Assembly (NCBI RefSeq): GCF_018350175.1
Contig: NC_058368.1
Span: 96,846,001-96,910,000 of the forward strand
Direction: 5' to 3'
DNA length: 64,000 nt
DNA from: Felis catus
Taxonomy: Eukaryota
Shown one piece after another: positions 1 through 64,000 of the stretch. Each line of letters begins with the position of its first letter. Position 1 is the first letter of the stretch. The notes under the pieces are model-generated. The model had not been told where the DNA came from and ran no database searches. It saw only the letters and a list, made by a program, of their open reading frames with translations. Made by a program: the position numbers and the translations under genes.

Positions 1-369
1 CAAGCTGTGATTGGCAGCAGAAGGACTGAGGTGTATGGCGAGGATGTTGACATGTTAGGGGCATCTATGTGGTCAAGTGACCATGGCTTTCAGCCTGAGC
101 ATCAGTAGAAGGACTTCTCAAAATATCGTCATGATTCATGTTCACAGCAGCATCGAAGGGCTATGTCCAAAGGCCATGTGCCACCTCTGTCTGCAGGAGT
201 CTGGCCAGGAGAGGACTTGAGATTGAGAAGGTGAAGGAGTCCATTTTTATTCTTTTCTACATCCTCCCACAGTGCATGTATCCTGGCTCTAGAAAGCAAA
301 CCATTAAGGCTTTTCTCAACAGCCAGAGAGCCAAGCAACTCTCAAGTGGTGTTAGAACGTATCAGAACA

Positions 370-577
370 GGGGCCCCTGAGTCCCTCCGTTGGCAAAGCT
401 TCTGAGTCTTGACTTCGACTCAGGTCATGATCTCACGGTTTGTAAGTTTGAGCCCCACATCGGGCTCTGCACTGACAGTGCGAAGCCTGCTTGGGATTTT
501 CTCTCTCCCTCTGCCCCTTCCCCACTTGCTCTCTATCTCTCTCTCTCTAAATAAAAGATAATAATAATAATATAAAC
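370..577 (+). mobile_element. Can-SINE
   Basis: tRNA-like head (CTCAGGTCATGATCTCACGG...GAGCCCCACATCGGGCTCTGC), CT-rich region, A-rich tail; TSD ttagaacgtatcagaaca (352-369) / ttagaacataccagaaca (578-595). Confidence 0.95.
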
Positions 578-1344
578 TTAGAACATACCAGAACATACAC
601 AGGTGGATGTGACGAGCAAATCTCCATCTTCCATTCAGACCAGGAGAATAGGGTCATTTGTGTCTTACAAAACGAGTTCTGCTATTACACAAAGAATAGT
701 TAGTAACGATAACACAATCTCAGAGCAACTTGGTCTCAGAAATGTTTATCAAATATGTTTTATGATCCTGAGTACACAATGAAAAAGTCCGATGTATGAA
801 TCGTTTCTCTTCCACCTAGAGAAGAAACACTAATGAAGCAGGGGTCAAATATTGATATGCCTGCAGTCACAAAACCCTAGACCCTTTCCCAGTTCATCTC
901 ACCAGTAATTTATTCACCGCTGTCAACTGCAGAAAGGGCAAACTCCTCACCGCCACGACCTTCCCTCTTTCCTCTCAAGTTCTTCTCGCAAAACTATTCA
1001 GTATCTCTTATTTGGCGATTCTGCTGCAGAGTGCCCACACAAAACTTCCAGACTGGTGAGGCTGCACCGACATCCGCTTAATTTTGAGCAAAGAATACGA
1101 ACAAATTATGTGGCTATTTTGGCATCTTACGGGTATTGTTGCTGTATGTTAATTCCACTATTCCATCCCTTCTTAGGAATCAAAAGCGGACACAAGACAG
1201 AAAGGGAAGAGAGGTGGAAATAAAACAGAAAGGTTTTTCAGCTCACCATCTTAAGAGTCACTAGCACTATGTGCGAAACATTGTGGCGCAAAAAAGTTTA
1301 AAATTCTTAGCTAGAAAACAACTATGTTGAACTAGTTAATAGTT

Positions 1345-1830
1345 GTACTGTAGTGCCTGAGCACACATGCTATGGAATCCGACTGGCCAAATTAACTGGC
1401 TCCACATCTCACCAGCTGGGCGACCTTGACCAGTCACTTCACTTCTCTGCGCCTCGGCTGGCCAATCAGTAAAATGGGATGACAATAGTACCTCCCTCAC
1501 AAGGATTGTGAAAATTAAATCATATAAGTAAAACCCATTAGAAATGGGTCAGACTCGGGGCGCCTGGGTGGCTCAGTTGGTTAAGCATCCGACTTCGGCT
1601 CAGGTCATGATCTCACAGTTTGTGAGTTTGAGCCTCATGTCGGGCTCTGTGCTGACAGCTGGGAGCTTGGAGCCTGCTTTCAGATTCTGTGTCTCCTTCT
1701 CTCTCTTCCCCTCCCTAACTTGTGCTCTGTCTCTCTATATCTCTCAAAATATAAATAAATGTAAAAAAATTTTTAAAAAAAGAAATGGGTCAGACTCACG
1801 GAAAGAGCTTTATAAATGGTAGCTGCTGCC
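1345..1830 (+). mobile_element. MIR, interrupted by a Can-SINE
   Basis: MIR core-like gaccttgaccagtcacttcacttctctgcgcctcgg...gtaaaatgggatgacaatagtacctccctcacaaggattgtg. Confidence 0.8.
1557..1780 (+). mobile_element. Can-SINE (felid type)
   Basis: GGGGCGCCTGGGTGGCTCAGTTGGTTAAG head; perfect 17-bp TSD agaaatgggtcagactc (1540-1556 / 1781-1797). Confidence 0.97.
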
Positions 1831-2149
1831 ATTATTATATTTATTATTATTATTATTATTATTATTGAGTCAGGAACTGAAAGGTGTGAAAACGATGAGA
1901 GAAACATAAAACATGGTCTCTGTTCCCAAGGACCTTCAATCCTACGAGGAATAAAAGCCCCACTGAGGCAACAGTGAGGGAACAAAAGGGCCATCGTTTG
2001 TACTTCTCATGACCAGTTCAATAAAAGCTCCAGGAAGGGCAGGCTCAGCCTGACCCACCCCTGCAGTCATAGGATTCTTGGAAGGGCATGCCCACAATTC
2101 AGGCCTTGAAGAATGAACAGGATTTCAAAAGTTGCTCTAGGCTTGCCCT

Positions 2150-2306
2150 TGGACATGTGGTCCCCAGATGTGTTTTGTTTGGCTTATGCAGGACTTTTAA
2201 TACATTTTAATTAGTTGCCAACATTTAAAATTAGATCATCCTCCACCCTGCTTCAGCCATTTAATTACCTGCCTGGTTCTTGTCATGAGTTGAGTTTGCA
2301 ACCCCT
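2150..2306. mobile_element. hAT-Charlie DNA transposon fossil (MER102-like)
   Basis: cagatgtgttttgtttggc...aattagttgccaacatttaaaa...gagtttgcaacccct motifs recalled from MER102. Confidence 0.55.
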
Positions 2307-2821
2307 AATCTATGGACTTAACACCCATTCTTATTGTCATGAGTAACTATAAGCTTTGGTAAACATATTAGAATGATTTATTTTCTTCATATAACTGCGC
2401 CATGCATAACAGCAAGGGTTCATAAAAGTTCTTTTCTTTTTAAAAGTAGTTCTTTCTTCTTAGAAATGGATTTCTAACCAGGCCAGCTTGGACCAGATTT
2501 CAGGAAGAATTATAAAATGCATTATGATTTCTTCAACTGTTTTGTCTCTATTGTTCCTTTTTTATTGGGCTATTGGATTAGAGCTTAATGAGCTATCTTT
2601 TACAGGCAAAGAAAGCATAGGACCTTGCAGTGCACGGGGAGAACCTATAACTCACTTGAAAACATTGATAACACGGCAAAAACTTCCTAAGAGACCAAGT
2701 CCTGATTTGACCTTGGTTGGAGCTAAAAGGGCTGCCAGGATGCATTTGGGAAAGGAAGGAGAAACACCAAAGCTTATGCCTACATGCTATTCTGACCACC
2801 TCCTATTCATCCTGTTGGTGA

Positions 2822-3282
2822 AGTAGGGATCCCAGGCCCTAAAAGGTATGAGATGGTCAAATGCACAGTCCCCAGTAATGGCAGTGGGTCACTTACAATA
2901 CTCCCAGCCTGGGGGAGGAGGGCACTACACGGCATGCAAGGCCCACATGGGAGTTGCATGCAAGGCCCACATGGCAAGATGAACCAGCAGGGGCCATGAG
3001 ACGTAGGCTCTGTAGTGGCAAGAGCGGGAGGTGACCCCTGGTCCCTACAGAAGGATGGAATTGTCTTGGTAATTTTGCTGGCCTGCAGAAAAGTGAACCT
3101 ATTAGGTTGAGGTCCAGGTGGGGGACAGTGAGGCCAGATGATAGGGAACTACCCAGTGTGAGATTTCTCACTTGTTGGGGACAGACCTGAGGAAAGCAGG
3201 GAACTCCCAGCGAGGCTCTGGTGGGGGGGGGGGGGAGGCTCAGAGACATCAAAGCAATGCATGGAATTTCAGGCTTTCCAAT
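2822..3282. mobile_element. ERVL-type solo LTR (MER73/MER74-like)
   Basis: ggcactacacggcatgcaaggcccacatgggagttgca and gtagtggcaagag...gacccctggtccc resemble this LTR group; subfamily from recall. Confidence 0.5.
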
Positions 3283-3324
3283 GTGCATGAGAACATTTAA
3301 AAATATTTATTCTGATGGTTTCAA

Positions 3325-3525
3325 TTTTTTTTTACATTTATTTACTTTTGAGAGAGCTCACGAGTGGAAGAAGGACAGAGAGAGGGAGACTGAGGATCTG
3401 AAGAAGGCTCCGTGTGCTGTCAGCACAGAGCCCAATGCAGGGCTCACACTCACAAACCATGAGATCATGACCTGAGTCAAAATCAAGAGTTGGCCACTTA
3501 AGTGACTAAGCCACCCAAGTGCCCC
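3325..3525 (-). mobile_element. Can-SINE
   Basis: reverse-complement head (ccacccaagtgcccc), gagatcatgacctgag, T-rich tail. Confidence 0.95.
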
Positions 3526-3601
3526 TATCTTGATATTCTAAAATCATGTACAGAACAGTATAAGTTTCTAACTAGTGGTTTTCATGCACTGATTATATTT
3601 C

Positions 3602-3814
3602 TTTTTTTTTTTTTTACGTGTATTTATTTTTGAGAGACAGAGACCGAGCATGAGCGGGGGAAGGGCAGAGAGCGAGGCAGACACAGAATCCAAAGCAGGC
3701 TCCAGGCTCTGAGCTGTCAGCACAGAGCCCAGTGCTGGACTTGAACTCGTGAACTGCAAGATCATGACCTGAGCTGAAGTCGGACGCTTAACTGACTGAG
3801 CCACCCAGGTGCCC
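3602..3814 (-). mobile_element. Can-SINE (felid type)
   Basis: ccaggctctgagctgtcagcacagagccc...gagccacccaggtgccc; poly-T tail. Confidence 0.95.
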
Positions 3815-5850
3815 TGTGACTATTATCTCTTTTAGTATCAAGGTGTTGGATCTCAAACACACTTTTTTGATGGGCTATCATACACAGCTCTTTCCCTGTT
3901 TACAATATTGTAATATGAATGCATCCTTTCTATAATTGTGTATCAGATCAAGTCAGACCATGCCTCATCAGGGCTTCTCTTTTATTTTTCCCACAGGCCA
4001 CGCTGGGTAAGTTCAAAGATACAGGTTCCACTGCCCAAACCTCCATTTTCAATCATTGTTCGTTATAATTCCTTATAACATTTCCTTCAAAATCACCTTG
4101 GTTTCACTACTTTAAAATTGCCTTTTTAGGATCTACAGAAGATGATTCACACTCACATCATGGCTACCTGAAAATCTGACATTCTCCACAGAGAAGTAAC
4201 ACATGTCCTCCATGCCCGCCCAGAGGGAAAAATATAAAGGAATACAGCATTCCCTTCACTATGAGAGATTTGGGGGGCTTTTTTCCAGTATTTTTTTGAA
4301 AAATTGGCCAAGCCTATGTCAGTTGTCTTATTAGTCTTAAATGCTATTAATGGTATAATGCCAGTCACATCTCCCTGTCAGATCTGAGGCAATTCATTGT
4401 ATCGAAAAATCCTTTTTCTATCCTATTTTACCGTAACATGCTTCAACTTGGCTATCTTTCCTTACTGTCTGACAGATGTATGTACTTTCTTCTCTGAAGT
4501 AATGTGAGTCCGAGGATATGCCTCTGCCTCTTCACTGTGAAGTATGAGGCCTACCTTCCTCCCTGTCCCTCATTTCTAGTGACTTCCTTGATCGTCAGCT
4601 TGTCAGTCCTGCTGTCTGTGTGTCCAGCATCTCCAGGTATAGCAGCTTCCTATCTTCTCCAGGCTGACTCCACTCTTCTTGGTGGGGTTGTGTCTGACTA
4701 CAGCACATTTTCTCAGCTCATGTTCTGCAGAGCAGGGGAGACCAGGCGCTGGAACAGACCTCACAGGGTCCAGGCAACATAAACTGCCTCACAGCCAGGT
4801 CCTCAGAAAGAGAACTCAAGAGGAGACTAGGTATAAGTGGCTTTGTTCCAACCACCCTAGAGTTCACATCCATAGACCAGAGGAACCTGTGTACTCTGAA
4901 AATTCCGGGACCATTTTCTCACATCACCACTGGATTCAACTTCCCTTCCTGGTCTACAGAGGAATGTAGAGGCAAAAGTTATGCCCACCATTCAGCTGGG
5001 GAGAAAGAAGACACCATACAGGTTGGTCTCACCAACAACAAGCTATCCAATTTTGGTAAAGGAAAGAGTAGCCATTTTTCTATTTCACAACTGGAGGTGG
5101 TCAAGTTCTCCCAGTGTGTGACATTACGCATTTGGATAACTTCTTGAAGAACACCTTGATGTGCTTCAATCTGTGCCTCCTGCTGTGACTCACTCTGGGA
5201 GGCTTAGTGGAAACAGTGTAGCATAGCCACTTTGTGTTCTGTGTATCATCTTCCAGATTTCTCTTTTGCTTTGCCCATCAGTCTCTTCTCCTCTTGAGAA
5301 GCTGAGAGAACAACTAATCTCCACAAACTGTCTAAGGGATTACAAGTTATGTCTCCCCCACTTTTCCTAACCTGCCACGCTGCCATGAACCCTCCATGGG
5401 AGATGGCTGCTATTAAGGTCTACGCTGTGCACAAGACATCCAAGTAAGACCCAGGATAAGTACTATAGAGTCGCGTACCAGTGACTTTCTTTTCCCGGTA
5501 ACAAGTTACTATGGTATGGACTATATTTACATACTTTATCCCAGCCTGAGATAGCTCCCTCCATGCCACATTCAACTGCCAAACATCTGTCAAGAGCGTC
5601 TTCCCATAGTAGAGGTTAAATAGCTCTTCATTCAGGTGAACTGCTTATCTAAAAATGGGCTTTTGTCCATACAATTATAACACAGCCTTACCATAAATGT
5701 TTTTCAAGCTGAAAATACTTGTATCCACCCTTCCTACATCAGTCCCCTAATGGCCAAGACAGTGGACAACAGTGATCTCCAACAAATCTGGAACAAAAAC
5801 TGGGGGTCGTATATTTAAATCTCATTCAACATTAAAAAAAATTTTTTTTA

Positions 5851-6070
5851 GGGGCGCCTGGGTGGCGCAGTCGGTTAAGCGTCCAACTTCAGCCAGGTCA
5901 CGATCTCGCGGTCCGTGAGTTCGAGCCCCGCGTCGGGCTCTGGGCTGATGGCTCAGAGCCTGGAGCCTGTTTCCGATTCTGTGTCTCCCTCTCTCTCTGC
6001 CCCTCCCCCATTCATGCTCTGTCTCTCTCTGTCCCAAAAATAAATAAACGTTGAAAAAAAAAATTAAAAA
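5851..6070 (+). mobile_element. Young SINEC_Fc-type Can-SINE
   Basis: CpG-rich, near-consensus GGGGCGCCTGGGTGGCGCAGTCGGTTAAGCGTCC...CAGCCAGGTCACGATCTCGCGGTCCGTGAG; sits in the tail of the adjacent minus-strand SINE. Confidence 0.97.
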
Positions 6071-6073
6071 TAA

Positions 6074-6283
6074 TTTTTTTAATGTTTATTTATTTTTGAG
6101 AGAGATGGAGACAGAATGGAAGTAGGTTAGGGGCAGAGAGAGAGGGAAACACAGATTCCAAAGCAGGCTCCAGGCTCTGAGCTGTCAGCACAGAGCCTGA
6201 CGTGGGGCTCGAATTTGTCAACTGCGAGATCATGATCTGAGCTGAAGTCAGACGCTCAACCAACTGAGCCACCCAGGTGCCCC
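6074..6283 (-). mobile_element. Can-SINE (felid type)
   Basis: reverse-complement head ends 6283; TSD tcattcaacatt (5822-5833) / tcattcagcatt (6284-6295) brackets both SINEs. Confidence 0.95.
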
Positions 6284-7111
6284 TCATTCAGCATTTTAAT
6301 TATTGATGCCCTCTTTTTTTTTTTTTCTGTTTTAACCAGGGCAGTTTACTGTAACTCATGTGATACTTTCCAAAGCACCGCACTGATAATCTGGATGTGG
6401 TTTAAAACCCAGAAATTTTCCAAAGTAAACTTCAGGAGTTCATTCATCTCCCGATCTCTATATCACCCCCTTCTCACTCGCCTTTGAAGAGAAATTTCAT
6501 GTCTGTAAAACCAAGAATAACGATTAGCAAACTCAGTCACTCTTGTCACATTGATATATTTATGGCCAAATAAATTTATTTTTAAACTAATTTTGACTTA
6601 TTCTGATATAGTCATCACTGCTTGTCAATAAGTGGTAATATATACGGCTTTCACACATTCATAAAGATTTCAGTGTTGTTAAATTTTAGAGCGAGAGCTT
6701 GATACTGGGAGAGAAATTTTTTTTCGATGAGGGACAAGGATTCCATATGCTAAAAATGACCTTTCATTTCACAATAGGGCTCAGGCCAGGACTCTCTAGT
6801 CACACTTTGTACATCAGGTTGGAGGAATGAGATCAGACTCGAGGCCCAAGGGCAATGGCGTCATTCCTGCAGGATTTGAAAGGCCGGGACTAAGAATCCA
6901 GATAGAAAGCTCATGAGGACACAACAGGATAAATAACAAGGGGATGGAGTGGATAAGGAAGGTGGTGACACAAGTCCCCGGGGCCCTATTGTCTATCCCT
7001 TCAAAAACCTACTATCATATTAGAGTTCACCAAAAACCCCCTACCTGCACCGGGTCCACGTTCACACTGCATCTCACCTCAGTCTGGCAGCTGAGAGGAA
7101 GAAATGAAGTA

Positions 7112-7350
7112 CAGTAAAACCTTGGTTTGTGAGCATAATTCATTCTGGAAACATGCCTGTAATCCAAACCACTCGTATATCAAAGTGGATTGCATGAACT
7201 GTTGGCTCAGTTGTGATCATGTGACATTCAGCATCATGTAAGACTTGTATTGCAAGACATCACTCATTTATCCAGTTAAAATTTATTAGAAACGCTTGCT
7301 CGTCCTCTGGAACACTCACCAAACTAGTTACTCAATCCAAGGTTTTACAC
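7112..7350. mobile_element. Tc1/mariner Tigger-type MITE
   Basis: TA followed by CAGTAAAACCTTGG at the left end; inverted CCAAGGTTTTAC at 7337-7348. Confidence 0.8.
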
Positions 7351-7544
7351 ATGTTGGTGGTACTGGAGCCCCTTCCAAGTTCCCCAGAGGACCCCTAAGG
7401 CAAATGAGAAACTACGATCCTGCACCCCACACCCCACACACCAGTGGGCACTTCTTGGAGGACAAAGACTGCTTGCTCCCCAACTTTTGATTTCTCCCAT
7501 TGTCTGCCACACTTTTCTCTCGAAAAAGTCAAAGTCATGGATTT

Positions 7545-7601
7545 ATTCTTTCTATTCTTCATTTTCCAGTTTTATTGAGATATAATTGACATGTAATACT
7601 G
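7545..7601 (-). mobile_element. Very short L1 3' end (L1MA9-like)
   Basis: cagttttattgagatataattgacatgtaatactg is the reverse complement of an L1MA-type terminus; possible TSD aaagtcatg / aaagccatg. Confidence 0.7.
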
Positions 7602-7654
7602 AAAGCCATGTTTTTTAACTCCTCTTCCCTTTTTTTAAAAAAAATATTATTCCT

Positions 7655-7880
7655 GGGGTACCTGGGTGGCTCAGTTGACTAAGCATCTGACTCTTGATTT
7701 CTGCTCTAGTCACGATGTTATGGTTTGTGAGTTCAAGTCCTGTGTCGGGCTCTGCACTGGCAGTGCAGAGCCTGCTTGGGATTCTCTCTCTCCCTCTCTC
7801 TGCCCCTCCCCCATTCACATGTCTGTGCTCTCTCCCTCTCTCTCTCAAAATAAATAAATAAATGAAATTTTGAAAGAGGT
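7655..7880 (+). mobile_element. Can-SINE
   Basis: ggggtacctgggtggctcag head, CT region, (AAAT)n tail. Confidence 0.95.
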
Positions 7881-9784
7881 AAAAAATATTTATCATTCCT
7901 CTTTCATGGAATTGCACTTTTTCCTTTTGAGGCAAAGTCACTTCTGAACCAAACTGGACAAACCACACATGACTTAAACATATGTTTTCCAAGGAGTTTT
8001 ATTCTGTTCTCTGAGAAATTTAGCACCACTCTGCCGTCCTAAGTGGCATCAGAATACACTTTCACTACGGAACTGTCAGAATATAATACAGCCTGCAATA
8101 AAATCTAATCGGTAAATAAAGTAACAAAACCACTTCCTTTTCACAGGGGCAGCACAGTCATATTTTAACACGTACTTCTGATGCAAGATCCTAATATCTT
8201 ACTAAATACATTTATTTGCAGTTTGTACGCCTTATGCCCAGACCAGTGCATTATTTGAGTTTAGCTATAGTTTTTGTTAACATTTTAATCAAACTCATAA
8301 ATAAAAGGGAGAAATCTGGCCAGTTGGGAAGGAGCCGAAGTAGAAGAGTATGCACAGCACATCTCGGTGATTTCTCTGGAATATACTAAAATATTGCCAA
8401 AGAATTGTGGGTTTCAGCAAGTAGACTGTTAACAATTACTCAATATTAAGGGGGTGACTTTCAAGATGGGGATTTTTCTCTCTTTGTTTTCTGCTATAAA
8501 TGCGTATGTTTTTTCTTTGACTCCCAACTTTGTTGACTCAGCTTCTGAAGCCGTATCATCAACAATTTATCTTTCCTTGGGCTGCACTATGTTTGTAAAT
8601 CTTTCAACTCAGTCTATTTCCTGAGGTGGCTCTGTGCATCTCTTGCTTTGTTCAAGGGACACAACCGCATTCATTTTGTGCATGAAGCAAACAAACAAAA
8701 CACGGGATGGGGGTCTGTTCTCTTCTAAAAGGTCACATTACATCTTGGTTCAATAAAATGAAGACAGTTCTTTTTGAATAATAATTTTGCCCTGCATATT
8801 AGATTTGGAACATTCTTACAAATAATAAGAAAAGAATACAGTAATGAAAATAAATATATCTCAAACACCATAAAAAAATGTCAATGGAAGCCTTATCTTT
8901 GTTTTCCATATATACCCTTGTAAGAAAGGCATTAAACCCACAGGGTTCTTCTTATAAGCCATCAGTGGAAATTACATGTAGCCAAGGGGTAGGTACCCAT
9001 TAAGATCTAGAAGAATTCATGCTGTAGTTGCTGACCCCATGCATGTTCTATGGCAAAGATGGTCTTCAAAATTTCGGGGTTGACAGCTATTGCTTAGATA
9101 ATTTTTTAATCATTTTGATAGTTACAGTTTCTGTCATTAGTAGGGCAAACTGACAAATTATCAGTGACATATTTACCCTATCAGTGGTATCCCCTCGCTG
9201 CCAAGATTGTGGAAAACATACTTGATCAGCAACATGCATAAAATGTACTAGTTCACCATCTGGTTGTTTGGGCTCAAACTGGAGAGGTTTTTTTTGTTTG
9301 TTTGAACTAGGTAGGGTTGAAACTGTTTCTGGTTCGGTGAAATTTCACAAAAGTAAATTTTCTATGGCATGTTAATCTAATAGTTTCCGCACGGAAGACT
9401 GTGTTGCTCTCCATCAAGAAGGAAGTGAATCCTGTGTATATGGCAGCTCTCAGATTTTCTGGGGTAGGGGTAGCCTGAGTCACGAGGAAAACCATGTACC
9501 ATCCCAAAAGTCCATTCCCACAAAGCTATGACGGGCTCTAAACATGTCAACCATGCATATGAATCACATCACATTTGCAATCTTATAAGCGTGTATTCTT
9601 TCCCTAGACTAAAGCCACTTGCCAGCAGTAATAATATTAATAACTTTCAGACAAGTTACATATCAAGTAAAATGATTTGCATGCACTACTGAATAGCTTA
9701 ATGCCCAAGTTTTAGGTATTCTGAAAGTCTGATATGTCACACTGGAAGAATATGGAACACATTGTCCACTTAAAATAGAAGCAA

Positions 9785-10050
9785 AGTATAGCAGTTATTA
9801 GCACGGACAGTCAAGCCAGAATTCCTAGGTTTGAATCTTAGTTCTGTCATTATCCATGTGTCCTTGGGCCAGTTACTTAACCCGTCTTTGCCTAAGTTTT
9901 ATCATCTATAAAATAATTATATTAACAAAACCTTCCTGAAAAGGTTGCTTTGAGGAGTAAATGAGAAAATATACATAAGGCACTTAGAACAATTTTCTAG
10001 CATTTAATAAGTACTATGTACACGATAGATGCTATTGTCACTATTATTAC
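9785..10050 (+). mobile_element. MIR
   Basis: ccttgggccagttacttaacccgtctttgcctaagttttatcatctataaaat core. Confidence 0.8.
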
Positions 10051-10178
10051 TAATGTCGTCACAAGTAAAGGAACGTTATCTATACGTCACTTTGCTATTT
10101 TGGACAGAACTTTTTCACATGAATCACATTGTTCAGATGGACCATATCCTCTCTTCTGGTGGGTGCTCCTTGGGGTAC

Positions 10179-10228
10179 TTTTTTTTTTCAGACAGATCGA
10201 GAGAGAGAGCATGAGCAGGGGAGGGGCA

Positions 10229-10272
<44 letters not shown>

Positions 10273-10376
10273 CTTAAACAGGCTCCATGCTCAGCATGGA
10301 GCACACTGTGGGGATCATGACCTGAGCCAGAATCAAGAGTTGAACACTAAACTGGCTGAGCCACCCAGGTGCCCCC
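10179..10376 (-). mobile_element. Can-SINE with expanded (GA)n
   Basis: gagccacccaggtgccccc end, atcatgacctgagcc, (GA)n at about 10233-10269. Confidence 0.93.
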
Positions 10377-10870
10377 ATGTCTTCCCTCCTCTTAAACTCA
10401 ATATCGATGACACACATTAATTCTAGGCCCTGCCATACCCACCACATCTTCTGGAAGAACTGCCAGTACACCCAGGTACCACAATCTTGGCTCTCCCAGG
10501 TTTGTACGGAGCCAAACACAGCCCCCTCCTAGGAATGCAAACTGTGGTATAAGGAGAGAATCAGGGGATCCTTAGCAGCTGAGAGATTTTATCAGGAAAG
10601 GACACAGTTACAATGGGGCCATGAGGCATCAGAGGGGGCATATACATGGAAGATATAACACAAGTAGGGAAAGAAGCCTAAGAGGAAGAGAAATCTAGAG
10701 TGGCAGGCAAAGCAGTCCATGAGAAGTGGGGAGAGAAGTAGCAGAGGGAGAAGAGGGAACAGACAGCAATTACAAGGACTGAAGAATGTCTCTTAATGAC
10801 CTTCCCATAGCAGCCTGCCCACCTTACTCTTACCAAGGCCTGACATTTTGATTTCACTTATGGTTCCTTT

Positions 10871-11094
10871 TTCTTTTTTTTTTTTTTAATTTTTTAATTT
10901 TTATTGATTTTTGAGAGAGACACAGAGTGCAAACAGGAGAGGGGTAGACAAAGAGGGAGACCCAGAATCCGAAGCAGGCTCCAGGCTCTGAGCTGTCAGA
11001 ACAGAGCCAGACACAGGGCTCGAACTCACAAGCTGTGAGATCATGAACTAAGCCGAAGTTGGAGGCTTAACCGACTGAACCACCCAGGTGTGCC
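10871..11094 (-). mobile_element. Can-SINE (felid type)
   Basis: gcaggctccaggctctgagctgtcag; poly-T tail; tandem with the next SINE. Confidence 0.95.
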
Positions 11095-11097
11095 TCC

Positions 11098-11312
11098 TTT
11101 TTTTTCCTTAAATTTACTTATTTATTTTGAGAGAGAGACTGTGCAAGCACAAACGGGGTAAGGGCAGAGAGAGGGAGAGAGAGAATCCCAAACAGGTTCC
11201 AGGTTGTCAGCACAGAGCCTGATGTGAGGCTAGAACTCACCAACCTTGAGATCATGACCTGAGCCAAAATCAAGAGTTGGACACTTAATTGACTGAGCCA
11301 ACCAGGTGCCCC
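11098..11312 (-). mobile_element. Can-SINE
   Basis: gagatcatgacctgagccaaaatcaagagttggacac...caggtgcccc. Confidence 0.95.
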
Positions 11313-11539
11313 AATTTTACAAACAATTTCAAATGCTCATTCCTGATCTCCCCAATGGGCATCCTTGCCAGTGGGGTTATTTGAGGCAGGTTTCCAGCAA
11401 AGGAAGGTGTCATTAACTTTATTTTCTTATTTTCTGTATTTTTGATTCTCTGATCTCTAAGGCCTTGCTGTTACATGAGGGACTTCCCCTCCCTGGGCTG
11501 CAGATGCCTTGGGAGTGCACATCAAAGAGGCTGGGGACA

Positions 11540-11800
11540 CCAAAGTGTGAATTCATGATTTCTGGTTATGAGAAGCAGAAAACGTTTTGCAGAAGGGGTG
11601 GTATTTGAGATATATTTTGGATGATAGGGAGAATGTGGACATGTGGACGTATGCTGCATGATGGGACAGGGAGAAAGTCCAGCACAGGGAGTAGCCTGAG
11701 CACAGGTAGGGACAAAGAGAATGACAGCAGTTTGGAAGCCTGATTACATGAAAAGAGCAGAGGAGGCAAAGCCTGGGGGAAAGGTTGGAGCTGAGTTCAC
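11540..11800 (-). mobile_element. L2 fragment
   Basis: purine-rich gaaggggtggtatttgag...agcacagggagtagcctgagcacagg pattern typical of antisense L2. Confidence 0.5.
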
Positions 11801-11856
11801 ATTCATGTTCCCTGAAAGATTAGCCCTTTGTGATGGCTGTAACAGTTAGAGTAGGT

Positions 11857-12109
11857 GCTATTAACTGAATTGTATTCCCTCAAAATCCTTATATTGAAGC
11901 CCTAATCCCTAATGTGATGGTATCTGGAGATAGAGCTCTTTAGGAGGAAATACAAGATGAGCCTAGAACATCTTTTTGAGGGGCGCCTGTGTGTCTCAGT
12001 TGGTTAAGTGTCTGACTCTTGATTTCAGCTCAGGTTATGATCTCACAGTTCATGAGTTGGAGCCTCATGTTAGGCTCTGCAATGACAGCATGGAAACTGC
12101 TTGGTATTC

Positions 12110-12141
<32 letters not shown>

Positions 12142-12501
12142 TCTGTTGCCTGTTAACTCTCTCTCTTTCTCTCTTAAAATAAATAAATAAACTTAAAACA
12201 ATTTTTTTAAAAGATGAGGCCTCATAATAGGATTTAATACCCTAACAAAAAAAAAGACACCAAAGAATTTGCTAGCTCGCTCTCTCTCTCTCTTTCTCTC
12301 TCTCTCATTCTCTCCCCACCTTGTGTGAGCACACAGTGAGAAGGTGGCCATCTACAATCCAGGAAGAGAGCCCTCACCAGGGACCCAAATCAGCTGGCAC
12401 TGTGATCTTGGACTTCCCAGCCTCCAGAACTATGAAAAGTCAACTCCTGTTGGTCAAGCCACCTGGTCTATGGCATTTTGTTATGGCTGCCTGAACTGAC
12501 T
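11857..12501 (+). mobile_element. MaLR LTR (MLT1A/B-like), interrupted by a Can-SINE
   Basis: actgaattgtattccctcaaaatccttatattgaagccctaa...gagaaggtggccatctac...tgatcttggacttcccagcctccagaact...tggcattttgttatggc. Confidence 0.9.
11980..12194 (+). mobile_element. Can-SINE
   Basis: ggggcgcctgtgtgtctcagttggttaag head, (CT)n, AAAT tail. Confidence 0.95.
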
Positions 12502-14559
12502 TGTGCGGTGGACAAGGGCTCAAACAAAATGCCAACTCCCAAAATGAACCCCTGCAAAACTTAGTGTTGTCATCACCTTGTTGTGTGCTTTCTAACTTGA
12601 TGGAAGCTGGTGGCTGGCAGGAGAAGAGGTACACATAGATACGACAATGATAATAGCACTGCCTTGGAGGCTGCTTGCTTTTATGGCCTAAACACCATCT
12701 CCAGGAGTAAATGTTTCCATCACAGTGTGACAAATGTAATAGGTTTTGGAGGTCGCATTTTCAAAAATTAATAATACACATGCTGTGTGAAAACATTATG
12801 TTCAGAGGCATTTTTTTAGGAGTTTCAAATAGAATATCTTAAAGAAATCATCCTAAAATGAGGTCATAAAGTTTCCCAATGTATGATTCTAGCAAGAGTG
12901 CATGGGGAGTAGATTTATCAACTGCAGGGTATGAAAAGGTAACAAAAAACTGGGGCGTCATCAGTGTGTCTGTTCTATTAATTATTTTAAAATTACATTA
13001 ATCACAGGCTTTAGCCATAGTACAACAGGGAATCAGTTAGTAGGTGTCTATGAAAGATTGAGAGGGAAAATGCACACAGACCACATAAATAATAAACCAG
13101 AAAGAAAAAGCTAGCTTCTATCCCACCCAGTCTCCTTCAGAAACCCTGGGGAAAAAAAACCTACTTTTATATGCTCAATTCAAGGGAAAATTTAACAACC
13201 ACATGGTATCAATTAAAGATAGACCCTATCCTGAATTCACGGACCTAATGGAAAATTACTTGATTATTATAATTTGGATTATTATAATTGCTAATGAAAG
13301 CCACTTGACTTTGATTTGGCTTCCAGGATAATCTTCAAAAAGCCTTTGCTTGATTTCTTCATTCTGAAAGGAGCAAAGTGGGAAAACCAAATCATTTACT
13401 CCTTAGATAAGTGATGCTTTTACTTCTGCCCATGTATATATAAACAGTAAAGAACTAAGAACATTAGATACACATTGAACATGGATTTTGAGACAGTCAT
13501 ACAGCCAAGTACATGCAAACGAAGGCATTTTGTTTAATCCGTAAGAAGCTTAACACGCAGGACACACGTGGGCAAGAATATATAGTGGGACAAAGAAGGG
13601 GGTAAGCAGTCTGAGATCCCATGATCATCAAAGTCAGAATTCTTTATTCTTCAATTCAACTGAGATCATCTCCCTTGACTAGAATAAGGTATTGTCCACT
13701 GAGCGACAAATATAGACAGCTTCAGCAGCTTGAGTTATGCAAGCAATGTTGCTATGGAAAAGTTTTAAATTTACTATAACCTGAAATTTGTTATCTATGT
13801 TAAGTTAGTACTTAGACACACCTCAGGTGATGAACTTGTGAAGCTTCCCAAATCTCCCCAGTGGATGTCAGGGGGACTAAAGTAACAGTATTTACTGAGC
13901 ATCTTGTATGGACCATTCATTATGTAAGGTGTTGGAGAAACCAAAAAGGAACATGACCTCAGAAGGTTCACAGGACACAGTGTACAAACAGAAATGGTGA
14001 GCCAGTAATGCCTTGCCTTAAATGTTAACTGCCAAACAAGGGTGGTTTAGAAAATTGGTGCATAGCAATTCCTGGTTGTAGGTCACCGGGTCATACAATC
14101 AGGTAAAGAAATTTAACTTAATCTTGGAACAGGACCAGAGGATCCAAAGAGACAACCAGAGATTCCTGTCTATGAGCTGTACTGTGTCCAAATCTGGACA
14201 TGAGAAAGGTATACATCCTTGAAGAGGTAAATGTTACCTCAACAGTAGCAAGAAAAAGTCTGGAGTGTGTGAGGTAATCATTCCCCTCACAGAAGATGCT
14301 TTTAATTTACTAGAATTAGCAGTTGTTTGATTGGTCAATTGGCTGTTTTTAACCTCTAGCAAGATCAGGAAAGAGATTAGGGCACAAATACACAGAGCCA
14401 AACATGAATGTGCCATGTTTCACACATAAAGACAAAGTAATAAGTAGACAAGATACTTGGAGTTTTTCTAGCGGTGCTCAGTGTTTCTAATGCGTAGAGT
14501 TCTATTCCTGCCCATGGTCTCCTGTGACGAGGTGAACATTTGAGAAGTAATCACCGGAT

Positions 14560-14765
14560 AAGAGCACAGGGTTTGAAGTGAGAGAGCTCTGATCTCATTT
14601 TCTAGCTGTGTCATTTACTAGGTATGACACCTTGGCCAAACCACTTGTCCTCCATGAGTCTAGATCTCTTGACTAGAAAAATGTGACTATAAAACACTCA
14701 GCTCAAAGGAGAATTATAGGGATTCAATCAGAGAATGCATATGAAGCTCGTGATATTTAGTAGGT
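14560..14765 (+). mobile_element. MIR
   Basis: tcatttactaggtatgacaccttggccaaaccacttgtcctccatgagtc; degenerate core. Confidence 0.65.
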
Positions 14766-15675
14766 ATTCAAAAAAAGAAAAAAAAGTCCACTATTCTTGC
14801 AACTAAGCTTGAAAGGTGGCTCCAGCCATGGAAAACAAATTGCCAAATGACCAAAGACCCTCCCTGCTGCCTCCAGGACTGAGTGATGGCCTCATTGCCA
14901 CCAGCTGAGCTAACTGGCCACAAAGCAAGGAAAAGAGGAACCATCCAAAACAAAATGCTAGAAGCTAAAGAACCATCAAAAAAGATAGACCACAGGGGTA
15001 ATTGGCTAGAAGAGGTCAGATCCTTTAAGGAGAAAACAGAGCCCCACTCTAAGGCCATGTGGAGACTGAGCTGTAAATTACTTGGCAGAAAATACCCATT
15101 CTAAGCAAGGGCCTACATGCTAGGTTCTTTCTCCACATTTCAATCCGTTAACCACCCATAGCCTCACTCCCATATTCCAGCGTGTCAACACTTCCAATGT
15201 CCTTCTTCCTCATTATGGAGGACACATTGAACAGGCCACATGGAGAGATTTACACAGCCATGGCTGTCAGGAGAAATTCTAGCACAGTGATTTACTTCAG
15301 TATGGAATTCAACACCAGAACCAGAAATCCTTCATTATCATTTAATATGAATCTATTTCATTAACTAATTTAAAATCATGCATAATTCATCACAGGCATT
15401 GTTCATTTATAGTTTAGCATGTATTTCCCTAGATGTCGCCTCCATAATAGCTTTTCCTCATTATTTTTCTTGCATAAATGATTGAGATGATATACAACAT
15501 TACTTTATCAATGGAAATGGGATGGCTCTTTATTCTTTGTCAAATTGGGTCACTGATTTCCCTATGTAACATAATATTTCCCATCTTGTGTTTTCAAAAC
15601 CTTTCCCTAGCCATTCTCATTGTGTCCTTTTATAATGATGCTTTTATCAATCTGATTGTATTATTTTGTCTACTT

Positions 15676-15883
15676 TATTTTATTAAATGTTTATTTGAGA
15701 CAGTGAGTGCATGTGTGAGCACATGTGAGAAGAGGAGGGGCAGAGAGAGAGAGAATCACAAGCAGGCTCAAACACTCAGCATGGAGCCCAATGCAGGGCT
15801 CAAACCCACAACTCTAAGATCATGACCTGAGCCAAAATCAACAAGAGTCAGACACTTAACGAACTGAGCCACCCAGGCATACC
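15676..15883 (-). mobile_element. Can-SINE
   Basis: agatcatgacctgagccaaaatc...actgagccacccaggc. Confidence 0.93.
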
Positions 15884-16169
15884 TACTTTTTTTTATTTTA
15901 AAAGCAAACAATCTGTGACACAAAATCTATGATACTTTCTCAAGTAAAATTGGGTGACAGACTTAAATCTAGAATTAAAATCTCCTTGTTTCAAAATCCT
16001 CTGATTTTCTAAGCAAAAATCCAACATTTGTTTTTCCTCCCTTGACAAATTACCTATATGAAGACATTTATCTATAGGGTAACAAATTGGTGTTAAGTCC
16101 TCCCTATTAGCATATAATAATAATAATAACAACAACAACAATAATGTTTAAGTATGGTCCTAAAATGTC

Positions 16170-16800
16170 AATTTTATTATTATTCAGGTATAGGACAGCC
16201 AACAGGCAAGGAGATGATTTCTATTAAAAAGATGGGCATTGAGGAGGGCACCTGTTGGGATGAGCACTGGGTGTTGTATGGAAACCAATTTGACAATAAA
16301 TTTCATATTAAAAAAAAAAAAAGAAAGAAAAGAAAAGATGGTTTGTTGCTCACAGTTCCCAAGAGGAGCAGCCACACCACTCTGATAGATGTCACAAGGG
16401 GAAGCACCAGGGTCAGCTGGGAAGCAGAGGGAATAATGGGCAAGAGCCTTTCTTGCAGTTTTCATAGGAAGGAATGGGTGAGCCAGGGAAATCAGGGTTA
16501 GGGCTGACTGGTTTGAATAATTTCAGTGAGCTCTGGGGCTTAAAGGTTGTCCTCAATTGTCTGATCCCCATCCCTGGGATAATTAAGGCAGAGGAATAGT
16601 AGTCCTGAGTGTAAGAACCCAACAGAGGAGAGGTGAGGGCTTGGGTTCTGAATTAGTTAGTTGCCATGTAGAAAAGGCACCCTCTCAGGTGAGTCATGTA
16701 TTATCTTTAGGAATTGGCTAGTCCTGGGAGGAGTAATCTCTCCAGGATCCATAAGGCTCCAGATGTCAAAGCACCAGAAACACAGGATTCATACAAATAC
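16170..16800 (-). mobile_element. ERVL solo LTR (MER76-like), interrupted by an L1 3' end
   Basis: gctcacagttcccaagagg...ggggaagcaccagggtcag...gggcaagagcc...gtttgaataatttcag...ccagatgtcaaagca match the recalled MER76 consensus. Confidence 0.7.
16231..16332 (+). mobile_element. Young felid L1 3' terminus (heavily 5'-truncated)
   Basis: gatgggcattgaggagggcacctgttgggatgagcactgggtgttgtatggaaaccaatttgacaataaatttcatatt + A tail; TSD aaaagatgg (16227-16235 / 16333-16341). Confidence 0.9.
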
Positions 16801-16839
16801 CTGGTCACTCATAGGTGCCACACACAATACTAAGATCTC

Positions 16840-17079
16840 AGCATGCACTTTTACATGCAATCCCTAAAAACCCTGTAAACTAAATACTGACATCACCATC
16901 TCTGTTTTATAGATGGGGACCTGAGATTTAGAGACCATAGGTATGGAACACACAGCTAATAAGTGTGGGGATAGGAACTTCACCCCCTGCAGCCCAGCTA
17001 CAGGGTTCATGTGTTTTTTTTTAATTTTATTTATTTATTTTGAGGGAGAGAGAGCACATGCATGAGTGGGAGATGGGAG

Positions 17080-17127
<48 letters not shown>

Positions 17128-17280
17128 CTCAAGTAGGCTCCTCATTGTCAGCGCAGAGCCCGATGTCGGCTCAATCTCACAAACTGTGAGATCATGACCT
17201 GAGCCAAAACCTAGAGTCAGATGCTTATCCAACAGAGTCACCCAGGCACCCTCAGGGCTCATGCTTTTAGTCACTGCACT
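16840..17280 (-). mobile_element. MIR, interrupted by a Can-SINE
   Basis: ctgttttatagatggggacctgagatttagaga...acacagctaataagtg. Confidence 0.75.
17013..17252 (-). mobile_element. Can-SINE with (GA)n
   Basis: TSD cagggttcatg / cagggctcatg; (GA)n at about 17083-17124. Confidence 0.95.
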
Positions 17281-17990
17281 GCAGAGTGTCTTCAGAGAAT
17301 TTAAGAAATGTCATTGATGACTTTAACTTTTCCATAATGTTTCCATTAGCCCCCAATCATATCCAGGTTATCGTGTTCCTAAGCTGATGAATCAGTTCAA
17401 TTTGTGTTCAGGTAACATGGTTTAGAATCTGCTGGGTGAACGGACGCAGAGATGGAAGTAAGGAATAAAAGACTAAGAAATGTGAGACAAGGATCTTGAC
17501 TTAGTAACTTTTACAGTCAAACTCCAAAGTAAGTCTTCTGACATATAGTTTTTCTTTTATCATAACTTCTCTGTCTCTTTTCAGATGTATCTTGAATTTT
17601 GTCTCCAAATCTAACTGAAAAAACATTGTCATCGCACGGCCAAGAGAAAGAACATAACCTCCGAATTTCAAAGATGAGGTTCTAGCTCACAAGGGCATTG
17701 GAAAAACAAGTGAGTTTAAAATATTATGATACAGAGTCCAGGGGAGAAAAAAGTGGGTATGTGAATCCTAATCTGAACAAAGCCAACTAGAAGATTCACC
17801 TAAAAGTCTCCCTAGCTGAGTTCACAGATCTGCCAGGAGGCAAAAATTTCTGAAGATGCCTGTCACCAACGCTGGCTACCAAAGATTTGGATTCCTTGGC
17901 TCCCATGCTCATTAACTGTGCCAACTCCATTATGAAAGAGCATTAATATTACCAGTAATAGCATCCACCTCTGCATCCATCACCCACCCA

Positions 17991-17991
<1 letters not shown>

Positions 17992-18030
<39 letters not shown>
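17992..18030. repeat. (CA)n microsatellite
   Basis: perfect CA run. Confidence 0.98.
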
Positions 18031-18033
<3 letters not shown>

Positions 18034-18254
18034 CATAATGCCATGGAGACACATCAGGGACACCTTCTGGAGATAAGAACTTACTCTGCTTGCAGGATCT
18101 TATTGAATGTACTGAACTCAGGAAGAAAGAGGTCCCAGCTCTGAGGAGGAAATCTTCTCTTTTTTCCAGTTTAGTTTTTGACTGCCTCTCAACTCACAGG
18201 TATTCAATACTGTACTAACTGGCATTTCAAAGACAATAAGAGGGCTATTATGAA

Positions 18255-18391
18255 TAGGTGGACCATATAATGTATTATATCAGCTGACACACTTTGGGGG
18301 GGGGGTACAAGGGGTCACTATTAATAGTCATATAAGGACAAGAGGCAATATTGGGTTCTATTCCAGACAAACAAAATGTCTGAGCACCTTA
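18255..18391. mobile_element. hAT-Blackjack MITE (MER94-like)
   Basis: taggtggaccatataatgtatt...aaggggtcactattaata...gagcaccttag; degenerate terminal inverted repeats. Confidence 0.65.
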
Positions 18392-18959
18392 GCTGTGGGA
18401 AAGACAAGACCCAGCTACCTTGACATTCATGCTGGCTTTGGAGATGTTTGTCCTCACATGTCATCTGTGAGCCCTCAGCGGACACCAGGAGAGTCAGCCT
18501 TTGAAAGCCACTTTGTGATCACATCTCTCTATAAAGTTTCTCCCAAATGTATAAGCAAAGTGAATATCAAGGTTTACACAGCTTTCTGTGGGAAATTATG
18601 ACACTGTTAAACAATGAAAGGCTTCATATTCTAAATTTACACCAATCCCCAAAGGAATCAATGAACCATTCTAAGATAACCAATAACTGAATATATCACT
18701 GAGATTATACAATGTTATAGAGCCAAGAAATGGTACTATCTATAAGAACAAATTAGGAGAAAATGGCCCACCCCAATACCACTTGGGTGTTCAGCTCAAC
18801 TGATTTAAGGAAAATTTAGGAGTTGCTATTAGAACCACTGGCCATAGAAGGACTGAACATCTGAGAGGAAGAAAGGAACCAAGTATCAATACCTCTAAGC
18901 CAAAGTAGAGGGACATTCCTGATTTAATTAGATGTGTACTATTGCATGACTAAATGTCA

Positions 18960-19260
18960 ATAATCTTACTCCCACAAAGCAGAAAATCTAGTATAGGGAG
19001 CTATACAAGGCACATAGGCATGCATAATAAAAACTGGGTGAGTACCTTCAATGACACAAGAAAAAACAGCTTAGAGGTCTCAAAGGAAGAAAATGTCAGG
19101 GCTGGCATAGGATTACAATATCGAAGGAGCAAGAAATGTTACCTGGAGGAGGCAGAATTGGAAACCATGATTTAAAGATGGAAATGATTTTGACAATCAA
19201 AGGGAGATGAGAGGCGTCCTGGGCACAGGTTGTGATGTAAGCAAAGGAACAAAGCAAAAG
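18960..19260 (-). mobile_element. L2 fragment
   Basis: acctggaggaggcagaattgg...taaagatgg...gggcacaggttgtgatgtaagcaaagg. Confidence 0.5.
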
Positions 19261-20049
19261 ACTCCTCACTCCTAGAAATGTAGGTCAGGGGCTAGAATGT
19301 GAGAGAATCTTCAAGTTAAGTAGCTTCTACTACAAGGCTTTCTTTACAGCAATTGCAGAGGAATGATTCAGTTATAATCTCTAAAAACTTGCCATGATTA
19401 TTGTGATTATTCATGAGAATTAGCATACCTTTGGGAAATAGAATATTGATGGAAGTATTTGTATGCTCCGATCCAAAGGTAAAATCCCCCAAGTCAGCCC
19501 AGCTGTGAGTAACCTAGATAAAAAATGAAATTGCAAATTTTTGTAATCTAAAAGCAAAAATAGCAAAATAGAAGTTGCAAACTAGCTAAGACTCTCTTCG
19601 GTTTTTTGCACATTAAAGCCTTGCATGAAGTGTAGCTATTTCTGAATATCACAAAAACTTTAAAGATGTTTTAAAATGCTTTTGAATTTCATGAAATTGA
19701 AGCATGGTCTTCCTCCAGAACAACATGGTAGAATAATTAGGGCAGTAACTCATGATTCCTACAGAATACATCTGACCAACTCTTCACTAGTAACAGTAGC
19801 TAACACTTAAATAGTGCTTGTTATGTGCCCAGTACTGTTTTAAACACTTCACATATATTTATGGAAACAACCCTCTGCTCAAATGAAATTGTAGGCCTAG
19901 TCGAAAGCAGTAAGACAAAACACGTAATTAGCCATGAGAATCTGCCGCACCCTGGGGGAACAGATTTCCTACAGAAGTAGACAATGTGAATCCCATGTCA
20001 GGGAATGTTTGCATAGCTCCTACATTGAGAACTACAGGGACATTAAAAA

Positions 20050-20550
20050 ATTATGGCAGACATGTTTATTTACCTTACAAAGTTTCCAGAAAAAATTATG
20101 GTTGCCAACATTCTAAGGTTATGAAATGGGTGCCTGGGTGGCTTGGTCGGCTGGATGTCTGACTCTTGGTTTCAGCTCAGGTCATGATCTCGTGGTTGTG
20201 GGTTCGAGCCCTGTGTCTGGCTCTATGCTGACAGTGCAGAGCCTGCTTAGGATTCTCTCTGCCCCTACCCCGCTCGCTCTCTTTCTCAAAATAAATACAT
20301 AAACTTAAAAATCTTTAAGGTTATGAAATGTGATATTAAAATTTGTATGTCTGGCTTCTGATATCTGGCTTCTGAAAATCTGAAGATCTACCAACTGTGG
20401 ATCCCCTCACCTTACATGTCACTAATACACAGGGCAGAATCCTGGGTGAACCCTTTAGACAGTCTACGTGCTCTGCTCTTTAGCTCACGACTGCCTCTGC
20501 CCTGCACCCATCGTGGCCTATAGGCATCAGGTTTGAAAATGTTGGCCTCG
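20050..20550. mobile_element. hAT-Charlie fossil (MER102-like), interrupted by a Can-SINE
   Basis: ggttgccaacatt...tctggcttctgaaaatctgaagatct...ccctttagaca. Confidence 0.55.
20128..20315 (+). mobile_element. Can-SINE
   Basis: perfect 15-bp TSD taaggttatgaaatg (20114-20128 / 20316-20330). Confidence 0.95.
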
Positions 20551-20917
20551 GGAATAAATTTCAAATGCTGAATATATCTTGCCTAAATGTATGGCTGGGA
20601 TATGGTTACTAGATCCGAGAGAGGTATACTTTGAATGTTTTGACTTGGCTAGGAAAGAGTGGAGGTTCAGATAATGTGTCCAGCCTGTTAAGATTTGAAC
20701 ATATCACCTTCGTTTTCCAATTATTTTTCTTTTATTTCTTGTTATAGAATCTTTACATAACAGAATTAGAGGTGGTCTGGTACTATATCTTCCCTTTGTA
20801 GACACGAATACTCGAGCCCACTGGCGGTGGAATTAATCCTAGGACTAGCTGTTGACACCACCAAATTCATGACAGATATTTGTCCCCTGGGGGGGGGGGG
20901 GTTGGTCCATTCCTAAG

Positions 20918-21163
20918 TATTTTATTTTATTTTATTTTATTTTATTTTATTTTATTTTATTAATGTTTATTTGTGTGCATGTGAGAGAGAGTCAAAGCAT
21001 GAGCAGGGGAAGGGCAGAGAGAGAGGAAGACACAGAATCCGAAGCTGGCTTCAGGCTCCAAGCTGTCGGCACAGAGCACAACACAGGGCTCAAACTCATG
21101 AACTGTGAGATCATGACCTGAGCTAAAGTTGGATGCTTAACCAACTGAGCCACCCAGGCACCT
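20918..21163 (-). mobile_element. Can-SINE with (TTTTA)n tail
   Basis: TSD ttcctaagtatttta / ttcttacgtatttta; pentanucleotide tail. Confidence 0.95.
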
Positions 21164-21726
21164 CTTTTCTTACGTATTTTAATTTATTGTTATTGGAGTT
21201 TCTACATATTGTGGGTGCGTACACACTCATGTGTGTTTAAGAGTGAAGAGAATAGATGTGACTTAACCTTAAATTAAATGAAAAAGAACTAGGGAGACAA
21301 ATAAATGGTCCTGATCATTAAATGTACATTATGGAAATTAGCCAGGTTTTGTTTGGAAGGAAGGCAGAGTCCATCATTCAAGAATGACATCTAGTCGATT
21401 TTTTTTCCACTGAAGGTAATAACAGCAGGGACTGGGCATGGCCTCGAACTCAGAGAACATTGAGACGATCCATTAAAATTTACAATCCTATTCCTAGAGC
21501 AAAGAGAAGCCTCTAGAGGTCTTTCTTGGCTTAGCCTCCAATCCTAATTATAACTCACAAAGGGATTTCTTAATCCAAGAATAGCTTCTTTAACATTAGA
21601 GTAAAGAATAAAATGGTAAAAACTAATCATCCATATGAGGGCCACAGAAGGTCATATTCAGAGCTAAAAAGGGAAAGTTTTCCTACACTAGGACTTTCCT
21701 GGCATTGCACTGGCCATATGATCAGC

Positions 21727-22319
21727 TGTATTTGCTTACTTGGGCTACCAGAGCGAAATACCACAGACTGAGTAGCTTAAACAACAGAAATTTATTTTCT
21801 TATACTGCTGGAAGCTGGAAGTCTGAGATACAGGTGTTGAAAGGTTTGGTGTCTCCTGAGGCCACTCTCCTTGGCTTGTAAGATGGCCAGCTTCTTGTTA
21901 CCCCACATACCTCCCTGGGTCTCTACCTCTTCTTTTTTTTTTTTAATTTTTAATGTTTATTTATTTTTGAGAGAGAGACAGAAGATAGAAGGGGGAGCGG
22001 CAGACAGAGAGGGGGACACAGAATCTGAAGCAGGCTCCAGGCTCTGTCGGCACAGAGCCGGACACAGGGCTTGAACCCACAAACCACAAGATCATGACCT
22101 GAGCTGAAGTCGGACACTTAACTGACTGAGCCACCCAGGTGCCCCTCTACCCCTTCTGATAAGCTCACCCAATTTATTGCATTAGGGACCACCAGATGAC
22201 CTCATTTACTCTTAATTAACACTTTAAAGTCCCTACATCCAAATACAGTTACATTCTGATGTACTTGGATTAGTACTTCAACTTATCAATTTTGGGGGAA
22301 TGCAATTCAGCCTATAACA
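21727..22319 (-). mobile_element. MaLR LTR (MLT1A/B-like), interrupted by a Can-SINE
   Basis: aaataccacagactgagtagcttaaacaacagaaatttattttct...ggaagtctgagat...atgacctcattt...caattcagcctataaca. Confidence 0.9.
21933..22145 (-). mobile_element. Can-SINE
   Basis: TSD tctacctcttct / tctaccccttct. Confidence 0.95.
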
Positions 22320-22574
22320 TCAGCACAAAGTCAAGAGAGAATCCGTGAAAAAAAGTGAAAAAAAGTTTCAGAGGGACCAGAATAGAGATCTTGATTTAGC
22401 CACAGAAAGTTAATACCCAAGATCCCCACCTCCCCGCCCCGGGTCCACAGAATTCTTATTCCATGTCTATGTGGGTCAAACTATTCTAGGATTGCAGCTA
22501 AAGAGTACAACTGTCCTCCAACCACATCCTAGCATGTCTATACGCCTACTGCATATCTCACTGGGAATGACTTA

Positions 22575-22690
22575 GGAGGGTCAGGCCAGGAGGCACTCAG
22601 AGCCAGCACTTGGAGAACTCAGAGTAAGTGCTTCTCTAAATGTTGCACCCTGGGCATCTGCCTTGGTGCACCCTAGTTTTGGCCCGAGGA
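22575..22690. mobile_element. hAT-Tip100 MITE (MER91-like)
   Basis: gagtaagtgcttctctaaatgttgcaccctgggcatctgccttggtgcaccctagttttggccc. Confidence 0.6.
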
Positions 22691-23559
22691 CATCCAGTTA
22701 GAGACAGCAGCCCTGGAAGGAGCTGAGACTGAGAAATCACATAGCTTCTGATTCAAATTGCAGGTCAGCTTTATGTTCAGGTTAGGAGGAAGGAAAGTGG
22801 GGGACCACCAGAGTAATTTCCCGACTTCCTTGCTCCTCGTGTTAAGGTATAGATAGCAGTCAGAAGAGAAAGTAAAAAAAAAAAAAGTCAAAGAGGGCAT
22901 ATGGACATGAAGTTATTTGGAACATATATTTTATCTAAAATATGTAGACAATATATTAAAATCTATCAGCCATTTTAAAGGTAATAAAGGAACAGTTATG
23001 GCTAAAGAGATACTCACGGCAAGCACATACGTGGACTCAATAGAACCACTGGGCCATCACTCTCTCCCCTAAACACAGCAGAGGACAGAAGACACGTGAT
23101 AGTGAGGTATATATGAGATCACTTAAAGCTGGTAATTCTAAGGTTGTTCTGTACTTTCCACTGGGAGATCTAAGATTCAAACTTGCTAGATCCGGAAGCT
23201 GATCTTCTAGGATGTTACTGTAAACACACTGAGTATTCCTGTGTTTGGGATTTTTTTTTTTTAATCAAGGTGGCATGATTCATACCTGTTTCAGGTACTT
23301 CAAGTTCACCCATGGGTCAAGCCCCACTGAAAGACAATGGTTGTAATGACTTTTTTGTTTGCTTCCTCCAAGCCTCTGCCAGATGGAGGCTTAAAGCACA
23401 GAACAGCACAGACCATGAAACATCTTTAGCTGTACTAGGCCACTAACCACAGTTCTCTTCTCCAGGCCCCTGGTTTGATTAGGAAGTATTAAATTCAATT
23501 CTTCTGCAGAACTCTTTAGTTTAATTATGGTATAAAGGTTGACATAATTAGATGACAGC

Positions 23560-23880
23560 TGGAAGAAGAAAAAAGGCTAAAAAGTGACTTAGTAACTGTC
23601 TTAACTACAGAAAGGATTTCATGAACTCTATTAATGAAGTGAAGGGTTATCGTAAGGAATGGGCTATTCCATAGATGCAAAGACGGGGTGGACGGCATAA
23701 ATGGATCTTAGGAGAAGAATTCTAGTTAGTTCATAAGAGAATTTTTTGAAATCTTCTGAGGTTAAATACTAGACTATATCCTGGAGCCATTGACAAGGAT
23801 AGTTGTTTTATAGACCCACAATCTCTTCAAAGTCTTTACAAACTTCATGGATCTCTGTCTGAAATGACACTTTGTTCCTG
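23560..23880 (+). mobile_element. CR1/L3 3' fragment
   Basis: gtgacttagtaactgtcttaactac...ctagttagttcataagagaatt...ggatctctgtctgaaatg resemble the L3 3' end. Confidence 0.5.
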
Positions 23881-25213
23881 AAGTCTCTTAAATTTTTCTC
23901 TAGCAAAACTGATCACCTTGGTCACATAAAAATGTTCTGGAAAGAAACCCTATTAGCCCACAGCTTAGTGTACTTGATGTAGTATAGAAATGTTTATAGT
24001 ATCTGAAAATGCTTATTGAATGACAATGAATGAATGGAAGGAAAGCATGGTTTAGTAGCCAAAACCCAGAAGTTCATTTCACTGAATTCACTCTGCTGTG
24101 GAAGAAGAGCAACCAGATTGCATTTTTTAGTGAAAATTATACTGGGAAGCATTTGCTTCAGTGATAGATCATGTATTAATTAGAATAAAAGCACTATTGC
24201 CATAAGGGACATTACAAGGCCATGATAATAAATCTGCATGAACACACCTCTATCAGCCCACGACCATTTCCCAAGCCAGGCCTCACTTCATTCATTAGGT
24301 GGATCTTCCTAGCAGTAAGAGATTAACATTCTGCAACCTTGAGGCTCTAGCTCCGTCTGTACTTGGTATCTCAGTGATTCAAAGAAATTATTTTGCCTCA
24401 GACAAGTTGAAGAATTAGGGCATTTCTGAGAATACAGACAGGAAAATGTCATGAGTGTCTTATGGTTTAGCACCTGGGAAAACCAGCTCCTGGCTGTTAT
24501 TTCTACTCCAGATTTAAATTTCCAGGCGTCAGTTAGATTGGACCAGCAAATGTCACACACCCAGGCCATGGTCAGGGGAGGATAGATGCTCAATCAGAAA
24601 CCAGGTTGCTTTATGAGAAGAGGGTGTGTACCAGGCAGACAAAAAGCACACAGGGCCACTTCAATCCCCTGTGCTTCACAGACAGAAAATTAACATTGCA
24701 ACTCATGCAACAAACTGTGTCAGGTTTAGGAAAATGAATGATATTAACATTAACATTACAGGACGCATCCCGAGCAGTCATGCATAGAATCTATGCAATA
24801 AGTACTCACTTTCAGTTATCAGATTCATATCATGACTGGTTTCTGAGAGGCCCCTGATTCCTATCATCTACTTCCTCCCACATCACCTTCCAGCCATGAC
24901 AGAAGTGTTACAAAACAAGGGAAGAATACAGAGATAATGTAAGGACATGTAGGATAGTGGACTACTTCTGATCAGTCACTACAAAGGTACCTCTTAAACT
25001 CTTAAACCAATTTTTCATTACTGCTGTTCTTTCTATTTATAAGTCAAGGTTTTGTCTAGTCCTCTTGATTCCTTGGAGATTTCTAGTCCTGGTTTACTAA
25101 CTCTCTGCAATTTAAAATGTGGGTCAAGAGCAAGTTGCAAAGTCCTTTAATTAATTATGCTCTTCACAGCTTTCAAATTCTCCTTGCAGTGACAGCTCAT
25201 CACTTACTGCCTC

Positions 25214-25499
25214 GTTTTATTTTTTCCCCCAGCTTTACTGAGATTTAATTGACAATTAAATTGCATTTATTGAAGGTGTACAACTCAATGATTTAACATA
25301 CCTATACATTACAAAATAATCACCACAATCAAGCCAATTAACATATCCATCACCTCACATAGTTGTCGTCTTCTTTGTTTGTTAAGGTGACAACACTTGA
25401 TATCTATCTACCCTCTTAAGCAAATTTCAAGTATTCAATATAGCATTATTAACTAGAGTCACAATGCTGTAGAGTATATCCCCAGAATGTATTCATCTT
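25214..25499 (-). mobile_element. L1 (L1MA8/9-like) 3' terminus, non-inverted part of a 5'-inverted L1
   Basis: cagctttactgagatttaattgaca...aattaacatatccatcacctcacatagtt...ccctcttaagcaaatttcaagta. Confidence 0.9.
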
Positions 25500-26989
25500 C
25501 AATGCAATCTCTATCAAAATTCCAATGGTGTGTTTTAGAAAAATAGGAAAACAATTTTTTAAATTCATATGCAACTATAAAAGACCCCAAATACTTAAAC
25601 AAATCTTCAGCAACAAGAACAAAGCTGGAAGTATAACAACACCAGATTTCAAAATATATTACAAAGTTATAGTAATCAAAAGAGTATGGCATGGGCATAA
25701 AAACAGACATAGAGACCAATAGAACAGAATCAATAACCCATAAATAATCCACATATCTACACTCAAATGATCTTTGACAAATATACCAATAACACACAAT
25801 GGAGACAGGACAGTCTCTTCAGTAAATGGTGCTAGGAAAACTGAATATCCATATTTAGAAGAATGAAATTAAGCATATGTCATCTGTAAAAAGTCAACTC
25901 AAAATGGGTTAAACACTTTTAAACATAACAGCTGAATCTGTAAAACTACAAGTAGAAAACATAGGGGAAAAGTTTCTTGATGTCGGTGTAGGCAAATGAT
26001 TTATTTGGATATGACACCAAAAGCACAGGAAACAAAAGCAAAAATAGGAAAGGGGGATGCGACCAAACTAAAAAGCTTTTGCACAGCAAAGGAAACAATC
26101 ATCAGCACGAAAAGGCAACCCTAAAGAATGGGAGAAAATATTTGCAAACCATTTATCTGACAAGTGATTAATTTCCAAAAAAATAGTGAAAAATAGGCAA
26201 GGGACCTAAATAAACATATCTCAAAAGAAGATCTGCAAATTCCAATCAGTATCCCAAAAGATAAGTTTAACATAACTAATCACCAGGGAAATTCAAAGCA
26301 AAACCACAATGAGCTATCACCTCATGTCTCTTAGAATGGCTTTTACCAAAAGCACAAAGGATAACAAGTGTTGGTGAGGATGTGGAGAAAAGGGAACCCT
26401 TGAACACTGTTGATGGGTATTTAACTGATATAGAACTATGGGAAATAGTATGAAGATTCTTCCCCCAAATTAAAAAATATACAACCATATCATCTAGCAA
26501 TCCCACTTCTAGGAATTTATCTAAAAGTATTGAAATCAGGATTTCAAAGAGATAAGACTCCATGGTCACTGCGGCCCTACTCACAATAGCCATGGTAAGG
26601 AAATAACTAAATTTCAGGGATGGGTAAATGGACAAGAAAACATGAGATAGAAAGATGGTAGACATATATATAGCTAGAAAAAGAGATATATAATGAAATA
26701 GTATTCAGCCTTAAAAAAGAAGCCCTACTAAGGCAACCACATAGATAAACAAGAACAACATTAGGCTAAGTGAAATAAGCCAGGCAGAGAAAGATGAATC
26801 CTGCATGACCTCACTTATATATGGAATCTAAAACAGTCAGACCTATAGAAGCGGAAAGGATAATAGTGGTTTCCAGAGGCAGGAGGGAGGTGTTGGGGGG
26901 AGAATGAAATAAGAAGATATTGGTCAAAGGGTATAAAGTTTCCATTATGCAAGGTGAATAAATTCTGGATATCTAATACACAACACTGT
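25500..26989 (+). mobile_element. L1 ORF2 C-terminal half plus 3' UTR, inverted part of the same L1
   Basis: ORF 25525-25722 encodes NKAGSITTPDFKIYYKVIVIKRVWHGHKNR (ORF2-like), with stops and frameshifts; runs into the L1 3' UTR and stops before the terminus. Confidence 0.92.
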
Positions 26990-27377
26990 CATTTTGGTTT
27001 CTTAAGCCAACCTAAACAATTCTGTGTGCATTGTTTTGCTTCTTATGTAGTTCCCATTAGTCACACCAAAATCCTCTATTTGAAACTTCCTTCTGAGATC
27101 CCCTTAAGGTGAAAATAGCACTTAATCTGAGAGTGAAGGCTAGGGACGAAAAAAGTAGGGGAAAATGTGTTTCTACCAGCTAGAAAGCTAGACACCAGCT
27201 AGAAAGGTTCTTAGATGGGAATGAGTTTTGTCTCTTTGGGGGAACTAAATTAAAACCAGTATATTTAAAAAAAGGCAATTAGTCAAAGGGGAGAATGGCT
27301 AAAGGTAAACACAGAAAAGTAGAAAGGGATCAGATCGCACGGAGCCTGAAAAGCTGGGTTAAGAATATTCTACCTTA

Positions 27378-27588
27378 GGGGTGCCTGGGTGGCTCAGTCA
27401 GTTAGGCATCAGACTTGATTTCAGCTCAGGTCATGATCTCACAGTTCATGAGCTCAAGCCCTGCATCAGGCTCTGTGTTGACAGTGCAGAGGCTGCTTGG
27501 GATTCTCTGTCTCCCTCTCTCTCTCTCTGTGCCTTCCTGCTCATGCCCTCTCTCTCTCACTCTAAAAATAATTACACATTTAAACATA
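27378..27588 (+). mobile_element. Can-SINE
   Basis: TSD aagaatattctacctt / aggaatattctacttt. Confidence 0.95.
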
Positions 27589-27763
27589 AAGGAATATTCT
27601 ACTTTATCTGTATCTGTTTATTTTACTTTTACTGTATCTGTTTATCTCAGATACAATGGAAAATCATTGGGAGCATTTTAAGCTTTTTTATTGTTTCCAA
27701 AAAAAAAAATATTCTGGCTGCTTCATAGCAAATGATTTTGGAAGGAATTAAGAGCAAGATGAA

Positions 27764-27979
27764 GGGGCACTTGGGTGGCTCAGTTGGTTTAGTGTCCGAC
27801 TCTTGATTTGGGCTCAGGTCACGATCCCAGGGTTGTGGGATGAAGCTCCATGCTCAGCTGGAGCCTGCTTAAGATTTTCTATTTTCTCTCTGTCCCTCTG
27901 CCCCTCTCCCCTGCTCTGTCTCTGTCCTAACTCACTCTCTCTCTCTTTAAAAAACAAAAAACAAAAACAAAAACAAAAG
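27764..27979 (+). mobile_element. Can-SINE (older type)
   Basis: ggggcacttgggtggctcag head; (CAAAAA)n tail. Confidence 0.92.
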
Positions 27980-28669
27980 AATGATATTGTATAACTATGG
28001 TCATAGGGGAAAACTAGCCTCCTTGCCCCTGAGAAAGGTGGACGATTTGGGGAAATAAAAATGAAAGCAGAAAACTCATTTATTTTAGAAATTCAATATA
28101 AATTCACAAGAAGTTGGAGATTCTTGATGTAGAGAGACTTATGGATTGCGGTCTGCCATCTGTATAAACACACAAGCACAACTCTGAGGGTCAGGCCAAT
28201 TAAGTACATAATAAACTGCTTTCAAGGAAGCTGTTTCAAAGAACAGTAAGTCATAAAGGAACAACAGCAGATAATAAATTAAGGGGCCTCGACGACGTTT
28301 TAAGCCCTCTCTCGTTTCTAATGCCTTTCTTTTTATCCTTTTTTTTTTTATGAACCTTTTTAACTTTTATGCATTTGTGGAGTAACCAAAGCACAGTAAA
28401 ATGTATTTTCCTTAAATTCTAACCAAGAGGGCAACAGCCTATAGTAGGGTTAGTAAAATGAAGCTTAACTTTAAAAGGAGAGGCCTCTGCTATTTAATTA
28501 GTGGTCTACCATCAAAGTCCTCAGCACCCTTCTAACGCCCTCAAACCAGAGAAACTTCTTTTGACTACCTTAGTAAATACAACTTATTTTCAAATAAGCT
28601 ATTTTGAGATCAAGTGATACAGATGAAGTTGTCATACCCTGCAGTTGTAGTTAAAGCTGCAAATGACCT

Positions 28670-28881
28670 GGGGATGCTTGGGTGGCTCAGTCGGTTAAGT
28701 GTCCAACTCTTGATTTTGGCTCAGGTCATGAGCTCAGGTTCATGAGTATGAGCTCCATGTGGGGCTCTGCACTGACAGCATGGAGCCTGCTTATGATTCT
28801 CTCTCTCCCTCCCTTCTCCTTCCCTGCTCATGCTCTCTGTCTTTCTCAAAATAAATAAATAAACTTAAAAAAAAAAAAAAA
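28670..28881 (+). mobile_element. Can-SINE
   Basis: TSD agctgcaaatgacctgg / agctgcaagtgacctgg. Confidence 0.95.
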
Positions 28882-29215
28882 GAGCTGCAAGTGACCTGGA
28901 TTGCACTATTTTATCAATTCAGGCAATCCCTAGAACCCATCATCATTTTAATTCCCCAAGGTCTTGTCCATTAAGTCTATGACTTAGAAACAGTATTTAG
29001 CAAATTAATTCATTGCTGCAGGCCTTTCATAGTTGGACAATGTAATGAGTTGTATAATGTTCTATCTTGCTTTTCCCAAAGTGAAATTAATATCAAAAAT
29101 GCCTAATTTAAAAAATCAATTAACACATATAGAACATTTTCAAGTCATACTGAAAGTCCTATCAGTAAATAATCTTAAGTGAAGCAAACTACGGAACATC
29201 CGTCAAGAAAGTGTA

Positions 29216-29422
29216 GGGGCGCCTGGGTGGCGCAGTCGGTTAAGCGTCCGACTTCAGCCAGGTCACGATCTCGCGGTCCATGAGTTCGAGCCCCGCGTCA
29301 GGCTCTGGGCTGATGGCTCGGAGCCTTGAGCCTGTTTACGATTCTGTGTCTCCCTCTCTCTCTGCCCCTCCCCCGTTCATGCTCTGTCTCTCTCTGTCCC
29401 AAAAATTTAAAAAAAAAAAAAA
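29216..29422 (+). mobile_element. Young SINEC_Fc-type Can-SINE
   Basis: CpG-rich near-consensus head; TSD aaagtgta on both sides; pure A tail. Confidence 0.97.
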
Positions 29423-30619
29423 GTGTACTAGAGCCCTAGAAAGTAACTTTGTTTTGCCATTAGAATCTGTGTCTCCATTTGTTTAAATAGAAGATGCTTA
29501 AATGCCCTCTTCAAGCACGGCTGACATCACTTGAGTGCTTGTCTTCTGGCAAAAGACACATTATTCCATCCCAATGCATTTCTACCAAAGGGCAAGTCTG
29601 TTCCAATAACTTTTTAGATGACCAGCACGACTCTTCCCTTCAGAGCTCTGGGTCACTTGTGTGATCAACACTGATCTGTGTCGACATATAAATGGGGGCC
29701 AGCCACTGAGAAAAATGTTATCTCCTGAGCTTTAAGATCAATTGAAATGAACTATAGATTAGCGAGCTACTGAACCACTTGGGCAGTGGAAAATTTTGAT
29801 TTCTACAAAGGAATTTTAAAAAAACAACCAGGCAAGGGAAGAAAGGTGTGTTTCTGGGATCCAGCTACCCTGCGGCGTCCAAAAGTCACACGTGTTTCTT
29901 TGACACCACAAGGACCTAACACTGTGTTCCAGCAAGCTTACGGTTATGGTATGCGACAGATGCCAGAACATTCGCTACCTTCTCAGGGATGATGCAAGAA
30001 ATGTGGAAAAGGAAATAGGCATTTAGTGATTCATATTATGGACCAGCAGGCATTCCAAAGTTCCTTTTGCTCTTGATGTTTAGATAACGTCCTCTCCATG
30101 CAGTTAATAAGACAAGATTTGAACATGTGAACGGATATGTGTGACACTGTGTGAGTGTGTGGATATACTTTGAAACCCAAATCTAAACACTATTATAAAT
30201 CTAAATAGAACTGAGATCTCCAGGAGTCTGACCTTTTGATAATAATGTGTTCCAGCAACCCAATTATTATTTTGATAACTAGTATAATGTTACACACTAA
30301 ATAAAGAACTGGAGATTAATTAGTGGTGTCAAAAGCTCAAAAACTTTGGAACATTAAAATGTGTATAATGAAAACTCCAAAAAGGATTAAATACCTGGCA
30401 TACTGTGCAGATAACAAAAATAAAGGTACTAGCACTCTTACTGTGTTCAAATTGCCCTATAGCCAGGCCAGTAAAAATGTTGACCAGACTGGTTGGTAAT
30501 ATGTACCAGGTATTCAAAAATGTTTACTGAATCACCCAGCCATTCATCACTTTGGCCTTCACCAAAAGCTTTTGCCAACTACTCAATTCCGCACAGTGAC
30601 TTTAACTGAAAATCAGTGG

Positions 30620-30840
30620 TGGGAGCATCCATCTATATGGCTCAGTCAGGTGACTGATGCTTCTGACTCCTGATTTTGGCTCAGGTCATGATCTCACAGT
30701 TCGTGAGCTTGAGCCCCGCATTGGGCTCTGTGCTGACAGGCCAGAACCTGCTTGGGATTCTCTCTCAATTTCTCTCTCTCTCTCTCTCTCTCTCTGCCCC
30801 TCCCCCATTCACACTCTCTCTCAAAATACACATAAAAAAC
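30620..30840 (+). mobile_element. Can-SINE
   Basis: TSD atcagtggtg on both sides; ggctcaggtcatgatctcacagttcgtgag. Confidence 0.93.
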
Positions 30841-33748
30841 ATCAGTGGTGCTGTATTAAGTACTTGAATTGGAATCTAGATCTAACATAAGATCCTTTGA
30901 AATGTCTAAATGTTGTTTCCCTCTCAGACTCATCAGATGCACTTCTAGACCTTTAGATTTTTCTGATGCTGATTTCTTCTGGTAAATTCTGCTCGGGATT
31001 TTCTTTCCTATGATTTCATTGTATTCGCAATTACATTTTGAGCACTTTGTTTATATATCGTACAATATACTCAATCCCAAAGACATCACGAGGTTTCCTA
31101 GTCCCAAGGCAGTATGCATGTTTTAAATAAGCCAAGTGGTAACTTCAAAGTAGAAGGTGGAAAGAGGTGTTGTGATAAAAGTTAACAAGCAAACATGTAC
31201 AGTTAGTGGCTGTACAAGAAAAGGAAACGTTGGATTCAAGAAGTAGGCAGTCAAGGACTCACCAACAACCTAGATCACATTTTACTAATATTTCCCGTTT
31301 AGTTCACTGCTTCTTCATTCAATCAATTCATTCTCGTGATTTTGTAAAGATATCTCTGTGCTTATTGTTTGTAACAACCAAAAGCCCTTCTCTGATGATC
31401 AGGGCAGGAACATATCCCTCTTATTTTCTATCAACAACTCCCAGAGCAGTCTAATGTCAAAAGCGAGCTTGCCTCTTGAAGGCAAGGATTCTTTTTTTCC
31501 CCCATTATCTTCCTTCTTCCTAAAATTTTTTCACTTCAAAAATAGTTCTACAAGCTTTGCAGTGTTGGATTCAGACCCTGCGGGGACCTCACTGGAACGT
31601 CTCTCCAAGCTCCTCTGGTTTTTGTTTCAAGGAAACACACTTGGAGGCCAAAATACAAAGAGTCTGTTTGAATCGACTTGAAGGGAGCTTCTCACGTGTT
31701 GAGCTCACATATGGTGACTGAACAGAGGGAGAAACGCACCCTGCTTGTTTTTGAAGTGTTTGGGTAATTTTGTTTCAGGCTGCCATATGGCACCACACCC
31801 CTCTGCCCATATTTCAAATCTTTTTTTTTTTTCCTTAGGCCAGGCATGGTTATAAAGAGGAGAGGAAGAATTCGAATCTAGAGGTTTAATTACCTTCACA
31901 TGTCAAGGACCCAAGACATCCACAGCTCCCTTTTCCATATTTTATCACATGGACTCACCCGGGATGTCTCCTTTTATGGCTGCCTCAAATCACTGCTGGT
32001 GATTGTTCATACTGAGGATGCTCCTTCCTCCAGACAGGAAGCGTGTGATCTTGGGACGATTCCCAGATGTGGGGATTCAAACTGGCAGCTAAACACACAC
32101 TCTGACTCATTTAAAATAGCATGTTACACTTGAACAAGAGGGAAGAGACCTGGGCAATTATTAGAAATGTAACTTTTAAGCTTTTAAGGGATTGCATGGC
32201 AATTTTGATAATGGAGCTTAATGGGGTGAAAACCGAAGTCTTGGGAATTTAATGAAATGTATCTGTGCAGGACTCAACTTGATACCAACCATTTTCAACC
32301 ACACATAAAAACATTATCTTCTAAACACTAGGACAGTCACAGTGTTTAAAAATAAATAAATACAACCTTCAAAATGGTGTTATCTTCCTCATTAAATGCC
32401 AATTGCTTCAATAAAAAAGAACCAGTGTGCAGAGTTAAAAGGCTAACCTCTCTCTCTCTCTGATGAGATAGTTTTTCAGGCATAACATCTTCACACTTAT
32501 TCATCCCCAAATAAAGAAAAAACTTTGGGTGTAAATAATGGTTTTTGAAACAAGCCATCCCCTGTATCCCAGGTCGTCAAAAACAGACCATCCCTTGGCC
32601 ATCTCCTCACTATGCAGAACCCCTCCATAGGGGTTCTTCCCCACCACCTTCCTAAGGGGGGTATGCAGACCCAGAAGAGATAAACCAGAACCTGAAACCA
32701 GCACTTTGGTACTGGCCAGAGGTCAGGACTTCAACTGGTGGAAGACCAAGCCCAAGGTACCATGACAATCAACATTTAGAAGTTGGAAAACCTTCACTTC
32801 CTGAGTTTTTCTGCCCAACTTAGACTGCTTCGAGATTAGATTAGTTATGATGTTTTCAACTAGGAACATGGGTGACCTGTATGCACAGAAGCGAGGTTGT
32901 CAACTTGTATTTACATTTCAGGTCTCTGCCAGTGATACATGGACTGGCAATTTTCCATTTGGAGAGCAGTGAATGATAATGGCGTAATTAATATTAATAG
33001 GGCCATTACATCTCCACAAGTCATTCGCATATTTAAATGAACTCTCCGTCTCTTCATTTCTCTGGGCTATTTTTGCATTGATATTATTATAACCTTTAGA
33101 TCTCTATTTTAACTTCTGAAAGCAATTTACCTCATCAGTTTAATATCAAAGAAGAAACTGGGAAACCTCATTTGAATACAATTTTCATTTTTTATTTCTT
33201 TCAAGATTTCAAGCTTAGCCTAGGAATAGGCCCCCTACTGCTGCATCACTTGGCTTTTGAGTAGTTGCTCACATACTTACCCCCACCTACATATGCCATC
33301 AACGAGGCAAGGCTCTCATAAAACTTAGAGAGATTTCTACATAAGAAATAAGGCTGAGTAAGAAAGTCAGATGGGGGACCACAGGACGAAAAGAACAGTA
33401 TAAGCACAAGACAAGTATTTCATACACTTCACGTGGAATCCACCAAGCTAAGAGAGGCTGCATGTATTTGTCAGGTGCAATTAGACAGCATTTCAGAATA
33501 CAACTGCAGTAAAGGCAAATCATGAGGAACCAGTACTGCCACAAAGCTCTGAATCTGGGTTGAATCCTTTTTAAACTGTACAATGATGGGTGGAGACCCT
33601 TGCGTATGGCTTATGACCCCTAATAGGAGACAGAGAGTCTAAAGACACAGGGCAATTCAGGCTATAAAATTTGGGAGCTCACTGATTAGTACACATGCTC
33701 TTTAACTTTCAAACGAGAAATGAAAGTAAGAAAAAAAATTAAGTTTGT

Positions 33749-33820
33749 AACATACATATATATGTATGTAGACACATGTAACATACATACATAAATATGT
33801 ATACATATATACATAGTATA
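33749..33820. repeat. Degenerate TA/TACA low-complexity repeat
   Basis: catacatatatatgtatgtag...catacatacataaatatgtatacatatatac. Confidence 0.8.
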
Positions 33821-33831
33821 GTTCTTTAGAT

Positions 33832-34029
33832 TTTTAAAGTTTATTTATTTATTTTGAGAGAGAGAATGCATGAGTCCAGGAGGGGCAGAGAGAAAGGATG
33901 ACAGAGATAATCCCAAGCAGGCTCTGCACAATCAGCACAGAGCCCTAAGTGGGATTTCAACCCACGAACCGTGAGATCATGACCTGAGCCAAAGTCAGAC
34001 GCTTAACGACTGAGCCACCCAGGCGCCCC
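33832..34029 (-). mobile_element. Can-SINE
   Basis: gagccacccaggcgcccc end; tttatttatt tail. Confidence 0.95.
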
Positions 34030-34426
34030 AATTATTCAGATTTTTTAAATCATTTTCACTAAAGGTAATTCTTTTATATCTAATTTGTACACTTGTAATA
34101 TAGGAAGAATTGTCCTCACTTTGAACAAAATGTTTCAAACTTAATAATTTCAAAATTTAAATGGATTGTTTAAGGATTCATTTTAAAGTTATTTCAGATT
34201 TCTTCTGAGACTTGTAATACGGACTCTTACCAGCAAACAGATCAATGAATTCTCTGACAGAGAAGGGAAGAGAATCAGAAAATGAATTGATGGGACTTTC
34301 TTGTATAGGATTTGCAATAGGCTCTATTTTAGATTCAAACATCTAAACATCCATCCAGGCCCTTCCACATTGTTACATAGTTTCCTTTGTGCTAAATAAG
34401 TTGCATTTGTAAGAGAGCATACAAGA

Positions 34427-34468
34427 TTTTTTTTAAGTTTATTTATTTTTAGAGAGTAAGTGGGGGAG

Positions 34469-34505
<37 letters not shown>

Positions 34506-34630
34506 CCCCAGCAGGCCCTGCACAGACAGCACAGATCCCCATGTGGGGCTCGAACCAAGGAACCATGAGATCATGACCTGAGCCAAACCAAGAGTCAGAC
34601 ACTCAACCAACAGAACCACCCAGGCACCCC
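34427..34630 (-). mobile_element. Can-SINE with (GA)n
   Basis: TSD agcatacaa on both sides. Confidence 0.95.
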
Positions 34631-34669
34631 AGCATACAAAACTGCTAATTCCAGTTTGTTAGGGTATAC

Positions 34670-34890
34670 TTTGGGGAGTATACTGCCCAGAATAAGGGCT
34701 TCTGAAATGAGTAAGATCCAGGTTTGAATTTAGGCTTTACTGCTTATTAACTGTTTCACTTAACAGAGCTTCACCTTTTGAACTTCAGCTCCCTATCTTG
34801 CAAAAAAAAGTCATGAGCCTCACCTGAGATGAAGTACAAAATTAAAACACCTTAGGCAATGACCGGCACATAATAGATGATTGATTGGTA
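34670..34890 (+). mobile_element. MIR
   Basis: gatccaggtttgaatttaggctttactgcttattaactgt...gaacttcagctccctatcttgcaaaa. Confidence 0.6.
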
Positions 34891-35189
34891 AGTTTGAAAT
34901 GTGCCCTCATGGGTGATCATTCCAAAGAAAAATGAAATTTTTAACCATGTTTCTTTGATACTTTATACCAACCAAATAAATTCATGACCCAGTGTAAATA
35001 TTGCCTGTGATCTCAGTAACAGGATCTGGGACTAAATAAGATAACGTATCTAAACTGCTCTGAGATCTCTTCTAATGCACTCTTCAGTAGGAGGTCAATA
35101 AAACAGTCACCTAAGTGCCTGAAAATAATAGAAAGAGCTTTACCAAAGAGATGGCGGAGACTACAGAAATGAGACCAACCAAATTACAT

Positions 35190-35330
35190 TCTGCTGAGCA
35201 CTTGATTAAATTTAGCTTTTAAAATCCTCTCAACAACCCTGTAAACTAAGTGATACTATCATCCCCGTTTTCCAGATAAGGAAACAGAAATGTAGATCAG
35301 ATGAATGATCTCTTCTGGGTAGTTGTTATC
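35190..35330 (-). mobile_element. MIR
   Basis: aatcctctcaacaaccctgtaa...atccccgttttccagataaggaaacaga. Confidence 0.75.
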
Positions 35331-37882
35331 TTAATACAGGATGACTACTGTGTATATCACTATAGGATAGAAGTTAAAGCCTTACAGGGGTTAGAATTAA
35401 ATTTTGCCAAACTCCAGAGCCTACTAAAATTAATTTCACTCAAACTCGAAGAAGCTGATATGCTTGGTTTCCACGCAACTCTTCGACACCACGAGATGCT
35501 CAAAAACAACATCATGTCACTTCGAATGACTATTTCTGATGACAGGGGAGAAAGGGAGGATTCAGGGTATGTATGCTTTTATTTCTGCGGCTGGTTGAGC
35601 TACTACTCATTCATATCATTCAGCCTGTAATGAAATTGTGAAGTCTGTGGTGGAAAATGCCTACCAGGACCTCAAAGATTCCATGTCTTCCAACTGCCTT
35701 TAGAGCTACTCAACAGGATACTTAAAGCTGCAGACTCTTTAACTCTCCTGATGTCTGGAAAAATTTAGGAATTATACAGATAACACAACACATAAGCAAA
35801 AGTGCATCTGGACCCTGCCATTTTCTCTCCATTATCTGTGTCACTGAACTGTGTTTATTGTTTTTGATTTAATAGCATGATAGCATGTGGTTAGACTTGA
35901 CAGAAATTGAACCATCACCGGCCAGCCTTCATGAAGAGATCTCCTTAGTTCTGAAATATATCATGACTCCCATCTTTATTTTCTGATTATTTTTAACTTC
36001 TGAAAGCATCTTCATTAAATCCAGAAGACCATATTCCCATGTGATTAAACCGAGTCAGTATATTTTCTTTGTTAACTTGAAATCCCATTATGCAAATACA
36101 CTGATCCAAAACAGGTAGGGGTGAGGGGTGATGGTATTTATTCTAGAAAAATTGATTGCCCAGTAGGATTTGAAAAAATAAGAATCTTAATCACCATTAC
36201 ATAAATACACTTCACACCATCTTTTATGTTCAACAAGGAATACTCTACTGTATAATATTTAGTCAGGATCTGCACTTGCCTGATATTATAGATAAGCCAT
36301 CTCTACTGCTATGTCTATGAACATCTGAGAGAAAAAAATAAAACGTATACATGGTAAATCCAATCTACTTAGAGAATCTAATGCTTTTTCACTTTTAGGT
36401 GTACAATGAACAAAGTGTGCTCCAAGCAGAGTTAGAGATTAATGAAAAACCCATGACGCACACGAATGATCACACGTATGTGTGCTCAAAACAAATATTT
36501 ACTAAGTCCACTGTACAGAAAGCTTTACTATTCTGACTGAACCCACAGATTCTCAATCACAAATTTGTTACTAGCTGATTGTCAGCGCTATGAACTGAAC
36601 TGTCATGACAGAATGGTTAATACAGAAGAACCAGTAGGTCATGAGTTAAGAGGCTACATATCCTGAAATAAGAATTAGAGACATTTCAAGAGGGAACTAA
36701 CTAGGTTCCTAGAAATGGGATCACAAGCATCACTTGTGATCACTTTTACATAGTCCCAAACGCTGAAACTACCCATCTTTCAGGCCTACTCTCCAATTTG
36801 ATTTTCAGGGCCTGCCAAAGCTGGGCGGTAAACTTAACTAGATTTATTGGGTTAAAATGGACACAGAGGAAGGGTTAAATAAGGAACAGAGATGATGTCA
36901 AAGTTGCATTGGACTTCTGTGTCAACAGCACTCATCAGTTGGTCAATCATCAAGTGTGTGTTGCACAGTGCCAAAATACTCAACTAAAATGGGATTGGAT
37001 TCATTGGGAGGAAGACCCAACAGCAGAGCAAACTTCAGTGAGGAAAATCCCAACTACACCCATCCTTTCTGTGTGATCATGCACAAATGATTACAGGAGA
37101 TTAAGTACATAAAGCTAGTGACACACTGTGTGGCTCACTGTAAGAATTAAACAAATAGTAACTATGATACAGGGATGGGAGAGATACTTTTGATAGTCTG
37201 GAGGGTTAGAAGGGGGCGGGGGGTTAAGAAAATAAGGCATCAAAATAAAAAATGTTTGGCAACTGGCAAATCAAAAAGTGTAACACCATTTCAACATAGT
37301 TGAAAAATTTCAAGCCCACGAGTAAAAGATGATAAAGCAATGAATAGATAATCTTACAGAAAAGCACACATCTGAAAATTATGCACACAGCCTGGTGCTG
37401 TGTTCTCTAACACCAAAAAACAAAGAGAAAGAAACAACAGGCCAAAACAAAAAACTTTCAAATTTTGAGAAAAAAGACAAATTCTGAAGTGATAGCTTGC
37501 AGCAATTTTACTATCTCACAATCTGCCAGTATTATTTTTTCAGAACCACAAAAACAAAGATTTTATTGTCCATCTATTTTGCCTCCTACAATCTAATATA
37601 CAACAACAGCAACAACAAAAAAAATAGAGAATTTGAATTCCCAAACTAATGGATAATTCAGCCTTGTGCTTCTATAACTCTAACTCTTTTTCTCTATTAC
37701 TACCTGATATACATTAAGGAAATGGATTACAGATAAGACATTTTCACAGAACTTGTCCAAGACTAAAATCAAAGTAGCTAAGTCTCAGGTAAATTAAAAG
37801 TGGCAGTTACCACTGGATACACTGAGGGGCTTGCGGGACACAGAAAATTAAGTCCTGGACAAATAAGGTCAATTGGTAAGAA

Positions 37883-37885
<3 letters not shown>

Positions 37886-37923
<38 letters not shown>
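37886..37923 (+). repeat. Poly(A) tract, 38 nt
   Basis: uninterrupted A38 with no SINE or L1 body immediately upstream. Confidence 0.98.
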
Positions 37924-37925
<2 letters not shown>

Positions 37926-39785
37926 TAATGAGATACTGCATAAAATGAATTATGCAATAATGTACTTTCAGTATGCAAAAGGTTATTTTGATTTGAATAC
38001 CACTAAATCAACCCTAACAAAACACCATACTATTTGACTCCAGATTGATGGCTGATCTAGAATATGTACTTCTGCTGACCCAAAATGAAAATGCCATCTA
38101 TTTTTCGGTGACTGCTTACCTGATGACATGCGAGTTCAGCCTCATGTGTACTCAAAGAAATTGAGCAAATGGAGAAATAAACATGATAGAAATGACTCAG
38201 AAGATGAAGGGCCATTTGGTCTCTCTTTCAGTTCTGTTTCTTTACTAGACTTCCTCTTCCTTCGACAAGTGAAAATAATGTGGGTAATTCTCCTTCCAAT
38301 CAGACTGGAGAAAGAGGTCAAAGATAGACAAAATAAAATAACAATAGCAAATGTAAATATGAGAGCACTATGACATTACTGGAAACAGAAACCTGTTTCA
38401 ATGAAAAACAATTTCCATCTAGAAAAACACAGTTCATCTTATCTACAAGCTAGGAGTAATGACCTGAGCACACCCACCTTTCTCTCTCTCATCAGCCTCT
38501 CTAGAGATAATATTAAATTATATACAAATGAACTCTTTACCAGCCCTTTACCCAGATCAAGAAGTGTCAGAGGAACTGAGAAATGTTGAGGAATCTCTGA
38601 AAAGAGGAAGACAGAGAATATACGAAATAGGAAACCACAATTTAAAGGGCTTGCAAGTCATTTTACCAAAAAAGATGGGAATGTCTTTGAGGAGGGTCAC
38701 ATATGCTTGTAGTGAGATATGTGGGGAGTAAGAGAAGCCCTCGGGCACCCACCATGCTGACTGGTTAGATACATACAGTGTTTCACTTATTCATTCTACC
38801 CTCAATACACTAGACTAGAAGGGCAAAGGGAAGAATTGCATTTGAAAGGCTGAGTAGAGTCCCAGGGAGCTGGTGTAATCATCTATCAGCACAGGAAACT
38901 CCTTGGCTAGAAGACGAAAAATGCTTTCTTGTCACCCCACAGCAGATACTGCCCTTTTCTCAAAGAAAGAGAATGTTTTTATAGAAGGTCTTTTGTTTCA
39001 TATCAGGAGCTCCAAGTGATTATTTGTAGAAAAAAAATAATTTATCACATCACCTTGGTTCATTTTCCACAATGGGAGAGAGATAAAAATTAGACAGAAA
39101 ACTAGACAGTATATCTGGTTATAGAACATTCATTGAGAATTCATGAGAATGCAAAAAAAAAAAAAGTTGATTCAACAAACATGTCAGTCAGCTTTTATGG
39201 AAGAATATACCTTTACATTCAGTATTAAAAATACAGAACTACAACAAAGCCTTTGAAAATAGATACAAAGAGCTCTTTTGCCATCTTGGAGCCTGGGGAG
39301 GCCTGCTGAGAATAGGACTCCTAAAACAACAAATACGGCTGGAAGGCTACAGTCCAAGGTCATTTTTGCTGGCTATAAGTGGGGTCCCTGGAATCAGAGG
39401 GAGTACACAGCTATTCTCAAAACTGAATATGTTTATGCTCAAGGTGAAATTTAAATCTATCAAGGCAAGAGAAGTGCTTATGTATACAAAGCAAAGAACA
39501 ACACAGTGACTCCTGGTGGCAAGCTGAACAAAACCAGAATAATCCTAGGGAAAGTAACTCATGGTTCATGCCAAATTCCGAAGCACTCTTCCTGTAAAAG
39601 CCATTGGCCATGGAATCCATGTGATGCTGTATCCCTCAAGGATTTAAACTTACTTAAAAGTAAATAAATAAAGGTGTAGCTATGTTCTTTTGATAGATTA
39701 TAGATACATATATACATACATACATATATACCTACATACATAAAATGGAACCACCTTATGATCAAAGTTAAAATGTTGTAACTGA

Positions 39786-39991
39786 GGGGCACCTGGGTGT
39801 CTCAATTGGTTTAGTGTCAACTCTTGTTTTCAGCTCAGGTCATGATCTCACAGTTTGTGAGTTCGAGCCCCACATCAGGCTCTGTGTGATGGTGTGGAAG
39901 TTGCTTGAGATTTTCTCTCTCCCTCTCTCTCTGTCCTTTCCCCACTTGTGCATGCTCTCTCTCTCAAAATAAATAAATACACTTTAAAAAA
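39786..39991 (+). mobile_element. Can-SINE
   Basis: TSD aaaatgttgtaac / aaaatgttatacc. Confidence 0.95.
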
Positions 39992-41818
39992 TGTTATACC
40001 TAGCAACTCTACCCATTAGGTTTTAGAGTAGGTCCAAAGGGCCTATCACCATACATGAATAAAAGAACCTAGCAAGTGGACAGTTTCACATCCATTGCAC
40101 ATCCTAGAATGATATCCCTCTGAAATTTTCCAGCATCTCCCTAATCCCTGTTCCATGATACCTATCAGCCAGTGATATCTGCACCCTCACACAGAAGCAG
40201 CCAAGACTGGGCAGCCACATCCTAAAGTGATCTCAAAGGTGTGTTTTCATCAGTGTGCAGTTCTGTAGGGAGTGTTGGGAGCTTTCAGATATGAGGAGGA
40301 ACTTGTTCAGTTCCCAGTCTGCACAAGCCCTCCACAATCTCAAGCCCACCCTCTTCTCTGGCTAAAGTCACATCTTGTCCCTATTTCCAGTGTGATATAC
40401 AGCCCCTGCCTCCTGTGTTACCCATCACTGAAGTCACTTGATCTCCAGAACCAATATATGCTTGGATGCCTCTATATTTTTCCAGGACATTCACCAATTT
40501 CTGAGGCTGGGCTGTATGGTCTTCATCATCCTCATCCAACCTCAGTACTTCCTGAAACTGGAAACATCTCAAATAGGTGGGGCTCATCTTTGCAATGAGA
40601 TTTTCTCACGGGTTTTGTGTCCTCTGATTTCCCCACAATAAATGGAGTTTTGAGGGTTTGGCTAGCTTTCCCATGTGATGCTTGAGCTTAAAGTCTGGCG
40701 GTGTGAGAGAAGATAGCAAGAGAACTGGAAGATGGAGAAAGAACTACGTGTGTGCAAGACAGGGGATGGGGGCCTTCTCAGGCTTGCAGAAGACATATTC
40801 GATGAAAGACAGGCTTATAGACAGAAGTGATACACTTCACTTAGAATATGTCAGTTCCTCCTGGAGACTTAATCTAGGAAAAGAATTGGCTGAGGCAAGA
40901 AAACTGCGGTTCAAAGCCATGAAGGGACTGTTTGATCTAAGGATCTTATAGATTCTTTTCACAGGGCAAGGCTTCCATATACAAATGTCTTTGGTAAACC
41001 CTAAACACACAAATGTCTAGCATTTTAACAGGATATATGTTACGTACATCTTGAAAACAAGCAGGTATTTATCAAAAGCTAAACACTGAAGCTCTTTCTC
41101 TATTTCCCAATTTTATTTTCACTAACACACACATACAACATGTCTCTCCAAATAATCCTGTCAGTGTCAATATAGATATTTGTACATAAAGCAGATGACG
41201 GCAAACAGGGAAGACATTCACTACTTCAAGTCACTTCTTTTGATCTTTCAAGAGGCAACTTCAGAAGAGACTCCACCCTCAACACTGGGGGTTGAAAAAC
41301 AGCTCTGGAATTCGTGATAGGCTTTCTCCCCTGCCATCTGTGCACCTCAAGGGATCATCTCTGTTCTAATTGCAAATTTTCACCAAGAGATTATGGTCAA
41401 ACTGAATTTAAACAACATGGCGTATCTATCAACCATCCGTAGAGATGGCAGGAGGAGACACAGGCTCTGCAAGTCAAGGTCATGTTAGCGCTTGGCAGAA
41501 GAGGCCGAGTTCCACCCAGCTTCCTAGCGTGGTCCAGATGGTTGTGTTTCTTCAGCATCCTGACTTGTCTGAATGGACCTCGAATGCTTTCTTTTGTTCT
41601 ACTTTGTTTCTCTTCACTGTAAATTCTGTGGAAGGTGTGCAGATGAGGGCCACCAATCTCAGTTTCATTCCTCATAAAGTTTCTGTTAAACAGAATTCCC
41701 TAACTTGCTTTTTCCCATTTCACTCAAGCACAGAAAAACTAGTTTTCCTTTTATGAGCCACTACTGAAGTTAGATGCACACTATAAGTCCATTTTTTGAA
41801 AAAGAAAAAAGACAGACA

Positions 41819-41819
<1 letters not shown>

Positions 41820-41860
<41 letters not shown>

Positions 41861-41913
41861 GAAAGAAAGAAAGAAAGAAAAGAAAAGAAAGAAAGGAAGG
41901 AAGGAAGAAAGAA
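41820..41913. repeat. (AAAG)n/(AAGG)n compound microsatellite
   Basis: direct reading. Confidence 0.97.
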
Positions 41914-42180
41914 ACTTTTATCCACAGGTTACTTTTTCATGAGCTTAGCCATCAAATCCTGACAGATTTTGGTTCTACTGTATCTGTTTTCAAGTGTTCA
42001 TGAGGATTTTGCTTCAGTTAATAAATGAGGTTTTTCACCCAGTCATAGGGCAAAAGCCTCTGACTGTACCACCAAATCTGATGCTCTGACAAAGGGTCTT
42101 CCTTTACAATTCAGCCCCTAATTTCAGCAGAATAAAGTAAAACATCATTTGCTGTAAACCAAAGGTGTTCATATATACTC

Positions 42181-42386
42181 TTTTTTTTTCAAAGTTTATT
42201 TATTTATTTTGAGAGAGAAAGAGAGAGAGGGAGGGACAGAGAGAAAGGGAGAGAGGGAATCCCAAGCAGGCTCCACGCTGTCAGCACAGAGCCCCATCCC
42301 CAGCTCAATGTCAAGGTCCATGAGTCCATGACCTGAGCCAAAACCAAGAGTCGGACACTCAACCGACTGAGCCACCCAGGCGCCCC
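42181..42386 (-). mobile_element. Can-SINE
   Basis: TSD atatatactctt / atatatattctt. Confidence 0.95.
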
Positions 42387-43815
42387 ATATATATTCTTAA
42401 CCTAACTAAAAACAGTATGTCAGTAGTAGCATGTTATGGCTATATTCTAATATTTCCATATTTTAATACTAGCCAGAATATTCACAGAACTAATTAGACT
42501 ACATCAGGCCTACAAACAAGTGCCTGGCAATACCAGATATCCTACATATTTAGTTTCTGGAATTAACGTATGGAAAGGAATAAATTGCAAATTTTAATCC
42601 ATATATAGATGCGTCACATTTGCAAACACCTTATCGGGAAACCAGCACACCCAGAACTCATTACAGAGAGCATTCTATTAGCTTATCAAAAATTCAAAGA
42701 CAAAAATAAATTGTAAATACCAAAGTAATTCAAAATAATTTAAATTACAACTCCAGTTGAGAGACATTTATTATGAATAAAGCATAAAATTACAAGCACT
42801 TTTGAAATAATACAGAAAATATTAAAATTTATCATCTGTACTTTTTATCTATAGTAAGGTGATGTTCCCTGAAAAAAAACCTGGAAAACAGAAATGAGAG
42901 TGGCCTCTTGAAAGTTACCATTACCATTTAAGACCAACTGTTAACAAAAAGATCAAAACAACTTCAGACACAAATTTATCTAATGAAGCAGAATGACCCC
43001 AAAGCCAGTGAAACTGGATTATCACCTGACCTGCTGTCTAAAGAAAAGTGAACTCTATTTGAGAAGATTAATCAAGATATATATTGAAAGTGATCATTCT
43101 CACATCCCTATTTTAAATAAAAAATGGAAAGACAGAAAATAACAATAATAGGATTGTAATCCATATCCATTGGCTTAGAGTTAATATATACGAAACGTCC
43201 TCTTGGTTAATCCATGCACACCAGCTACCGGCTGATTATATTCATGTGGCCACAGGGAGAGACAATATGAGGATCTTATAGACTTCAAATTTCTTAATCC
43301 TGTGTAGTAAATTAATAAATTGTCTGAATCTTACAGGGTATTAACTCTATTCCCTAAGTTTGTCATTTTCAAAGGCAGGAATAGATTTATTTATCATTAA
43401 ATCTTCCACTAGCAGGGCAAAGTCTGAGACATATCACAGTCTTGATAAATATTTTCTGACTGTAAAAATTTTAAGAATTGTGTAATCCAAACACCTTTAG
43501 GGCAACCGAATCACTATGGCAGCAATATTTGTTTAACAAATGGCCAAACGAGAAAATCTGGCTTGAAATATCAGCTGTAAGATGAGGTGTAAAAATGCGT
43601 TCACTTCTGAGAAGTCTCTTGAAGAAGAGACACTATTTCAGGACCATAAGGTCAAGTATCAGATAATGAAAAATGGAAAATTCAACATGGTAATGGATGA
43701 CAACAAATAAATACTGTTGAAAAAGCCCATGTCACCAACTATGAAATGTGTTACAGAACTTGAAGCCAACACTGACCTAAGAAGGGTTGTGCATCTAAAC
43801 TACGCCAAAGGTCTT

Positions 43816-44097
43816 GGGTGCCCGAATGGCTCAGTCGGTTGAGCGTCCGACTTTGGCTCAGGTCATGATCTCGAGGTTTGTAGGTTCAAGTCCCATGTTG
43901 GGGTCCGTGCTGACACGGAGCTTGGAGCCTGGAGCCTGCTTCAAATTCTGTGTCTCCCTGTGCTCGCTTCGGCAGCACATATACAAATTCTGTGTCTCCC
44001 TCCCTCTCTGTCCCTCCTCCCCCCATTTGCTCTCTGTCTCTCTCCTTTCAAAAATAAACAAACATTAAAAAAATAATAATAAATAAATAAATAACAT
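43816..44097 (+). mobile_element. Can-SINE carrying an internal U6 fragment
   Basis: TSD aaactacgccaaagg / aaactacaccaatgg; SINE body split at 43959. Confidence 0.95.
43960..43984 (+). pseudogene. RNU6: Tailless 3'-truncated U6 snRNA retrocopy (U6 nt 1-25)
   Basis: GTGCTCGCTTCGGCAGCACATATAC equals the 5' end of mammalian U6; flanked by the 18-bp direct repeat caaattctgtgtctccct (43942-43959 / 43984-44001). Confidence 0.95.
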
Positions 44098-44779
44098 AAA
44101 CTACACCAATGGTTTTGAGAAGCCATGAATATTTCTCCAAATACCATTAAGTGGAGGAGGAATGACCATGTCCAAATTGGCCTATCTCTCCAACATTTAA
44201 AATAAACATCAGTCATTAAAAACAAATTATGAGAAATTTTAAATTTTAATTTTAAATTTAAATTTAAATTTTGAACTTTAGCCTTGAAAAAAAGTTTATG
44301 TTAGACTTCAACAAACAATTCCTACCCCCACAAAGAAATAATTAGAGCACTTGTACCCTTTATCCGAAGTGTTTCAGGTAAGCAAAACACAAAGTATACT
44401 GTTAGTAATTCCGAATCTACATAACGGTGGCATTAGTAGTCTCAAAAACCAACTATAGAAAAGTATGCAAATTATAGTTTGAAATAGCTATAGAATAAAT
44501 AGCAACTCTAAAAAATCAGGCTCCAGTTCTGATAAGATATAAATCTAGTAAAACTAGCTTGGATCCCTTGGCCAAAATCAACCCTGAAAGAAGTGCAGTG
44601 TGAAAATTCAGAGAAATGTGAAATCCCCAGAATTATGTGGAACTAGTTTGAACTAGTGTTTACATATGTGTATGTAGAAGGCTTCGGGATGGGGAGTGGC
44701 AATGATCTGGGTTTAGGGGTGGAAAATCCATTGGTAGACAAAGTACTAAGTTCTTGCCTTACTGGGAGAGCAGTATAAA

Positions 44780-45165
44780 TATCAACTCAAATCATAAAAG
44801 TAATAAAGAATTAAAAAGAAACAGACAAAGAACCAACTAATAAATTGGTAGTTAGTAAAAATAGGCCCAAGCATATCAATAATGACAATCTATATAAATA
44901 TACTGAATTAGAAAATTAAGTGTTAAGGAGTTATAGGTATATGCTTATAACTTATCGAAAACATAAGAACATGGAAGTATAGGGAGAAAATGGTAGAACA
45001 TGACTTATCTCAGAAATATTAATGAAAATAAAACTAGAATAGCTATCTTAATGTCAGATAAAGGACCTTTTAAGATAAACAGTTCTATTAAGAATGGAGA
45101 TGATCATTACATGATGAAAAGGGCCTCAACTTATCAAAAGAATGTAACAATTTAAAATACAAGCG
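44780..45165 (+). mobile_element. Old L1 fragment (start of the ORF2 endonuclease region)
   Basis: aaactagaatagctatcttaatgtcagataaa...atcattacatgatgaaaagggcctcaacttatcaaaagaatgtaacaatt resemble the ORF2 'AILISDK...HYIMIKGSI' region. Confidence 0.7.
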
Positions 45166-48100
45166 TATAGGTCAACCAAGATGGTGGCTCAGAAGGCTCC
45201 TGAACTCCTCTCTAACCACTGACACACCAAGCAACTTCTTCTGAAAAAAATCCAGAAAGTAGCTGAAAGGTTCCCACACAACAGGCAAATAAGAAAATAT
45301 CCACAGGGAAACAGTTTTGAAAAGCTGAGACAGAGTGTGCCATAAACTCAACTCCTGGCACTATGCCAGACAATCAGGAAGTAACTCTCAACTCTGAGCT
45401 TCTGTCTGAAAAGCAAAGGGTTTGACCTCAAATTTAATACTTCAACATCAAAGACTCTCATCCAAGGCAAAGGCCTCTAAAATCCCTAGCTCTTGAAAGC
45501 CAGTGAAGCTTGTTTCCATAAAACCCCACGTCTAGCAAAAAAGTAGCAGGTTTTAATAGGTGTGCAAGCACTCACCATGGCTACCCACTCAGGGCTCAGC
45601 TTGGAGGGCACAGGGGAAGATGCTCATCTCCTTGTCATAGCACAAAGGTACAAAATCAATTATAAGAAGAAAAGAAAAGTCACAAACACGTGGAAATTAA
45701 ATAACATGATACTGAACAACCAATGAGTGAAAGAATAAATCAAAAGAGAAATCAAAAATATTTTCAGAGAAATTAAAATGCAAATACCACATACTGAAAC
45801 TTATGGGATGCAGCAAAAGTAGTTCTATAAGTCAAGTTCATAGCAATAAATGCCTACCTTAAGAAAAAAAGATAAGGCTCAAATAAACAACCTAATTTTA
45901 CATCCCAAGGAATTAGAAAAAGAACAAATGAAATCCAAAATTAGTGAAAGGAAAGAAATAATAAAGATCAAACTACCAATAAATGATATGGAGACAAAAA
46001 AGATAATAGAAAACATTAATGAAATCAGTGCTGTTTTTTTTAAAACATACCCAACTAGACAAACCTTTAGCTATACTTACCAAGAAAAAAAAGAGAGGAC
46101 TCAAATAAAATTAATTATGAATGAAAGAGGAGACATTCAACTGATGGCCACAGTAATACAAAGGATCATAAAAGATTAGTATGAACAATTTTATGCCAAC
46201 AAACTATAAATGAATAAATTCCTAGAGACATAACCTACCAAGAGTGAATCATTTAGAAATTGGAAATCTGAACAAATTACTAGTAAAGAGACTGAATAAT
46301 TTAAACCCCCCCCCAAAACAAAAGCCAAGGACCAGATGGCCTCACCAGTGAATTCTACCAAACATTTAAAGAAAAATTATTCCCAATCCTCAAATTCCTC
46401 CAAAAAAGTGAAAAAGAGAAAATGGTTCCAGATTTATTTTTCAGGAATTTTATTACCATAATACAAAAACCCAGCAAAAACACCACAGGAAAAGAAAACT
46501 ACAGGACAATATCTATGATAAATATAGTTGCATAAATTCTCAACATAATACTAGGAAACTGAATTAAACAGCACATTCAAGAAATCTTACACCATGACCA
46601 AGTGGATGATCCCTGAGAGGTAATGACGATTTCAACATATGAAAGTCAGTTAATATGATTTACCACATATATTAGAAAAAAGGGTAAAAATCACATAAAT
46701 CATCTAAATTGAGGCATTTGGCAAATTCAATACCCTTTCATGATAAAAGCTTTCAAAAAACTAGGAACAGAAGTGGATTACCACAGCATAATAAAGGCAA
46801 TATATACAAAGTCCACAGCTAACATCATACTCAACAGTGAAAACCTGAAAGCCTTTCCTTTAAGTCCAGCACAAAGCAAGGATACTCAGTGTCACCACTT
46901 CTATTCAATATAGTATTGAAGATCCAGCCAGACCAACTAGATAAGAAAAATAAATAAAAGGCATCCAAATTAGAAAGGAAAAAGTAATATTGCCCTTGTT
47001 TGCAGATGACATAATCTTATATAGAAAACTAAAGACTCTGTAAAAAACTATTATAAGTAACAAACAAATTTAGTAAACTTTCAGGATACAAAATCAATAT
47101 ACACAACTGGTTGTATTTCTATACACAAACAATGAACTACCATAAAGGAAATAAGGGAAACAGTCCTATTTACAAGAGCACCAAAAAGAATGAATTTAAC
47201 TGAGGAGGTGAAGACCAACATGTCAAAAACTACAAAGCAATGATGACAGAAATTAAGATACAAAGAAATAGAAAATCATCTTGTATCTATGAATTGTCAG
47301 ACATACTATTATTAAGAAGTCCATACTACCCAAAGCGATCTACAGATTCAATGCAATCTTTATCAAAATCCCAACGGCACATTTTACATAAATAGAAAAA
47401 CCAATTCTGAAGCTTATATGGAACCACAAAGGACTGTGAATAGGCCAATCAGTCTTGAACAAGAAGATCAAAGCTGAAGGCATCACAGTGACTGACTTCA
47501 ACCATCATTACAAAGCTACAGTAATCAAAACAGTATGGTATTGGCAGAAAAACAGACACAGATCAATGGAACAGAATAAACAGCTCAGAAGTAAACCTAT
47601 GTTATATGGTAAATTCATTCACAAAAAAGCAGCCAAAAATATACAATGGGGAAAGGACAGTCTCTTGAGTGAATGGAGTTGGGAAAACTAAATAGCCAGA
47701 AGCAAAGGAATTAAAATGGAGTCCCATTTCACACAATACCAAAAAACTAAAAACAAAAACAAAAACAAAACAAAAACTCAAAATGGATTAAAAACTTAAA
47801 CTGAAGACCTCAAACTATAGAACAGAGAGAGGGAAACATTGGGGGAAGCTTCAGGACATGGGTCCTGGTAATGATTTCATGGATATGATGCTAAACACAT
47901 ACCCAAAGAACCAAAAATAGAAAAATCAGACTATATCAAACTAAATACTTCTGCAAAGAAAACAATCAACAAAGTCAACCTACAGAATGGGACAAAATGT
48001 TTCCAAACCAGTTTATCTGATAAGGGGTATATTTCCAAAATATATAGGGAACTCTGAGAACTCAACAACAAATACACTAATAAATTTTTGAGAATTTGAG

Positions 48101-48393
48101 AATGGGCTAAAGATTTAGAGAGACATTTCTCCAAAAAAGACATACAAATAACTGACATGTATATGTAAAGATGGTCAATATTAATAACCAAATGAAAAGA
48201 GGCAAATGAAAACCACAATGAGATTTTACTTTCTGCCTATCAGGGTGATTATTATCAAAACAACAAAAGACAACAAGTGTGGAGAAGGATATGGGGAAAT
48301 GGGAACCCTGTACACTGTCAGTCGGAATGCAAAATTGTACGGCTGCTATGAAAAACAGTATGGTGGTGCCTTTAAAGAATAAAAATAGAACTA

Positions 48394-48608
48394 GGGGCGC
48401 CTGGGTGGCTCACTTGGTTAAGCATCCAACTTTGACTCGGGTCATGATCTCGCAGTTTGTGAGTTCAAGCCCTGCATTGGGCTCTGGGTTGACAGCTCAG
48501 AGCCTGGAGCCTGCTTTGGATTCTGTGTCTCCCTTTCTCTCTGCTCCTCTCCTGCTTGTGCTCTGTCTCTTTCTGTCCTCAAAAATACATAAATGTTAAA
48601 AAAATGTA
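48394..48608 (+). mobile_element. Can-SINE in L1
   Basis: TSD aaagaataaaaatagaacta / aaagaatatgaatagaacta. Confidence 0.95.
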
Positions 48609-49100
48609 AAGAATATGAATAGAACTATCATTATGATCCAACAATCCCACTTCTGGATATTTATCGAAAATCATTGGAATAAGGATCTCGAAGAGATAGG
48701 TAGCATTCTCATGTTTGATAGCCAAGATAAGGAAGCAAGTAGATGCCCGTGGATGGGTGAATTAATTAAAAAGGTATATATACATATAATGGAATATTAT
48801 TCAGCCTTCAGAAGGGAAGAAACTGTGCAATATGCAACAATATGAATGAATTTTGAAGACACTATGGTACATGAAATAAGCCTGTCACAGAAAGACAAAT
48901 AATGCACGATTCCATTTATACAAGGAATCTAAAATAGTCAAACTCATAGAATCAGGGAATAGTATGGTGGTCACTCAGCGCCAAGAGGATAGGAAAACAG
49001 GAGGTGTTAACCAATGGGCAAAAAGTTTTGGTTATGCGACATGAGTAAGTTACAGAGATCTGTTATAAACACTGTGCCTGTATTTAAAGATACTGTACCA

Positions 49101-49295
49101 GGAGCACCTGGGTGGCTCAGTCGGTTAAGCATCCGACTTCAGCTCAGGTCATGATCTCATGGTTCGGGAGTTCAAGCCCCACTTTGGCTAACTGCTGTCA
49201 GCCTGTCAGAGCAGAGCCTACTTCAGATCCTCTGTCCTGCTCTCTCTGCCCCTCCTCCACTTGCACTCTCCCAAATAATAAATAAATATTTAAAC
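49101..49295 (+). mobile_element. Can-SINE in L1 (variant with gctgtcagcctgtcag)
   Basis: TSD aaagatactgtac / aaagatattgtac. Confidence 0.93.
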
Positions 49296-49334
49296 AAAGA
49301 TATTGTACTATACAATTTAAAATTTTCAGACGGT

Positions 49335-49545
49335 GGGAGCACCTGGGTGGCTCAGTCAGTTGAGCTTTCAACTTCAGCTCAGGTCATGATCTCATGGCTC
49401 ATGGATTCAAGCCCCACATTGGGCTCTGCACTGACAGCTCAGAGCCTGGAGTCTGCTTCAGACTCTGTGTGTGTGAGTCTCTCTCTGCCCTTCCCCCACC
49501 TGATGTCTCTCTCAAAAATAAATAAACGTTAATTTTTTTTTTAAT
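49335..49545 (+). mobile_element. Can-SINE in L1
   Basis: gggagcacctgggtggctcag head; aaataaataaacgtt tail. Confidence 0.93.
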
Positions 49546-49604
49546 TTCAAAGAGTATATCTCTTGTTAAGTGTTCTTACACCAGTAAAAATTTGGAAAGT
49601 AATA

Positions 49605-49975
49605 ATAAAGTCAGGAATGGTACAAGAATACTGGTCATTACTATTTCCATTCAATATTGAGTTAGAGGCCATAACTAGCACAATAGAAAGAGATGAGAAA
49701 CATAAAAGACTAGAACTGAGGAGAAAAAGCGGTTATATTTGTAAATGATGTAATCAATTGCATAAACACAAAATTATTGATCTATTGACAGTGTGGCTAA
49801 ATACACAGTCAGATGCAAGTCTATACAAGAACAGCAAACAACTAGAAAATTTAATTAAAAGATGAAGACATCATTTGGCATTAGCATCAAAGAATACAAA
49901 GCTAAATACCAAAGAACAGGTGAACCAAAAGGTATTCACGGTCTCCACAATGAAACTGGAGAACATTACAGAAAT
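49605..49975 (+). mobile_element. Old L1 ORF2 fragment (RT region)
   Basis: aagtcaggaatggtacaagaatac...ttcaatattgagttagaggccataactagcacaatag...tatttgtaaatgatgtaat (decayed FADD region). Confidence 0.7.
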
Positions 49976-50065
49976 GAACAGTTTTATCTAACATAAGCCA
50001 ACTGTCTTCTAAATCTCCAGAACACTCTGCTCCAGGGTCTGTGAGGTTCTAGTAATCAGGTTTTC

Positions 50066-50133
50066 AGAGAAAGAAAAAAGAAGGAGGAAAGGAGGGAAGG
50101 AGGGAGGGAGAGAGAGAGAGAGAGAGAGAGAGG

Positions 50134-50188
<55 letters not shown>

Positions 50189-50245
50189 AGAAGAAAAGAA
50201 GGAAGGAAGGAAGGAAGGAAGGAAGGAAGGAAGGAAGGAAGGAGA
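50066..50245. repeat. Compound purine microsatellite (GA)n/(GAAA)n/(GGAA)n
   Basis: direct reading; about 180 nt of pure purines. Confidence 0.97.
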
Positions 50246-51055
50246 AAATAGAGTCCTTTCTGGTCATGTAATGGCTACAATCCTTTGCACTGGGCCAAAA
50301 TGCAGTTCTGGCACCCCTCTGGCTTCCTGGAAATGGTCCTCTATTTCCCCTACTTATCCACTGGTTTCCCAGGTTACTCCTTTGGAAGAAAGTCTGTGTT
50401 TCCAGAAACCCAGCTAAGTCATATTAGACCAAATATTTCTCAACATTTCCTCTCACTATGTTCAGGTTTTGGTGTTTTTGTCTTGCTTTGTTTTTTCCTT
50501 TGTTTGGTTGGTTGTTTTTTGTTTGTTTGTTTGTTTTACCTCTATTTAATCTTCCCTTGTCCCAATGCACACTTCCTAATCTTCAGCAAAGTTGGTCTTC
50601 ATTCATATATCCTTCCATTATTTGTGCTCAACACTAATTATTGGCTGTTTACAAAAAATGAATTCCAGAAATGCAAATTTGCTCTGTGAGTTTATAGAAG
50701 CGCACATGCATTTATGTATCTTCTACAACACAGTGATATTAATTTATTACATGCATAACTAGAGGGCCTATGCAGAATTTTTCTACAGAAACTTCCCATT
50801 ATTCACATTAATGTGGGAGGCAGAGGCAGATTTAGAAATAATGAAATTTACAAGCAGTCAAGTACAGTTTCTCAACAACTTTTTAAAAACCATCATGCTA
50901 TTAATTGTTTTGTCTCTGCTTTCTCTTTCTCTAATAGTATATATCTTCCTAAAGGTAAAATTATATATATATCTGCCAAAGATATAGAATATGCAAAAAA
51001 AAAATTAAGGTGAAGTTAGTAAAGTATTTAATTTGATATAGCAAAAAGTTTTGCA

Positions 51056-51624
51056 GGATCTGACAGCCCAGAGAAGGGCTAGAGGAGTAAGCATGGGGCC
51101 AGGGCCAGGTTGAGACCAGGCCTTGTGTGAACCCTCAACCCCAACCTGCTCACCCTGGAAATGCTGTGAGCAAGAACCCTGACTATGTCATACTGCACAA
51201 GATCCAGGCAGCCAGGAACATCTCCAAGACAAATGCCACATCACAGAACCATACCTATCTCACTGCTGACAATCTTGCCCTCAACCTCTATGATGAAAGT
51301 TTTACCCAGGGCAGGCACAGCCTCATCAAGGGTATAAAACTGAGCCTGGTGGCCAGGAACTCCACTCCTAGAGAAGAAGTTTTGTGAAGAGCCAGCTTGG
51401 GATCCAGCACACCCCCATTTCACCCCCACTATGATGTGATGGTCCCTTCTGCATCTATCCCCCCAAACCTTCTTGGATGCACAAAGCCTGACCAATTTTC
51501 AGGGGAATGATTTTGCTCTTCGCTGTGTGGCGCAGAGGTGTTGGGACAGTGTGACTTCTGAGTGATTTCCCTCTGTGTTTGTTCCCCCCTCCAGGCTGGT
51601 TTTTTATTACTTAAAAAAAAAAAA
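51056..51624 (+). pseudogene. PHB2: 5'-truncated PHB2 (prohibitin 2) retrocopy
   Basis: 51154-51339 translates to [62 protein letters not shown], 44/62 identical to the recalled PHB2 C-terminus [26 protein letters not shown]...SDSLIKGKK, with no introns; 1-nt insertion before the TGA (51341); PHB2-like 3' UTR ending tttttattactt + A12; TSD aaaaagttttgca (51043-51055) / aaaaagtcttcca (51620-51632). Confidence 0.93.
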
Positions 51625-52540
51625 GTCTTCCAACTTCATGTGACTCAAAATGTCTGAGATGTGCCTTAAAAAACAATGAAATGAACAGGTCAAAGAAGCA
51701 AAAACGGAAGTGGGTGAAAGTTACCTTAAGCCATGAGAAAAAATTTTTTGAGATTTCACTTCTATTTGATTCAGGTCTTCAAGACTTTGAGCCAACTGGG
51801 CGACAAATGAGCGTGTCTTGACATGCACAGCGAATCAAAAATCTCTTACGATATCATATCCTGAAGAAACACAGTTACCCAAGTCCATAGGTGTCTGTGT
51901 TCTCTGAATTCAAAACTCTCATAGTAATAAAGAAGTTACTATGTACTTGGCCATAACAAACTTTCCCTTTGAAGAAAATCTATGATTTAATTTCAAGGCT
52001 TCACCTTTTCTTTGAGTGGCACAGGGAAAGGAGATAAATGCCCTGATGAAGGAAAAGTCCAGGCACGTCTGTACATTTACTCACTCATAAAGTCATGAAC
52101 TTGCAATACATCTAATACACTGTCACTCACTTGTCACCTCCGAGATTCCTTTCTGGTCTTACATTCAGTTTCACCAGATGGGCTAATGGCCGTCTCAGTG
52201 CATTGGACCAGTAGTGCGGTTGTGGCCTCATCAGTGTTCACCTGTATTGACACCCAACACCATAATTCACTCCATGACTTACCATCTGTACTGGCTTTAT
52301 GTCCCCCTTCCAGAGCTCCACAAACCAAACACAGAGAGTCTCTTGCCAGCCAACAAGTACCCTTGTAATAATAACTCAGTAACTTAAGGTATTTTTTTTC
52401 TCTTGGGGGCTCAAGATATAAATACATAAAACCAAACCTATAAAACCGAAGTCAAGTCATATATAGCAGCTCTGCAGCTACAGTAAGCTTTCCAAACTCA
52501 GTTCTTCTCCCTCTTTTTTCTAGTGTGTATGACCCTTCTT

Positions 52541-52774
52541 GGGAGTGCTTGGGTGGCTCAGTTGGTTAAGCATCCGACTTCGGTTCAAGGTTATGATCTC
52601 AGGACCCATGGGTTTGAGCCTTGCATCAGGCTCTGTGCTGACAGCTCAGATCCTGGAGCCTACTTTGGATTCTGTGTCTCCCTCTCTCTCTGCCCCTCCC
52701 CTGTTCATTCTCTGTCTCTCTCTGTCTCAAAAATAAATAAAAATTAATATATATATTTTTTAATTAAAAAAAAA
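52541..52774 (+). mobile_element. Can-SINE (felid type)
   Basis: gggagtgcttgggtggctcag head; CT region; A-rich tail. Confidence 0.95.
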
Positions 52775-52789
52775 GACACCTTCTCCATC

Positions 52790-53230
52790 TCACACAAAGC
52801 CCTTCTCCACACTCATCCCCAATCATTTCTGATACACAAGAACCCTTTCCATGCAAACCACACCAAATTGATGATGCTCACTTGATGACCCTGTGGTCCA
52901 TGCTGCTTGCTTTCTCTGCTGGTGAAGCACTCTCTTCTCTCTCCTTTTTTTTTTTTTTCTCCCTTGGTAAATTCCTACTCATCTTGAGATCCAGCTCAAT
53001 ACTCAGCTCAAAAATTTGTGGCTTGGTGAAACTCTCCATCCAACTCCTAGGCAGAAAAAAATAAGTTGCTTTCTTAGATGCTCTCCCACAGATTTGTATA
53101 TTCACTCCTAGTTATAGTACTGAGTACACTGTTTTATGAGTCTGGTATTATGTATCAGTCTTTCTTAAATCTTCACCTTTAGTGGATTTGAATGGGCGTT
53201 TTGTCATTTTGGGGGCCGTCAGCAAACAAC
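52790..53230 (+). mobile_element. L2 fragment
   Basis: cttggtaaattcctactcatcttgagatccagctcaa...gtgaaactctccatc; pyrimidine-rich L2 3' region. Confidence 0.6.
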
Positions 53231-53247
53231 ACTTTTCCTGTTTGGGG

Positions 53248-53385
53248 TAGAGTTGTCAGAATTAGCAAAAACAACTACAGGGCACTCAATTAAATTTGAG
53301 CATACTTATACTAAAACATTAACTAGCATTTATCTAAAATTCAACTTCATTTATCCTGAATTTTATAATTACATCCCCAAACTAG
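53248..53385. mobile_element. MER53-like hAT MITE with internal deletion
   Basis: tagagttgtcagaattagcaaaaac...ttaaatttga...catacttatactaaaa...tttatctaaaattcaa. Confidence 0.7.
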
Positions 53386-53649
53386 GGAAAACCCAAGATT
53401 GGTGGGTGGACAGGGTCACATTTCCGTTAGAAATGGTGCAGAGGAGCAGATGATCTCTCTGCAAAGTTCAAGTCTGGGTGTGCGACCTACATTCTGCCAT
53501 TCCCTGCCCAAACTCTGACTCTGGAGCAAAGTATAGAAGCAGATGTGTATACTTGTACACACACTGGCAGAAGCCAACTTCCAGAGTCCCAGTGCCAATG
53601 GGGTCTAAGGAAGAGCTAGCAATGTCTCTCCCGGACTATTCTGGCTATG

Positions 53650-53935
53650 GCCATAATTGTTAAGCTCCCATGATCACCATTTTTGAGAGCCCAACTCATG
53701 TTCTTCTCATCAGTTCCAATTTCCAAACACTCTAATTTTTCTTTATATTATTTTTTGCCATTCAACATATTATCTTTCTGTTTGTTTAGTGTCTTTCTTC
53801 CCTAGTAGATGTATAAGCTTCTTGAAAACAGGAACTTGGCTCTGTTCTCTGATCTACCCCTAACTGCAGAGCAGGACTTAGCTCACAATAAGTCCTAAGT
53901 GTAGATTTGTTGAATAAGGAAAGCAATGAATGAAT
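53650..53935 (+). mobile_element. L2 3' end
   Basis: agatgtataagcttcttgaaaacaggaac...atttgttgaataa...aatgaatgaa. Confidence 0.8.
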
Positions 53936-53978
53936 TCTTCAAAACAACTAGCCTTTCCATTTAAATGTAACCAGAATT

Positions 53979-54191
53979 AGGGCACCTGGGTGGCTCAGTT
54001 GGTCAAGCGTTGGACTTCGGCCCAGGTCATGATCTCACGGTTCAGTTCGTGGGTCCCAGTCCCGCGTCAGGCTCTGTGCTGACAACTCAGATTCTGTGTC
54101 TCCGTCTCTTTCTGCCACTCCCTGGCTCATGCTTTCTCTCTCTCTCTCTCTCTCTCTCTCAAAAATAAATAAAAACATTAACACATTTTTT
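53979..54191 (+). mobile_element. Can-SINE
   Basis: ggggcacctgggtggctcag head; (CT)n; A tail. Confidence 0.95.
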
Positions 54192-55329
54192 AAATAAACA
54201 AATTTAAACAGGATTTATTTCTTTTGAAACCAAAATACTTATTTATTACACTCAAGTTACTTTAGGAAATAGATGCACAGATAATTGAATGCAGTGTCAT
54301 GTCCACCACATCAAAAATAAATTATACAAATCCTGGGTAAAACGACAAAATGACTCTGGCAAAGTCTATAAATTTTGGTACCATATACAGCAGGCTCAGT
54401 AATTAAGAAATCAGACAAAATAAATGGTCTGACAGTTTGTACCCCAATAGAAGATGCCACTGTTTCTATGGTGTTCTATATTTCAAAAAGAATTCATAAA
54501 AAAGCAAAGCTGTTTTTGTTTTCTTTTTTTTTTACAAAAAGAGAAAAACTTCCTAATGAATTAGAAGGGTCCTTTTCCCCAACCATTTCTTCCATTTGTA
54601 ATATTAACTTCATTTTATAAAATATAATACAACATCAGGTAAATCTTTATTCACATATTATAGTAAAATGGTCAAAAAGAGCGATTTTTTTACTACTATT
54701 TTCCACACAATAGTTTTGCAGAAATGGCCCTGTAGCAATTGTTTTTCTATAACTAAACATCCTTTTGAAATCGGAACTTGGCATGGTTGTTTACAATTTT
54801 ATTGTAATATTAAATACCCTCCTCATCAAATTATAAAGCATGTTATTCATCTATGACAATGACTTTCATGATTTGCTTTTAAATTCAGTTATGTTGTCCC
54901 ACAGAATAGCTTGGATATACCTTGTTTCTTAATTCCACATTTCAACATTAAGATTATTCCATGTTTCCCTGGACTGTGCCCTCCCCCCTCCCCCTGCCAC
55001 ACACACATCCCTCTCTAAGAGAAAAGTGATATAAGAGGAGATTGATGTGTGAAAGGAAACCAAAGAGAAGAGGCACAAAGGGCAAATCAACCTCATTTGA
55101 ACTTTTGCTTGCAGGACCAAAAGACAAATGTTGGGTATCTACAATGCTAAAGACAATGTGTGTCTTTACTCTCCCAGTCACTCTTCAGTGGAGAACTCCA
55201 AAGTTTCCACTGACAACCCAAATTCATTTAAACCTGCCTATATTCAGATGCCATGGGCAACTTCCGCTGGAATCAGGAGTCTAAATTCACAATCAGCACT
55301 CATACTTTCTTTTTAGGACCCATGCTCAG

Positions 55330-56220
55330 TGCTTTGTTTTTAAATACTCCACCGACTTGGGAACCTCTGCAATACTGCTCTGCATTAAAGCCTCTGGGGA
55401 TTTTCCTTATTTTTCTTGACTTCCCAGCAGACTTTCACATAGTGGACTTTCTCCTCACATACATTCTCTTCCTTTGAATTCTGTGACATCACACCCCACT
55501 GGTTTCCTTTGCTTCTGACTCATCATTCCTTCTAGGTCTTCTCTAATTGCTTCTCTTCCATCTAACCCGCCAATATTGGGATTTTTATCTAACTTTTAAA
55601 TATCAGCTGTTTTTAGGCTCTTTTCTATTTAAATCCTCCACTTGTTAAATGACTAAGTACATGTTTTGCAGATAAAATGTTTGAGGTAAAGTCATATCAA
55701 CTTGTATATAATACAATGACACCTAATCTGAAGCCTGTAGCTCAGACAGCTCCTCTGAATATCACACCTTTATGTCCAACCGCACAATTGATATCTTGGG
55801 CAGATATTTCACAGGCCCTTGATTTCACTCAAATAAAATCCAACACATGATATTTCTTCAAAAAGTAGTCCTTGCTGGTTGTATTATACAGTCAATAGCA
55901 GTCACCAGAGGTCCAGAGACCAGGTTATGATTCCAACAGACGTGGGATCTAGTCTTATCTCAGACACCTAACTCAGTTCCATAGCAACTAGCTACTTAAC
56001 CTCTCTAGCTTCAGAAAATATTTTTGTATTATTAACTGAATGAACAAATCAAGAATCAGCACCCAAGTTCATCTTTCCCTTCGTTCTTTCTAATTTCCTA
56101 ATTACCACTGGTATTTCTCCAGTATGGTTTTTTTTTTTCAGTCATATCTATTCTTGTGGACAAAACTCTGTTTTATAGAATTACTTGAACATCAGACTCC
56201 CTCTTGTCTTATTCAAGTTT
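55330..56220 (+). mobile_element. L2 fragments with an embedded MIR remnant
   Basis: tttcttgacttcccagcagactttcacatagtggac...ttctgtgacatcacaccccactggtttcc; MIR-like stretch at about 55910-56010. Confidence 0.55.
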
Positions 56221-56240
56221 GGTTTTAGAAACGATGGCAT

Positions 56241-56350
56241 CAGGTGCCTGGGTGGCTCAGTTGGTTAAGCATATGACTCTTGATCTCAGGGTCATGAGTT
56301 CAAGCCCTGCAGTGTGCATGACACCTACTTTAAAAAAGAAAAAAAAGAAA
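56241..56350 (+). mobile_element. Short Can-SINE (tRNA-related part plus A tail, no CT region)
   Basis: ggtgcctgggtggctcagttggttaagcatatgactcttgatctcagggtcatgagttcaagccc; TSD agaaacgatggcat / agaaacaatgccat. Confidence 0.9.
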
Positions 56351-59300
56351 GAAACAATGCCATTTTCTTTGTTAATGGTTTCCATGTTCCATGCCTCCAA
56401 ACCCTTGAGTTTCTCATCTAACATTTTCCAAAATACTCCTCTACACCAAGGTTTCTCAAACATTTTATCTACAACACATGTCCTAGTTATTTAACAAAAA
56501 TCCCTATCACTAACTCTGGGTAAACTTTAAGTGTTATGATTTTAAGTTATAAAAATAAAGCCTATGTTGAAATTGGCATTTTCATTCATTTCTGATCAGT
56601 CATAAGGAAAATATCACTTCTAATCTCACACCAAGATCTCAACATAATGCCAGAAATAAATAGGGAGATTAGGTATAGATTAAGTAATAGGTACAGGTTG
56701 AGTTGATTTATATTTTTAGTCTTATAAGTCAAGCATAACGGCAGTAAACTTCCATAGTTTTAAAAAGTTAAACACTGACCCAAAAATTATGAAGAAATTT
56801 CACATCAAACACTATCTTTAATGGGCCTCCAGAATATAAATTGGCAACCAAAGCATATTAAAATGTTTTAATTTGGAAGGTTCTTGCAAATAGATTTTTG
56901 TTTGCTACATTGTATTTGGCCCTGGAAAGTAATTTTGTGGCAGCATTTAGATATTGATGTAAAACATAATCATGACACATTATCAATCTTTTTCTCTGAT
57001 GAGAGAAGAAAATCATCAAGCACTGAATAAGAATCAAACTCATAGTATGAGCCAAAATGCTCTACAATACAGTCTTATTTTAAATCATGGAATACTTTGA
57101 TTCAACAAGACAAAGTCATGATCTATATGCTTTTACGCACTAAGTTTAGCCTTTTCAAGATTCAAACATATCATCATTTGAATAAACCTTGAAATTATTG
57201 GCCATAACATGTTTCAAGAAAAATATTTTTATCATCTTTATTTTAAAAACCGGTGAGCGTATACCTGTTTTTCACCGACAGCTGGAAGACTCCAGTAAAA
57301 AAAAATCAGTCTCCTACAAGCTGTTCAATCAAACACACTGAAAAGAAGAATAAACACTCACAATAATGTGGTTGTTTTTGTAATTTAAAGAGAAACTGTT
57401 TCCAATCAAACATTTTCTGTGACTAAAGCTGTTGGTTCCTGGCATTCAAAGCAATCTACCCACTAACGCCATTCCTTCCTGTACAAGTAGCACATGCTCT
57501 CCCATGCCTATCTCAGAACACCTTTTCGAGTCTGCAGTACAACTCAGTTAACAATTAACATTTTTTAACAATTTTTTTATTATCATTATTAACAATTTTT
57601 TTTAATTTCTCTGTTAGCATTATATTTAGTGATGACCAACAGAGAGAGTCATTGAGCACTTTTCTTTCTCAAATGGACTGCATCTTTGCAGAGAATGTGT
57701 TCATGTCGAGCACATCACTGGTTTTGTCCAACTGAAATTGCTAAGTATTTAGTAAGTGTGTGATGGCAACTGCCTTTGTAAATCATATATCCTTGACATT
57801 AGGCAACGCTCTACAATATTACTTGACTCAAAAATTGTAACCTGCAAATTTTCTTTTCTTTCTCAACTTTACGCTAGTTTATCATCTTTCTGGCAATAGC
57901 ACGACGTACTTTTTCTTTTTTTGAGGAATGTAGGATCAAAAAAATCCCACAGTAAATGTTGTGCCTTCCTGACTTAATAACATGATTCAAGAATTTCCTA
58001 TGTCATGTAAACTTTTTCTATTTCCCAAAGATTTTGGAGTTTCTCCAGCTTTCCAGCTCATTAATTTTTTTTCCCCTTTTCCTTCCCTTTCTTGGCCCCG
58101 AAGTTTGTGGTTGCTGTGCTGTGACAACTTGGAGATCCCAGCAGTTCTCTGAATAAACATAATTTTATTCCGATTCCTATTTTAGAAGAATCTAGATTGA
58201 TTTGATTGACTGATTTGTCAGCACTTTGAAAAGAGCATAATAAACAGAGTTTGTTTGTATGTGACAGAATTCTAGAAATAGATTGTAGATCCTATAAAAT
58301 TGTACTTCAATGTATCCATCTGAATATTCAATGTACCTTTTACATGTAGTTTTCTTTTTTGGCCACTCAGGTGAATGTGTTACGAGTGATTACTTTTCTG
58401 AGACAATGCAGATTTGTGTTCTATATCCACACTATTATTTTTGAGAAGATACATTCACTTTACAATATTTATCATGGTGTTTATTCTATTGTACAACATT
58501 TTAATCAATTTTCATCAACTGGGGCTAAAATGCATAGCAACTATAAAAAGAAAACATGAACTTAGCTTATGCAATAAGCAAGTGGTTAGAAAATACTTCA
58601 GCCAAAACCATCTATTTTCTAATAACTGAATCGAAGGCAGGATGAACAGATGATATAGTATGTGTAGCACACACAAGATTATAACAAAATAACTGAATTT
58701 CTGAAAATCTAAGAATCTTCTATTTCAAAGCTGTGAAATATGTACAAATAAAAGTATTTCTTTCTTTTTTTTTTTCTCTGTAAATATCAAATCACTTGAC
58801 AGGCCAATGAGCATTACCAGATATTCAAGAATCATACATTCACAAAAAGTTTGTTCCATACTTTAATGTATATGTTACTGAAAAAGTATACCATGGTCAA
58901 ATATCTTTGAAAAAGTCTCAGCTAAACTAAGTCTACCAGGTTGATTTCCTGAGACTCTCCAAAAGCAAAGATTTAGCATATGACACTGCCTGAGCTTAAC
59001 TCAGCACAGAGCCTTTTTTCCCTTCTTTTGGAAGTTTCCTTGGGAACATGGTTTGGGAACAAATTTCTCCTTTGTTCCTTCCCTCCCAGCTGGAGTTAAT
59101 TGATTAGTGGGTTTAATGAGTCCAAGCAGGTCTCATTTATGACTGAGATTTATGCCCCCAGAAAACTGCTCAGCTCCTGGATAAGCATGTTAATTTACCT
59201 TTTTCTGGAGTCCCAGTTCAAAAGGTATTAACCATTGTTATTTCCCAAGAGTTACAACTGTGGTTATTCTACTTTGCAATGTGCATGTGTTTCTTGCATC

Positions 59301-59659
59301 ATTAGGATTTCACCTGGCCTAGTATTTTGTATCTTCCAGTAAAGGTACAGCTTAATTTTGTAGGCTCGCAGGCCTTTCCATAGCTCCTACCCTAGTGAAT
59401 TTTCTTTCCTTCTCTTTTTCTGTTTTGTTACATGTATCCACTTGCCAATTTCTTCATCCTGACATGGATACTCCTCCATCTTCAGAGAATTTTTTTTCTT
59501 CCCATCTCCCTTTTTGAACAATTTCTTCCATCTTGTCTGAACATGTTCAGCACTTAAGCAGCAAATCTTAATTCAAGAGAAAAAGAAGTCATTGTTTTAA
59601 AATCAGGATGGATTATGTTGTTGTTGTTGTTGTTATAATTAATTGCGGTACTTAGAGGA

Positions 59660-59830
59660 TAGTGTGACGTAGTGGAAAGGTGAGAACCTTCTGGGTTCAA
59701 ATCCTACAAACTACCAGTAAGTGAATTGTATTCAAGCTTCTTATCCTTACTGAACCTTAATTTTCTCATCTGTGAAAGAGGTATAATAACACCCAAATAT
59801 AGCTTTGTGATATAGAATATACTGGAAAAT
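59660..59830 (+). mobile_element. MIR
   Basis: gtagtggaaagg...ctgggttcaaatcc...ctgaaccttaattttctcatctgtgaaagaggtataataacacc. Confidence 0.8.
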
Positions 59831-60989
59831 AACACATATATTACCCTCACACTTTTCCTTTGGGCAGTGAGTATTTGTGCAACAACCCAGACAAACTGCT
59901 GTGATCTTATCCAAGCAAGAAGGTTAAACCAGATGGCACTAAAGACCCTTCAATTGCTAAGGAATGTTCCTTAGGAATGTTCCTTTCACCTCCTTCCATA
60001 GGAATCCAGCCACATGGCATTGCACATATTTGGGAACTGCAGAAAGGTAAAAACACTGTATGTACCTTGGAGGTCAATGAGACAATTTCCTGAGTACCCC
60101 AGCTTGGTGTCTCATGATGAATTACAGCCTTCATGGGCTTCTCTAAAAATTCCTCTTTTGGTCACAGAAACAGTTTACTTTTATTTCTCCTTACTTCTCC
60201 TAGGCCACATATGCTTCCCTGATACCCAGGGATTTCCAGAAATCTTATGAATCATTCACACATTCTGGCAAGAGAGTGTGGTCACTAGTTTCTATGAATA
60301 TTGGTCTAAGATATTGTGGGCACCATTTACTATATATGATAAGTGGCTCTTCTGTTTCCAACCAAGGGAGTTTTACACCCTTCAACAGACTTCTTTCAAC
60401 AGTAGGTTTCTACTGTTCTCCCTTCATTATAGTATTAAGAATGAAAGATATATACACAAATCATTGAAATAAAACTTAATTTCATTAGGGTTTTGGATAT
60501 AAATTTTCTTTTCTTTGGAACCTCTTCCAATGGAACGCATAAATGTAAATCTAAGAGTGCATTTATTGCTACACTCTTCTCTAAAACTGCTGCCCAAAAT
60601 GATGACTCTTTAGTGTAAAGTAACTGCAATGTTCTCTAATATCCCACATGATAGTGATTGGCTGTTCAATACTGCCTGGAAAATTACATGGAAAATTAAG
60701 CCAATCCAACCAGCTAAGACATATTAATGTAACATTATATGTCTGACAAACTTACTCAAGCTAAAAATAATTAGCATTAAATCAATAAATTCTAGCTATT
60801 TACATAATTGCCCCACTCTTTTAGAAATCTGCTTCGCCACTCCCTTCTCACTTTTCTTTCCACTACACATATCACAGTTAATAGTTTTTTAATTAACTCA
60901 CCAGCAGACAATGTTTCTAAAAAGGGTTGGAAACTACGTCTTATTAAATGAAAGCCAACATGTCCACATACCTTCCATGTTCATGTGGA

Positions 60990-61150
60990 TTTACACGTGT
61001 GCCATCCTGTTAGGGCACTTTGACAGTCATTCCTACCTAACAAAGAAGCTCATGTATAAACAGACTGGACAACTTGCCCAAGATCACCCAGATAATAAAA
61101 GGTGGAAGTGAAATAAAAGCCTGGGCCATTTGATTCCAATGTCTATATTT
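60990..61150 (-). mobile_element. MIR remnant
   Basis: caacttgcccaagatcacccagataataa...gggccatttgattccaa. Confidence 0.6.
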
Positions 61151-63626
61151 AGACCTGTCCTTCAATGTATTACAGCATAGCCATAAAAATTAACATGTAG
61201 AAGTGAAGTGTTTTTCACTTGTTTCTCTTCCTTCAGGTCTCTATTGCCAAAATGCTTTTAAAGATTCTACAAGAAATACAACCCCCAAAGGACTTTAAGA
61301 AATATAATCCTCTGTTATTGAAGAAGCTCTGTTTTTATTTATCATGTCTTTATCTCCATCAATCTCTGATTGACTAAGTATGGTCATTCTTCCACGTGGA
61401 GAAAGTTACTATGTGTATGATAGTTATTTGCAAAGACCCACCCCCACCCCCACACAGCCCAGAATATCTTCTGCACTATTGTATCTTTATGTGACATAGA
61501 ATCTTGTGGAACGCAGCCGACCTAAGACATGGGTCACCTGTCTACTATCAGGTAACGTTTCACTGAAAGAAGGCAACAGACATCAGCTAGCGAAATGGGT
61601 AAGATCTCCAAACTTTTTTGTGTGTGTTCATGGATGGCAGGCAGGGATGCTAAGTATTATTTGGAGGCTAGAGGAAGGAGAAAAGATAGCCTTAAAGAAT
61701 TAAAATGAAATACTCAGTACAAAGGCCCCTACTTCATTATTGGCCTGGAGGTCAGCTGCTCTAAATCGAGTTAATTTTACAGAGCATTAACGCTATTAAG
61801 TGACCGTGAGAAATCTTGCGGCTGTTTGCCCTCTAACCTCCAGACCACCAAACTCACTAATTCAATATCCCTAGCTCTCTTATTGACCCCAGTCTTTCTG
61901 TGCAAAGTGTGGGACCTAGTACCCAGAGGCCTTGGGTACTAGTGAAAATCTTTGTAAGAGGTCAATGTATCTTTGATAAAAGAAAGTACCCAGGATAATC
62001 CATGTTTATACCCTGTGCTTAAAAAAAAAAAAAATCCCAGAGCTTTGCACATGCTCTCTAATGGACTAGCATACATTACGATTTCAGCTATGTTTGGATC
62101 TTGAAGTATTGCACAAATTCAAGAATTCAAGGTTTTATTCCTCCTCTCCCCCCGCCTTTTTTTTCTCTTTTTTTAGCAACTGATATGTGACAAATGATGA
62201 AATTTTCAGCATGAAATTTGCTATTGGGGCTTCCATATTTCTTTATGATTTGTTATCAGGCTTTGCCATCCTTCAAGCCATAAATAAAAATGCAACTTTC
62301 ATCTGCATTTCAAACTAAGGTGAAAGTACAAAAATTAAACATTTTCATTTTTTTCTGAGTATCATTCACTCTCTGTGTGCTCCAAAAACAGCAAGACATA
62401 CTTCCCACTGCCTTTCTTCCAGAATGATTTCTTGGAAAGGCCATAAGAATAACTTATTATTAGCACATCCACAATTTACAGCTCTACCTACCTATTCAGC
62501 ATTGAAATAGAGTTCACGTTCAGCTTGAAAAAGCAGGACAAAAGAGTGTTCTAACTGTGTCAGCTACAATCAAACAAGTAAAATAAAATACACCCACCCC
62601 CTCTCAACATATATGGAAAACAACATCTTAATTTCCATTAGAATCTGGTGACTCCAATGATTGAAAAATAAGGATTCAGTAAGAACAAAATCACATAAAT
62701 ATCTATTTAATATGCCACGGCTTATCCAAAGGGAAAATGGACCAAAGGAAAAACACTTTTAAAAATTAATGAAAACCTAAACTGTTTCCACATAAGAAAG
62801 CATATCTTCCTGGCCTGAACATGGCTACCATACTGTGTGTATCTATCTGTGTACTGTGTGCTATGTGTTTGTGGATGTGGATGGGATCATCTGTGAGATT
62901 TTCTTCGTTGGAATTTAATTTTAGAAAAAGCAATCAGATCCTGCTGGGTAGCTAAATGAATCAACCTGTCTAAACTTTTTTTTTTTTTTTTAACAAGAAC
63001 TCTATCTGCATTCCTGCATCTTGAAACTATTGCAGAAACACACACCAAAAAAAATTTAAATTATTCCCTGGTAGACTATAAAGGTTGCTGTTAATAATGC
63101 TCATCTGAACTTAAGGCTTCAAGCAGTGCACGCCTGTCAGAGAAAGGAAAAAGAAGGGGGAAGCGAGAATTCGATCAGCACGAGGAAGTGCACTTTCAGC
63201 TTCAACAGGTACAAACTGCAGATGGGAAAAAGATCGTTAGCAAAATAAATTATGTCGTGCCCTCCTGTAATTTTTCACAATCTGTGTGGCAAAGATTTGA
63301 CTGCTGACACTGTCAACATACTCCCCGCATCTGTAGTCATTCACTGTGACCTGGTGGGTAGAGCAGCCTTTCCAAATAACCAAACACCAGATCCTGCATA
63401 ATGCAAAACGCCTTCTGCTATCCCCAGTGTACAATGGAATTAGAAAAACGGAATTGGTCCAACTGCTGCATTTATTTAACAAGGTAGTTATACAGAGAGC
63501 AAGCGTTTAGGAAGTCTTTCTTATTTTCAAAGTTCTGGCTCAGTTTACACCAAAACAAACTCTCCACAGCTCCTCCGGGAAAACATTCCACAAATGATAT
63601 TCCTCCCTGAACCCCCCCCAAGCACG

Positions 63627-63629
<3 letters not shown>

Positions 63630-63665
<36 letters not shown>
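63630..63665. repeat. (CA)n microsatellite
   Basis: perfect CA run. Confidence 0.98.
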
Positions 63666-63667
<2 letters not shown>

Positions 63668-64000
63668 CATCCCTACCCCTCCTTTTCTCCACAAATGAAA
63701 CAGTCTAAGCAGCTTGGTGTTTTCCTTCTTATTCAAAGTAACAACCAGACGAGCAAGGCCATTTTCTGGGGAAAAATAGAGCCAAGGTACAAGCATTTGG
63801 GAACAGCCTGCAACCCCAAAGAGGCATAGTCTATAAAAAAATATATGTGTTTTGAACCCTGCCTATCTATGAGTAGATCATTCTGAGTAATATTGCCCTT
63901 TGGAGCTCTAGAGACAGAACCACAAATATCACGCTTAGAAGACAGAATCTCTAGACTCAAACTGAAAAATGGTGTTTATGAGTATGTCTATTGCCAGAAA

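Follow-up and report, generated by a model that had tools for sequence, protein, structure and literature searches.

We found that the window, the whole stretch of 64,000 nt of Felis catus DNA that was analysed, contains a PHB2-derived insertion which, read from its sequence, is a dead, 5'-truncated Type-3 scaRNA retroposon, and that the same anatomy is repeated in six independent insertions. The likeliest template was a polyadenylated PHB2 RNA beginning at scaRNA12. We infer such a template because it best accounts for an intron-bearing form giving six of the six informative copies of a housekeeping gene.

Searching the Felis catus genome with the window copy returned 16 matches in 12 places, one of which is the intron-containing parent PHB2 (contig C16, locus L017), with ten exons and a 299-aa ORF. 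Its intron 6 is 420 nt long and reads ATATCCTT...CCTTAAC...TCAC, which makes it an AT-AC U12 intron with a canonical 5' site and a CCTTAAC branch site about 10-15 nt from the AC 3' end. The relevant part of PMC2831892 gives a PHB2 intron, there numbered intron 5, as AT-AC U12 in both fly and human. In the parent, nt 69-330 of intron 6 are occupied by scaRNA12/U89 (Rfam RF01294, 263 bits, E 7e-76), a 262-nt composite C/D and H/ACA scaRNA; SCARNA12 is described in a passage of PMC10618143 as processed out of a PHB2 intron. If intron 6 were kept, an in-frame TAG at intron nt 13-15 would lie upstream of U89 and of junctions 7/8, 8/9 and 9/10. Excerpts of two studies bear on the splicing of this gene: splicing around the PHB2 minor intron was sensitive to minor-spliceosome inhibition (PMC8034651), and Phb2 was one of five U12 genes of which four were spliced with equal efficiency in ES and neural progenitor cells (PMC3695530). 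Downstream of the parent and on the opposite strand lie two mir-8/141/200 family precursors (L017:378-448 and 796-868). About 400 kb away, a partial and weak U89 match (L045, C16:41702186-41702242, +; 26 bits, model 81-137) is possibly a related scaRNA or a chance match.

The insertion and its parts are laid out in the window as follows:

51043..51055, + strand: 5' copy of the target-site duplication (TSD), 11/13 against 51620-51632, at zero offset to the onset of parent homology
51056-51624, + strand: the PHB2-derived insertion
51056..51065, + strand: last 10 nt of scaRNA12/U89 (positions 253-262 of 262), 10/10 identical to the 3' end of the parent's RF01294
51066..51153, + strand: the portion of PHB2 intron 6 lying 3' of the scaRNA (90 nt in the parent), whole, with 12 differences in 84 aligned columns
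51132..51139, + strand: copy of the U12 branch-point sequence, one substitution (T>C) from the parent
51154..51231, + strand: PHB2 exon 7 (78 nt)
51232..51308, + strand: PHB2 exon 8 (77 nt), spliced to exon 7
51309..51314, + strand: PHB2 exon 9, a 6-nt microexon, spliced on both sides
51315..51612, + strand: PHB2 exon 10, coding end and 3' UTR
51613..51624, + strand: A-tail of 12 A, the last 5 of which double as the start of the 3' TSD copy
51620..51632, + strand: 3' TSD copy, 11/13 match

The terminal box D (CTGA) of the U89 remnant lies at 51060-51063, and the remnant as a whole is below the length that can be scored alone against Rfam. The copy spans all of the 90-nt intron remainder, interrupted by a single 4-nt insertion and a single 6-nt gap relative to today's parent, and the AC 3' splice site is at 51152-51153. 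Over 51056-51153 the copy is identical to the last 100 nt of parent intron 6 at 85 of 98 positions (local score 134), compared with a score of 29 against exon 6. The three downstream junctions (7/8, 8/9 and 9/10) are precisely spliced, microexon included. The TSD adjoins the 5' end and the A-tail alike, and its 5' copy opens with an A-run, an L1-endonuclease-like site; the call leans on position as well as score, because an A-rich site 124 nt onward ties in score at a shifted offset. Much of what the earlier note had proposed from the letters alone is thus upheld by alignment to the cat PHB2 locus: an L1-type retrocopy with A-tail, TSD and its downstream U2 introns spliced out, and an intronic 5' part corresponding to the 3' end of an intron that is of U12 AT-AC and not of U2 type, with its branch site and AC end. 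Its caveat that 51098-51123 might derive from the preceding exon, leaving only about 30 nt of intron, fails because the intron scores 134 and exon 6 only 29, the latter mildly above shuffles (14/1000); all 98 nt are intronic, and we rejected an exon-6 origin.

The translated frame of the copy resembles human PHB2 residues 238-299 (E 2.4e-20), and a Pfam scan of this frame found 0 families. Its TGA (51341-51343) lies 3' of a 1-nt insertion, and about 35 nt of 3' UTR, including the AATAAA, are missing near 51599/51600 and present in sibling copies. The copy is an inert pseudogene that makes neither scaRNA nor protein and has no apparent function. Elsewhere in the window, an A-rich stretch at ~45600-48350 resembles by eye a decayed L1 body on the + strand, SINE copies lie near 48390, 49100, 49340 and 52540, and a weak Rfam tRNA match (33941-34024, - strand, 33.9 bits) is probably the head of a tRNA-derived SINE.

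Taken alone, the window copy is uninformative as to its template because it keeps only 10 nt of U89, and the case rests on its siblings. A genome search with exon 10 recovered the parent and 11 retrocopies with 3' UTR (all 12 candidates scored). These counts are lower bounds, and some short or old copies may have escaped the search. Five of the 11 end downstream of intron 6, and in one of these five the 5' piece is inverted. The other six extend past the 5' boundary of exon 7, and every one of them runs on into intron 6 and none into exon 6. They begin at U89 positions 139, 180, 180, 207, 252 and 253, all inside the scaRNA, the window copy being the one at 253. A further locus, L025:1501-1589 (C17:191493474-191493562, +), holds a U89-only retrocopy that starts at position ~181 and is followed by ~8 further nt, an A-tail and a TSD. 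None of the seven U89-bearing copies reaches U89 position 1, and the longest begins at 139.

A PHB2 pseudogene of the conventional type, reaching exon 6 through a spliced exon 6-7 junction, was not found by these genome searches. DNA searches with exons 1-3 and with exons 4-6 returned the parent only (1 candidate each), an exon-4 peptide search returned the parent and one intron-containing paralogue (56-59% identity) and no retrocopy, and no upstream PHB2 parts were present in the 14 retrocopy loci checked. A genome search with Pfam Band_7 gave 7 matches and proved too insensitive, because it missed the parent PHB2 itself; among the four Band_7 regions fetched, one is a PHB paralogue and three had no tblastn match to PHB2.

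Some of the retrocopies show further features. The inverted 5' part belongs to an exon-10 retrocopy at L011:1404-1756 (C2:11.78 Mb), and we take this arrangement to be the pattern of L1 twin priming. In three PHB2 retrocopies (L010, L004 and L014), SINEs lie directly in or after the A-tail; in L010 the TSD (18/20) is found beyond the SINE, and the 3' UTR is interrupted by a second one. At the site corresponding to window 51331-51333, all 7 aligned copies that cover it have a Gly codon, as does the human protein, and today's parent (L017 exon 10) has Ala; since the covering copies keep Gly, they predate the parent's Gly to Ala change.

The six intron-bearing copies are, on the evidence of their sequences and flanks, independent insertions. 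Their flanks differ and have only SINE-sized matches in common, and their TSDs are distinct. Clear TSDs fix the 5' ends of the window copy (11/13), C27a (14/15) and C18b (18/20, beyond a SINE), those of C1b (9/10) and C17 (12/13) are less clear, and those of C2a and C18a are poor; the 5' ends are accordingly uncertain by 1-4 nt, with the TSDs of C2a, C18a and C17 weak or ambiguous. Derived changes common to pairs of copies number 0-5, compared with 0.6-3.6 expected by chance (8 of the 11 copies aligned, the three shortest excluded). The window copy differs from today's parent in 92 of 537 columns and from the majority state of the copies in 52 of 529, and the copies lie 6-12% from that majority state, which at mammalian neutral rates presumably corresponds to some tens of millions of years. 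A 6-nt duplication is common to C2a and the parent and absent from the five other intron-bearing copies. We conclude from this shared duplication that C2a left the parent later; it stops where the window copy does, and the stop at 252/253 was therefore used at two different times. That all six copies descend from one intron-bearing insertion, spread by segmental duplication or secondary retroposition, could draw on their broadly similar ages and some common 5' ends. Unrelated flanks, distinct TSDs, the later departure of C2a and a star-like pattern in which shared changes are not in excess (at most 5, where 2.0 are expected) make a single origin scarcely conceivable, and we rejected a master copy or segmental duplication.

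The positions at which the copies stop are unlikely to be a matter of chance. With the truncation rate taken from the 5 stops in 4914 nt downstream of the intron, the probability that all six copies pass the 90-nt remainder and then stop in U89 is 1e-4 in this post hoc test (0.002 and 0.005 at two and three times the rate); for the looser event of six stops anywhere in the intron it is 0.002 (0.04 and 0.14, respectively). The ends also recur, at 180/180/181 and at 252/253, and the likewise post hoc probability of finding 4 pairs of ends no more than 1 nt apart among 7 ends is 0.0003-0.004, depending on the range assumed. As the U89-only copy stops there too, the 180/181 stop belongs to U89 and not to a class of template. 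Relative to the U89 boxes, position 139 lies just past box H, 180/181 in the apical stem of the 3' hairpin, 207 at 3-5 nt past ACA and 252/253 immediately 5' of box D. With so many features in 124 nt, this correspondence is suggestive only.

Several simple causes of the stops were considered and set aside. Shuffled sequences fold as well as the 3' hairpin region of U89 does (z -0.11), and several 3' UTR windows are at least as stable as the 80-nt windows taken across U89. Bare RNA structure is therefore not a sufficient explanation of the stops, and folding energy as their cause is unsupported. Cryptic U2 splicing into the intron was rejected, as no copy has upstream exons and no AG directly precedes any of the 7 ends in the parent, the nearest being 1 nt off, for C27a. 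A lariat-intermediate template with reverse transcription halted at the branch point was rejected as well, given that all six copies extend 80-200 nt beyond the branch site. By eye, none of the seven 5' junctions has a clear match between flank and parent, with at most a few bases of microhomology for C17.

As a control for minor introns that host no snoRNA, we used PFDN5, which we take to be a minor-intron gene. Its U12 intron in the Felis catus genome is 1138 nt long and of the GT-AG kind, with GTATCCTT and a branch-like CCTTAA, and Rfam found no match in it. Exon 3 is joined to exon 4 in all four PFDN5 retrocopies found, compared with an intron kept in 6/6 for PHB2 (Fisher p 0.005), a comparison with one gene and 4 copies of the GT-AG subtype, unlike PHB2's AT-AC. 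A second candidate control, SPCS2, gave 3 matches in one contig region and no retrocopies. One PFDN5 retrocopy (L050, C27:78.70 Mb) apparently lacks most of exon 2, with exons 1, 3, 4, 5 and 6 present, through exon skipping or later deletion. A search of the genome for U70 gave 26 matches, 15 of them above 100 bits (loci unclassified).

A route consistent with this anatomy can be proposed. Intron retention may have been the first step of template production, and the U12 class of intron 6 may make such retention more frequent. A PHB2 transcript with intron 6 unspliced would have been cut upstream of scaRNA12 and shortened in the 5'-to-3' direction until the nuclease ran into the scaRNP, leaving a stable scaRNA12-ended species, while introns 7-9 would have been spliced and the normal poly(A) site used. 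The cut itself might be due to NMD, a more tentative step which is plausible because a retained intron would bring in a stop codon ahead of both U89 and three spliced junctions. Starting from the A-tail, L1 reverse transcription would then have stalled within the structured or protein-bound scaRNA, in the window copy just past box D. A bolder version is that the PHB2 minor intron feeds a pathway in which intron-6 retention and NMD yield a stable cytoplasmic scaRNA12-capped poly(A) RNA, that this RNA was the main L1-mobilised PHB2 species in the germline of the lineage, out-competing spliced mRNA entirely, and that the ends at 139, 180, 207 and 252 are scaRNP toeprints. We regard this as possible and put it forward tentatively.

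In the main rival, a capped PHB2 mRNA of full length that had kept intron 6 would have served as template, with the scaRNP halting reverse transcription each time and no 5' trimming. The fossils do not separate this template from a scaRNA12-ended one, because no copy crosses U89: with all ends inside the scaRNA, and the 180/181 stop recurring on a different class of template, a stall would hide any upstream exons, and a constant stall would leave identical fossils, none of the seven U89-bearing copies having a scaRNA-matured 5' end. Also in its favour are the AT-AC intron, around which splicing responds to minor-spliceosome inhibition (PMC8034651, in part), and the existence of unprocessed snoRNA-retaining mRNAs, 13.7% for EIF4A1 in the preprint sections concerned (bioRxiv 10.1101/2021.01.21.427585). 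The trimmed form, however, makes up 86.3% of the retaining EIF4A1 RNA in the same sections. Moreover, an mRNA with a premature stop at intron nt 13 should be short-lived, and intron-retaining templates would have to outnumber spliced ones, since keeping the intron in six of six copies has a probability of 6e-5 if 20% of templates retain it and of 0.016 at 50%. We therefore consider a full-length template less likely than the scaRNA12-ended RNA, of which it is the strongest competitor.

Much less probable is that the 5' ends are real RNA ends, made by a germline promoter in intron 6 or by processing sites inside scaRNA12, the short RNAs being copied whole. Such ends would recur as those at 180/180/181 and 252/253 do, they could be defined just past box H (139) and ACA (207), and no canonical PHB2 pseudogene was found; but four end sites are spread over 115 nt, a promoter would not explain why L025, with its scaRNA-like and not mRNA-like 3' end, shares one of them, and no report of such a promoter was met in the literature searched on other questions. 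The least satisfactory of the template readings is the one with which the earlier note had accounted for the copy, namely that slow U12 splicing left the intron in ordinary mRNA and that L1 5' truncation ended within it at random, the scaRNA being incidental. The intron is indeed of the U12 AT-AC type and its 3' end is in the copy, and six uniformly placed ends in a 420-nt intron would all fall in U89 with a probability of 0.06, which is not decisive alone. Nevertheless, none of the six copies is spliced, although one would expect spliced mRNA to be the most frequent template, no copy extends through the scaRNA, the ends all lie in U89's 3' half (P 7e-4 for six ends placed uniformly) and recur, and the PFDN5 U12 intron was spliced out in 4/4. 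Of that note's overall interpretation, the L1 retrocopy, the retained end of an AT-AC intron and the spliced U2 introns therefore stand; slow U12 splicing followed by chance truncation does not, and we hold it to be very improbable. The scaRNA12-ended polyadenylated RNA remains the template that we favour.

These results have several implications. When a retrocopy of a minor-intron gene still carries its intron, slow U12 splicing does not follow from that alone, and any screen for fossils of U12 retention must first drop introns that host snoRNAs. The preferred reading predicts a scaRNA12-ended polyadenylated PHB2 RNA that is NMD-dependent and goes up when the minor spliceosome is weakened. 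Finally, the recurrent stops provide a modest natural sample of the sites at which L1 reverse transcriptase comes to a halt on a structured RNP.

How do these copies compare with known retroposons? Ordinary L1 processed pseudogenes have an A-tail, a TSD, 5' truncation and spliced U2 junctions in common with the window copy, which differs in keeping part of an intron; the five PHB2 copies that stop downstream of the intron look like members of that ordinary class. In the open-licence literature, which for Weber 2006 and the EIF4A1 preprint means the main texts, we met no report of PHB2/U89 retrocopies, and the parts of PMC4233243 and PMC3695530 consulted contain nothing on PHB2/scaRNA12 retrocopies. 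Closer relatives are the H/ACA snoRNA retrogenes covered in portions of PMC1802619, among them ACA40, which comprises host intron and all 3' exons and is traced to a partially processed hnRNA. They resemble the PHB2 copies in joining snoRNA, host intron and 3' exons through repeated independent retroposition, and differ in being a set of human H/ACA snoRNAs, with 0 occurrences of U89 in the main text.

The template that we propose has a counterpart in living cells. NOP56/SNORD86 gives rise to a cytoplasmic, 5'-snoRNA-ended polyadenylated RNA (cSPA) made by NMD, according to a section of the review PMC11028025, and the sections of the EIF4A1 preprint cited above describe an NMD-made EIF4A1/SNORA67 snoRNA-ended poly(A) RNA that sits mainly with 40S subunits. 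The putative PHB2 template would have the same layout, with a premature stop upstream of the scaRNA and spliced junctions downstream; cSPA RNAs are seen in cells, whereas the PHB2 case is known from DNA fossils alone, and the main texts of these two sources name neither PHB2 nor SCARNA12.

The nearest match is the Type-3 snoRT defined in the main text of Weber 2006 (PMC1687206): snoRNA, entire downstream intron, processed 3' exons, A-tail and TSD, with an origin ascribed to cleavage upstream and trimming to the snoRNA, and with truncated members ascribed to arrest of the reverse transcriptase. The window copy likewise has snoRNA sequence at its 5' extreme, the entire intron 3' of it, processed exons, an A-tail and a TSD, although the start at the snoRNA is present in truncated form only: all six copies begin inside U89, with no upstream intron or exon sequence. 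The U89-only copy at L025 resembles a truncated form of Weber's Type 1, with a 5' end common to two of the Type-3 copies. The class itself is known; scaRNA12/PHB2 and a U12 host intron appear to be new to it, and neither U89 nor PHB2 occurs in the main text of PMC1687206. Its Discussion calls it unclear by what route an RNA in the nucleus comes into contact with the L1 machinery, and if a scaRNA12-capped RNA was indeed made by NMD, cSPA RNAs would be the cytoplasmic, ribosome-near templates missing from that account. Compared with the Type-3 elements in that text, the PHB2 copies are set apart by the U12 AT-AC host intron, by a 262-nt composite scaRNA, by truncation of every copy within the scaRNA at recurrent sites and by the lack of any ordinary spliced copy among those found. 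The closest single likeness is to RPL10/U70, for which 30 of 42 human pseudogenes are given as Type 3, 12 of these 30 with partial U70 (PMC1687206, main text); there, as in PHB2, the snoRNA-bearing form dominates the retrocopies of the gene.
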